The position numbers and the translations under genes are program-made. Shown here in pieces: positions 1 to 64,000 of a DNA stretch of 64,000 nucleotides. Numbering within the stretch: position 1 is the stretch's first letter; each line of letters starts with the position of its first letter. The stretch comes from Octopus vulgaris (taxonomy: Eukaryota), in the NCBI GenBank assembly GCA_951406725.2, contig OX597827.1, positions 68,448,001 to 68,512,000 of the forward strand, given 5' to 3'. A model generated the notes under the pieces. That model had not been told where the DNA came from and made no database searches. It saw only the letters and a program-made list of their open reading frames with translations.

Positions 1-846
1 TCCAGTTGGCCTGCTCCCCAGCTGGCCTACTCTCCAGCTGACCTGCTCTCCAGTTGTACTGCTCTCCAGTTTCGCTTGCTATCCAGTTAGCTTGCTCTCC
101 TCTTGGCTTGCTCACTTGTTGGCCTGATCTCCAGCAGGCCTGCTCTCCAGTTGGTCTCCTCCCCAGCTGGCCTGTTCTCCAGCTGGCCTGCTCTCCAGTT
201 GTCCTGCACTCCATTTTCGCTTGCTATCCAGTAGGCTTGCTCTCCTTTTGGCTAGGCTTCCAGTTAGCCTGGTCTACTCTCCAGCTGGCCTGCTCTCCAG
301 TTGTACTGCTCTCCAGTTTCGCTTGCTATCCAGTTGGCTTGCTCTCCTGCTCTTTAGTTGTCCTGCTCTCCAGTTGGCTTGCTCTCCTTTTTACGTGCTC
401 TCCAGTTGGTCTGCTCTCCTTTTGAACTGCTCTCCAGTTGGCTTGCTCTCCTTTTGGCCTGCTCTTATTTGGCTTGCTCTCCTTTTGACTTGCTCCCGAG
501 TTTGCCTGTTCTTATTTGGCTTGCTCTCCTTTTGACTTGCTCCCCAGTTTTCCTGCTCTCCATTAGCTTACTCTCCTTTTAGCTTGTTCTCCTTTTAATT
601 CGCTTTCCAGTTGGCCCGCTCTCCTTTTAGCTTGCTCTCCTTTTGACTTGATCTCCTTTTCGCCTGCTCTCCAGTTTGCTTGCTGTCGTTTTGGCTTGCT
701 CTCCTTCTGGCTTGCTCTCCAGTTGGTCTGCTCTCCAGCTGGCCTTCTCTCCATTTGGCTTGCTCTCCAGTTGTCCTGTCCTCCATTTTGGCTTGCTCTC
801 CTTTTTAGCTTGCTCTCCTTTTGATTGCTCTCCAGTTGGTCTGCTC
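1..846. repeat. Degenerate minisatellite of ~17-18 bp units (core GCTTGCTCTCC / CCAGTTGG), open at window start
   Basis: Dozens of variants of ccagttggcttgctctcc(ttt); a short reverse-complement copy lies at 6516-6600. Confidence 0.85.
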
Positions 847-927
847 TACATACATACATATATACATTTTTATGTGTATTGTACATTTGCTTATAGATAC
901 ATATACATACATACTTGCATATATAAC

Positions 928-1226
928 TGGCGCTACGTCGGTTATGACGACGGAGGGGTTCCAGTTGATCCCATCAATGGAACATCCCTCTCGTGAAATT
1001 AATGTGCAAGTGGCAGACTATTCTACAGACACGTACGACCTTAACGTAGTTCTCAGGGACAAGGCTGGCCCTTTCAAATATAGATACTACTTTTTTCTTG
1101 CCGGGTGAATGGAATGGAGCAACCTGAAATACAGGGTCATGCTCACGGACACAACGCGTCGCCGGGAATTGAACTCACGACTTTGAAATCGTAAGCCGAA
1201 TGCCCTAACCAACTAAGCCACGAGCT
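928..1226 (-). mobile_element. tRNA-derived SINE, diverged relative of family C
   Basis: Minus strand starts GTGGCTTAGTTGGTTAGGG (A box), has GAGTTCAATTCCC (B box), then CORE-like GTTGTGTCCGTGAGCATGAC. Confidence 0.7.
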
Positions 1227-1231
1227 TTAAC

Positions 1232-1312
<81 letters not shown>

Positions 1313-1403
1313 CAATTTGAGGGTAAAATTAATTAATTATTAATCAATTTCACCAAGTATTCACTATGTAAAGGGACCATTTTAGGCGAATTCAAAATAT
1401 TAC

Positions 1404-1746
1404 ATTATATATAAGGGCTTAGTAAAATAAATTACTTTGCCACATACTGAACTCATTAGAAATAGCAGCTAAAGAAATTTCTTTAGCTATTTCTAATACT
1501 TAAAGAAGATCTCTCTCAGATAGTGTTTGCTCAAACCAACTCACAAAGGTATGGGGGAAAAAACATTAAAAAATCTTTGTGAGTTGGTTTGAGCAAACAC
1601 TATCTTTGTGAGTTGGTTTGAGCAAACACTATCTGAGAGAGATCTTCTTTAAGTATTAGAAATAGCTAAAGAAATTTCTTTAGCTGCTATTTCTAATGAG
1701 TTCAGTATGTGGCAAAGTAATTTATTTTACTAAGCCCTTATATATA

Positions 1747-1748
<2 letters not shown>
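1404..1748. repeat. Apparently perfect 145-bp inverted repeat (foldback) within TA-rich context
   Basis: Arms 1404-1548 and 1604-1748 read as reverse complements; spacer holds a 29-bp duplication (1575-1603) of the right arm start. Confidence 0.9.
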
Positions 1749-1777
<29 letters not shown>

Positions 1778-1932
1778 TTGATAAAAAAAGGTAAGACAAC
1801 AAAAGTAAGAAAGAGACCCCGATATTATGTAAATAGAGGAATTTATATGTAAATGTAATATGTGACAATTATTTGGTAGCCATGATAAAACTCCGAGTTT
1901 CGGATGCTTGGGCGGAAGTTTTCCGATGGCCG

Positions 1933-1993
1933 GATAACTGAAGAGATGGCGGTGTGGATTTCCACCTCGGCATCCGAAACACAGAGTTTTATC
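1933..1993 (+). ncRNA. Type I hammerhead ribozyme motif inside an inverted repeat (1848-2029)
   Basis: GATAA CTGAAGA [GATG..GGTG..CACC..CATC C] GAAA CACAGAG TT TTATC; helix I GATAA/TTATC; the left arm gives helix III as ACTC-G-GAGT. Confidence 0.7.
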
Positions 1994-2028
1994 ATGGCTA
2001 CCGAATAATCGTCACATATAACATTTAC

Positions 2029-2093
<65 letters not shown>

Positions 2094-2348
2094 TATACAC
2101 AGACACAAACATATATATATAGGATGTGTGCACGAGCCTAGCAGCTGAATCTTTGCATGTTTACACACAACAACGTATACGTACATAAGGTACTGGAGAG
2201 CCTTTTTGCCAATAATACCGCCAGGAGAATCTGGAAATTGTGAGAAGCTAAGATTCCTCCTTGTTCTCTCTCGTTCGCTCTCTTGTATGTTTGCTTGTTG
2301 GGGTTTTTTTGTTTTAATGGTTTCATTTATATATAATTGTTTTTATGC

Positions 2349-2411
<63 letters not shown>

Positions 2412-3332
2412 CATATATATATATGTTATATATGTGTGTATGTCTTATATGTATATATATATATATAAGCATATAAATATATGTATATATATGCATATAT
2501 GTATATATATATACATATATACATAGATATGCATATAAATATATTTATGTATATATATATGTATATATATATATATATATATATACATATATATATGTAT
2601 GTGATATATTTGGTTAAGCACATTCATACATATATACATACATACGTACCTATGTATGTTTGTATGCATGTAGGTATGTATGTATGTATGTGTTTATGTA
2701 TATATGTATATATGTATGCGTGTATTTATGTATGTATGTATGTATGCATGCATGCATGTATGTATGTGTGTGTGTATGTATTTATGTATATATGTATATA
2801 TGTAAGTGTGTATGTGTGTATTTATGTATGTATGCATGCATGCATGCATGTATGTATGTAGGTATGTGTGTATGTATGTGTGTGTGTATGTATGTATCAC
2901 TAAAGTGGCGGAAGAGAAGACCATTCCTCGGTTCTTTGGCTACATCCTTTGTATGGCAATTAGACTTACTTTAACGCGTGTCATGGCGACCACAACAGAC
3001 AAGAAGGACGGACTCCAAGAGAAGACGAAGAGAATTTATTTTCTTCTACCCCTTCTTCTATGAACGGCGGATGTGCTTGTAAATATATATCCACCCACCT
3101 AAAATTTATAAATTATGAATTCAGCTTTCAGCTCTCAGCTATCAGCTCTCAACTTCATTCAGATTTAGCTTCACAAATATGTATTTACCATATTCTATAT
3201 ACACTCACAGGCACACAGAATAACAAGCAAGCTGTACAAAGGCCATACGTACCCACCTATCTGTATTATGTATGCTTGTTTGAGAGTGATTACGACTGTC
3301 GCTACGCATATAATTTGTATATGTAGATATAC

Positions 3333-3736
3333 TTAAGTTAAGTTAATTTTTTGGCTCAAAAAGCAAAAAGCAAGGCCATGTAGGGGGACATGGAGTTACG
3401 TACAGGGTGGTGTTCATGCAAAGAGTTCAGGTCATTTATGGTCAAGGGAGACTTTGAACCGAGCGGTCGTCGGCATCTTCACCATCTCGTCCGGCAGCTT
3501 ATTCCACGGATCCGCAACCCGGACGGAGAAAGCCCCCCTCTCCTTCGATTGAGATGAAATCGTCGCAGATAGAGCTTTTCGGAGTGACCCCGCAACCGAC
3601 GCTCTGGAGCAGGAGTGAAGAACAGCTCTTTCGAGGGGTTAGACTTTCCGCTAATGATGTTGTGAGAAAGAATGAGATCACCACGGTGTCGTCGTTTTTC
3701 TAGAGAATAAAGGTCGAGCGTCTTCAGCCTTTCTTC
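3333..3736 (-). mobile_element. CR1-clade LINE ORF2 C-terminus and 3' tail (truncated, frameshifted)
   Basis: EERLKTLDLYSLEKRRHRGDLI...RLRGHSEKL...; shifted frame continues FSVRVADPWNKLP; (AACTT)n tail. Confidence 0.85.
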
Positions 3737-4068
3737 AAATATATATGGATGCACGTATGTATATACATATTTTAAGATTTCGCTTACGCATAGAGATACT
3801 AATAATCTGGTGTTAGGACTCAATATACATGCGTTTCAGAACAAAGCGTTAGGCGAGTACAGAGCGTAATATGAAATTAAATGAATGACAAGGGAGGGAA
3901 CAGGAATTATTTTCCTGCATTCTCTTATTCTTCTATTTGTTTCAGTCTAAGTACAACCTTGAAGGATTTTAGTCGAACAAATCTGACCCCACAGCTTATT
4001 ACTTTTAAAGCCTAGTACTTATTCTAACGGTCTCTTTTAAGCGGTGATGAGGGGAAAAACGCAGACAA

Positions 4069-4144
<76 letters not shown>

Positions 4145-4217
4145 TTTGTCTTGAAGTACGAGCGAAAATCCCCAGTAGAAGCACACAAATCGTCCCATCT
4201 ATAAGGTTAATAAAACC

Positions 4218-4446
4218 AGGCGCAGGAGTGGCTGTGCGGTAAGTAGCTTGCTTACCAACCACATGGCTACGGGTTCAGTCTCACTGAGTGGCATCTTGGG
4301 CAAGTGTCTTCTACTATAGCTTCGGACCAACAAAAACCTTGTGAGTGGATTTGATAGGCGGAAACAGAAAGAAGCCGGTCGTATATATATATATATGTAT
4401 GTGTATGTATATGTTTGTGTGTCTGTATTTATCCCCCAACATCGCT
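4218..4446 (+). mobile_element. SINE family A, 5' part
   Basis: AGGCGCAGGAGTGGCTGTGCGGTAAG head, GGGTTCAGTC B box, CORE-like CTTGGGCAAGTGTCTT. Confidence 0.85.
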
Positions 4447-4831
4447 TGTGTATGTGTGTGTTTGCGTGTGTGTTGGCGTGTGGTGTGTGTGTGTTTGCGT
4501 GCGTGTGTATGTGTATGTACGTGTGTGTGTATGTGTGTGTGTGTATGTGTGTGTGTCCGTGTGTGTGTAGGCAGTGAGAAGGAGAGAGAGACCGATTACA
4601 TGGAAATATAATAGACTAAATGAACAAATATATATGTCTTTTAATCCTGTATTCGTGATTTTACTATACACGCACAATATATTAGGTAGGGAAATCCTGG
4701 CATCTGTGGGTCGTACGGTCTTCTTACCGGGTAAAAAATATCGTGTCAATTGGGCTTTTGTTCATAGTCTAGGTCTTCTTTGCCGTGTCCGATGGATTAA
4801 AAACAACCAAATCTCTCTGTAAAATCTCCCT

Positions 4832-5029
4832 CTTTTACTTGTTTCAGTCATTTGACTGTGGACATGCTGGAGCATCGCATTTAGTCGAGCAAATCGACCC
4901 CAGGAATTATTCTTTGTAAGCTTAGTACTTAGTCTATCGGTCTCTTTTGTCGAACCGCTAAGTTACGGGGACGTAAACACACCAGCATCGGTTGTCAAGT
5001 GATGTTGGGGGACAAACACAGACACACAA

Positions 5030-5076
<47 letters not shown>

Positions 5077-5420
5077 AATATATATATAGGGAGAGTTGAC
5101 GAAAAGAACAAAAGACGGAGACAGGTGGTGTACAAAACAAACATATGTATTAGTATAACGGTCAGGAATAGAAAAAGTCTTTTACGTTTCGAGCCTAAGC
5201 TCTTCTACAGAAAGGGACACAGAAAAAAACAAGGAGAGAAAGAAAATGTGTGTAGTGGCTACCGATCTATCATGGCGACTGCCGGACAGAAAGCTCACAC
5301 ACGGGCTTCTTTCAGTTTCCTTCAACGAAATCCACTCACAAGGCTTTGGTCGGCCCGAGGCTATAGTAGAAGACACTTGCCCAAGGTGCCACGCAGTGGG
5401 ACTGAACCCGGAACCATGAA
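4832..5420 (-). mobile_element. SINE family A interrupted in its internal microsatellite by a Penelope terminal-repeat fragment
   Basis: Tail at 4832-5030 and body at 5300-5420 match other family A copies. Confidence 0.85.
5086..5290 (-). mobile_element. Solo Penelope-like terminal repeat (pLTR) fragment with hammerhead motif at 5178-5215
   Basis: Similar to 59250-59460; minus strand CCTTT CTGTAGA A GAG CTTAGG CTC GAAA CG TA AAAGA. Confidence 0.8.
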
Positions 5421-5454
5421 ATTTAGCTTAAGAAAAAAGAAAAAAAACCTGCTA

Positions 5455-5815
5455 ACATGGTTCCGGGTTCAGTCCCACTGCGTAGCATCTTGGGCAAGTG
5501 TCTTCTGCTATAGCCCCGGGCCGACCAATGCCTTGTGAGTGGATTTGGTAGACGGAAACTGAAAGAAGCCTGTCGTATATATGTACATATATATATAAGT
5601 GTGTGTGTATGTGTTTGTGTGTCTGTGTTTGTCCCCCTAGCATTGCTTGACAACCGATGCTGGTGTGTTTACGTCCCTGTCACTTAGCGGTTCGGCAAAA
5701 TGAACCGATAGAATAAGTACTGGGCTTACTGGGCTTACAATCCCGGGGTCGATTTGCTCGACTAATGGCGGTGCTCCAGCATGGCCGCAGTCAAATGACT
5801 GAAACAAGTAAAAGA
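5455..5815 (+). mobile_element. SINE family A
   Basis: B box, CORE-like block and GGCGGTGCTCCAGCATGGCCGCAGTCAAATGACTGAAAC tail. Confidence 0.9.
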
Positions 5816-6122
5816 GTTAAAAGAGTTAAAGAGTTAATAAAAATATAAAATGATTATATGTAGGTTTTCTTTGAAAGAACGGTTTTATAAGAGTAAAATG
5901 GTAAAAAGTAAAATTTGTCACAGAAATTACCATTCCATCTATATACTTTTGAGTGCTTTTGTCACTCGTTGGCAGACCAATTCTTTGTGAAGGGATTAGG
6001 GAGTCGGAAATTATGTAGAAGCTTTCCGTGTAAGTGTGTGTGTGTATGTGTGTCCGTCTTTGTCCCCTGTACTGCTTGACAACAGGTGTTGAATTGGTTA
6101 TACCATCTGTAATTTAGTGGTG

Positions 6123-6360
6123 ACGCGTGGCTTAGTGGTTAGGGAACTGGACTCATGATCGTAAGATTGTGGTTTCGATTCTTGGATCGGGCAACGCGTT
6201 GTGCTCTTGAGAAAAACACTTCATTTCACGTTGCTCTAGTCTATTCAACGGGCAAAAATGAATAATCATTCGACGGACCGGCGTCCCGTTTAGGTAGGGC
6301 ATATATGTGTCTCGGAACCCGGGAAAATGGCCCTTATCAGTCGGTGTGACTCGAGAAGGT
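6123..6360 (+). mobile_element. tRNA-derived SINE (family C-like head) nested in a decayed family A copy
   Basis: GCGTGGCTTAGTGGTTAGGG...GTTTCGATTC...GTTGTGCTCTTGAGAAAAACACTT; family A remnants on both sides. Confidence 0.7.
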
Positions 6361-6709
6361 AACTTTACTTCTTTTTATAATCCGCAACTTAGCGGTTCAG
6401 CAAAGGAACAGATAGAATAAGCACCAGGATTAAAATAAGGACTGTGATCGATTTGTTGGGCTAAAATATGTGAACAATCTCCTCAGATATAGAATCGGAG
6501 ATGTACCGTTTTCAAGGAGAGCAAGCCAACTGGATAGCAAGTGAAACTGGAGAGCAAGTCAGCTGGAGAGTAGGCAAGCTCGGGAGCAGGCCAACTGGAG
6601 GATGATGTACCGGAGATGTACCGGTTTCAATGTTCGACAAAATCAATTTAGTCGTGTTGTCATGGACGTAATTTCAGTGTCTGTGTTTATGTATGTCTTT
6701 GAGAATACG

Positions 6710-6748
<39 letters not shown>

Positions 6749-6754
6749 TGTTTG

Positions 6755-6960
6755 TATGTCTGTGTTCGTCCCCTCAACATCGCTTGACAACCGACGCTGG
6801 TGTGTTTACGTCCCCGTAACTTAGCGGTTCGGGAAAAAAAAAGAGCCCGATGGAATAAGTACTAAGCATAAAAAAAGAATAAGTCTCGGGGGTCGATTTG
6901 CTCTCGACTGAAAGCTGTGCCCCCAGCATGGCCGCAGTCAAATGACTGAAACCAAGTTAA
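6755..6960 (+). mobile_element. SINE family A 3' half
   Basis: CATCGCTTGACAACCG...CCAGCATGGCCGCAGTCAAATGACTGAAAC. Confidence 0.85.
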
Positions 6961-7343
6961 GAAAAATAGAAGAGCATCCATCAGTGACTTTCCGCCACAC
7001 ACAAACAAGCAGTCCAAGGAGATGACGACCGCTTCAGTTGACAGTCCAGTTCAAGGCTGCTTCAAGAAGCTGAGTCAGAAGCATCTCTACGTAAATGAGA
7101 GGTGTTTAACGGACATTATTTTTAGCCAAGTCTGAACAACTGAGCGATTTTATTTTATTACACTTGACTGAAGAGTTTCGTTCCGCCTCTCACCGGAAAT
7201 GAAAACAAATTTCATATTTTTATGATGCTCTTGACTTTTATTTTCTCATGACCTCAATCCACCAAATGCAAAATACATAATTAATTACGAACCCTTACTA
7301 GAATTATATTTGTGTGTGTGTGTGTGTGTGTGTCTGTACGCAC

Positions 7344-7396
<53 letters not shown>

Positions 7397-7736
7397 AATA
7401 TATAAGAGACTTATGTGTATATATAACATATACACACGTATATGTGCATACATATACATGTATAAGTGTCCATATATGTTTGATGTATGCATATTTACAT
7501 ACATCAATAAGTATACCATAAGTATACATATATGTATGCACCATGCACGTAAGTACACACACACACAAGCACAAACACAAACATACACACACACACACAT
7601 ATATACATGTATGTACATGCATATATGTGTATGTATACTCTATACGTGTGCATATACAGAAATATACATAACTACATGCATTTATGATTATATATAACTT
7701 ATATATATATGTATGTATGTATGTATATATATATAC

Positions 7737-7848
<112 letters not shown>

Positions 7849-7864
7849 GAAATAAATTTATGAA

Positions 7865-8087
<223 letters not shown>

Positions 8088-9014
8088 TACATACATGCAT
8101 GCATACATATACATATAAATGCATACATGCATGCATACTTACATAAACACATGCACACACACACACATACACACATATATATATATACACACACACACAC
8201 AAATTGATGTATATGTGCATCTGTGGAGGCGTTTGTTTGTGTGTTTGTTGCGACCTCATCTACCATCCGCTGACATCGCTGCCATCACCTCAAAACAACT
8301 CCACAGATGCAGCTACCACCGCAATCTCCATCACTAGCACTAACAATCGCCCGTTCCTACTACCACACCTCCTACTCACTCCTCCTACTGCAACCCCCTA
8401 ACCCCGCGCCGCCCGCTTCACTTACCATCGGCACCGTCATCGCCACCGCCGTCCGTCGCCATTGCATCCACCACCGACGAAGACGATCACCGCTTCAACT
8501 CCCACCACCACCACCACCACCACCACCACCATCACCACCGCCACCACTATGACTACTACTAATGCGTTCTTTGGGGGGGTAGCTGCTGTCGCCACCAGTT
8601 GCTACAAATATCTCAGCGATACGCAACACCCCTTTAAACCACCCCCAGTTGTCCTTTGACATACACAACCGCAAAAAACTTCACTGGTACATAACGTCAC
8701 TAAACCCCCAACTCCCCTCACCCCACCCACCCCACCAGTTCCACGAATAGTACCACTCGAAATATTACCAAGATTATGTCCATCGCCGCCGCCACGATCA
8801 CCGCCACCTTCGGCACTGATATCACTTTACCTCTTACCATTCTAATTGCTATCTATAACAACAAGACTTGCAAAAACAAAAAAATCCGTCAACTCTAAAT
8901 GCTGCTGTGACCAGCAACCACTGCAGCGCTACTATTACTATCCCGCTTCCACTCATTTCTACAATTCCTGATAATAACAGGAACCCTGGCAAGAAACGTA
9001 AACAGTTCTATTAA

Positions 9015-10198
9015 TCTATATATATATAAAAGCTGAAGTTGTCTGTGTATAGCAGGCTTTGTAGCCTTCAACTAACACTATCTCCTCCGGGACCCTGCGG
9101 CGAAAGTTGACTAAAATTGAAAGTATGATAGAAGAAGGCTTGCTCTCCATTCCGTAGAAGATAAAATTCAAATCGGACCATGTTAACACCAAAAATTATT
9201 TACATCAAAAAGGTGCTTTTTTTTCTATGAAAATCCCTTTTTTTTTTTTACAATTTTTTGACTGCTGGGTCGTCATTTTTTCGGTGTATTTCAACCAGAA
9301 AAATGTTCACTTAAAGAGAATAACAAGCTACATAATGCAAAATTTTTACCTTTCAAAAATTCCAATTCTGAAGGGTCGAAACAAACCCGAGCAACACCGG
9401 GCGATACTGCTAGTCTATATATATAAAGCTGAAGTTGTCTGTGTATGGCAGGTTTGGTAGCCTTCAACTAACACTATCTCCTCCGGGACCCTGCGGCGAA
9501 AGTTGACTAAAATTGAAAGTATGATAGAAGAAGGCTTGCTCTTCATTCCGTAGAAGATAAAATTCAAATCGGACCATGTTAACACCAAAAATTATTTACA
9601 TCAAAAAGGTGCTTTTTTTTCTATGAAAATCCCTTTTTTTTTACGATTTTTGACTTCTAGGTCGCCATTTTTCGGTGTATTTCAACCAGAAAAATGTTCA
9701 CTTAAAGAGAATAACAAGCTACATAATGCAAAATTTTTACCTTTCAAAAATTTCAATTCTGAAGGGTCGAAACAAACCCGAGCAACACCGGGCGATACTG
9801 CTAGTCTATATATATAAAGCTGAAGTTGTCTGTGTATGGCAGGTTTGGTAGCCTTCAACTAACACTATCTCCTCCGAGACCCTGCGGCGCAAGTTGACCA
9901 AAATTGAGAGTATGATAGAAGAAGGCTTGTTCTTCATTCCGTATAAGATAAAATTCAAATCAGACCATGTTAACACCAAAAATTATTTACATCAAAAAGG
10001 TGCTTTTTTTTCTTTGAAAATCCCTTTTTTTTTTACGATTTTTTGACTGCTGGGTCGCCATTTTTCGGTGTATTTCAACCAGAAAAATGTTCACTTAAAG
10101 AGAATAACAAGCTACATAATGCAAAATTTTTACCTTTCAAAAATTTCAATTCTGAAGTTGTCGAAACAAGCCCGAGCATCGCTGGGCGATACTGCTAG
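9015..10198 (+). mobile_element. Head-to-tail trimer of a ~395-bp non-autonomous Helitron
   Basis: Units 9015-9413, 9414-9804, 9805-10198; each starts TCTATATATA and ends with a CCCG..CGGG hairpin then CTAG; array sits between A and T with no TSD. Confidence 0.9.
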
Positions 10199-10262
10199 TA
10201 CAATTATAAATACAACAAATCCACCGCCACCACCATCATTTTTACTAGTAAATAAAATGCAA

Positions 10263-10608
10263 TGGGTAAAGACTTCCTTTCGGTCATGAATGACCATGGG
10301 GTTGCACCTAGAAAGTTTCCCTCCCAAGGCACAAGTTCGGACAAGGTTGTTTATGGAAGACCAGCCGTCGCCCATGCATGCCAGTCTCCCCTCTCCATGC
10401 CACCGATGTTATCCGAGGGAAAGGGAAAGGGACCGATAGAGCTTGTCACCAGTGACGTCACAACTCGTTTCTACAGCTGAGTGAAGTGGAGCAACGTGAA
10501 ATAAAGTGTCTTGCTCAAGAAAACAACACTCAGCGCAATCCGGGAATCGAACACATTACCTCATGATTGGGAGCCCGACGCTCTAACCACTAAGCCAATG
10601 CGCCTTCA
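10263..10608 (-). mobile_element. SINE family C (tRNA head, CORE-like block)
   Basis: Minus strand GGCGCATTGGCTTAGTGGTTAGAGCG...GTTCGATTCCCG...TTCTTGAGCAAGACACTT; matches 11747, 26810 and 35863 copies. Confidence 0.9.
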
Positions 10609-10963
10609 CGCCGTCTCTGGACATTACAGACCCGAGTCTTAGGATTCATAGGGTTTGCAATGCGTGAAAGATTACAACATATCACCACCGTCCCTGAACA
10701 GGACGATAATCTGTCGCAGCGTTACTCAGCCACAGTTGAGAGGTGCTGGACAAGGTCAAATAGCATAATTTGTTCCAGAACATAATGCACCGCCCGGTCC
10801 GGAAATCAAAACCGCCATATTGCGATCGTAGTGCAATACCCCAATCTAAAGGTCACATGTGTTCACACTACAACAACAATAACTACCACTACTACTGCTG
10901 TTGCTCCTACTTCGGATGTTGCCATTACTGTTGTTGCTACTACTACTACTACCGCTACTACTT

Positions 10964-11011
<48 letters not shown>

Positions 11012-11099
11012 AGACACCGATTTAAAGTCATTCTATAGAAGTTGAAGATGTTCAAGCCAAGTTTCTTTTACACCAATCTCTGCAACCTGGTGGAGCATA

Positions 11100-11230
11100 A
11101 AATTTATAGTACTGACAAAAATGGCAGCAGATTGTACAAAGTCAGACACAAGCAATGTTTCACAATATTTGCAAAAAGCAGCACTACATTACTGTCGAAG
11201 TACATTTGGAACTTGAAAGATAAAATATAA
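11100..11230 (+). pseudogene. Possible decayed Penelope-like endonuclease fragment
   Basis: RHKQCF...STTLLSKYIWNLKDK resembles the HKxSF...STxLSKxIWxLKD motif of PLE GIY-YIG C-termini (recall-based). Confidence 0.35.
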
Positions 11231-11746
11231 TATAATATAGATATTTTCTAGGCAATCATTTACTTAAATATTTCCTAATCCTTTACTTAAATATTTCTTA
11301 ATACCTTAGCAGAATAATCTGTGATTAACTTCAAAAATCAGAAACACGCTGGACCGAAGAAATGAGACCGTCTCACGATAAAAGCATCAGAATAATTAGA
11401 ATTTTTTTTAGATGTTCTTAACTCAAATGCGATAAACACCTGAAGCTGCAACGGCATCACAGTTAACAGTAGAAGTGCTACAATGCGGACGCAGAAGTAA
11501 CACCGAAACAGAGTAACCAACAAATTAACCCACGGAATAACAATTTAAAAACACCAGATATAAAATGACAGTTTATGAAATTGAGAGACGATGATTTTAT
11601 CAAAACAAAGTATAGTGTTACAGTTGATATGTTAAGAAAGGCAACGACTGGAATCGTCAATGAAAAGTTATAGACAAATAAACAACTTCAGCAAAACAGG
11701 ATATGATAAAGTTATTAACATGTATATACAGGGCAACTATGCTGCT

Positions 11747-12060
11747 GAGACCCCCTTCGGTCATGACTGACCGTGGGATTGCACCTAGAAAGTTACCCTC
11801 CCAGGCACAAGTCCGGGCAAGGTTGTTTATAGAAGACCGACAGTTGCCCATACATACCAGCCTCCCCTCTCCACGCCACCAGTGTTATCCAAGGGAAAGG
11901 TAAAGGGGCCGAAACAGCTTGGCACCTGTGACGTCGCAACTCATTTTTACAGCTGAGTGAACTGGAGTAACATGAAATAAAGTGTCTTGCTCAAGAACAC
12001 AACGCGCAGCCCGGTCAGAGATTTGAACTCACAACCTCACGATCTAACCACTGAGCCATG
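11747..12060 (-). mobile_element. SINE family C
   Basis: Near-full match to 35863-36210. Confidence 0.9.
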
Positions 12061-12148
12061 ATGTCATAAGCAACTAAACACTGTTAGCGAAACTGGACGT
12101 GATTTAGTTGAACAAGATACGATTATGCAATCGTAAAGGATTGATAAG

Positions 12149-12217
<69 letters not shown>

Positions 12218-12734
12218 CTACTGACCAGCAAAAAGTGATATACATGTAAACAAGTTTGGATCAAACAGAATACTATTACAAAACGACAACTAGAAGCAAG
12301 ACAACAATTGAATTAACCAACGATGTGATACCAAAAGACGTGAATTAAGAAGCAAACAGCAACCTGAATATCAGGTAAAAATAGACCAGCGAAGGAGCGA
12401 AGGTGACTATGAGAAATATAAAACAATACCATAAAAGAAAAAGCATTTATAAAACTGCCTATGAAGATGACAGTCATACAAAAAGAATCTACCGTTCAAG
12501 TCCTAATACATACATACGTACAAATTTTATTCAACAAAAGCAATAACAGCATGTAGCAAAAACATCTTTAAATGATTATTCCGGAGCATATTCACCATCT
12601 ACTTCAATGACTACTTACCATTTGCTTGGCTGGCGTTTATTTATTTATTTTTATTTTTTTTTGTTAAATATTATTATTGTTTTTATTGAATAAAATTTGT
12701 TGAAGAAAAACAGCAATAATTATGCACCAACCCA

Positions 12735-12813
<79 letters not shown>

Positions 12814-12853
12814 ATCTGTTTCATGTACGATATTAGAATATTAGCATATTCTA

Positions 12854-12910
<57 letters not shown>

Positions 12911-12950
12911 ATCTGTTTCATGTACGATATTAGAATATTAGCATATTCTA

Positions 12951-12990
<40 letters not shown>

Positions 12991-13087
12991 TCTCTCTCTC
13001 TCTCTCTCTCTGTATGTATGTAAACAGACCCCAAAACAGCAACAAATTCATATACATGAAAAGTAATAACATTTGCTGCTGCTGTTG

Positions 13088-13161
<74 letters not shown>

Positions 13162-13192
13162 TCTTGTTCTTCTACTATGTCTTGTTCTTCTT

Positions 13193-13223
<31 letters not shown>

Positions 13224-13544
13224 AATAACCAAAACAAGAATCCTTTCTCTAATATGTTGCAATATCCAGAGACGTACTGTCTCGCTCGTTCTGCAAGAGT
13301 AACTTTTTATGGCGCTACGGAACGTTGGCAAACTTTCTTACTAGCCGTTTCTCATTCTGTATCTCTTCTGATTTCAACTCTCCTCCCTCACTTTCCCTAA
13401 TGTCTCCCTTCTTTCCTTTCTTATTTTTGTTTCTTACTTTATAATATAAATATTTTACTTGATGGTGTTGTTGATCCTTCTTCTTTCACCTTTCTTCCTT
13501 CGTGTATGAGTGAACGCACGCATATACCTATAGATAAACAGATA

Positions 13545-13605
<61 letters not shown>

Positions 13606-13905
13606 TGCGTGTGTCAAATAGATGTCTTGTAAAACTATTCCGCACATAAAATAACACCCATACCAACAATCCAACATATTTCCATCATCAGCTGCCCCAC
13701 GGATATCACTATGGTTTCGACACCTGGGCAGTACCATTCAATCAAGCGTTGTCAACAGACACTAAAAAAAGTGTTTTGGGGGAACAAACATACCTTAGAT
13801 ATCACCACATTCATTCAATCTTAATTCTAGGAAGGATTAAACACGAACATTATTAATTAAATTACACGAAACACATATACATACATACATGCATATATAC
13901 ATACA

Positions 13906-13968
<63 letters not shown>

Positions 13969-14127
13969 TAGAAAGTCTATGATAATTATTTTATACAGTC
14001 TTGAAGTCCAAAGATGATTTTTACTAAATTATTTTTTAAAGAAATGGTACGAAATATTTTATCAGGATTTTACTAATCTTTTCGGGGAAGAAGTTATTTT
14101 CTTGTGTGTGAGTCCTTTCGTTTAACA

Positions 14128-14196
<69 letters not shown>

Positions 14197-14499
14197 GTAT
14201 GTATGTATGTATGTATGTATGTATGTATGTATGTATGTATGTATGTATGTATGTATGCATGTACATATAATCGTCCTTGCTTTTCTCATACGAAAAGTCC
14301 AATTGGCAGAAATCTGCCATATTGGTCAGTTTTTCTCCCTAAGAATTATCCGGGTTCAATTCCTGATCGGGTTCACTTGGAAATCGATAAAAAAATGAAG
14401 TTCGATTTATTCAACTACAGAACCCCTACAGCAATCGCGTTGGCGTTATGCTTAAATGAATAAGCAAAAATTAAGCATCGTATTTCCTGCCTTTTGCTA

Positions 14500-14523
14500 T
14501 TATTATTGTTGTTGGTGTTGTTC

Positions 14524-14596
<73 letters not shown>

Positions 14597-14851
14597 TATC
14601 ATTATTATTATTATTACTATTATTATTATTATTATTATTATTACTACTACTATTATTATTATTACTATTATTATTATTATTATTATCATTATTATTATTA
14701 TTATTTATTATTATTATCATTATTATTATTATTGTCTACGACTACTCAGCCAATTATTATTAAACCAGTTAAACCAGTCCCAAAATAGATTGTTTTATTA
14801 CTTTTATCATTATAATGATTATTATTATTATTATTGTATTGATTATTATCA

Positions 14852-14891
<40 letters not shown>

Positions 14892-14940
14892 CATCGTCGT
14901 TGTTGTTGTTGAGGTTGTTGCTGTTGTTTTTATTGTTGAT
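14500..14940. repeat. (ATT)n/(GTT)n microsatellite
   Basis: Direct reading. Confidence 0.95.
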
Positions 14941-15110
14941 GGTTTTAATTACTTTTGTTTGTATTATTCGTTAATGATCAGCATTTGAAAAGACATTCCA
15001 GTCAATAGTCTTCTTTATTATTTATTTATTCTTTTGAGGAAGTTTAAATTATTCAAGAAGTTTATGACTTCAGAAAGTTTCGTTGCCGTGCCTACACACA
15101 CACACACACA

Positions 15111-15147
<37 letters not shown>

Positions 15148-15588
15148 AGACACACACACAGACACACACATGTATATATACAGAGAGAGAGAAACAAATA
15201 TATACGTATATGTATATGTACGTATTTCTATAAAAAAACAAACAACAATGGCGGTTCATTGTTCGTTTACAATAGGCGTTAAATCAACATTAACTCTCTA
15301 AATATAATTCTATAAAAGAAAAGCTTTTTTTTATTTATCTTCGTCAATGGCTTTCTTAGGCGGTTACTGGGAATTTCCATAGAATCGGAAGCAATACTTT
15401 TCGCTAATTTTCCCAAAGAACAAAAACCACAAAACTTTTTCGTTTCTTCAAAGTTGTTCACAAGTTTTTAATTTGGAAAATATTTTAAGCAGATTTCCCA
15501 TCGTTATTTATGTTCGGCCGCCAGACATGTAGACCAAAACTACGAGGTTCTCCTCACTTGGATTCCGTCCCCGATTCCATTTTTTATA

Positions 15589-15935
15589 TGCGTGGCATCT
15601 TTAGGCAAGTGTCTTTCTTCTGCTATAGCCCCGGGCCGACCAATGCCTTGTGAGTGGATTTGGTAGACGGAAACTGAAAGAAGCCTGTCGTATATATGTA
15701 TATATATATATATGTATGTGTGTGTATATGTTTGTGTGTCTGTGTTTGTCCCTCTAGCATTGCTTGACAACCGATGCTGGTGTGTTTACGTCCCCGTCAC
15801 TTTGCGGTTCGGCAAAAAGAGACCGATAGAATAAGTACTGGGCCTTACAAAGAATAAGTCCCGGGGTCGATTTGCTCGACTAAAGGCGGTGCTCCAGCAT
15901 GGCCGCAGTCAAAATGACTGAAACAAGTAAAAGAG
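15589..15935 (+). mobile_element. SINE family A
   Basis: Body and tail match 38146-38560. Confidence 0.9.
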
Positions 15936-16455
15936 AGAAATACTTTTTTCTTTCTCCTTTTTCACTATATAAGAAAAAAGGACAATATCCAAAACGTCAT
16001 TCTCCTCCATTACTTAATCCACTTAAATCGAACCCACATCACTCTGATGGCGCCGAGGTTTTAATCACCATGAAAATATCTCTCTGAAACAACCTCTTTG
16101 GATAAGAAAAGGTAGAGAAATCCTATTTTCCATTATAGTGAAAACCAGCGTGACTTGAACCTGTATCTGTTCAGCCGAGTCATCCGAGCTCTCGCTAAAT
16201 TAAATTTTTCCTGTAAGTACACTTTCTCGAAAAGCAGAGCACATTGTTATTTATGTTATTCTGCACGTCACATTTGCGTTTGTGTTACGCTTTCAGCAAC
16301 CTCAACTATGGAACGGAATCGATGACAATATTAGTACAGGTATAACATCGATCAGCTAGAAACTTTGGTTCCAAAGTCCCTCCAGATTTCTGATTTTTCT
16401 GAATCGGGTTTGGTCACACTCTAACTATAACAAATATCAAAATTTTTACTTAAAT

Positions 16456-16493
<38 letters not shown>

Positions 16494-16631
16494 TTATTTA
16501 TATATAATTATATATATATATATATATATACATATATATATGTATGTATGTATAATATACATATACATATATATATATATATATATATGTACATATAAAT
16601 ATGTATGTATATATATATATATATACACACA

Positions 16632-16678
<47 letters not shown>

Positions 16679-16719
16679 GAAAGAAGGTTTGAAAATGCAA
16701 TTTTAAAAGATGTTTATTA

Positions 16720-16761
16720 ACTTGACCAGTTTCACTTTTTTAGAAAAAGATTGTCAAAAGT
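16720..16761 (-). ncRNA. Hammerhead-like motif, U3-A8 core variant
   Basis: ACTT TTGACAA T CTTTTT CTA AAAAAG T GAAA CTGG TC AAGT; helix I ACTT/AAGT. Confidence 0.5.
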
Positions 16762-17054
16762 AAAATGTAAAAGCTTTGTTGTGTTAAGGACTGGTTGTCA
16801 CAAGAGTATTAAAATACATATATACATTCTTTGATAATAATAAGAAAATGTTAACAACAGTTTACAAGGAAAAATCTTGAGAAAATATTAAAAAGTTCAT
16901 TAAGATTTCGGGCCTTGTACCTAGAGTAGAAAAGAATATTAGAATCAAGCAGATTTATGATTGGTGAATTATAACGCAAACGCAAAAATCCTGCATTTAA
17001 ATTTTTTAAATCCCTATCATATGGCACGTGTACGTTTGAATTTTTAAAAGCCTC

Positions 17055-17220
17055 ATCACAGCCGCAGTCGTGGCTGCGTAGCAGGGACATTGTTTCTAAA
17101 CCACATCGCTCTGGATTAAGTCTCACTGCGTAGTACGTTAGGCAAGAGTCTTCTACTATAGCCAAAAGGTTGGCCAATGCTTTGTCAGCCGATTTGGTTG
17201 ACGGCAACTGAAAGAAACCA

Positions 17221-17262
<42 letters not shown>

Positions 17263-17960
17263 CGCAGGAGTGGCTGTGTGGTAAGTAGCTTGCTTACCAA
17301 CTACATGGTAATTGGTTCATTCCCACTGCGTAGCATCTATTATTGCCTCGGGCCGATCAACCCTTGTGAGTGGGTTTGGTAGACGGAAACTGAAAGAAGC
17401 CCGTCGTATATCTGTATATATATATGTGTGTGTATGTTTATGTGTGTGTGTTTGTGTGTCTGTGTTTGTCTCCCCAACATCGCTTGACAACCGATGCTGG
17501 TGTGTTTACGTCCCTGTAACTTAGCGGTTCGACAAAAGAGACGGTTGAATAAGTACCAGGCTTCCAAAGAATAAGTCCTGGGTTCGATTTGCTCGACTAA
17601 AAAGCGGTGCTTCCGCATTACCGCAGTCAAATCACTGAAACTAATAAAAGAGTATAGTCTGTCACTTATGCTCAACTGCTATTGCTAAGTTACGGGAACA
17701 CAAACAAACCAACACCGTTTGTCACGTTTGTCGTTAGGAGACAAACAGAAACACAACACAGACACTCACATAGATATATATATATATATATATTCATAGA
17801 TAGATATCTACGGGCTTCTTTTAGTTGTCCAGCTACCAAATCCACTCAGACGATTTTGTCCTGCCCGGGGCTAGAGTAGAAAACACACTCGCAAGGTACC
17901 ACGTAGTGGGACTGAACCCAGAACCATGCGGTTGGGAAACAAACTTCTTACCACGCAGCC
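17055..17960. mobile_element. Cluster of three SINE family A copies (minus, plus, minus)
   Basis: 17055-17220 minus decayed head; 17260-17650 plus; 17685-17960 minus. Confidence 0.8.
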
Positions 17961-18168
17961 AGACACAGAGACACCGACTTATTGTCAATAACATCTCCCC
18001 CACAAAAAAAATCTAGATGCTTCGATATTAATTACACAAGAATAGCAGGAAATGTATGTATGTATGTTCGTTCGTTTAAGTCTTACATATGTAAAACGAC
18101 AGCGACTAATATAGATATTAGTAATCAGCGACGAAATTGTCCACTTACGTTTGAATCTGATACTAATC

Positions 18169-18223
<55 letters not shown>

Positions 18224-18303
18224 TCATTGAAACTCATTGAAACACACAGAGTGACATACGCTCATACGCATTTCACCCTCCACTCAATGAGACATATGCA
18301 TAT

Positions 18304-18375
<72 letters not shown>

Positions 18376-18460
18376 ATATATATATACACATATATATATG
18401 TATATATATTATATATATATGTATATATATTATATATATATATATTATGTATATATATAA

Positions 18461-18495
<35 letters not shown>

Positions 18496-18920
18496 AATTT
18501 ACACACATGTTCATATGTGTCTATCTATGTTTCTCGCTATATATATGTGTGTGTATGTGTGTGTGTATATGTGTATCTATGTTTCTCACTATATATATGT
18601 GTGTGTGTGTGTGCTTGAGTGTGTGCATGTATATAAATATGTATGTGTTTGTATGTGTATGAGTACATGTGTACAGATATATGAGTGTGCATACGGATAC
18701 TTTTATACACACGCACACATATACACACATATATATAGGTAAATACGTATACACACACACGCTCATGTACATGCCTATAGTTATCTGTGTACACGTACGT
18801 ACGTATCTCTAAAGTATATATGTACGTATGTGTGTGTATTTGCATTTTATGGAAGCAAACACACGCTCATGACTTTATTCCAATATACACGCATCCATTC
18901 AGAGACAAACACGACAGACT

Positions 18921-18961
<41 letters not shown>

Positions 18962-18987
18962 GCCTATAAATTGATGCAAAGAAATAG

Positions 18988-19065
<78 letters not shown>

Positions 19066-19221
19066 TTCGCTTTTTATAGACCCGCCTACATAATCTGTCT
19101 GTTTACATGTTGGCACAGCCACCCATCCACACATATATATATATATACACGTGAGATATTGACTATTTTGGGAGACACAAGAAAAGTTATCCTCGTTTGA
19201 AATTGTATATATGTGTGTCTG

Positions 19222-19263
<42 letters not shown>

Positions 19264-19273
19264 CGTGTTAGTA

Positions 19274-19312
<39 letters not shown>

Positions 19313-19388
19313 GTAGACACACACACACACGGAAAAGCCAATTAAGATCATATGCAAATGTGTTATGTTTGATGTATTTATGCGATTT

Positions 19389-19481
<93 letters not shown>

Positions 19482-19596
19482 TATACATAGATACACATAT
19501 ATACATACATATGCACACATGTTTATATATATATATATATATATATTCGACACAGACAAACACACCATCCCACGCATGTATGCATATATACGTATA

Positions 19597-19657
<61 letters not shown>

Positions 19658-19728
19658 GAGAAGAGGGAAAGAGACAGAGAGCCAGGGAAAACAAATATGC
19701 ATGGACAATATGTTTGTATGCATCTGCT

Positions 19729-19780
<52 letters not shown>

Positions 19781-20029
19781 TATATTCCTGTATTTATGTC
19801 TAATTTTGAAGTACAAGCGTCGATATTTTTCTTCATATGAAAATGATGTACGTATGTATGTCGGCATGTATGTATGCATCTGTGTATTCGTGTGTGTTTC
19901 TGCATGCATGTATGTGTGTGCATTAATGCGACTATTGATAGCGCTGTGAAATGCACTCAAGCGTAACTAGTATATAGTTCCTGTACAGATTCAACGCACT
20001 TGCTTAGGCGTGTGGAATATATATATATA

Positions 20030-20260
20030 TTTTTCTTTACTACCCACAAGGGGCTAAACACAGAGAGGACAAACAAGGACAGAAAAACGGATTAAGTCGA
20101 TTATGTCGACTCCAGTGCGTAACTGGTACTTAATTTATCGACCCCGAAAGGATGAAAGGCATATCGACCTCGGCGGAATTTGAACTCAGAACGTAATGGC
20201 AGACGAAATACTGCTAACTATTTCGCCCGGCGTGTTAACGATTCTGCCATCTCGCCGCCG
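20030..20260 (-). mobile_element. SINE family B (tRNA head, Meta-domain-like block)
   Basis: Minus strand GGCGGCGAG...GAGTTCAAATTCC...GCCTTTCATCCTTTCGGGGTCGATAAATTAAGTACC. Confidence 0.9.
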
Positions 20261-20673
20261 TAAATGTAGAATACGTGGAATATATATATGGTTTTGGGGT
20301 ATACAGCCTAGTGTGTGTGTGTGCGTGGGCGTGTCTATATGAATGTGCGCGTGTGTGGTGTATGTGTGTGCATGTGTATATTATGCCTCTGTGTGTGTAT
20401 GTGTTTGACTGTGTAGTGCGACAATTCTATGACGTGGTAGTTCGGTCCAAAAACAGCCACCAGCTCAGCGAATGGACGGCGTTCTAGTCATGACCATCCC
20501 ATTATTTATTGGCAAAATCGTTAGAGTTTTGCGTTATTCCTTCCGGCTCACTGCGCCTTGAGTTCAAATGCGGCTTTGGTTATCTATACCTTCTATCGTT
20601 TGAATTTGTCTGTTGGTTTAACCTTTTCTTTGGACGTCTTTAGCTGTGTCCCCTTTGTAACATGCATTTACGC

Positions 20674-21006
20674 CAATGGTTCTCAAATGATTACTATTTT
20701 ATTCCGGTAGACCCCCATAGCCATTCGATGTTTAAAAACTAGTTTTATAGATGCTCCTTTCTAAATTCCTATTTTTATTTATCACACATTCATTTTAGAA
20801 GGCTGCAATAATATTATTTGAGAGAATATGCTCCAGGACCGGGAAACATGTTGAAATATGTAAAACATGAGAGGGAGCAAACCAAGCTGCATCTTGTAAT
20901 AAATACATCGAAAGCAATTTTTTTTCGTGGATCCTTAGTTTGCTATTCTGCTTACGTAGACCCCTGCAAAAAATGTTATGTGAACCCACTCGGTTGAGAA
21001 CCAGTC
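20674..21006. mobile_element. hAT (Charlie-like) MITE
   Basis: TIRs CAATGGTTCTCAA / TTGAGAACCAGTC; flanking 8-mers ATTTACGC / GTTTAGGC as a decayed TSD. Confidence 0.6.
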
Positions 21007-21543
21007 GTTTAGGCTAGTTACATCATACGTTTGACAAAATTTTCGTCCCAACCCGTATCCGTACCCCACAACCAGTTTAGGAGGCCCTGAAACAAAAACC
21101 GAAAGCTCCTAAATGCCCCAGCCCCTTATTGTCAAAGTAATTAGATAAAAAATATTGCTCCATTACCCCATAGTGTTCTTCCCAAAACATTTTCATATGT
21201 TTGACCTAAACGTCCATTTTTGTTTTCAGTCCTTTAATTAACTCTTGTTTCATACGATCTGAGTAATATAAAGCAGTTTTTTCATGAGTTCCAATCACTT
21301 TGGTGGTTAAAAAAATATTAGGAATCTGTATCATATATGACGCATGGTCACCAGGGAAATATGTCCTATATTTTACATGTAATACACAGGACAGCAAAGG
21401 ATTTAGGCTGATAATCTTAACAGATTCTTTGACGATGTAGATGTTCTTTTGGTAGTGCATGTTATTGTGGCACTTGCTACAGCTGTTGGTGTTGTTGTTG
21501 TTGTTGTTTCTCTTGCTGTTGTTCATGACGTTGCTTCTGCTGC

Positions 21544-21577
<34 letters not shown>

Positions 21578-22371
21578 AAGCAACAAGACGGGTAAGGGTG
21601 ATTAGGTGATGGTCTAGGGCTTAGGGGCAGGAGACCCCAGACCTTGGAAAAATAAAAAACTTTGGTCGTCTTGTTGTAGTCGAGGGCTCTTCTTTGACGC
21701 CCGACACCACTGGGAGGTGGCCCTCGAAGTCGCTGGAAATGGAGATATCCAGGTCCAAATTCTTGAACGGCTGCTGCTACTGCTACTTTTGTTGTTGGGG
21801 GACCCAAAAGTCAACCCTGCACAATGAAAAAAAATCTATCTGCTCAGTGTTATCCCTGACTACATGATATAACGTAGTGCTTCGCATCTTAAAAGCTGGT
21901 ACATGGCAGAAGTATGAACGGAGGAAGCAGCGGTAACTATTTCTAGCAAGTCAAACAAAGACAGAACCACAGTCATTGACTCGTACTTAGATTGTGGCTA
22001 CATAAACACTTCTCCGTGGAAACTAATTTGAGACAGGACATTTTGTAGACATAAAGCAGAATTTTTAGATATCATCTGCAAAATCTCCATTAGCAGACGA
22101 CAACCTGTAAGGGTTAAACGGATACAGACTTTCAAATACACACGCACACACAAATACACACATATACACGTATATTTATATATCTATATGTATATATATG
22201 TGTGTAATTATTTTTAAGATCGCTGGCTCCTACCGAGATGTTGTCTAGATAGATTACTTACAGTAGAATTTAACTAGAGATAAGATATTTTCTAGATATA
22301 AACTAGATATCAGATGTATAAATTCCGCTAGTAGACAACAACCTGTAAGAGTTGACCAGATACACACACTT

Positions 22372-22427
<56 letters not shown>

Positions 22428-22457
22428 TGTGTGTGTAAAACATAAATAATATATATG

Positions 22458-22492
<35 letters not shown>

Positions 22493-22510
22493 ACATATAT
22501 ACATATATAC

Positions 22511-22713
22511 GCCATGATAGATCGTTAGCTCCTACACGCATTTTTTTTCTCTCCTTGCTTCTCTCCTTGTTTTTTTCTGTGTATCTTTCTGTCGAAGAGC
22601 GTAGGCTCGAAATGTAAAAGACTTTTTCTATTTCTGAGCGCTATACTAATACATTTGTTTGTTTGTACTCCACCTGCCTTCGTCTTTTGTTTATTTTCGT
22701 ACACTTTCCCTTC
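22511..22713 (+). mobile_element. Solo Penelope-like terminal repeat fragment with hammerhead motif at 22584-22621
   Basis: Colinear with 59250-59460; TCTTT CTGTCGA A GAG CGTAGG CTC GAAA TG TA AAAGA; flanked by TA repeats. Confidence 0.85.
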
Positions 22714-22945
22714 ATATATATATACATACATACAAACGTGCATATAAACATGCATACATAGCTGTATAACAATATATGCTTGGATGTTTGTGTGAATATA
22801 AATATATCAACACACACGCAAACACACATACATGCATACAAATACACACACATATGCATCCATACTTGTATGTACATATATGTTGGCCGTAACATACATA
22901 TGCACACCCACCCACACGACGGTATATCTACTTACGTAAGCGTGG

Positions 22946-23009
<64 letters not shown>

Positions 23010-23076
23010 AGGAGAAATATAAGCAAACCTTATAGGACATGTATACGTAAGACATTACTGAAAAATAGCACACAAA

Positions 23077-23107
<31 letters not shown>

Positions 23108-23184
23108 GTCGTTTATATATGCATGTACATATATATGTATGTATAATGTATGTATGTATAGACAGATAAAAAAATTAATAAATG

Positions 23185-23430
23185 CACCCTTTTTAAAGCC
23201 TAGCCAGACTCATGGGCCCGGTTCCCGGTTTCTGTAGCGTATCTGTTCCCCCCAGCTGGACGGGATGCCAGTCCATCGCAGCGTTACTCATTTTTGCCAG
23301 CTGAGTGGACTGGAGCAACGTGAAATGAAGTGTTTTGCTCAAGAGCACAACGCGTCGCCCGCTTCAGGAATCGAAACCACAATCTTGCGATCATGATGCT
23401 GACACCCTAACCACTAAGCCAAGCGCCTCC
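23185..23430 (-). mobile_element. SINE with family C-like head and a different tail
   Basis: Minus strand GGCGCTTGGCTTAGTGGTTAGGG...GTTGTGCTCTTGAGCAAAACACTT. Confidence 0.8.
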
Positions 23431-23457
23431 ACATATATAGACAGATACATGCATACT

Positions 23458-23606
23458 TATTTCCTTATTGCCCATAAGGGGCTAAACATAGTGGAGACAA
23501 ACAAGGACAGACAAATGGATTAAGTCGATTAGATCGACCCCAGTGCGTAACTGGTACTTAATTTATCGACCCCGAAAGGATGAAAGGCAAAGTCGACCTC
23601 GGCGGA
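23458..23606 (-). mobile_element. SINE family B 3' part
   Basis: Meta-like block and tail. Confidence 0.85.
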
Positions 23607-23614
23607 TACATACA

Positions 23615-23648
<34 letters not shown>

Positions 23649-23706
23649 CATACATACATACACACATACATACATACATACATAGATACATACATACATA
23701 CATATA

Positions 23707-23740
<34 letters not shown>

Positions 23741-24441
23741 CATACATACACTCATACATACATATATACATACATACATACATAATCCCTCCCTTGACTA
23801 GCGTGTGTCTAACCACAAAGCCACAACAACAGCAACAAAGGGGACTGAAATCGCTTCTCCGATTGCCACTAACATTTCTTTACCACGGGGCTAAATTCGA
23901 ACATTGCAATGGGATATAAAAGAAAGAGAAAGAGAGAGAGCGACAGAGACAGAGACAGACAGACAGACAGACAGACATACTGAGACAGAGAGAGAGGGAG
24001 AGAGCGACAGAGACAGAGACAGACTGACAGACCGAGAGAGAGAGAGAGAGAGAGAGAGAACATGCCCATACATATGGTCAGCCATATTTATGGCTGCGTT
24101 TTGTCAAATTCTGCCGAGGTCGGCCTTGCCACTCATAAGTACCGGTTGATCACTAGATCCGAATTAATCGACTTGCTCAGTTCCCATAAATTTCTGGCCT
24201 TCTGCCTTTAATAGAAAGGATATTTGTGGTCGTATACTAAGGAAGCTGGTGTGGTTTCAGGTGGGACAGAGTGAAAGAGAGAGAGAGAGAAACAGACAGA
24301 CACAGACAGACAGATAGACAGACAGACAGACAGAGACAGAAACAGAGAGTGAGAGAGGGAACAAGCACTTACAGATGATTCATTTTCAAGACCAATGTCT
24401 TGAGAGTGAATCTGGTTGGCGATAACTGTGTGGAAGCCCAT

Positions 24442-24504
<63 letters not shown>

Positions 24505-25466
24505 GAGAATGAAGCAAAGAGGCAAAGGCTCTGAGAGAGACAGAGTGAAAGAGGGAGACAGAGAAAGAGTAGGGAGAGAGACACGGAATGTGTTTTTGTG
24601 TTTCTCCCCGCCACGAATCGACAACCGATGTTGGTTTTTTTTACATCCCTGTAATATAGCGTTTCATCGAAAGTGACCGATAGAATATGTAGCAGATTTT
24701 ATAAGACATACTGTAGTCGGTCGGTTCCACTAAACAAATCATTCAAGGCGGGTGCCCTTCCCCCCCCCCTCACACACACACACACACACAAACACACATG
24801 GTCGCATCCAATGACTGAAACAAGTACATGAACAAAAATACAAACACACACAGCAGTATACACACATACATACATACATACACATAAAAACACACACACA
24901 CACATACACATATGCACACATACACATAGAGGTACGTGTATTTAGTGGGCGGAAGGGCGCTGTTTAATATAAAAGCCGATCTAAGTCACCGGGACAGGAA
25001 TGTTTATAACCATTTCGGAAACTGTCCTTGAGTAACATTTCACCAACATTTAGCAATAGAACCACCACCACCCCCATCACCACCACTACTAGTACTACTA
25101 CTAGTACTAGTACTACTACTACTACTACTACTTCTACTATTCTTGCTTTTCAAGAAGCTAGTTAAAAGCCAATAACCTCACACCCATAAAATTAGTGTAT
25201 GTGAATATCATATGTGAATTTATATGTATATATATATATATATATGTATGTATGTGTGTGTGTGTATATATATGCACACACACATATATATATATATATA
25301 TAAAAACTTAGATTATATATATGTATATACATATATATATACATAGACATATATATATGTATATATAAACATATTTATATATATACACACACAAACATAT
25401 ATATACATATATGCATACATATGTATATATATATATACATATATATATACATATGTATGTGTGTAC

Positions 25467-25504
<38 letters not shown>

Positions 25505-25679
25505 ATGATAGTTATACGTATATATATATATATGTACGTATGCATGTATATATGTATATGTAGATGTACGTGCGTTTGTATGTATGAGTGTGTCTGTGTC
25601 TGTGTAACTGTGTGTGTATGTTTGTATATCCTTCTATCTATCTCTGTACATACACATATACATATATACGTACACACAC

Positions 25680-25770
<91 letters not shown>

Positions 25771-26166
25771 CAGATAGATAGGTGAATATGTTTATAGTTT
25801 ACGCAGGGGATACAACAAACTCGGCATTTTAAACGTAGAATATTTGGTGCACCCAGGAAATTATTGAGTTCACGGTCTTTTCACCCCACCGCCCTTTCTT
25901 CGGTGAAAAATAACCGATTGTTACTTTTTACTGAAGAACCGGGTATCGGAAATCTGTGCAATGTCTCTGAGATCAGACCAGCGCACTTGGTTAACAGTTT
26001 AATAACCGCTTGAGCGATAAGGTAAACAAATTATATTTGAGCAATGGTAAGGCAAGGCAAGGCAAGGGGAAAAAAAGAAGAGAAATAGAGTGATGGAGGG
26101 TACAGAAGCAAAAAAAACAGCGTAGTTTAATAGAGTGATAGGCGATTGGTGTATTTGTGCGTTTGC

Positions 26167-26197
<31 letters not shown>

Positions 26198-26273
26198 TGT
26201 ATATCTGCATGTATGCATGTAGTATGTATATATGTGTGTATGTGTGTATGTGTGTATGTATGTATTATGTATG

Positions 26274-26307
<34 letters not shown>

Positions 26308-26322
26308 TGTATGTATGTGTGC

Positions 26323-26366
<44 letters not shown>

Positions 26367-26809
26367 GTATGTATTTATGTACTCATGCATGTGTGTGCAT
26401 GTATGTCTCCATGTATACATGTGTGTATGTATGTATGCATGTATGTGTGTAAGTATGTATTATGCATGCATGTATGTATGTGTGTGTGTATATATATATG
26501 TATTTATGTGCACATACATCCGTATGCATGTGTGTGTATGTATATATGTGTGTATGTGCGTATGTGTGTATGTGTGTATGTATTTATGTATGTATGTATG
26601 CATGTAAGTCTATAAGTATGTATGCATGTATGTCTGTATGTATGTATTATGCATGGATGTACCTATGTGTGTATATATATATATATGTATATAACCGCAT
26701 TGAATTTGCCTTTAGAAATTTAAATATGTCACAAACATATTTTAGCTAACCTAAAATTTGCATATATATCCAGACATACATATAGCAAAGATTTACCTCT
26801 TGCCATTCT

Positions 26810-27110
26810 AGACCTCCTTCAGTCATGGGGTTGCACCTACAAAGTTCCCCTCCGAGTCTCAAGTCCGGGCAAGGTTGTTTACGGACAAACCAGCCTTCTC
26901 TCTCCATGCCACTGATGTTATCCAAGGGAAAGGCAAAGGGGTCGATACTGCTTGGCACCAGTGACGTCGCAAGTCAGTCAGCTGGGTGAATTGGAACAAC
27001 GTGGAATGAAGCGACTTGCTCAAGAAGAGACCACACAACCCGGTTCGAGGATTGAACTCACTGCTTCGTGGTTGTGAGCCTGGCACTCTAACCACTGAGC
27101 CATGCGCATT
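26810..27110 (-). mobile_element. SINE family C
   Basis: Matches other family C copies. Confidence 0.85.
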
Positions 27111-27264
27111 CACACACCTATATATATATATAATCTCTTTACTCTTTACTCATTTACTTGTCTCAGTCATTTGACTGCGGCCATGCTGGAGCACCGCCGT
27201 TAATCGAGCAAATCGACCCCAGTACTTATTCTGTGGAAGCCTAGTACTTATTATATCTGTCTCG

Positions 27265-27492
27265 TCCAGTCACGAGGAAGTGAAAGGTGTAGTGAAGAAG
27301 TGGCTCAAAGAACAGGCAAGAGAAGTTTACGAGGCAGGGATACATGCTATTGAGAGAAATGGTGACTATGTTGAGAAATAGGGATGTGATCTCCAGAGGA
27401 CCAGCTTCATTTTGATGTATGATACATGTTCCTGTGTTGGTAATTATACCAGTCCTAAACAAAATGGCATTACTTTTTGACTCACCCACGTA
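27265..27492 (+). mobile_element. mariner transposase C-terminal remnant with 3' TIR
   Basis: EEVKGVVKKWLKEQAREVYEAGIHA..IERNGDYVEK*; ends TTACTTTTTGACTCACCCACG followed by TA. Confidence 0.75.
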
Positions 27493-27514
27493 TATATATA
27501 TTATATATATTCTT

Positions 27515-27742
27515 ACTCTTATATTTGTTTCAGTCATTTGAGTGCAGCCATGTTGGAGTACCACCTTTAGTCGAACAAGTCGACCCGGGACTTATTCTTT
27601 GTAAGCCCAGTACTCACACTATCGGTATTCCCCGCCGAACCCCTAGGTTACGGTGACGTAAACACACCAGCATCGGTTGTCAAGCGGATGGTGATGGGGG
27701 ACAAACATAGGCACAAATACATACATACATGCATACACACAC

Positions 27743-27792
<50 letters not shown>

Positions 27793-27955
27793 CGGCCGTC
27801 TTTCAGTTTCCGTCTACCAAATCCACCACTCACAAGGCTTTGGTCGGCCCTAGGCTATAGTAGAAGACACTTGCACAAGGAACCACACAGTGGGACTGAA
27901 CCCGAAACCATGTAGTTGGGAAGCAGGCTTCTTACTGCACAGCCACTCCTGCGCC
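27515..27955 (-). mobile_element. SINE family A, full length
   Basis: Tail to head reverse complement, ending ACTCCTGCGCCT. Confidence 0.9.
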
Positions 27956-27984
27956 TATATATGCCTTTGAGATGTATCATCTAT

Positions 27985-28024
<40 letters not shown>

Positions 28025-28984
28025 GCAAACAAACATATATGTGTGTATGTAAATCTGTATGAATGTATATCTCTGTATGTATGAGAGAGAGGGAGAGAGC
28101 GATTGAGAGAGAGAGAGAGGTGTATGTATGGGTGCCTGTATGTGTTTGAATGTTTGCATAAATATCTGCAAGACAATAAAAGTGAACTTTCCCAGACATA
28201 AACACATCCACCCACGATAGCTAGCTTTAATACACCGACACTCAAAAGCTCACCAACGAGTACACTTACAAACACATGCACGTAAATACACATACATACA
28301 TATATATATTTATATATGTACTCACATACACAGACGCACACATACACACACACTTGTATATGTATATATACATATATACGCACACACACACACACACACA
28401 CACACATACATATATTTCATCTTTGTATTTGGTTTGCAAGATTCTTTATGGGAATTCGTGTGTTGAAGCATATTTTATTGTATCTGTAGATAAGTAAATG
28501 AGTGGATATCGAACTAAGTAACCGGCTTAGAAATAAGGCACGGAAAGAAAATGACTTTCTACAGACACAAAAATATACAATAGCATCCAGCTGTATTTCT
28601 GCCTGGGCAGATGGATGCGTTAGCACCGAAGTCGAAGGTTTCTTAACTAACGAAGGCAACAATTGAATATCAAACGAGTAAATACAACCGGATCTCATTG
28701 TACAGGTAAACGATTGCATAACCAAATACATGTACATATAAAGAACTATGTTGTATGGATACATTTGTAGTGATTAGGAATATAAATCTCCAACCGTATT
28801 CCTTCTTGTTGACTCTATCGTATTCCGTTATATTTTCACACACGACGAACACCTAAATCTAGACTTGAAAGTATATCGTAATAATACCTAATACCGGCTA
28901 TTCGGAATTTCTAAGTGTGAACAAGCTCTATACTGTACTCTGCTACGTTCCTTAGGCCTTAAATATATGTAGTAATATATATAT

Positions 28985-29335
28985 AGTGCCAAGGACTCAA
29001 AATTTGCCATCAAGATGTAGGACAAGATACTGTGATAGCCTGGGCTTCAGAGGCCCACATCTCTTCAATATCCTCCCGAAGAACCTGAGAGACCTGCATG
29101 GGGTGGATGCAGATGTCTTTAAAATAAAACTGGATCTCTTCCTGTCAGGGGTCCCAGATGAACCAACTTCACGGCAGGAGGTGCAGATGAGGGCAGCTGC
29201 ATCAAACTCTCTCATGCACCAGATGGCAATAGATAAAAAGTATTCGTGAAGTAAAATCATGTAGCAACATCAAATGGCGGTGCCCCAGCATGGCCACAGC
29301 TCGTGAGCTGAAACTAGATAAAATAAAATAAAAAA
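28985..29335 (+). mobile_element. CR1/L2-group LINE 3' end
   Basis: RTRYCDSLGFRGPHLFNILPKNLRDL...FKIKLDLFLSGVPDEP; 3' UTR GGCGGTGCCCCAGCATGGCC and (AAAAT)n tail. Confidence 0.8.
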
Positions 29336-29342
29336 TATATAT

Positions 29343-29720
29343 GTAGCTTGTTTACCAATCGCATGGTTCCGGGTTCAGTCTCACTGCGTGGCACCTTGGG
29401 CAAGTGTCTTCTACTATGACCTCGGGCCGACCAAAGCCTTGTGAGTGAATTTGGTAGAGGGGAACTGAAAAGAAGCCCGTCGTATATATGTATATATATA
29501 CATATTCGTGTGTGTGTTTGTGTGTCTGTGTTTGTCCCCCTAGCATTGCTTGACAACTGATGCTGGTGTGTTTATGTCCCCGTTACTTACCGGTTCGGCA
29601 AAAGAGACCGATAGCATAAGTACTGGGCTTACAAAAGAATAAGTCCCAGGGTCGAGTTGCTCGATTAAAGGCGGTGCTCCAGCATGGCCGCAGTCAAATG
29701 ACTGAAAACAAGTAAAAGAG
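29343..29720 (+). mobile_element. SINE family A
   Basis: Matches 38146-38560. Confidence 0.9.
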
Positions 29721-29848
29721 TATATACATATGTAAGCTGTAGTGATTACAGCATTAGAGCCTTTTAGCTCTTATTTCTAGCAATGTAGGTGTTCTCTCAA
29801 GCTAACTTTGTGGCAAAAGTTTGAAATGTTTATTATAACCAGCCTTTT

Positions 29849-30190
29849 AGGCGGCGAGCTAGCAGAGCTGTTAACAGCGGCATTTCTTCTCTCTTTATCT
29901 TCTGGGTTCAAATTTCCCCGAAATCTTTTATCCTTTCGGAATCGATAACATAAGTATCACTCATACAATGGAGTTGATGTAAGTGACTTCCCTCACTCCT
30001 CAAAAATGGCTGGCCCTGTACCGAAATTTGAAAAAAATATTATAATTAGACTTAAAGTGGCGAGCTGGCAGAATCGTCAGCACGTCGGACGAAATGCTTT
30101 GCGGGTTCAAATTCTGCTGAGATCGATTTTGCCTTTCATCCTTTCGGGGTCGATAAAATAAGTACAGTCAGGTATCGGGGGCAATGTAAT
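29849..30190 (+). mobile_element. Two decayed SINE family B copies
   Basis: GGCGAGCT heads at 29849 and 30057, each followed by ATCCTTTCGG.TCGATAA. Confidence 0.7.
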
Positions 30191-31319
30191 TATCATTATA
30201 ATAAGGCTCTTCGAATTTGGGGCTTTACAAAAGATACAACACCAAACTCTTTAAAATCCCCTAATGTAAAAAAAATAGGTAAAACAAACTAATTTTCTGA
30301 TACAATCAGGTGTACTCTATTAAGTTAGGAACACGTATTTAGTAGCATCCGGAAATCCTTAAACTTAACGTGAAATTCAGGGAAACAGATTTTTGAAATT
30401 TTAGTATTTACGCGCGCGTGTGTGTGTGTGTAAGAGAGAGAGAGAAGAAGAGAGAATAAATGATGCGACAGAGCTTTCTAACCTAACGCATGTGTGTATT
30501 GTCTATGTATCCGTGTGTGTATGTGTGTTTATATATATATATGTGTGTGTGTTTGTGTGTGTATGTGTGTGTGTATGCACACACAGACACATACACTCCA
30601 AAAAATATATATATACATATACATACAAATATATATATATATTCATATATAGATACACAGACACCAACACACCATAAAGACTAGAAAAAAAAAACAAACT
30701 AAGAAACCGACAATAAAAAAAGAGCCAAGTCTGTAGTATACTGAAACATAAAAAAAAGTCACAAATAACACGATGATGAGTCAAAATACTATCTTTGTAT
30801 CTCAGTAATCTTTCTATCTATCGCTCATTCTCTCTATCTTTCTATTCTTCAAATACACACACACACACGCGCACACATGTATAGGTACATGCATATAACA
30901 TATACGTATATATATATATATATATATATGTTTGTATGTATGTATTATGTTTTTATGTATATGTACATATTCTAAATAGATATAAAAGCATGGAATTTGT
31001 TCAAGAAAAATATTCCTATCTGTTGGTAAGATCGTGGCAATTTTACAAATCAGATACAATGAAAAAAATTTCGCCATTTTTCCCATATCCAGATCTGTTG
31101 AGGTTTTCTGCTGAATGTCGTAAATATTTCTCTCTGATAGTGATTATTAAGAAACAAATATGAAAAAGGCAAAATAACGAAAGCAAAACTTAGAATATGC
31201 GTAGTATAGAAAATGTATGTATCCTTTATAGGCTAAAATACCCGTCATCGTATGTATATATATATATGAGTGTGGATATACATATATATATATATATATA
31301 TATCCTTAAATCCTTAAGA

Positions 31320-31648
31320 ATGTTTCAGCCCGAAAGCTTCGGCCATGCTGGGGCACCACCGTTGAATGAGCTACACGAGTATGCGAAACCACCTCTGATA
31401 CGTGGCACTTGTTTAAAAAGGGAGTTCGATGCCGCTGCCCGCATCTGTGTTTCCTGCCGAGAGGTAGGTTCATCTGGAACCCCTGACAAGAAGAGATCCA
31501 GTTTAGTTTTAAGGAAACCCACATCCACACTATGCAGGTCTCTCAGGCATTTAGGAAGGATATTGAAGAGCTGTGGTCCCCTGAAACCCAAACTGTTGCA
31601 GTATCTGGTCCTGTATTTTGATGATGATGTTGGGATCTTTGGCATGGT
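31320..31648 (-). mobile_element. CR1/L2-group LINE 3' end, same lineage as 28985-29335
   Basis: RTRYCNSLGFRGPQLFNILPKCLRDL...KTKLDLFLSGVPDEP and the shared tail. Confidence 0.8.
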
Positions 31649-32577
31649 GATGTTGGGATATACATATTAAAAAGCAACGTAAAAACACATAACGAAGGAT
31701 ATATCATAAACAATCAAAAATTTTTTTATGAATCTGTCAATGGCCAAACATGTAATAATAAATTACGTAAAGGAAGAGTGTTTATAATTATGAATAAATC
31801 ACAGTTATAACGGAGAGGGTTGCAAAAACCTTTACGTGTTTAGAAATAGCAGTCAAAAACCACTATAAAGCCACTATTTTCACTCATATTTTATCTCCTC
31901 CCCATAAAGCTGTCTGTGAGCGACATGACATCAAAAACCACAATTTAAAAATAAAAGGTTAATTCTCTATTGCAATTTCGAAGTTAGGAACCTATTATAG
32001 CATATTATAAACTAATTCGTAAAATAAAGGAAATAAACAATATAACAGTTCCAATCTCACCAGGAGGATATTCTATAGATACAAATTGATACAAAATCAC
32101 ACCTTGGGGTTTACACAGATCCCAACAGGTAAGAATATTATTATATGCTTGGCCATGATATATAAGTATGGAGGGTGCTAGAAATAAGGGCCAAAACAAC
32201 TCTTAGCCACACGAGAGCACTTTTCTAACGACTGACAAGGGAGATAAGCTCCCTACGGCAAGCGAGATGGAGTCATATCTGCGCTGATTTCAGATTTGAT
32301 TAATCTTGATCAGTGACCCATTACTCCGTCGCCAAGGGTTAAAGAACTTAACTCATCCTGTCAGTCATATAGACAACACGTAGGAAACATTGACTGATTC
32401 CGAATTGTGTTTCTGTGTTTCTGTGTTCCGAATTGTCTTTGTTTCTGTGTTTGTCCCCGCCACCGCTTGACAACATGGGTTGGTTTGTTTACGCTCCTGT
32501 TACTTAGCAATTCTGCAAAAACGACCGTTGAAATAAATGTACTGGATTCGTTCGACTAATATTCTTCGGAGCAGTAC

Positions 32578-32955
32578 GGCGGCGAGCTGGCAGACACGTT
32601 AGCGGTATTTCGTCTGTCGTTACGTTCTGAGTTCAAATTCCGCCGAGGTCGACTTTGCCTTTCATCCTTTCGGGGTCGATAAATTAAGTACCACTTACGC
32701 ACTGGGGTCGATGTAATCGACTTAATCCCTTTGTCTGTCCTTGTTTGTCCCCTCTGTGTTTAGCCCCTTGTGGGTAGTAAAGAAATAGGTATTTCGTCTG
32801 TCGTTACGTTCTGAGTTCAAATTCCGCCGAGGTCGACATTTCCTTTCATCCTTTCGGGGTTGATTCCGCACTGGGGTCGATGTAATCGACTTAATCCCTT
32901 TGTCTGTCCTTCTTTACCCCCTCTATGTTTAGCTCCTTGTGGGCAATAAAGAAAT
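32578..32955 (+). mobile_element. SINE family B with duplicated 3' portion
   Basis: Second unit restarts at GTATTTCGTCTG directly after AAAGAAATAG. Confidence 0.9.
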
Positions 32956-33496
32956 ATATTCTTCGGAGCAGTAGTCGAATATCTAAAACAGGTAAATGAT
33001 AAAAGACGTCACATGTGGAAGAACCTTTGCTGCAGGTTCTACAAACAAGTGGAGATAATATTGCGACTCACTATCTACAGCTGTAGGAAGAAGCACATCA
33101 TGATACAGACTTTAAGTCCGCAAAACCGGGGCCTGATAAAAACGCTAAAAACAAATGAAACTCTGGTGAAGACATTCTTGAACCCTGTGCTTGTAGAGGT
33201 GTTAAAAGGGGTGGGTGATAAAATCTACCATCCGAATATTGAGGCGATAGATTGGAAGATCATTAGGGCGTTGGATAAATAAATACCTTGCGACTATTAT
33301 TCCGGCATTTTGCGTATCTCCATTAAAATTAATTTATGGCTGATTGAAATGTTTTGAAAGTTCTCTACCTTAAAGAATAAATTACTACTTATGATTTCTT
33401 ATTAGGGCTGTAATTCCAAAGAATTAATGTCGGCTCATTATCTCAATACAACCGCTCGCATTTTCGCACTTTCTCCCCCGTCTTTCTCTCATTGTT

Positions 33497-33533
<37 letters not shown>

Positions 33534-33534
33534 G

Positions 33535-33584
<50 letters not shown>

Positions 33585-33603
33585 CATAGATAGATAGATA
33601 GAA

Positions 33604-33835
33604 AGGCGGCGAGCTGGCAGAATCGTTAGCACCCCGGGCAAAATGCTTAGCGGTATTTCGTCTGCCGCTACGTTCTGAGTTCAAATTCCACCGAGGTCGA
33701 CTTTGCCTTTCATCCTTTCGGGGTCGATTAAATAAGTACCTGTTACGTACTGGGGTCGAGGTAATCGACTTAAACCGTTTGTGTGTCCTGGTTTGTCCCC
33801 TCTATGTGTAACCCCTTGTGGGTAGTAAAGAAATA
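33604..33835 (+). mobile_element. SINE family B, full length, in a (GATA)n tract
   Basis: Head, B box, Meta-like block and tail. Confidence 0.9.
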
Positions 33836-33932
33836 AGATAGATATATAGACATAGAGAGAGAGAGGTACATAGATAAATAGAGAGAGAGAAAGAGGCGTA
33901 GATAGATAGATTGATAGATAGATAGATAGATA

Positions 33933-35062
33933 TGTTTCTTTATTAGCCACACCGGGCTGCACACAGATAGAACAAATTACAAGGTAGAGCTTTTCTTTTG
34001 AAGGGTTAGGAAAAAAAAGAAAAAGAAGGGGGGAGTTTCGATCAAAAGGGATCGTAAAAGGAGAGAAAGAGGACAAAAAAAAGGGGGTTTAAAAAAAAGG
34101 GGGGAGGAAAAAAATTGATCAATAGGGATCGTTATCACAGAAATGTCAATATGAAGTGTAAAGGGGAGGACAGGTGAGGTTTACCCGTGGAAAGAAAAGC
34201 CTACGGAAAAGACCACGGTAACCTCGGTCAATGAAGTCACATTTTATATTTCTTTTTTTTTTTTTTTTTGCAAATAAGCAACTCTCTGTTTTCGATTTCT
34301 GGGTTCATAGGACTATGCTCAAGGTGGCTTCGTCATTCATACGTGCCATTCTTGCTACATTCACCCATCTTTTTTTAAAACATTCGCTAGACAAAACTTG
34401 CCTCTCTACTCTCACTTTCCTTTTCAAGTGGTACTTGAAGAAGTTGATGAGAGATTGACCAGAGAGGAAAGTGTTTGTCTCCAATCCTTTCAGACGCGTC
34501 CACCAGATACATTCTTTCGCCATAGCCACAAGGATGATGAAAATAGCTCTTCCTTCCCGTTTGAAGGAAGGAGGCGTGACAATATTGACGATAGACTCAG
34601 CTGATAAACCGACTCGTCCCACACGTGACAGCAGTTGTTCGACACAAGCCCACAGGTCGGAAATTGTTGGACACTGAACGAGTGCGTGCAGAACGGTTTC
34701 GTCGCTCTGACCGCATCTCGGGCAGGTCGGCCCCGTGTTTCTCGAGCCGTGTCTGTAGAGCTTATCCCGAACGGGTAGCGCTTCTCGGTAGCACTGCCAG
34801 GCCAGGGATCTCTGGAAGTTGTCCATGGGCCCTGGCCCGAAAGTCGTCCTGAACAGGCGGGTCAGGTACTCCTCGTCGACGTCCAGGTTCGCCCCGAGCT
34901 CGTCGTCGTACCTCCCCTCCACTAAACCCCTATAGAATGCTTTGGTTGTGTTGAAGTCACTTAAGGTCGACCCAGGACGGCAGAGTTGCTTGAGAGCAAC
35001 GCGACACTCGCGGTGCCATTCGCCCTTCCTCGGCCTCTTTTTGATCCACGACTGCAGTTCGA
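33933..35062 (-). mobile_element. Tx1/L1-clade LINE, ORF2 C-terminus (zf-RVT-like) and 3' UTR, in (GATA)n
   Basis: ORF 34305-34922: WQCYREALPVRDKL...TCPRCGQSDETVLHALVQCP...AKECIWWTR; GATA repeats at both junctions. Confidence 0.85.
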
Positions 35063-35274
35063 GATAGATAGATAGATTGATAGATAGATATACAGATAGA
35101 TAGGTAAATAGATAGATAGACAGGTGGAATAATTATAATTCTTTCTGCCCCCTCATTAGACCATCATGCTGGGTTAGCTATCATAGTATTCCAAAATAAA
35201 AAGGTGATCCGTAAGGTTTCGATAGATAAATCACAACTCAAAAGTAAGATCCAGTAGGCTTATATATATATATA

Positions 35275-35311
<37 letters not shown>

Positions 35312-35332
35312 ATGTCAAATGAGCACGCGTGC

Positions 35333-35378
<46 letters not shown>

Positions 35379-35384
35379 GCGTGC

Positions 35385-35430
<46 letters not shown>

Positions 35431-35509
35431 AGAGTAGAAATTGATATTAATCAATTACAACCAGTGGCCTAGCATATTTTGAAAAACTCCGAAGATAAAA
35501 ATTTTTTAC

Positions 35510-35746
35510 ATACAAAATTTAGAGGACTGACCAATAAAAGTGGACAGCCTATATGCTAGATATAGATATGCTAGATATGTGTTCTCAAGAAAAACTCGGC
35601 AAAAAACCAAAGTGCTTATTTTTACATTTTGTTCTTTTTGCTGAGTTTTTCTTGAGAACACATTCTTTGTGGAAAATGGTGATGTGACGTCTATATCTAG
35701 CATATAGGCTGTCCACTTTTAGTGGTCAGTTCTCTAAATTTTGTAT
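35510..35746. repeat. Nested imperfect inverted repeat in (TA)n
   Basis: Outer arms 35510-35566 / 35690-35746; inner arms 35577-35605 / 35635-35663. Confidence 0.85.
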
Positions 35747-35772
35747 ATATACATATAGAGAGAGAGATACAC

Positions 35773-35862
<90 letters not shown>

Positions 35863-35864
<2 letters not shown>

Positions 35865-36210
35865 GGTAAGGGTAAAGACCCCCTTCGGTCATGAGTGACC
35901 ATGGGTTTGCACCTAGAGAGTTACCCTCTGAGGCACAAGTCTGGGCAATGTTGTTTTTATGGAAGACCAGTAGTCGCCCATGCATACCGGCCTTCCCTCT
36001 CCACGCCACCAGTGTTATCCAAGGGAAAGACAAAGGTCGATACAGCTTGGCACCAGTGACGTCGCAACTCATTTCTACAGCTGAGTGAACTGGAGCAATA
36101 TGAAATAAAGTGTCTTGCTCAAGAACACAACATGCAGCCCGGTCCGGGATTCGAGCTCACAACCTCACGATCGTAAGCTCGACGCTCTAACCACTGAGCC
36201 ATGCGCCTTC
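35863..36210 (-). mobile_element. SINE family C, full length, in (TA)n
   Basis: Head GGCGCATGGCTCAGTGGTTAGAGCG; tail (TTTACCC)n. Confidence 0.9.
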
Positions 36211-36606
36211 ATAAATATATATATATATATATATATATACTGGGACTCATACCAGAATCCTTTTAGGTGATGGCCATAAAGGTAAACGGCCCGCTGACAG
36301 CAATCACGGACAATTTTAATGCTAAATAATAATAACTTTTGGAATGAAGCAAAATTTTATAAACAAACTTTGGAAAGTTTCGAATGTGTTTGATATTTTA
36401 CAGATAAGAAAGTTTCGAATGCAGTATAGTCGTCAAAAAAGCAGAAACACGGGACATTTTGCCTTTATAGGACGGTAAAAAGTTGGCAGCAGACGGGTAC
36501 GGCATACATGTAAACCCCCGCTCCACACACACACCAATACGCAGACACACACACATATATACTATATTGGTCAGCGATCATATCTTGTATGATAAGGTAT
36601 ATACAA

Positions 36607-36656
<50 letters not shown>

Positions 36657-36799
36657 AAGACATACAGACGCGCAGCGTCATACATGCACATACATACACA
36701 CATGCTGTGCAACTTTCTAAATAATTTGCAGACTGATATCGTATATTCATATATGCATATATAATATACTTATATCTTTATATATATATGTATATGTGT

Positions 36800-36854
<55 letters not shown>

Positions 36855-36964
36855 TTAAAATTTCTAAGTCTCTCAAATAGCTAACTTAAGGCGATGGCCT
36901 CATGGAGCTAATAAGCGGACAGCTTTATTCTTATTTTTATAAGAATGCCATATTAGTATGGCGA

Positions 36965-37012
<48 letters not shown>

Positions 37013-37167
37013 CATGTGTTTATATATATATATATCTGTATATATATATGTATAAAGATAGATATATACAAATACATATATATATATACATATATACATA
37101 TATAAATATACATATATATATATATAGATATATATATTATGTATATATACAAGATTAGTTTGCAAAT

Positions 37168-37218
<51 letters not shown>

Positions 37219-37809
37219 ATGTATGAGGCTGCGCGTCAGTATATCTCTGCATTTGTACGCGTGCGTAGATGTAGGGATGACCGTTTCATTAAGTATTTCG
37301 CTCTGCAATCTCGTGATCGGGTATTTGGTTATGGTATTAAATCACTTCCCAGAGAGCCATTTGGAAGATGTCTCTTTGAAAAAGTATATGTTTCGACATA
37401 GCAAAACTTTATAAATATTTATAAAGAAACTGTGCTCTTTGAACGGAATTCTTCAAGCTAACGAAGTCCCTTGCACTTATTTACGGAACTATCTTCTGTT
37501 CTGTTCTGTCATTCACGCTTCCAGAAAGGAAAGCGACCCACTGAACACTCCGTTCGAAAGCCATGTCCAACGATGCTCTTGTTCACCAATTATGGCATAA
37601 ACTCAGACAAATTACATCAATGATATACTTTCACACCCCACGTCTATACACAGAATCAGTCTGGCAAAAGAAACAATGGGATGAATAGCAGACTCTTTTA
37701 ATAAAAATTGCACTGGGTTCGATTTGTTACTTTAAACCCGTAAAGACGGTGCCCCACCGAGCTTGGAAGCCCAATGACTGAAACAAATAAAAATATAATA
37801 AAAGATACC

Positions 37810-38040
37810 TATTTCTTTACTACCCACAAGGGGCTAAACACAGAGAGGACAAGCAAGGGCAGACAAACGGATTAAGTCGATTACATCGACCCCAGTGCGT
37901 AACTGGTACATATTTAATCGACCCCGAAAGGATGGAAGGCAAAGTCGACCTCGGCGGAATTTGAACTCAGAACGTAGCGGCAGACGAAATACTGCTAAAC
38001 ATTTCTCCCGGAGTGCTAACGTTTCTGCCAGCTCGCCGCC
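37810..38040 (-). mobile_element. SINE family B, full length
   Basis: Reverse complement of 33604-33835. Confidence 0.9.
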
Positions 38041-38145
38041 TTAAATATAATAAAAGATACCAGCAGGGGAAAATGAAACTGAACGAGTTAAGGATGTTAT
38101 CGGGAAACTAAGGACATATTTTTTCAGTAAGAACCATACTCATAT

Positions 38146-38560
38146 AGGCGCAGGAGTGGCTGTGTAGTAAGTAGCTTGTTTACCACCACATGGTTCCGGG
38201 TTCAGTCCCACTGCGTGGCACCTTGGGCAAGTGTCTTCTGCTATAGCCTCGGGCCGACCAAAGCCTTGTGAGTGGATTTGGTAGACGGAAACTGAAAGAA
38301 GCCTGTCGTATATATGTATATATATATATATATATGCGTGTGTGTGTGTGTGTCTGTGATTGTCTCCCTAGCATTGCTTGACAGCCGATGCTGGTGTGTT
38401 TATGTCCCCGTTTCTTAGCGGTTCGGCAAAAGAGACCGATAGAATAAGTACTGGGCTTACAAAAGAATAAGTCCCGGGGTCGAGTTGCTCGATTTAAGGC
38501 GGTGCTCCAGCATGGCCGCAGTCAAATGACTGAAACAAGTAAAAGAGTAAAGAGTAAAGA
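38146..38560 (+). mobile_element. SINE family A, full length
   Basis: tRNA-like head, CORE-like block, internal microsatellite, LINE-like tail, (AAAGAGT)n. Confidence 0.9.
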
Positions 38561-39622
38561 GAGTATCTAACGACTTTTATAAATGAAATTTATAAACAAT
38601 ATATAAATTTTATGATATATATTTTATAAATTGATAATTGGGGTCTGTGGTGGTTGATTTTTATACTTGAATGTAACTCAGGATAAATATATTTAATTCT
38701 TTGTTTGTGTATATGTAGTATATAAATATTATATAAATATCACAGAAATAATTAGAGTTCTTAATGGTATATAAATTATATTATATTTGAGTATAAAGTA
38801 ATTAATATAAATTTATTTTGTAACTATGGTTTATAAATTATATTTGTGATTTGTAATAATTTATATTTAAATTAATCTTTGTTATTGGAATATAATATTT
38901 TAGGATATTGAGTTATACAAGTTGTGTATTATATCTGCTACAAAGTTTTGAAATGTATTACAGAAGCCTTTTCTAGTTGTTTGCGTGAGTCAAAAAATAT
39001 TTATTGGCAGTAGTGAATATTGTTGCTCCGATAAAGAAATCTTCATTTGCATCTATCACTGTGCATCTGCACAAACGATCAGAGCGAGTTGACGCAACGT
39101 CAGCAGATGTTAAAACTATTCCAAAGAATTTTTGCAACGAATTGCAAATTTTTTGTTTCCGATTGTGCCTGATGGGAGAACAAGGTTTTCAAGTTGCAAT
39201 GTTTGCACGAAAAATGACCTTGAATTTTCAAACATTTTGAAGAGTTTATTCAATTAATGCCTACAAAAGACACGGTGTCTTGAGTAGACATTTTGGGGGT
39301 CTTGTTGAAATCATGTCAGAATAAAATAAAATATGATACGTTGGAACAAATTGGCATCGCAATTGCTGTGCACCAGTAATGGTAGGGCATGGAAGAAAAA
39401 AATGGAATCGTTACATTGCTGCAACTAATGATAAGCCTTGAACTCGCATAGAAAACTGTTCAACTACATGACATGAAAAGGTTTTATATACCAAGTTTTT
39501 AAACATAAAGAATGTAATGAATTGTTGTGTAGACAACGAATTCAATTCTTTTTTCCTGGATTAAATCACCGACCAAAGCCTTGTGAGTGGATTTGATAGA
39601 CAGAAACTTAAAGAAGCCCGTC

Positions 39623-39657
<35 letters not shown>

Positions 39658-39661
<4 letters not shown>

Positions 39662-39775
39662 CGTGATCACCGTGACCGACCAGGCTATCAGATGTTGCTA
39701 CACATCGCTGGTCACAATGCGAAGCGCATTGTTTTAGCCTTCAAATGACGCCACCCCGCTGGCTAAGCGAGCAGG

Positions 39776-39779
<4 letters not shown>
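39658..39779. repeat. ~120-bp structured interspersed repeat in (TA)n; second copy at 51942-52058
   Basis: GACCAG..CTGGTC, ACAATGC..GCATTGT and TTAGCC..GGCTAA stems in both copies. Confidence 0.8.
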
Positions 39780-39853
<74 letters not shown>

Positions 39854-40188
39854 TGTATGTATGTATGTATGTGTGTATGTATGTATGTATGTGTGTGTTT
39901 GTGTGTCTGTGCTTTTTCTTCCAATATAGCTTGACAACCGATGCTGGTGTGTTTACGTCCCCGTAACTTAGCGGTTCGGCAAAAAGAACCGATAGAATAA
40001 ATACTAAAGGTGGTGCTCCAGCATGGCCGCAGTCAAATGACTGAAACAAGTAAAAGAATAAAAGAATAAAAGAATTTCTAGGTGCAATCCCACGGTCATT
40101 CATGACCGAAGTGGGGTCTTTACCCTTTACCCTCTTAGCTTTAAAACTGTGATATTAAGAGCACCAGCTATGAAACCGTGGTTGTAAA

Positions 40189-40600
40189 GGCGGTGAGCTG
40201 CAAAATCGTTAGCAGCCGGGCGAAATGCTTAGCGGTATTTCGTCTGCTGTTACATTCAGGAGTTCAAATTCCGTCGAGGTCGACTTTGCCTTTCATCCTT
40301 TCTGGGTCGATTAAATAAGTACCAGTTACGCACTGGGGTCGATGTAATCGACTTAATCCGTTTGTCTGTCCTTGTTTGTCCCCTCTATGTTTAGCCCCTT
40401 GTGGGTAATAAAGAAATAGGTATTTCGTCTGCTGTTACATTCTGAGTTCAAATTCCGTCGAGGTCGACTTTGCCTTTCATCCTTTCGGGGTCGATTAAAT
40501 ATGTACCAGTTACGCACTGGGGTCGATGTAATCGACTTAATCCGTTTGTCTGTCCTTGTTTGTCCCCTCTGTGTTTAGCCCCTTTGTTGGTAGTAAATAA
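40189..40600 (+). mobile_element. SINE family B with duplicated 3' portion
   Basis: Same AAAGAAATAG|GTATTTCGTCTG junction as at 32.8 kb. Confidence 0.9.
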
Positions 40601-40914
40601 TTAGGAATACCAGTTATAAAGCTGTGATTGTAAGGGCACCGGGTATAAAACTGTGACTGAAGAAGTACCACCTATAAAATGGGAATCACGAACGTTTTCC
40701 CACAGTTCAAAGAATCAAAGCATGTGACTCCAGGTATTATTGTGAATATGATACAAGGATAACCAAAATATTTTTCAACAAGTTTTACCGTTTAGTCGCA
40801 TGCATACAAGTAAACTGAAGCTGTTTACTTCCTTATTTAATATGGAAGTAGTCACTGCTTTCAAATATTATCAAATTGAGTTGTAGGTTGACGTCATATT
40901 GCGATCGGAATTTC

Positions 40915-41062
40915 ATTGTTTGGCTGTACTTATCTGTGAGAGCAATTATTTTCGAAAATTAAGAACTGCAAAAAACCGTTTGAGAACAAAATTTACTGAT
41001 GCTCAGCTAGATATCTTGTTAATGGCAACAACAAGTCTGGGTCCCATTATTGAAAAGTTTTA
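40915..41062 (+). pseudogene. hAT (Charlie/Buster-type) transposase C-terminal dimerisation remnant
   Basis: LFGCTYLCE / QLFSKI / RTAKNRLRTKFTDAQLDILLMATTSLGPIIEK across frameshifts. Confidence 0.65.
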
Positions 41063-41606
41063 AGCAAAGAACATTACCAAGTTGTGGAATGATTCATCTA
41101 TTACGTGCATTAAAATTAAATCATTTTCTTTTTTCTTTAAATTTAATTTACTCCCATTCAATTTATTATAACATTTATACTATTTTATGTTAGAAAGACT
41201 CTTTTGTATTTTCCGAATAGATTTCAAAGATTCCCTGATTAAAATATATTGATACTAAATTCGGTTCTTTGATTACTGAAAGACAATCTCAGCGAAATAA
41301 AAGTTATTTTCTAGCGTCTGTCATAAAAGGATTTCATGAAAAATATAACTACATACATAGTAATAGATAATTCCAATATTTGGTAATTTCGAAGAGGCAT
41401 TCGTGCAACCCGTGATTGAACCAAGCATTACTACGATATTCAGACATAGGTCAATGATGAATAATTTAGCATGATCAGTCATAAAGGTACCAGAATCAAT
41501 CACCCTATCAAAGTTATAGACATCAGTTTCATGTAGTAACATGAAACTTAAAGAATGTATAGTTAGGACCCCCACAGCCTCAAAAATATAAAAATAAAGA
41601 CATATA

Positions 41607-42017
41607 CTCTCTTTACTCTTTTACTTGTTTCAGTCATTTGACTGCGGCCATGCTGGAGCACCGTCTTTAGTCGAGCAGCTCGACCCCGGGACTTATTCTT
41701 TTTGTAAGCCCAGTACTTATTCTATCGGTCTCTTTTTGCCGTACCGCTAAGTGACGGGGACGTAAACACATCAGCATCGGTTGTCAAGCAATGCTAGGGG
41801 AACAAAGACAGACACACAAACACACACACATACATACATATATATACATATATACGACAGGCTTCTTTTCAGTTTCCGTCTACCAAATCCACTCACAAGG
41901 CATTGGTCGGCCCGGGGCTATAGCAGAAGACACTTACCCAAGATGCCACGCAGTGGGACTGAACCTGGAACCATGTGGTTGGTTAGCAAGCTACTTACCA
42001 CACAGCCACTCCTGCGG
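41607..42017 (-). mobile_element. SINE family A, full length
   Basis: Reverse complement of 38146-38560. Confidence 0.9.
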
Positions 42018-42037
42018 CCATATATATATATATATAT

Positions 42038-42080
<43 letters not shown>

Positions 42081-42129
42081 AGTATGTATTTATATGCTTA
42101 TGTGTGTGTGTATATAGATAGATAGATAT

Positions 42130-42216
<87 letters not shown>

Positions 42217-42225
42217 TAAATATTC

Positions 42226-42460
<235 letters not shown>

Positions 42461-43105
42461 GCAAAAAAATAGATACATAGATAGGCAGGTAATAAAGAAG
42501 ATAAACAAAGACAGGCTGGAGACATCTATCTATGTGGAGTACAAAATAAAAAGTTTATAATGAAGAAAAAAAAATATATATATATATATTGAAAACGATA
42601 TATAATGCCTTATCTCGACCGCTGTTTCAAGAGGCCAAACTTATTCAATTTTTGCTTTCACCCATCCACTCACTCCCTTTCTCTATGTGCCTCTGTGTGT
42701 GTGCGTGTGTGTGTGTGTGGAGACACACACACACACACACACACACAATTTGTGGTGCAGTGAAAGTGTAGACGTGCAAAGCATTCTTTAGATTCTCCTG
42801 ACGAGATTCCTCAATTGAAACACATACATACACATGCACGTTGTAGTGACATATACACAAAATTATGGACTAAAGAGACAAGCACAGACACACCATTAAC
42901 AAGGTGAAAGTATATTCACACATACACGCGCCAATATATATATATGCACACATTAATCCGAAACCACGCCATTTTTTTTTTCAAATTCCTTGAATTATCA
43001 TGGCTCAAACAACCTTGTTGGGGACCAGCATGAAGCCTGTGGTGAAAAAATAAAACATACGTTAATAAATCTCAAAGAAAAACATATGTACAATATATAT
43101 AAACA

Positions 43106-43167
<62 letters not shown>

Positions 43168-43345
43168 TATATACATATATATACATATATACATATACAT
43201 ACATATATATACATATATACATATACATAAATATATATATATACATATATACATATACATACGTATATACATATATACATATACATACATATATACATAT
43301 ATACATATATACATATACATACTTATATATATATATATATATATG

Positions 43346-43514
<169 letters not shown>

Positions 43515-43888
43515 CGTAAAAACATATATACAAACATGGGTTTTTTTGCTGATTTTAATCACTACATATTCAGATTATATATACATAAATATATACATCT
43601 GTACATGTATACAAACACACATGGATAAAAATAGCAGACGTAAGTACACGCTCACACGCATGTACACACGTACATACACGACACACAGACACTGACAATT
43701 ATGTATGTATGTATGTATGAACATACATACAGAACTCATACACCCTCCAAGCCATGATGTAGAATCCTATTCGTAAATATAAGGATACCCTCACATCACG
43801 TTCTGAAGAATGAAGAATAACACCCACGCAGCAGTGTCACCCTTCCATATACCCAGGTACCAAAAATACACCAGCGTAAATATATATT

Positions 43889-43962
<74 letters not shown>

Positions 43963-44319
43963 TGTATGTGTATATGTACATATATATATATATGTGTATG
44001 CATGTATATATATGTACATATATATATGTGTATGCATGTATATATATATATGTGTATGCATGTATATATATGTACATATATATATATATGTATGCATGTA
44101 TATATATATATGTATGCATGTACATATATATATATGTGTATGCATATATATATGTGTATGCATGTGTATACATATATGTATATGTGTATATATATATATA
44201 TATATAGATGTATGTGTGTGCATGTATATATATGTATATGTATATATATGTATGTGTGTATATATATATCTGTCTGTAAAATATATATATATATATAGGT
44301 GTATATATATGTATATATG

Positions 44320-44376
<57 letters not shown>

Positions 44377-44387
44377 ATATATATATG

Positions 44388-44418
<31 letters not shown>

Positions 44419-44845
44419 GTGTGTGTATGTGTGTATGTATGTCTGTATGTATGTATGTATATGTCTATATGTGTATATGTGTATGTGCGTGCGTGTGCAT
44501 GTCATTTGCTATGTTTGTATATGTGTATATTTATATTTACAAACGTCTGTGTGTCTGGATATAATGCAGATAAGACACACACGTAAACAAACACACAATG
44601 TACATACGTATACACACACACACATATGTGTGTATGTGTGTATGTGTTTGCATGTGTATATATACACACAATTTTACAATGTCTGTCTGCGTCATTTAAT
44701 CACTTTCTGTGTCTCTCTGTTTCCCTCTGTCTTTCTTCCTCTCTCTCACCCGTCTCTCTCTCTCTCTCTCTCTCTCAGTCTTTCTTTGTCTTTCTCGCTA
44801 TCTTTCTTTGAATCCCTCCCTCTTTCTCCGACTCTCTATCTCTTT

Positions 44846-44883
<38 letters not shown>

Positions 44884-44954
44884 GACTCTCTTTATTTCTC
44901 ATACCCCTCTGCAAACACACACACACACCATACACACGCGCAGACACACACACA

Positions 44955-44990
<36 letters not shown>

Positions 44991-45012
44991 ACCATACACA
45001 CGCGCAGACACA

Positions 45013-45063
<51 letters not shown>

Positions 45064-45246
45064 CTCTGACACCATGCACACATGACCGCCCAGAGGCTCC
45101 CTCTAGGTGACCGTCAATGCAACGCATAACATGCGTGTTGAGACGGCTTGATACTCATACTCAAAATGGCGTGTTTCATTCTACATATGGCAGTACGTAT
45201 ACATATATATATATACATATATACATGTGCGGATACGATACACTGT

Positions 45247-45284
<38 letters not shown>

Positions 45285-45836
45285 AATCTGGTTTGTGGTT
45301 GAGAACGTTCGGTGTGAGTAAACGAGTGCGGTGGGGTGGCAATCGCCATCAATTCCTCGCCCGAGACTACAGCCACCCGCCATACCACTCTTGTCCGACA
45401 AAAATTGAGCGTTTGAAGAATCCATTTCAGGGGGTTGGGGGAGGGAAACTTGTATATGTGTGTGTACACGGGTGGTTGTGTTGTGTTTGTGTGTGTATGC
45501 GTGTGAGTGCTTTTCTCTGTGAGTACGTCTGTGCGTGTGTCTGTGTGATTAACTGTGCGGTATCTGCAAATGCATGGCTATATGTAAAAACGTGCATATG
45601 TAAGAATGTAAATTACGTATGTATGTATGTATTTATGTATGTATGTATGTGTGTATATGCATAGTATAAGTATATGTGTATATGTATTATAAATACAAAC
45701 ATAAATACAAGCATAAATATATACTGACACACATAATATATACATGTATAAAGATCTATATATAGATACATAAGCACGCGCAACGTACATGCATGCGTAT
45801 ATATATATATATATATATACATATGTGTGTGTGTAT

Positions 45837-45906
<70 letters not shown>

Positions 45907-46149
45907 ATATGTATATATATGGAGATATAGATATATGTGTACATATACATATACGTACATATATATGCGTACGCACACACATATACATATATACACACAT
46001 ACATATATATACACACTCATATACATACCTGTATGTATGAGTGCTCGTGTGTTTCGGGAGCAGAGAAAAGCGATAAATGAAATAAAGTAAATAAGCTTAA
46101 GAAAGCAGAATTCCTCTTCCAGTCCCCTCTCTCAGAGAAAATAATACAG

Positions 46150-46217
<68 letters not shown>

Positions 46218-46895
46218 GCACACACACGCTCCCACATACACGCACACATGCACACACATACACTCACATTCACGCACGCACACATACTCGGACACACGCT
46301 CACACACATACGTACATACGCACCCACATGCACGGACCTACGCTCACACACATACGCACCCACATATACACACATACATGCACACACTCGCACACGCATA
46401 CATACACACGCACTCACATACACGCGCATATACGCACACGCATATATACGCACTCACGCTCATACACACACGTGCAAACGCACACGCACACACACACACA
46501 CACACAAACGCACGCACCCTCATATACGCACATACACGCACACACGCTCACACACACATATACACACACGCGCCCACATACACGCACAAACGCTTACACA
46601 CACATACACGCACGCACACGCTCACGCACACACACGCACGCACGCACCCACACACAAACAAACACACATATACACACATGTATACATACGCATGTAAACA
46701 CACATACTAAAACCACAAGCAATACCTATAGATAAAATACCGTAAAACCAAGATCATTAATAATAATTTTACTAAGTAGTCAGAACGTTAAAAAGCCTTT
46801 TATGCAAATTAGCGTCTATTTCTAATTCAGTACAAGGTGAGGCAATTAGCTGACCCTCATTATAATTATGTATATAATTATAGAATATTTTGTGT

Positions 46896-46934
<39 letters not shown>

Positions 46935-47062
46935 CAGCCGAAATTACTACGATGATCCGGTTCTTGACTGAAGACTGAGGGTTTCGAATGTCCTGTCCGT
47001 GTTTATTGTATCGTCTTCTAAGAGTTATACGTTCTTGTCCATGTTGTATTTTTCTACATACC

Positions 47063-47098
<36 letters not shown>

Positions 47099-47243
47099 TC
47101 AGTAATAATAAAAGGGTGAAATTAATTAATTAGGGATAATTATCAATTACACCAAGTAGATTTCGGTATGTAAAAGCCCCATTCGAGGAAAATTTAAGTA
47201 ATACTAAGTCCATTTTTACTTAGTATATATATATATTACTTAG

Positions 47244-47274
<31 letters not shown>

Positions 47275-47343
47275 CGGTTTGGAGATATATATATATATAT
47301 ATATATATACATATGTAAGCAGGGTCCATTTAAAATGTATGTT

Positions 47344-47387
<44 letters not shown>

Positions 47388-47388
47388 G

Positions 47389-47443
<55 letters not shown>

Positions 47444-47525
47444 GTAAAATACAAATGGGACAAGAACGCAAAACATCCAAACAAACGATACAAAAAACAC
47501 GGACGGGTCATTCAAAGCCTTTAAT

Positions 47526-47595
<70 letters not shown>

Positions 47596-48307
47596 GCATA
47601 GACACATATAAAAATGCATAGACATATATAAAAATGCATATATAGATATACATATATACACATACATATATACATGAAGATATGTGTCTATGCATAGAGA
47701 AACAGAGAGTCTTAAGGAAACAGAGGTAGACAGAAACAGAAAGACTGATATAGTTAAAAAAAAAGACAGACAGACAGACAAGCAGGCAGTCAGACAGACA
47801 AGTAGTGAGACACACGCGTGTGTGTGTGTGTGTGCGTGTGTGTGTGTGTGTGTGTTCGTACGGGTAGAGGTTTACGTTGTTGATGTTGAGTGAGCATTAT
47901 ATGTCAGACAAACCCCGAGGGGTTAGATATGTACAACTGGAACATACATTTTTTAAATGGACCCTGCTTACACACTTTACAGTTTCCGCACATTTTCGTC
48001 TGGCCCCTTCTCACATTTTTCTTTCCCCCCCTTTTTTTTCTTTCTTTTATTTATTTATTCAGTTGATTCAACTCGTTCCTTTCACCTTTTATTTTATTTT
48101 TTTTTCTCCCTAAATATTTGTAATATTTCTTTTGTTTGTTTTGCTTTCTTTTCCCGTTATATTTCGATTCCTTCGTGTCTTCTTTCTTCAAATGTTTTCA
48201 TTCTTTCGTTATGCCTGCCTTACTCTCTCTACTTCTTCCATACTACCTTCCAAACTTGACTCTCCTTCACTTCCTCTCTCTCTCTCTCTCTATCTTTTTC
48301 TCTATTT

Positions 48308-48352
<45 letters not shown>

Positions 48353-48776
48353 CTTCCACCACTACTACAGTCTCCCGAATCAGACACCTCTGCATCCCCC
48401 TTTCCACATCTTCGTTACTAAGAATATAAATAGTTAGGAGCGTAAAAATAGAACAGCCCCACCACACACACACACACGCATACACAAAAATACACATACA
48501 CATACACACACAAACATGCACAGACATACACATATAGATGTATATGCGTTTGTGTGTGTATATTTTAGTACAGATAGATATTATCTACACTAACCCCCTC
48601 CTTACATTCCATAGCATTATGCCCTCAACCCTTATACTCGTCTACACATATCTACACTTGCTATGTAATGTATGTACATGTACATATATATATATGTGTA
48701 TGTATATATATATTTATATATACATACATATACGCACACACAAGCATACTTACATACACATACATATATGTATGTA

Positions 48777-49615
<839 letters not shown>

Positions 49616-49636
49616 CATAAACACACACACACACAC

Positions 49637-49682
<46 letters not shown>

Positions 49683-49702
49683 ATATATATATATATGTAC
49701 AT

Positions 49703-49795
<93 letters not shown>

Positions 49796-50499
49796 ATATA
49801 TATATATACAATTGCATTTGTTTTGGGGATTTGAAAATGCACCTGAATTTGAAAAACGTGTACTTATTCTTAAATAGTTTGATTCACATACATACCAGAC
49901 TAGTTTCAACAATTTTTTTGTTTATCAATGTTACAAATATATATAAAACAAGGGGGTTTCAGCAGAGTTTAATATTACGAAGTAGAAATTGAACAAACAT
50001 GTTTAAATGATCAAATATTCACATAAAATTCAACGAGTTTCACGGGAATATATACGACGGGCTTCTTTCAGTTTTCATCTACCAAATCCACTCATAAGGC
50101 TTTGCTCGGCCCAAGTCTGCAGTAAAAGACACTTGCTCAAGGTGACATGCAGTGGGACTGAACCCGGAGCCATGTGGTTCGTAAGCAAACTACCACACCT
50201 GCGGCTGGAAAGTTTTGCTCATAATGTATATAAAAATCGTAAATACCTGTACAGTTTATTAACAAGGAAACCGGAGAGTGTATTTCGTATTATTTCATAA
50301 TTTTACAATAGTTTTATCGATATTTTATTAGAAGAATATTGCTGTGGTATTGTTATATAATATGTGTAATAATTCATAACATTGTTATCCTTGCACTAAT
50401 GCTGCAAAAATATCGATCTATGAATAAATTTGCTAAATGGGACATTACGCATAAGTCACTCGTAAGGGATTGGTCGGCCCGGGGTGATAGTAGAAAACG

Positions 50500-50722
50500 C
50501 TGGCAGAATTGTTAGCACGCCAGGCGAAATGCTTAGCGGTTTTTCGTCTGCCGCAACGTTCTGAGTTCAAATTCCGCCGAGGTCAACTTTGCCTTTCATC
50601 CTTTCAGGGTCGATAAATTAAGTACCAATTACGGACAGGGGTCGATGTAATCGACTTAATCCCTTTGCCTGTCCTTGTTTGTCCTCTCTATGTTTAGCCC
50701 CTTGTGGGGAAATAAAGAAATA
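50500..50722 (+). mobile_element. SINE family B
   Basis: Matches 33604-33835. Confidence 0.9.
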
Positions 50723-50827
50723 AGAAAACAGTTAAGATAGTTGCCCTGGGTACAGCACAATGGGATAGATACCGAAATCACGTTGTTGAAGAAACGTAAT
50801 TCTTAATTACACAGTCATGCCTGACCC

Positions 50828-50901
<74 letters not shown>

Positions 50902-50928
50902 GATATATATATATATATATATATATAA

Positions 50929-51139
50929 ATTAAAAATGGGGAATGTCGGTTTATGAGATTATCTTAGGTTTCTCGTCCATAAAGTGTTTAGCTTTACGGT
51001 GTATTGTCAGATCTCAAAAACTTGTTGGCCCATGACCTCTTAAAAATATTTGGGGATCTGACGGTATGCCATAAAGCTAAACGCTTTATGGACGGGAAAC
51101 GTAAGGTAATCCCATTACCCGGCCTCCGCCATTTTTAAT
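50929..51139. repeat. Foldback element with a hammerhead-like motif in each arm (50955-51015 minus, 51053-51113 plus)
   Basis: ~88-bp imperfect arms; plus strand GGGAT CTGACGG ..CCATAAAGC TAAAC GCTTTATGG.. GAAA CGTAAGG TA ATCCC. Confidence 0.75.
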
Positions 51140-51228
51140 ACATACTGCTCTACATCTTACAGATCTCAGAGTGTGCTCCTTCTCCGGATTTATGTTTTTA
51201 GCAAAAGATATATATATACATAGAGAGA

Positions 51229-51280
<52 letters not shown>

Positions 51281-51326
51281 TAGACAGAGGCAGAGAGAGA
51301 CAATAGATAGACAGACTGACTGACAT

Positions 51327-51418
<92 letters not shown>

Positions 51419-52056
51419 TCCGTTAAAATATTTTTGTGACATATTTCAACAACTAAAAGGCAAATTCTCTGCAGCTACCGAGGAGAAAAATTCTCTCTTT
51501 TAGCAAAAAAGGTGTAAGAATACTATATCTGTAGTGTCGCCTCTTCTCGGGTTCCCAGAAATCGAGGTTTCTAGTTCTTTAGTCGCTATCACTTGGAACT
51601 ACATAAGAGAGGCAATTCTGGAGAGACTGTATCGAGGCCATGGCTTTAACCAAAATGCAGCCAACGTCATTGACTGGTTTGCGCAGTGAACCTTTGAGCA
51701 GTTGAAATGTCACAAAACTATTTTAACTAAACTGAAGTTCGCTTATGCCAAAACACTTCTTAGAATTGATATTACGGTAATTTCCACGACCTATGCGGCC
51801 TACTGGCGCAAAACAGTCAATATTGGTGACTCTTTTAATTCACTTTTGCCTAAATACTATCTGGTACTGATATCACAATATTATATTTGTGTGTATATAG
51901 ATATACATATAGATACATACATATATATATATATATATATATCACGTGATCACTTAACCGACCAGACCATCAGATGTTGTTACACATCGCTGGTCACAAT
52001 GCGTTCGCATTGTTTTAGCCTTCTAATGACGCCACCCCGCTGGCTAAGCGAGCAGA

Positions 52057-52127
<71 letters not shown>

Positions 52128-52208
52128 ATATATATTAGATAAACTTAGATATGTTTCGACCAAAGATTGGTCCAGGCCATGTCTATATGTATGTATGTAT
52201 ATGTTTGT

Positions 52209-52258
<50 letters not shown>

Positions 52259-52318
52259 ATAAGATCGTTATTTAAATACCGTTCTTATCAGATGGCCAGC
52301 ATGGGAAAAAAACCTTCA

Positions 52319-52704
52319 AAGGTAATATTATTATTAAAATTATAGTTGAGGGTATCTAAGATACCACCATGCTAGAGAGGGCAGCCAAAGGTTGACTCCA
52401 AAACCACATTATGTGAAGAGACAAAGAGACAAATAAAGGAGCAAAATACTGAATAATCTCAGACCCTGGGTTTCTGGCTTTGTATAAATATATACTTTGC
52501 CTCTTCAGTAAGATAAACCATTATAAAGTACTTAAATACAAATACGAATACTGGGATTATCCAGTTTTTTTTTTTGCTAGTTTATTTGTCTATTCATCTT
52601 GCGCTGCATGAATACTTGATGTGGTTTTGGGGACAGGCTTTGACTGCCACCTCTAGCATGGTGGTATCTTAGACACCCTCAATTATAATTTTAGTAATAA
52701 TTAT

Positions 52705-52710
<6 letters not shown>
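52319..52710. repeat. Foldback element in (TA)n, arms 52319-52409 / 52619-52710
   Basis: Imperfect reverse-complement arms read by eye. Confidence 0.85.
52456..52514 (-). ncRNA. Type I hammerhead ribozyme motif with canonical core
   Basis: ATCTTA CTGAAGA GGC AAA GTATA TATT TATAC AAA GCC A GAAA CCCAGGG TC TGAGAT; GUC cleavage triplet, 6-bp helix I. Confidence 0.8.
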
Positions 52711-52758
<48 letters not shown>

Positions 52759-52899
52759 CGGGAAGCTTTATGAAAATAAACAAAAGACGAAGGCAGGTAG
52801 AATACAAACAAACAATTGTATATAGATATAACAATTATATATATATATATAAAAGAAGTCATGATAGAAAAGGCTAAAATAATTTTATAAAGAACATTT

Positions 52900-52936
52900 C
52901 AGTACCGGTTTCAGTCATTTGAGACCTTTTCAACTG
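52900..52936 (-). ncRNA. Minimal hammerhead motif, U3-A8 core variant
   Basis: CAG TTGAAAA GGTC TCAAAT GACT GAAA CCGG TA CTG. Confidence 0.7.
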
Positions 52937-53080
52937 TAACGATTAAATGATTAAATTTAGAAAAATTAAAAGAAAAGTTTTTTTAAAAGAATATTTGTAT
53001 AGTGTACAAATATAAGTGGCATTTTCCTTGTTTCTGCCTTTCTCTGTCTCCCTTGTTTACACTTGTGGGTTCGAGGTCGT

Positions 53081-53158
<78 letters not shown>

Positions 53159-53247
53159 CATATATACATACATACATACATACATGCATACATGCATATA
53201 ATACATACATACATACATACTTACATACATATACGCAAACACATATG

Positions 53248-53287
<40 letters not shown>

Positions 53288-53488
53288 ACTGTGTATTTTG
53301 TTGCGTGTATACGTATATTTGTTTGAATGGAAGAGAGAGAGGGGGTACATGTGTGTGTGCTAGTGTGCGTATGAATGTTTTCATAAATAACTTTGAACGC
53401 AAACTTTCCCAGACATAAACACATCCACCCACGATATCTAGCTTTAATACACAGAGGGACACAAACACACACACACACACACACATGC

Positions 53489-53564
<76 letters not shown>

Positions 53565-53703
53565 AGGAAGAGAGAGAGAGAGAGAGACTCACAAATGCAC
53601 ATTATGAATATAAAATTAGATTATACAGTGTCTAGTGGGAGCAAACGATTGATAAGAACAAGTAACAGGGACAATATGTACATGTATGTGTATACACACA
53701 CAC

Positions 53704-53748
<45 letters not shown>

Positions 53749-53870
53749 CTATACATAAAACTTGATTTAAAAAGTATTTAGATAATCCTATCAGGTGGTG
53801 CTATTAAGTTAGAGATGGCCTGGACCAATCTTTGGTCGAGACATATCTAAGTTTCATCTAAGCTTTATAT

Positions 53871-53926
<56 letters not shown>

Positions 53927-53941
53927 CATACATACATATAC

Positions 53942-53995
<54 letters not shown>

Positions 53996-54023
53996 CCTGA
54001 TAAATTCTTATGAAGATTTTATC

Positions 54024-54074
<51 letters not shown>

Positions 54075-54078
<4 letters not shown>

Positions 54079-54136
54079 CTGATTAGACTTCACAATTCCG
54101 ATGGAGTCTAAACAAGTCGAAAGTTCGAAGTCACTG
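54075..54136 (+). ncRNA. Decayed hammerhead motif
   Basis: CGGT CTGATTA GACTT...AAGTC GAAA GTTCGAAG TC ACTG; G8 and position 15.2 mutated. Confidence 0.5.
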
Positions 54137-54288
54137 CCAGTTCTAATCATGTTAAAGGACAATAAGGCAATAAGAATGTACTCTACAAAAGATGTTGAGT
54201 AATTCTATTTTTCTGTATGTATGTCTATGCATATATGTATGCCTGTTTGCATATATTTATGTTTGTATTTATGTTCATATATATATGC

Positions 54289-54394
<106 letters not shown>

Positions 54395-54634
54395 GTATAT
54401 ACACACACGTACATACGGAGGGATAGATATATAGAAAGTGAGAGAGAAAGAAATAGATTGATATAGATAGATGCATAGAAAGATAGATACAGAGACACAC
54501 AGACAGACAATTACAATTGAGTACAACGTGTACTTTTATTCCTGAATTGTTTAATTCCATATTAAGTATTTCGGTTGACAATTCGGTTTCCAGTTTCTTA
54601 AGAAAGGCCTACATTATTTTTTTGTTACGTTATT

Positions 54635-54688
<54 letters not shown>

Positions 54689-55029
54689 TGTATATGTGTG
54701 TACGTGTATGCTGTGTGTGTGTGTGTGTATGCTCTGTGTGTGTGTGTATGCTGTGTGTGTGTGTATGCTGTGTGTGTGTGTGTATGCTGTGTGTGTGTGT
54801 GTATGCTGTGCGTGTGTGTGTATGCTGTGTGTGTGTGTGTATGCTCTGTGTGTGTGTATGCTCTGTGTGTGTGTGTATGCTCTGTGTGTGTGTGTGTATG
54901 CTGTGTGTGTGTGTGTATGCTGTGTGTGTGTGTGTGTATTGTGTCTGCGTACAGTAACAAACAATTTTATTAAACTTCACTTGAAATCAACATTCCATTT
55001 CGTACATTCTCACAATGTTATCAATGTTT

Positions 55030-55078
55030 ATTATTATTATTATTGTTATTATTATTGTTATTGTTATTATTATTATTA

Positions 55079-55131
<53 letters not shown>

Positions 55132-55165
55132 GTTATTATTATTGTTATTGTTATTATTATTATTA

Positions 55166-55212
<47 letters not shown>

Positions 55213-55246
55213 GTTATTATTATTGTTATTGTTATTATTATTATCA

Positions 55247-55302
<56 letters not shown>

Positions 55303-55336
55303 GTTATTATTATTGTTATTGTTATTATTATTATTA

Positions 55337-55373
<37 letters not shown>

Positions 55374-55390
55374 CATCATCATCATCATCA

Positions 55391-55436
<46 letters not shown>

Positions 55437-55468
55437 TATTATTATTATTATTATCATTATTATTATTA

Positions 55469-55500
<32 letters not shown>

Positions 55501-55674
55501 TTATTATTATTTTATTATTATTATTTATTATTATTATTATTATTACTATTACTATTATTATTATTATCATTATCATCATCATTATTATTATCATTATTAT
55601 TATTATTATTATTATTTATTATTATTATTACTATTATTATTATTATTATCATTATTATTATTATTATTATTATT

Positions 55675-55708
<34 letters not shown>

Positions 55709-55730
55709 TGTTGCTGTTACTATTATTACT
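55030..55730. repeat. Long (ATT)n array with higher-order GTT/ATC pattern
   Basis: The block TGTTATTATTATTGTTATTGTTATT...ATC recurs four times. Confidence 0.95.
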
Positions 55731-55783
55731 GTTGTTTCCACTTCATACTTTTATATTCGAGCCCTTGTACGCACACACACGTC

Positions 55784-55833
<50 letters not shown>

Positions 55834-56367
55834 GGCTCATACTCTCTCACTCCCCAGCAATTTTTTCGGCATTTATTTTTTTTTTATTACTTTCGTGTTA
55901 GTTTTCTGCAGTTGTTTAATTGTGATTCGTGTGAATCGAGCAACACAATTGTTCGCAGAGCTGATAATGATTTCCGTAATATAACCAAAATAGAAAGAGT
56001 GCGCCGGTCGGGACAATTGTGCCAACGCTTATTTCGATTTCAGATTGAACTTCGTTCATTTAAAGCGAATCACCGCGTAACTGTACTGTATTTCACTTCA
56101 CTTGAATCGGAGTGCTATTCCCTTGGGCGCCCCCGTAATGCCTTTTACAGTCGACACATTTATGCCTTATAATAATGTACGTTTGCTTACCGTTAGGACT
56201 TTTGCACTTGTGAATTTGTGTCCGCAATGGGAAGGCCATCTTATGTATGCCAACAATGAACAGAAACTACAAGTGCACGCATACACACAAACACACACAC
56301 ACACACACACATACACACGCTCACACACTCGCACATGTAAGAACACATACACACACAAATATATATA

Positions 56368-56720
56368 CCAACCACATGGTTGCGGGTTCAGTCCCACTGC
56401 GTGGCACCTTGGGCAAGTGTCTTCTACTATAGCCTCGGGCCGACCAAATCCTTGTGAGTAGATTTGGTAGACGGAAACTGAAAGAAGCCCGTCGTATGTA
56501 TATATATATATATATATGTATCCATTTGTGTGTGTCTGTGTTTGCCCAGAATGTTGGTGTGTTTACGTCCCCGTAATTTAGCCGTTCGGCAAAAGTGACC
56601 GATAGAATAAGTACTAAGCTTACAAAAAATAAGTCCTAGAAGTCGATTTGTTCGACTGAAGGCGCTGCTACAGCATGGCCGCAATCAAAATGACTGAAAC
56701 AAATAAAAGAATAAAAGAAT
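56368..56720 (+). mobile_element. SINE family A
   Basis: Matches other copies. Confidence 0.9.
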
Positions 56721-56790
56721 GTGTATGTGTGTATTATGTATGTGTATATATATGTGTGTGTGTATTTGTGTGTGTCTGTGTGTGTGTGTA

Positions 56791-56838
<48 letters not shown>

Positions 56839-56843
56839 CATAC

Positions 56844-58491
56844 ATTGTCCAAGACCTCATCTCGTCCTCCCGTCTCCCCCGCACCGCATCCAACCTAATT
56901 GTGCGAACCCCACGTACCCCCACCATTTACTTCCTCCCCAAAATCCACAAACCCAACAACCCTGGCCGCCCCATCGTCTCCGCCTGTAACTGCCCCACGG
57001 AGCTCATCTCTAAATACCTCGACCGTGTCCTTGCCCCCCTAGTGGCATCTCTTCCCTCCCACATCCACGATACCAACCATGCTCTCCGGCTTTTCAACTC
57101 TTTCTCCTTTCCTCCCGGCTCCTCCAAAATCCTTTTTACTATGGACATCCAAAGCCTCTATACTGTTATCCCTCACCACGAAGGACTGCAGGCCCTTCGA
57201 CACTTTCTTGACCTCCGCTCTAACCCTGTACCTGACACCTCCACACTCATTCGTCTGGCCGAACTTGTCCTTACTCTGAACTGCTTCTCGTTCGCGGGCG
57301 AGTTCTACCATCAGGTCTCGGGAGTGGCCATGGGAACGCGAATGGGCCCCAACTATGCGAACCTGTTCGTTGGCTATGTTGAGGCCCAAATATTCTCTAA
57401 TTTCACTGGTCCCACTCCTGAACTATATGGTCGTTATATTGACGACATTATCGGTGCCACCTCACTCTCCCGCGAACATCTAGATTCCTTCCTCTCTTTC
57501 GTCCAATCTTTCCATCCAGCCCTCCACTTCACTTCCACTATCTCCAACACCTCTGTCTCCTTCCTCGACATTTCGGTTAGCATTCTTCACTCCACTCTTA
57601 CCACCTCCATTCACTACAAACACACAGACTCACACTCATACCTCAACTTCTCTTCCTCCCACCCAGAACACACCAAGCTTTCCATCCCCTATTCCCAATT
57701 CCTCCGTCTACGTAGGCTCTGTAGTGACGACCATGACTTTGAGACTCAGTCTCAACGTATGGCTCACCACTTCACCCTACGTGGATACCCCCTCACCACT
57801 ATCCACACCGCCCTTGCCAGAGCACGGTCCGTGGACCGTGTATCTGCTCTCTCTCCCCGAACCCGCCCTGTAGTCTCCCGCCTCCCTTTCCCCTCACTTA
57901 CCACCCCACGACCCTACGTCTCCAACGCACCATTCTTCGAGCTTTCCGTCATCTCCAGTCCGACCCGTCCACTTCACACCTCTTCCCTAACCGACCCCCT
58001 CCCCTCTTCAAACGAGCCCACAACCTTCGAGACCTTTTGGTCCATAGCTCCTTCCCTGACCCTACCTCCCAACCCGGCTCGTTCCCCTGCTCCCGCCCAC
58101 GTTGCCGCACTTGCCCTTACCTCTCCAACACCACCCGCCTCACTAGCACCCACCATCGACCCTATCCCATCATCCACTCCTTCACCTGCACCTCCAGCAA
58201 TATTATCTATTGCATCTCTTGCTCTCTCTGCAATTCCTTGTATATCGGACAAACGGGACGCCGCTTGGCTGACCGGTTCGCGGAACACCTTCGTGACATC
58301 CACCTTGCGAACGACACACCGGTCTCACGCCATTTCCGCTCCACCGGTCACTCCTTGCAACACCTATCTGTGTTCGGTTTGTCCTTACACAGAGGCCATC
58401 CGGATTCCCGTTTGCGCCGTGAACAGGAATTAATCTTCTCTCTTCGCTCTTATACGCCATTTGGTCTCAACTCTCCCCCCTCCTCATCTAA
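56844..58491 (+). pseudogene. PLE polyprotein: reverse transcriptase, Cys linker and GIY-YIG endonuclease; -1 frameshift near 57890
   Basis: YFLPKIHK, GRPIVS, DIQSLYT, GVAMGT, GRYIDD, FLDI; next frame from 57893 LTYHP...CSRPRCRTC...NIIYCISC..LYIGQT..RFAEH..PFGLN. Confidence 0.92.
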
Positions 58492-59322
58492 CCCCCCTCT
58501 CCCCCTCCTCACCTATCCTTTCTCCCCCCGACCCCTACTTCTACAGTCCTTCATCCTTTCACCCCTACTCCCCTTCCCTTCTTCCCTCTTTCTCCCTCCC
58601 TCTTCCCCTTCCCTCTGCTCCCTCACTCCCTCTCTCCCCCTCTCCCTCTTTCCTCCTTCATCCCCCTCCTCCCCTTCCTTCTCCCCCATCCTCTCCTCTT
58701 CCCCCTTCTCCTCCCCCTCTTCTTCCCCTCCCCTTCTCTCCCCCTCTTCTCCCCCTCCCCTCTTCTCCTCACTACACCACATGACTTTACACATCACATC
58801 ATATATGATGTGCCATACTAATACACACACCAACTAATACATACTAATACGTACTAATACATACCAGTACATACTAATACTTACACCAACCCTATACATA
58901 CACACGTCCAGACCCCGCATACGCACTTATACTCTCTCACACACACACACACACCTATACATACCAATACGTACTAATACATACTAATACATACTAATAC
59001 ATACACCAACCCCATACATACGCACGTCCAGACCAATCTTACGCACTAATACTCTCTCATACACACACACACACACACACACACCCTTATACATACTAAT
59101 ACATACACCAACCCTATACATACACACATCCAGACCCCTCCCACGCACTTTTAGCTGGTCCCTCAACCCTTTTATCAACCCTATTATCTCCCCTTATTTC
59201 GCTCTCGCGTCTCATGTTTGATCTTTGACCTCTGGCCGAAATCAGATCGCCATGTTGATTCGTTAGCTACTGCACGCATTTTTTTTTCTCTCCTTCTTTC
59301 TGTGTTTTTCTCTCTCTGTGTA

Positions 59323-59360
59323 TCTTTCTGTTGAAGAGCGTAGGCTCGAAACGTTAAAGA
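59323..59360 (+). ncRNA. Minimal hammerhead motif in the PLE terminal repeat, A6U core
   Basis: TCTTT CTGTTGA A GAG CGTAGG CTC GAAA CG TT AAAGA. Confidence 0.7.
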
Positions 59361-59457
59361 CTTGTTTTATTTATATTTCCTGAGCGCCATACTAATACAA
59401 TTGTTCGTTTGTTTTCCACCTGCCTTCGTCTTTTGTTTATTTTCATAAAGCTTCCCG

Positions 59458-59526
<69 letters not shown>

Positions 59527-59996
59527 TACACACGCACACACGCAATAATTTTTATATACATATTGTAGTCACATGACAGGGGAATAATGAGAAGTATTTG
59601 CTTACAGCATCATTGTATGCGTTTCAATGACAAATGTATACTTACTACGTAAAAGTACGTTTACACAGTTTTTACTAGAAGCTTACTTCTGGAGAACTTA
59701 TACGCATAGCTAAATAATATATTTATATATGTAAATAATACTTTTATAATAAATAATACCTTTGAATATATTATAAACAAAATCATGAAAGAATTATTTT
59801 TAGGTGAGAAGACAGACGTAAGACAGAGGCATTAAAGACGTTTAGTGCGATTTACATATATTATTAATGACAGTTTCGTTCAGTCCCATGTGACTGGAAG
59901 TTTCGTAGGTTAACTGTTTGCTATTACCAAACCTATTTCTGTCTTCTTTTTCTAAATCTTTCTTTTTTCTTTGGTAGAGGCTGAACAATTTTGGAT

Positions 59997-60056
<60 letters not shown>

Positions 60057-60242
60057 GAGACAGAGAGACAGAGAGACAGAGAATTTAGTACGGTATTATC
60101 CGTTCAATTTGAAAATAAGATGATTAAAATCAAAATAAGCAACAAGGATATGCAGAGGTAATGCAGTACAATCGTTTCAAGCAACTCCGTTTAATTGAAC
60201 AATGCAATCATTACGCCAATTTAAATGCAGAGCAATCCTAAT

Positions 60243-60308
<66 letters not shown>

Positions 60309-60391
60309 GAAATTTGATTTAGTATTTCTAAATTAAATTTTTCCTGTAAGTTTGGAATATTATTTCCTATTATTATTATTATATGTATATA

Positions 60392-60580
60392 TATGATGAT
60401 GATATGATGGCCGTCCACTCGTGACCGAGGAAGACCATTGCCGACCTTCAGAAACATTGTGTGCTCTTGGCCTAACTTATATTTTGCATTTGCGGCTCGT
60501 TGGTGGCTAATGAGCCCTGCTCTTGACAAGCACACACGACTGTAAACATTGCAGACCAAGCTTTCCCCATTCACTATACG
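60392..60580 (-). mobile_element. RTE-clade LINE 3' end
   Basis: CNVYSRVCLSRAGLISHQR is a decayed C-terminal C2H2-like motif; short UTR followed by (CAT)n. Confidence 0.6.
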
Positions 60581-60670
60581 TATATACATATATGCATTTA
60601 TACATGTATATATACATATATATGTATATATATTTGTATATATATAGAGAGAGAGAAAGAGCGAGAGATG

Positions 60671-60761
<91 letters not shown>

Positions 60762-60874
60762 TCAGATTAATATGGTACTTAAGTTGAGGCACCGGAATTT
60801 AGTACGGTATTATCCGTACAATTTCAAAATAAGGTGATTAAAATCAAAATAAGTAACAAGGATATACAGAGGTA

Positions 60875-60962
60875 ATGCAGTACGATCGTTTCAAGCAACT
60901 CCATTTAATTGAACAATGCAATTAGTACATCAATTTAAATCCAGAGCAATCCTCGGCTGCAT
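60875..60962 (-). ncRNA. Hammerhead motif with long helix II and U4C core; truncated sister copy in 60081-60238
   Basis: ATGCAG CCGAGGA [~57 nt hairpin] GAAA CGATCG TA CTGCAT. Confidence 0.65.
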
Positions 60963-61326
60963 AAAGATATAGAATTTAATTAAATTAAAACAGATGGACA
61001 CATTAGTATAAGTTTACCTAAAATCTCCAAGAAGGAAAGGGGATAGACAGAGAACATGTTGTCTTCACTTAAGCTTATATATATATATATATATATGAAT
61101 ATAAGACGCAATATATAGGTTGAGTTAATCCGGTAGTACTCATAAAGGATTGTTTTGCATTTGGCATTAATACAGAATTATAAGTAATAGACTATTTACA
61201 TGCTTTTAAGTTACGAAACAATTTGTCGTGGTATTAGAATTTTCTCACTGTTCACTAAAATTTCATCAAGCTATCTTTTATCATTTATGTCCTTATATAT
61301 ATATGAGTGTGTGTGTGTGCGTATAC

Positions 61327-61394
<68 letters not shown>

Positions 61395-61490
61395 GTATAT
61401 ATACACATATATATCCGTGTATATGTAATTATATGTATGTATATATATATACATATATATATATACATATACATATAGATATATATATAC

Positions 61491-61552
<62 letters not shown>

Positions 61553-61561
61553 GTATGTATA

Positions 61562-61767
61562 TAAAGTTAATCCAAACATGAAAACACAAAGAGAAAACAC
61601 AACACTGCGAGGACGTGGAACAAGTACAGTGTTATTGGACGCTCAGGAAAGGAAAGAAAAAAGGAGGACTTAACGTTTCGAGCGGAGCTCTTCGTCAGAA
61701 ACATAGAAAAAGGAAAGATCCAAGGAAGGAAGACGGAGAAAGAAAATCACCAACGATACAAACGCGG

Positions 61768-61770
<3 letters not shown>
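61562..61770 (-). mobile_element. PLE terminal-repeat fragment of a related family with canonical hammerhead at 61669-61702
   Basis: GTTT CTGACGA A GAGC TCC GCTC GAAA CG TT AAG; downstream TTCCTGAGCG..AATA shared with 59.4 kb; (TA)n on both sides. Confidence 0.8.
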
Positions 61771-61852
<82 letters not shown>

Positions 61853-62102
61853 AGAGAAGATTAATATGAACAGTAGTCTCCAATGTTTTACCAGAAAGGA
61901 GAATTATAAAAATCACTAAATGCGACTAAGATGTTAGAGAACACCTACATTGCTAGAAATAAGAGCTAAAACGTTTTAATGCTGTAGTTTATGTGTGTGT
62001 GTGTGTGCGTGTGTATATATATATATATATATACACATACGCGCGCATGTGTGTGTACATTGTGTAATATACATATGTATGTGTGTGTGTATGTTATGTC
62101 TC

Positions 62103-62319
62103 TTTTACTCTTTTACTCTTTTACTTGTTTCAGTCATTTGACTGCGGCCATGCTGGAGCACCGCCTTTAGTCGAGCAATTCGACCCCGGGACTTATTCTT
62201 TGTAAGCCCAGTACTTATTCTATCGGTCTCTTTTGCTGAACCGCTAAGTAACGGGACGTAAACACACCACCATCGATTGTCAAGCAATGGTGGGGGGACA
62301 AACACGGACACACAAACAT

Positions 62320-62364
<45 letters not shown>

Positions 62365-62486
62365 TACGACGGGCTTCTTCCAGATTCCGTCTACCAAATC
62401 CACTCACGAGGTGCCACGCAGTGGGAATGAACCCGGAACCATGTGGTTGGTAAGTAAGCTACTTACCACACAGCCACTCCTGCGCC
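62103..62486 (-). mobile_element. SINE family A with internal deletion
   Basis: Reverse complement of family A. Confidence 0.9.
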
Positions 62487-62804
62487 TGTCATTTTTGTTT
62501 CAGAAAATGTTTTGACTAAATCAATATGATACGTAAAACGAAACATTACGCAATTCTCTCCATCTCTCCAGCTAAATTACACACACGCGCAGCTTTCATA
62601 TGAATAGCTTTACAGCATGTGTGCATATGAGTGCATACACATGTGTGCAGTGTATTGATGGCTATTGAAGTCACATTAATTTATAGAACAATCGAGAACC
62701 ATATTGAAGCCATTCACCGACGTTTTCTTTGTAATCCGTTTAATTGGTGTATATTGTTGGGTATTAATAGAGGTTAGCTGTTAGGCTTTGTATGTATGTG
62801 AATA

Positions 62805-62955
62805 TCTATTATATAAAATTCGTTCTGTCTGTCTTTGTGTGTGTGTCTTCTAGGATCTCGGGCATCCTCCATCTGATTGCACTCAAATTTGACATGTAGA
62901 TACCGACGGTATCAGAGCGTGTATAAGTCTTGAAAAAATTACGTCTGAATCGATT
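62805..62955 (+). mobile_element. Possible Helitron 5' end
   Basis: A|TCTATTATATAAAA followed by CTGTCTGTCT, like the 9-kb units; no 3' end seen. Confidence 0.4.
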
Positions 62956-63265
62956 AATTGATGAAGCTTAGTTTTTGATGAATTGAACGTCGCAAGCCAT
63001 CTCCTACCCCACTCAACAATAGATCGAAGATCATTCTCAAGGTTAGGAGCGATCTCAACCTTATCAGTCGAGTCGTCAGATTTGTCCAAACAAGAACACA
63101 AAGTAGAGTCATCAGCATAATGATCAGGCAGATCATTGATAAAAAGAAGAAAAAGAGTTGGGCCCAGGATAGATCCTTGGGGAACCCCAGCATTAATAGA
63201 ATAACTAGATGAAGATTGATCATCAAGAACAACCTTGATCCTACGGTTATAAAAGGAAAGAGGGT
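62955..63265 (-). pseudogene. LINE reverse transcriptase fragment (CR1/L2/Jockey group)
   Basis: GVPQGSILGPTLFLLFINDL, YADD and FNSSKTK motifs with an internal deletion. Confidence 0.9.
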
Positions 63266-63341
63266 GAAAACTGCTTAGCATTTTGTCCGGCATGCTAACG
63301 ATTCTGCCAGCTCGCGGCCTTAACTTCTGTAAATAATAATG

Positions 63342-63406
<65 letters not shown>

Positions 63407-63410
<4 letters not shown>

Positions 63411-63662
63411 TGTTTGTTTTAAACCTTGAGATTACATAGAACGCAAAATACTTTCTATGTAATCTCAAGGTTTAAAACAAACATTTTTTAAAAAACTTAT
63501 TTATTAGACATTCACTAGTACAACACCAAAAATACCCCAAATATATGGCACACTAGGCATAACAACAACGTGAACTTCCAACCTGTTGTCTCTTGAGGTC
63601 TCTGGGTGAGACTTGGAGCCAACTTGTACAAAAATAAAGCAAAAGTCAAACATAGAATAATA
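63407..63662 (+). mobile_element. Probable R4/Dong-like LINE 3' end next to (TAA)n, with a 35-bp 5' inversion
   Basis: RKILSM* at 63442-63462, then UTR ending AATAATAA; perfect arms 63407-63441 / 63453-63487; clade call is recall-based. Confidence 0.45.
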
Positions 63663-63857
63663 ATATATTATTATAAGCTTAAAACTTATAAGCGATCACC
63701 ATATATTGACTAAAGAAAATACATATTGAGAAAATAGATATTGAGGCATATAAGCCCTCAACGAAAAAGAAGTGGGTTCTCCGTACGGTTTTCTGTTTTC
63801 GCGACAAGTGCGCACTTTTGTTTTCTTGTGCGACAATTATCATCTGCAACGATGTGA

Positions 63858-63985
63858 GTGAAAGTGCATGGTCTGGTTGTTAGTGTGTTGCACTCATGAT
63901 CGCAAGCTTCTAGTTTCGATTCCCAGTTTGGCGTTATGATCTTGAGCCAAGCACTTCATTTTACTTGGCTCCAGTCAACTCACTC
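63858..63985 (+). mobile_element. Decayed SINE family C head
   Basis: GTTTCGATTCCC B box and CTTGAGCCAAGCACTT CORE-like block. Confidence 0.6.
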
Positions 63986-64000
63986 ATAAAAGGATTAACC

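Follow-up and report, generated by a model that had tools for sequence, protein, structure and literature searches.

A hammerhead motif with uridine at core position 6 appears to be a heritable, selected variant in a Penelope-like retroelement of Octopus vulgaris

Is a hammerhead motif that carries uridine in place of the conserved A6 a decayed ribozyme, or a core variant that a retroelement inherits and keeps? The question was raised by a motif in a 64,000-nt stretch of Octopus vulgaris DNA (contig OX597827.1), referred to below as the window. This minimal type-I hammerhead motif (59320–59361, plus strand), laid out as in Fig. S3 of PMC4209133, consists of the helix I 5′ strand UCUUU (59323–59327), the core C3–A9, CUGUUGA (59328–59334), with U6 at 59331 in place of the conserved A6, an extra A between A9 and G10.1 (59335), helix II GAGC-GUAG-GCUC (59336–59347; loop GUAG, 59340–59343), G12–A14, GAA (59348–59350), a palindromic, loopless helix III, ACGU (59351–59354), U as H17 (59355), and the helix I 3′ strand AAAGA (59356–59360), all on the plus strand. 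According to hammerhead numbering, cleavage is predicted after H17, between 59355 and 59356, at a distance of about 103 nt upstream from the 3′ end of the element. The first-pass annotation had reported two further U6 cores in the window, and all three were present: CTGTTGA at 59328–59334 (+), CTGTCGA in a solo terminal-repeat copy at 22510–22710 (+; C3 at 22589, N7 = C, with a C-to-T change in helix III), and CTGTAGA in a solo terminal-repeat copy at 5086–5278 (−; C3 at 5210, N7 = A). Helices I and II were kept as it had stated, helix II GAGC/GCUC being whole in 3/3 U6 copies and helix I having 5, 5, and 4 pairs. A 3′-only fragment of the U6-family repeat, without the hammerhead, lies at 52756–52860 (−). 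SINE-like abundant repeat copies were seen at window positions 4870–5000, 5290–5560, 56370–56710, and 62130–62200, and the U6 copy at 5210 is embedded in a cluster of such repeats.

Comparison with the core C3 U4 G5 A6 N7 G8 A9 revealed agreement at positions 3, 4, 5, 8, and 9 and a deviation at position 6 (U); G12 A13 A14, A15.1–U16.1, and a non-G H17 were also found in the U6 family. Helices I (4–5 bp) and II (4 bp) flank the core and were invariant over the eight subfamilies described below, the extra base 9/10.1 was A in 137 of 144 copies chosen by their flank, 15.2–16.2 is palindromic (ACGU), and loop III is absent. At E ≤ 10, Rfam matched neither the U6 motif nor the canonical motif of a sister family to any hammerhead model; it therefore cannot tell the two apart, and the hammerhead assignment rests on the core letters and the helices. 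Searched with the whole window, Rfam returned microRNA-type hits driven by microsatellites and none on the motif among the 150 of 495 matches listed, and the repeat search of the window was dominated by microsatellites.

A 5′-truncated Penelope-like ORF (56846–58834, +) precedes the motif by roughly 500 nt and is 97.4% identical to the full-length copy L115 over 2695 nt. The ORF comprises an RT part (56850–57920, +; relatives carry PF00078) and, in the frame 57743–58834 (+), a C-X4-C-XX-C linker and a GIY-YIG endonuclease (relatives carry PF01541), with a frame change near 57890 between the RT and the linker/endonuclease. The 3′ terminal region, or pseudo-LTR (58835–59459, +), 97.8% identical to the upstream repeat of L115, contains CATACTAATA-type repeats and then a conserved repeat of ~200 nt, and the element's common 3′ end abuts a (TA)n tract, which in the window copy is at 59460. 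Imperfect CATACTAATA/ACAC repeats occupy window positions 58835–59130 and occur in both terminal repeats of full-length copies. The 150 genomic matches to the endonuclease region that were scored, from 17,861 candidates, were all 100% identical, and the element family is thus considered young. All 30 loci drawn from the endonuclease matches carried the U6 motif behind the ORF, which bears out its earlier placement in a terminal repeat, here that of a Penelope-like element. Twelve tandem units of 4449–4573 nt had the U6 motif at both ends, that is, in both terminal repeats around the ORF as in the minimal metazoan Penelope-like hammerheads, and 11 of them contained ATG frames of 973–1152 aa. 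One ORF holding RT and, at its C terminus, a GIY-YIG endonuclease, in a tandem structure with pseudo-LTRs, as found here, is the organization of an EN+ Penelope-like element. No second hammerhead was found in the element (one unit scanned, a descriptor run over the 30 loci, and a search for sense-strand canonical cores), and the PDB yielded no relative of its protein.

The element had been labelled Neptune from the outset. Neptune elements are recognized by a (TA)n target bias and by the CX2-5CxxC linker that joins RT to endonuclease, a linker also present in Nematis (PMC8557442). The linker found here, C-SRPR-C-RT-C, is of this type, and the copies end before (TA)n; by these two characters, the linker being common to Nematis, the Neptune label is supported. 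No named reference sequence was among the 120 homologues listed. Some terminal-repeat pairs lie close together (L016/L017 at C1:1878302 and 1878453, L024/L023, L027/L028), some of them inverted and 150 nt apart, and resemble descriptions of Penelope insertions. The window also contains what we take to be fragments of a non-LTR RT or zinc-binding region (34308–35132, −), of the RT of another element (62886–63431, −), and of a mariner-like N-terminus (49214–49400, −).

A genome-wide pattern of 27 places (2.8 Gb; exact match, positions 6 and 7 free) gave 21,760 matches and its reversed control none, so the motif is not a chance occurrence. Position 6 was U in 20,811 of these matches (95.6%; obtained by subtracting the others), A in 291, and C or G in 658, with G in 6 of the 100 matches listed for the last class. 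This count, which the first-pass annotation had set as the check on its claim, identified U6 as the family consensus and refuted A6 in that role. The control site U4 had 459 changed matches, of the same order as the changes at position 6; likewise, the 291 U6-to-A matches were of the same order as those with U4-to-A (~190, estimated by eye from 41 of 100 listed), and lie near the mutation background. For the same reason, an excess that would mark favoured A6 revertants was considered and set aside, the two figures not being decisive. U6-to-C matches (~620) were nearly three times as many as U4-to-C matches (~225), possibly as a context effect or through small C6 sublineages.

Because exact patterns fix the remaining core letters, a second sample was drawn by the 3′ flank only. 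It comprised 185 copies from one contig, with older subfamilies over-represented, of which 144 aligned over both flanks and 41, truncated or poorly aligned, were dropped. Position 6 in the 144 copies was U in 134, C in 6, A in 3, and a gap in 1; N7 was U in 55, A in 48, G in 21, C in 18, and a gap in 2; and H17 was A in 112, U in 23, G in 3, C in 2, and a gap in 4. The remaining core positions retained their letter in 89–99%, with the minimum at the CpG G12, and no core column had a second allele at 10% or above. Contigs from runs labelled as other organisms also contained the repeat; position 6 and the known variation at N7 are both absent from their difference tables, which leaves single pieces as the source of information, and in organisms E and F one piece each spans position 6 with the letter unchanged. 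These single pieces suggest that U6 extends beyond one species.

For the history of the motif, 233 copies with at most four substitutions in the motif were clustered on flank columns only; 169 fell into eight groups and 64 into clusters of fewer than five. The eight subfamilies, 10.5% to 1.7% from their own consensus, formed roughly one ladder (FastTree topology), and all eight carried U6. Along the ladder, the letters at N7 were C, U, U, C, G, A, U, U; at H17 they were A, A, A, A, U, A, A, U. N7 had been described as varying freely: all four letters do occur in the family, but N7 was fixed inside each subfamily and changed only between subfamilies. Across the eight subfamilies, changes were found at 0/12 core, 0/8 helix II, 0/8 helix I, 0/2 helix III, and 0/4 loop II positions, making 0/34 structured positions as opposed to 39/96 flank columns. 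The difference between core and flank was significant (Fisher p = 0.004; 0.008 at looser clustering), and with the flanks averaging 0.625 changes per site, the core should have changed about 7.5 times, whereas no change was observed; since flank rates were uneven, with 57/96 columns invariant, including the anchor used to choose copies, these P values are indicative only. The conservation of the helices relative to the flanks, together with the U6 consensus, agrees with the proposal of the first-pass annotation that the variant is heritable and not a product of decay.

U6 motifs were also found behind ORF remnants that share only 54–77% identity with the young protein, which makes U6 old. In a tree with positions 6 and 7 masked, the sampled A6 and C6 copies were spread over the subfamilies and formed no clade. 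U6 in all subfamilies, the old ORF remnants, the scattered A6 and C6 copies, and the unchanged structured positions together argue that A6U happened once, before the oldest sampled subfamily, and that the motif remained under purifying selection from then on. The A6 copies were considered as an ancestral or revertant subfamily and rejected, as they make up no clade and their N7 is mostly that of the host subfamily; in the oldest group A6 occurred in 6 of the 100 matches listed, which leaves room for a very small A6 sublineage. A single site has a probability of 0.54 of staying unchanged by chance. The constraint thus applies to the core as a whole, and a preference for U over A does not follow from it.

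N7 and H17 were the sole movers, an outcome expected once in 630 for two named positions of 36, and they are the positions written N and H in the published consensus (PMC4209133). H17 changed three times, always between A and U and never to G. We consider it very improbable that the block is a dead motif that decays or hitchhikes neutrally, or one conserved as DNA (a promoter or an endonuclease site). A single origin of U6 means that fixation alone needs no selection, and promoters do reside in Penelope terminal repeats (PMC6765202); however, neutrality is rejected by the absence of change at the structured positions while 32/96 flank columns differ between the oldest and youngest subfamilies, and there is no reason to expect of a DNA site that precisely N7 and H17 would be free or that helix I would covary.

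N7 changed five times in seven steps, compared with at most four changes in any flank column and the flank mean given above (P about 5e-4 at the flank rate; post hoc), possibly reflecting either tuning or a mutational hot spot. Such tuning beside U6 might be compensatory, and U6 could be fully compensated by its context (the extra A, the GUAG loop, N7, dimer geometry, Mn2+ or protein), perhaps to the point of being optimal. We hold this to be unlikely. No A6 revertant lineage has expanded although such mutants arise (the 291 matches, those sampled being scattered), as compensation would predict, and Mn2+ rescues an A6C hammerhead (PMC7151607); against this, U6 comes with no further change in the core, helix II matches that of the A6 sister family, the test on N7 was made post hoc, and a pairwise mutational scan found no rescue inside the CUGA turn except by a C3–G8 swap (PMC9901934).

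The sister family offers a second instance of change in the same turn. Its repeat at 61575–61775 (−; boundaries approximate) belongs to the older U4 subfamilies and contains a hammerhead motif at ~61666–61702 (−) with the core CUGACGA (C3 at 61698) and loop II UCC. The first-pass annotation had contrasted this family with the U6 family as canonical; this stands for the copy at 61698 and for position 6, but not for the family core, which is mostly CCGACGA (U4C). The U4 pattern had 3,983 matches, with A at position 6 in 96 and U in none of the 100 listed, compared with 8,828 matches genome-wide for the C4 pattern, and position 4 was C in 28 of 39 flank-chosen copies. U4C marks the youngest subfamilies of the sister family, the largest among them. 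Two related lineages thus appear each to have fixed a different change in the CUGA turn, A6U and U4C. Pair 2.4–1.4 of helix I, C-G in the U6 family, is G-C or G·U in the sister family, which reads as one compensatory pair between families. Other hammerhead families, with canonical A6 and another helix II, and one copy that had a G3–C8 swapped core, were noted at L094 (699 and 3205, −), L177, and L181 and in the motif census.

Such a pair of turn changes would also arise if the hammerhead fold were kept as a signal by which the element's RT-endonuclease, or a host protein, binds or is positioned, with cutting no longer needed and the turn residues free to drift. We give this a real though minority chance of being correct. 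Both lineages amplified strongly with different turn changes (20,811 and 8,828 matches for A6U and U4C); Naiads spread without canonical hammerheads (PMC8557442); in the Anolis element, cleavage is dispensable for insertion in vitro, cleavage mutants inserting normally, and no RNA reads are reported to end at the site (PMC11167929). Loop II was invariant across the eight subfamilies, as is also expected of a protein-binding site. The record of copy ends points the same way. Of 172 copies sampled in the U6 family, 144 extend across the predicted cut, 2 start no more than 3 nt from it, and 26 start downstream; the corresponding numbers in the sister family are 44, 2, and 6 of 52. Copy 5′ ends were therefore dropped as a record of cleavage, as neither family has a pile-up at the cut above approximately the local background, and mostly read-through copies fit both uncut and re-ligated templates. 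A fold that does not cut accounts just as well for both changes in the turn, the unvarying loop, and the missing ends. On the other side, none of the directly catalytic residues changed anywhere along the ladder and H17 did not turn into G in any subfamily, and both fixed changes fall at positions with recorded natural, weakly active variants.

The explanation that we favour, with evenly balanced confidence, is that the U6 motif, carried by a Penelope-like element active in recent times, is a ribozyme that has been slowed and is probably assisted by protein; this explanation is preferred because all catalytic residues stayed fixed and only N7 and H17 moved. The source lineage would have fixed A6U once, long ago, and retained it with the remaining core. 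Cleavage by the U6 ribozyme would still occur, if seldom or late, and probably in a dimer or with the element's protein assisting. Synthesis of cDNA must presumably start at the element's 3′ end, beyond the predicted cut, and a cut before reverse transcription would sever this start site from the ORF, so that fast cleavage would be costly and a slowing change tolerated. A residual need, such as late processing, end formation, or circularization of tandem transcripts, would hold G5, G8, A9, G12, A13, A14, and the helices fixed. We infer the slowing, the cost of early cleavage, and the protein's assistance. Natural A6C and U4C hammerheads keep a low but real activity (PMC3088659, PMC7151607). 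A6C in a fast hammerhead lowered the rate from 0.3 to 3.55e-6 per min at 0.3 mM Mg2+, with rescue by Mn2+ (PMC7151607), and changes in the CUGA turn gave low activity in a mutational scan (PMC9901934); published position-6 changes thus slow hammerheads strongly, not always to zero. Minimal hammerheads are slow already (PMC4209133), so A6U on top may leave no activity. The Penelope-like hammerhead of Anolis cleaved only when its protein was added (PMC11167929). A broader form of the slowed-ribozyme explanation, which we offer tentatively and regard as doubtful, is that slow ribozymes are selected in Penelope-like elements generally: damping the CUGA turn (A6U, U4C) with the catalytic guanosines kept would amplify best, and protein or Mn2+ would switch the ribozyme on.

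Predicted folds suggest little more on this point. A double-hammerhead dimer pairing can be drawn, 10–15 kcal/mol above the predicted dimer minimum in a model that ignores tertiary contacts. A downstream GAGCG (59381–59386, +), conserved in all subfamily consensuses of both families, is the same as the 5′ strand of helix II and can pair with the helix II 3′ strand; an alternative, non-hammerhead fold was predicted in some folds only. In this alternative pairing, the base facing G12 alternates between C and U. U6 raised G5–C15.2 mispairing in 8/8 short constructs, favouring a mispaired rod. A role of U6 as an off-state lock was rejected, as the cost of the open form rose in just 5/8 and the effect faded with longer context. 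Arguments from predicted folds, whether from the mispaired rod or from GAGCG competition, are accordingly weak.

No natural A6U hammerhead was found in the literature searched. The likeliest prior report, by Lunse, Weinberg and Breaker in 2017, which reportedly describes dimer-cleaving short-stem-III hammerhead variants of Penelope-like elements, lies outside this comparison, and the novelty of natural A6U is provisional. Passages of a 2026 retrozyme preprint (10.64898/2026.07.22.740005) leave core variants untouched. The core descriptor in PMC8557442 requires CUGANGA, so U6-type families would be missed, and the same report calls the role of hammerheads in Penelope-like elements unclear. As judged from genomic copies, the A6U hammerhead appears to be a real, heritable, selected variant. 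It amounts to an experiment set up by nature: an autonomous element, active in recent times, bears a core change that is damaging by the textbook; its eight source subfamilies form a dated ladder; copies with A6 or C6 occur naturally and can serve as controls; and the sister lineage carries another core change. Should U6 cleave, A6 would not be obligatory and surveys that rely on CUGANGA would overlook large families; should it not, the hammerhead fold would be conserved for some role in retrotransposition other than catalysis. If slow ribozymes are indeed selected, U6 would stand as the first hammerhead with a natural uridine at position 6, and the genome's commonest hammerhead would be invisible to searches that rely on CUGANGA.

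Among known systems, the closest are the minimal type-I hammerheads of metazoan Penelope-like elements (PMC4209133), which have the same placement in the terminal repeat on the sense strand and share the extra base 9/10.1, G10.1–C11.1, a palindromic loopless helix III, and a U-rich 5′ flank; the Acropora Neptune motif of that study (CUGACGAA GGGC UAAC GCUC) is close to the sister family. In contrast to the U6 family, all 56 motifs in its Fig. S3, in which no cephalopod is listed, have A6, and the core change named in its text is U3–A8, unlike A6U; as the search was built on the conserved core, it could miss U6. A natural change at position 6 is known from the phage Bcep176 A6C hammerhead, weak in Mg2+ and active in Mn2+ (PMC3088659, PMC7151607). 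That case, as described there, is a single phage sequence with C, whereas here a pyrimidine at position 6 is fixed in an animal retroelement lineage that numbers over 20,000 copies. In the Poseidon element PAc of Anolis (PMC11167929), the terminal repeat likewise contains a hammerhead that lies upstream of the site where RT starts, and in that system uncut RNA is the main template and no ends were seen at the cut. PAc differs in belonging to the Poseidon clade, with no A6 change reported in the passages of that study compared here, and its motif overlaps the start codon, whereas the ATG frames of the octopus element begin 480–1020 nt downstream of the motif.
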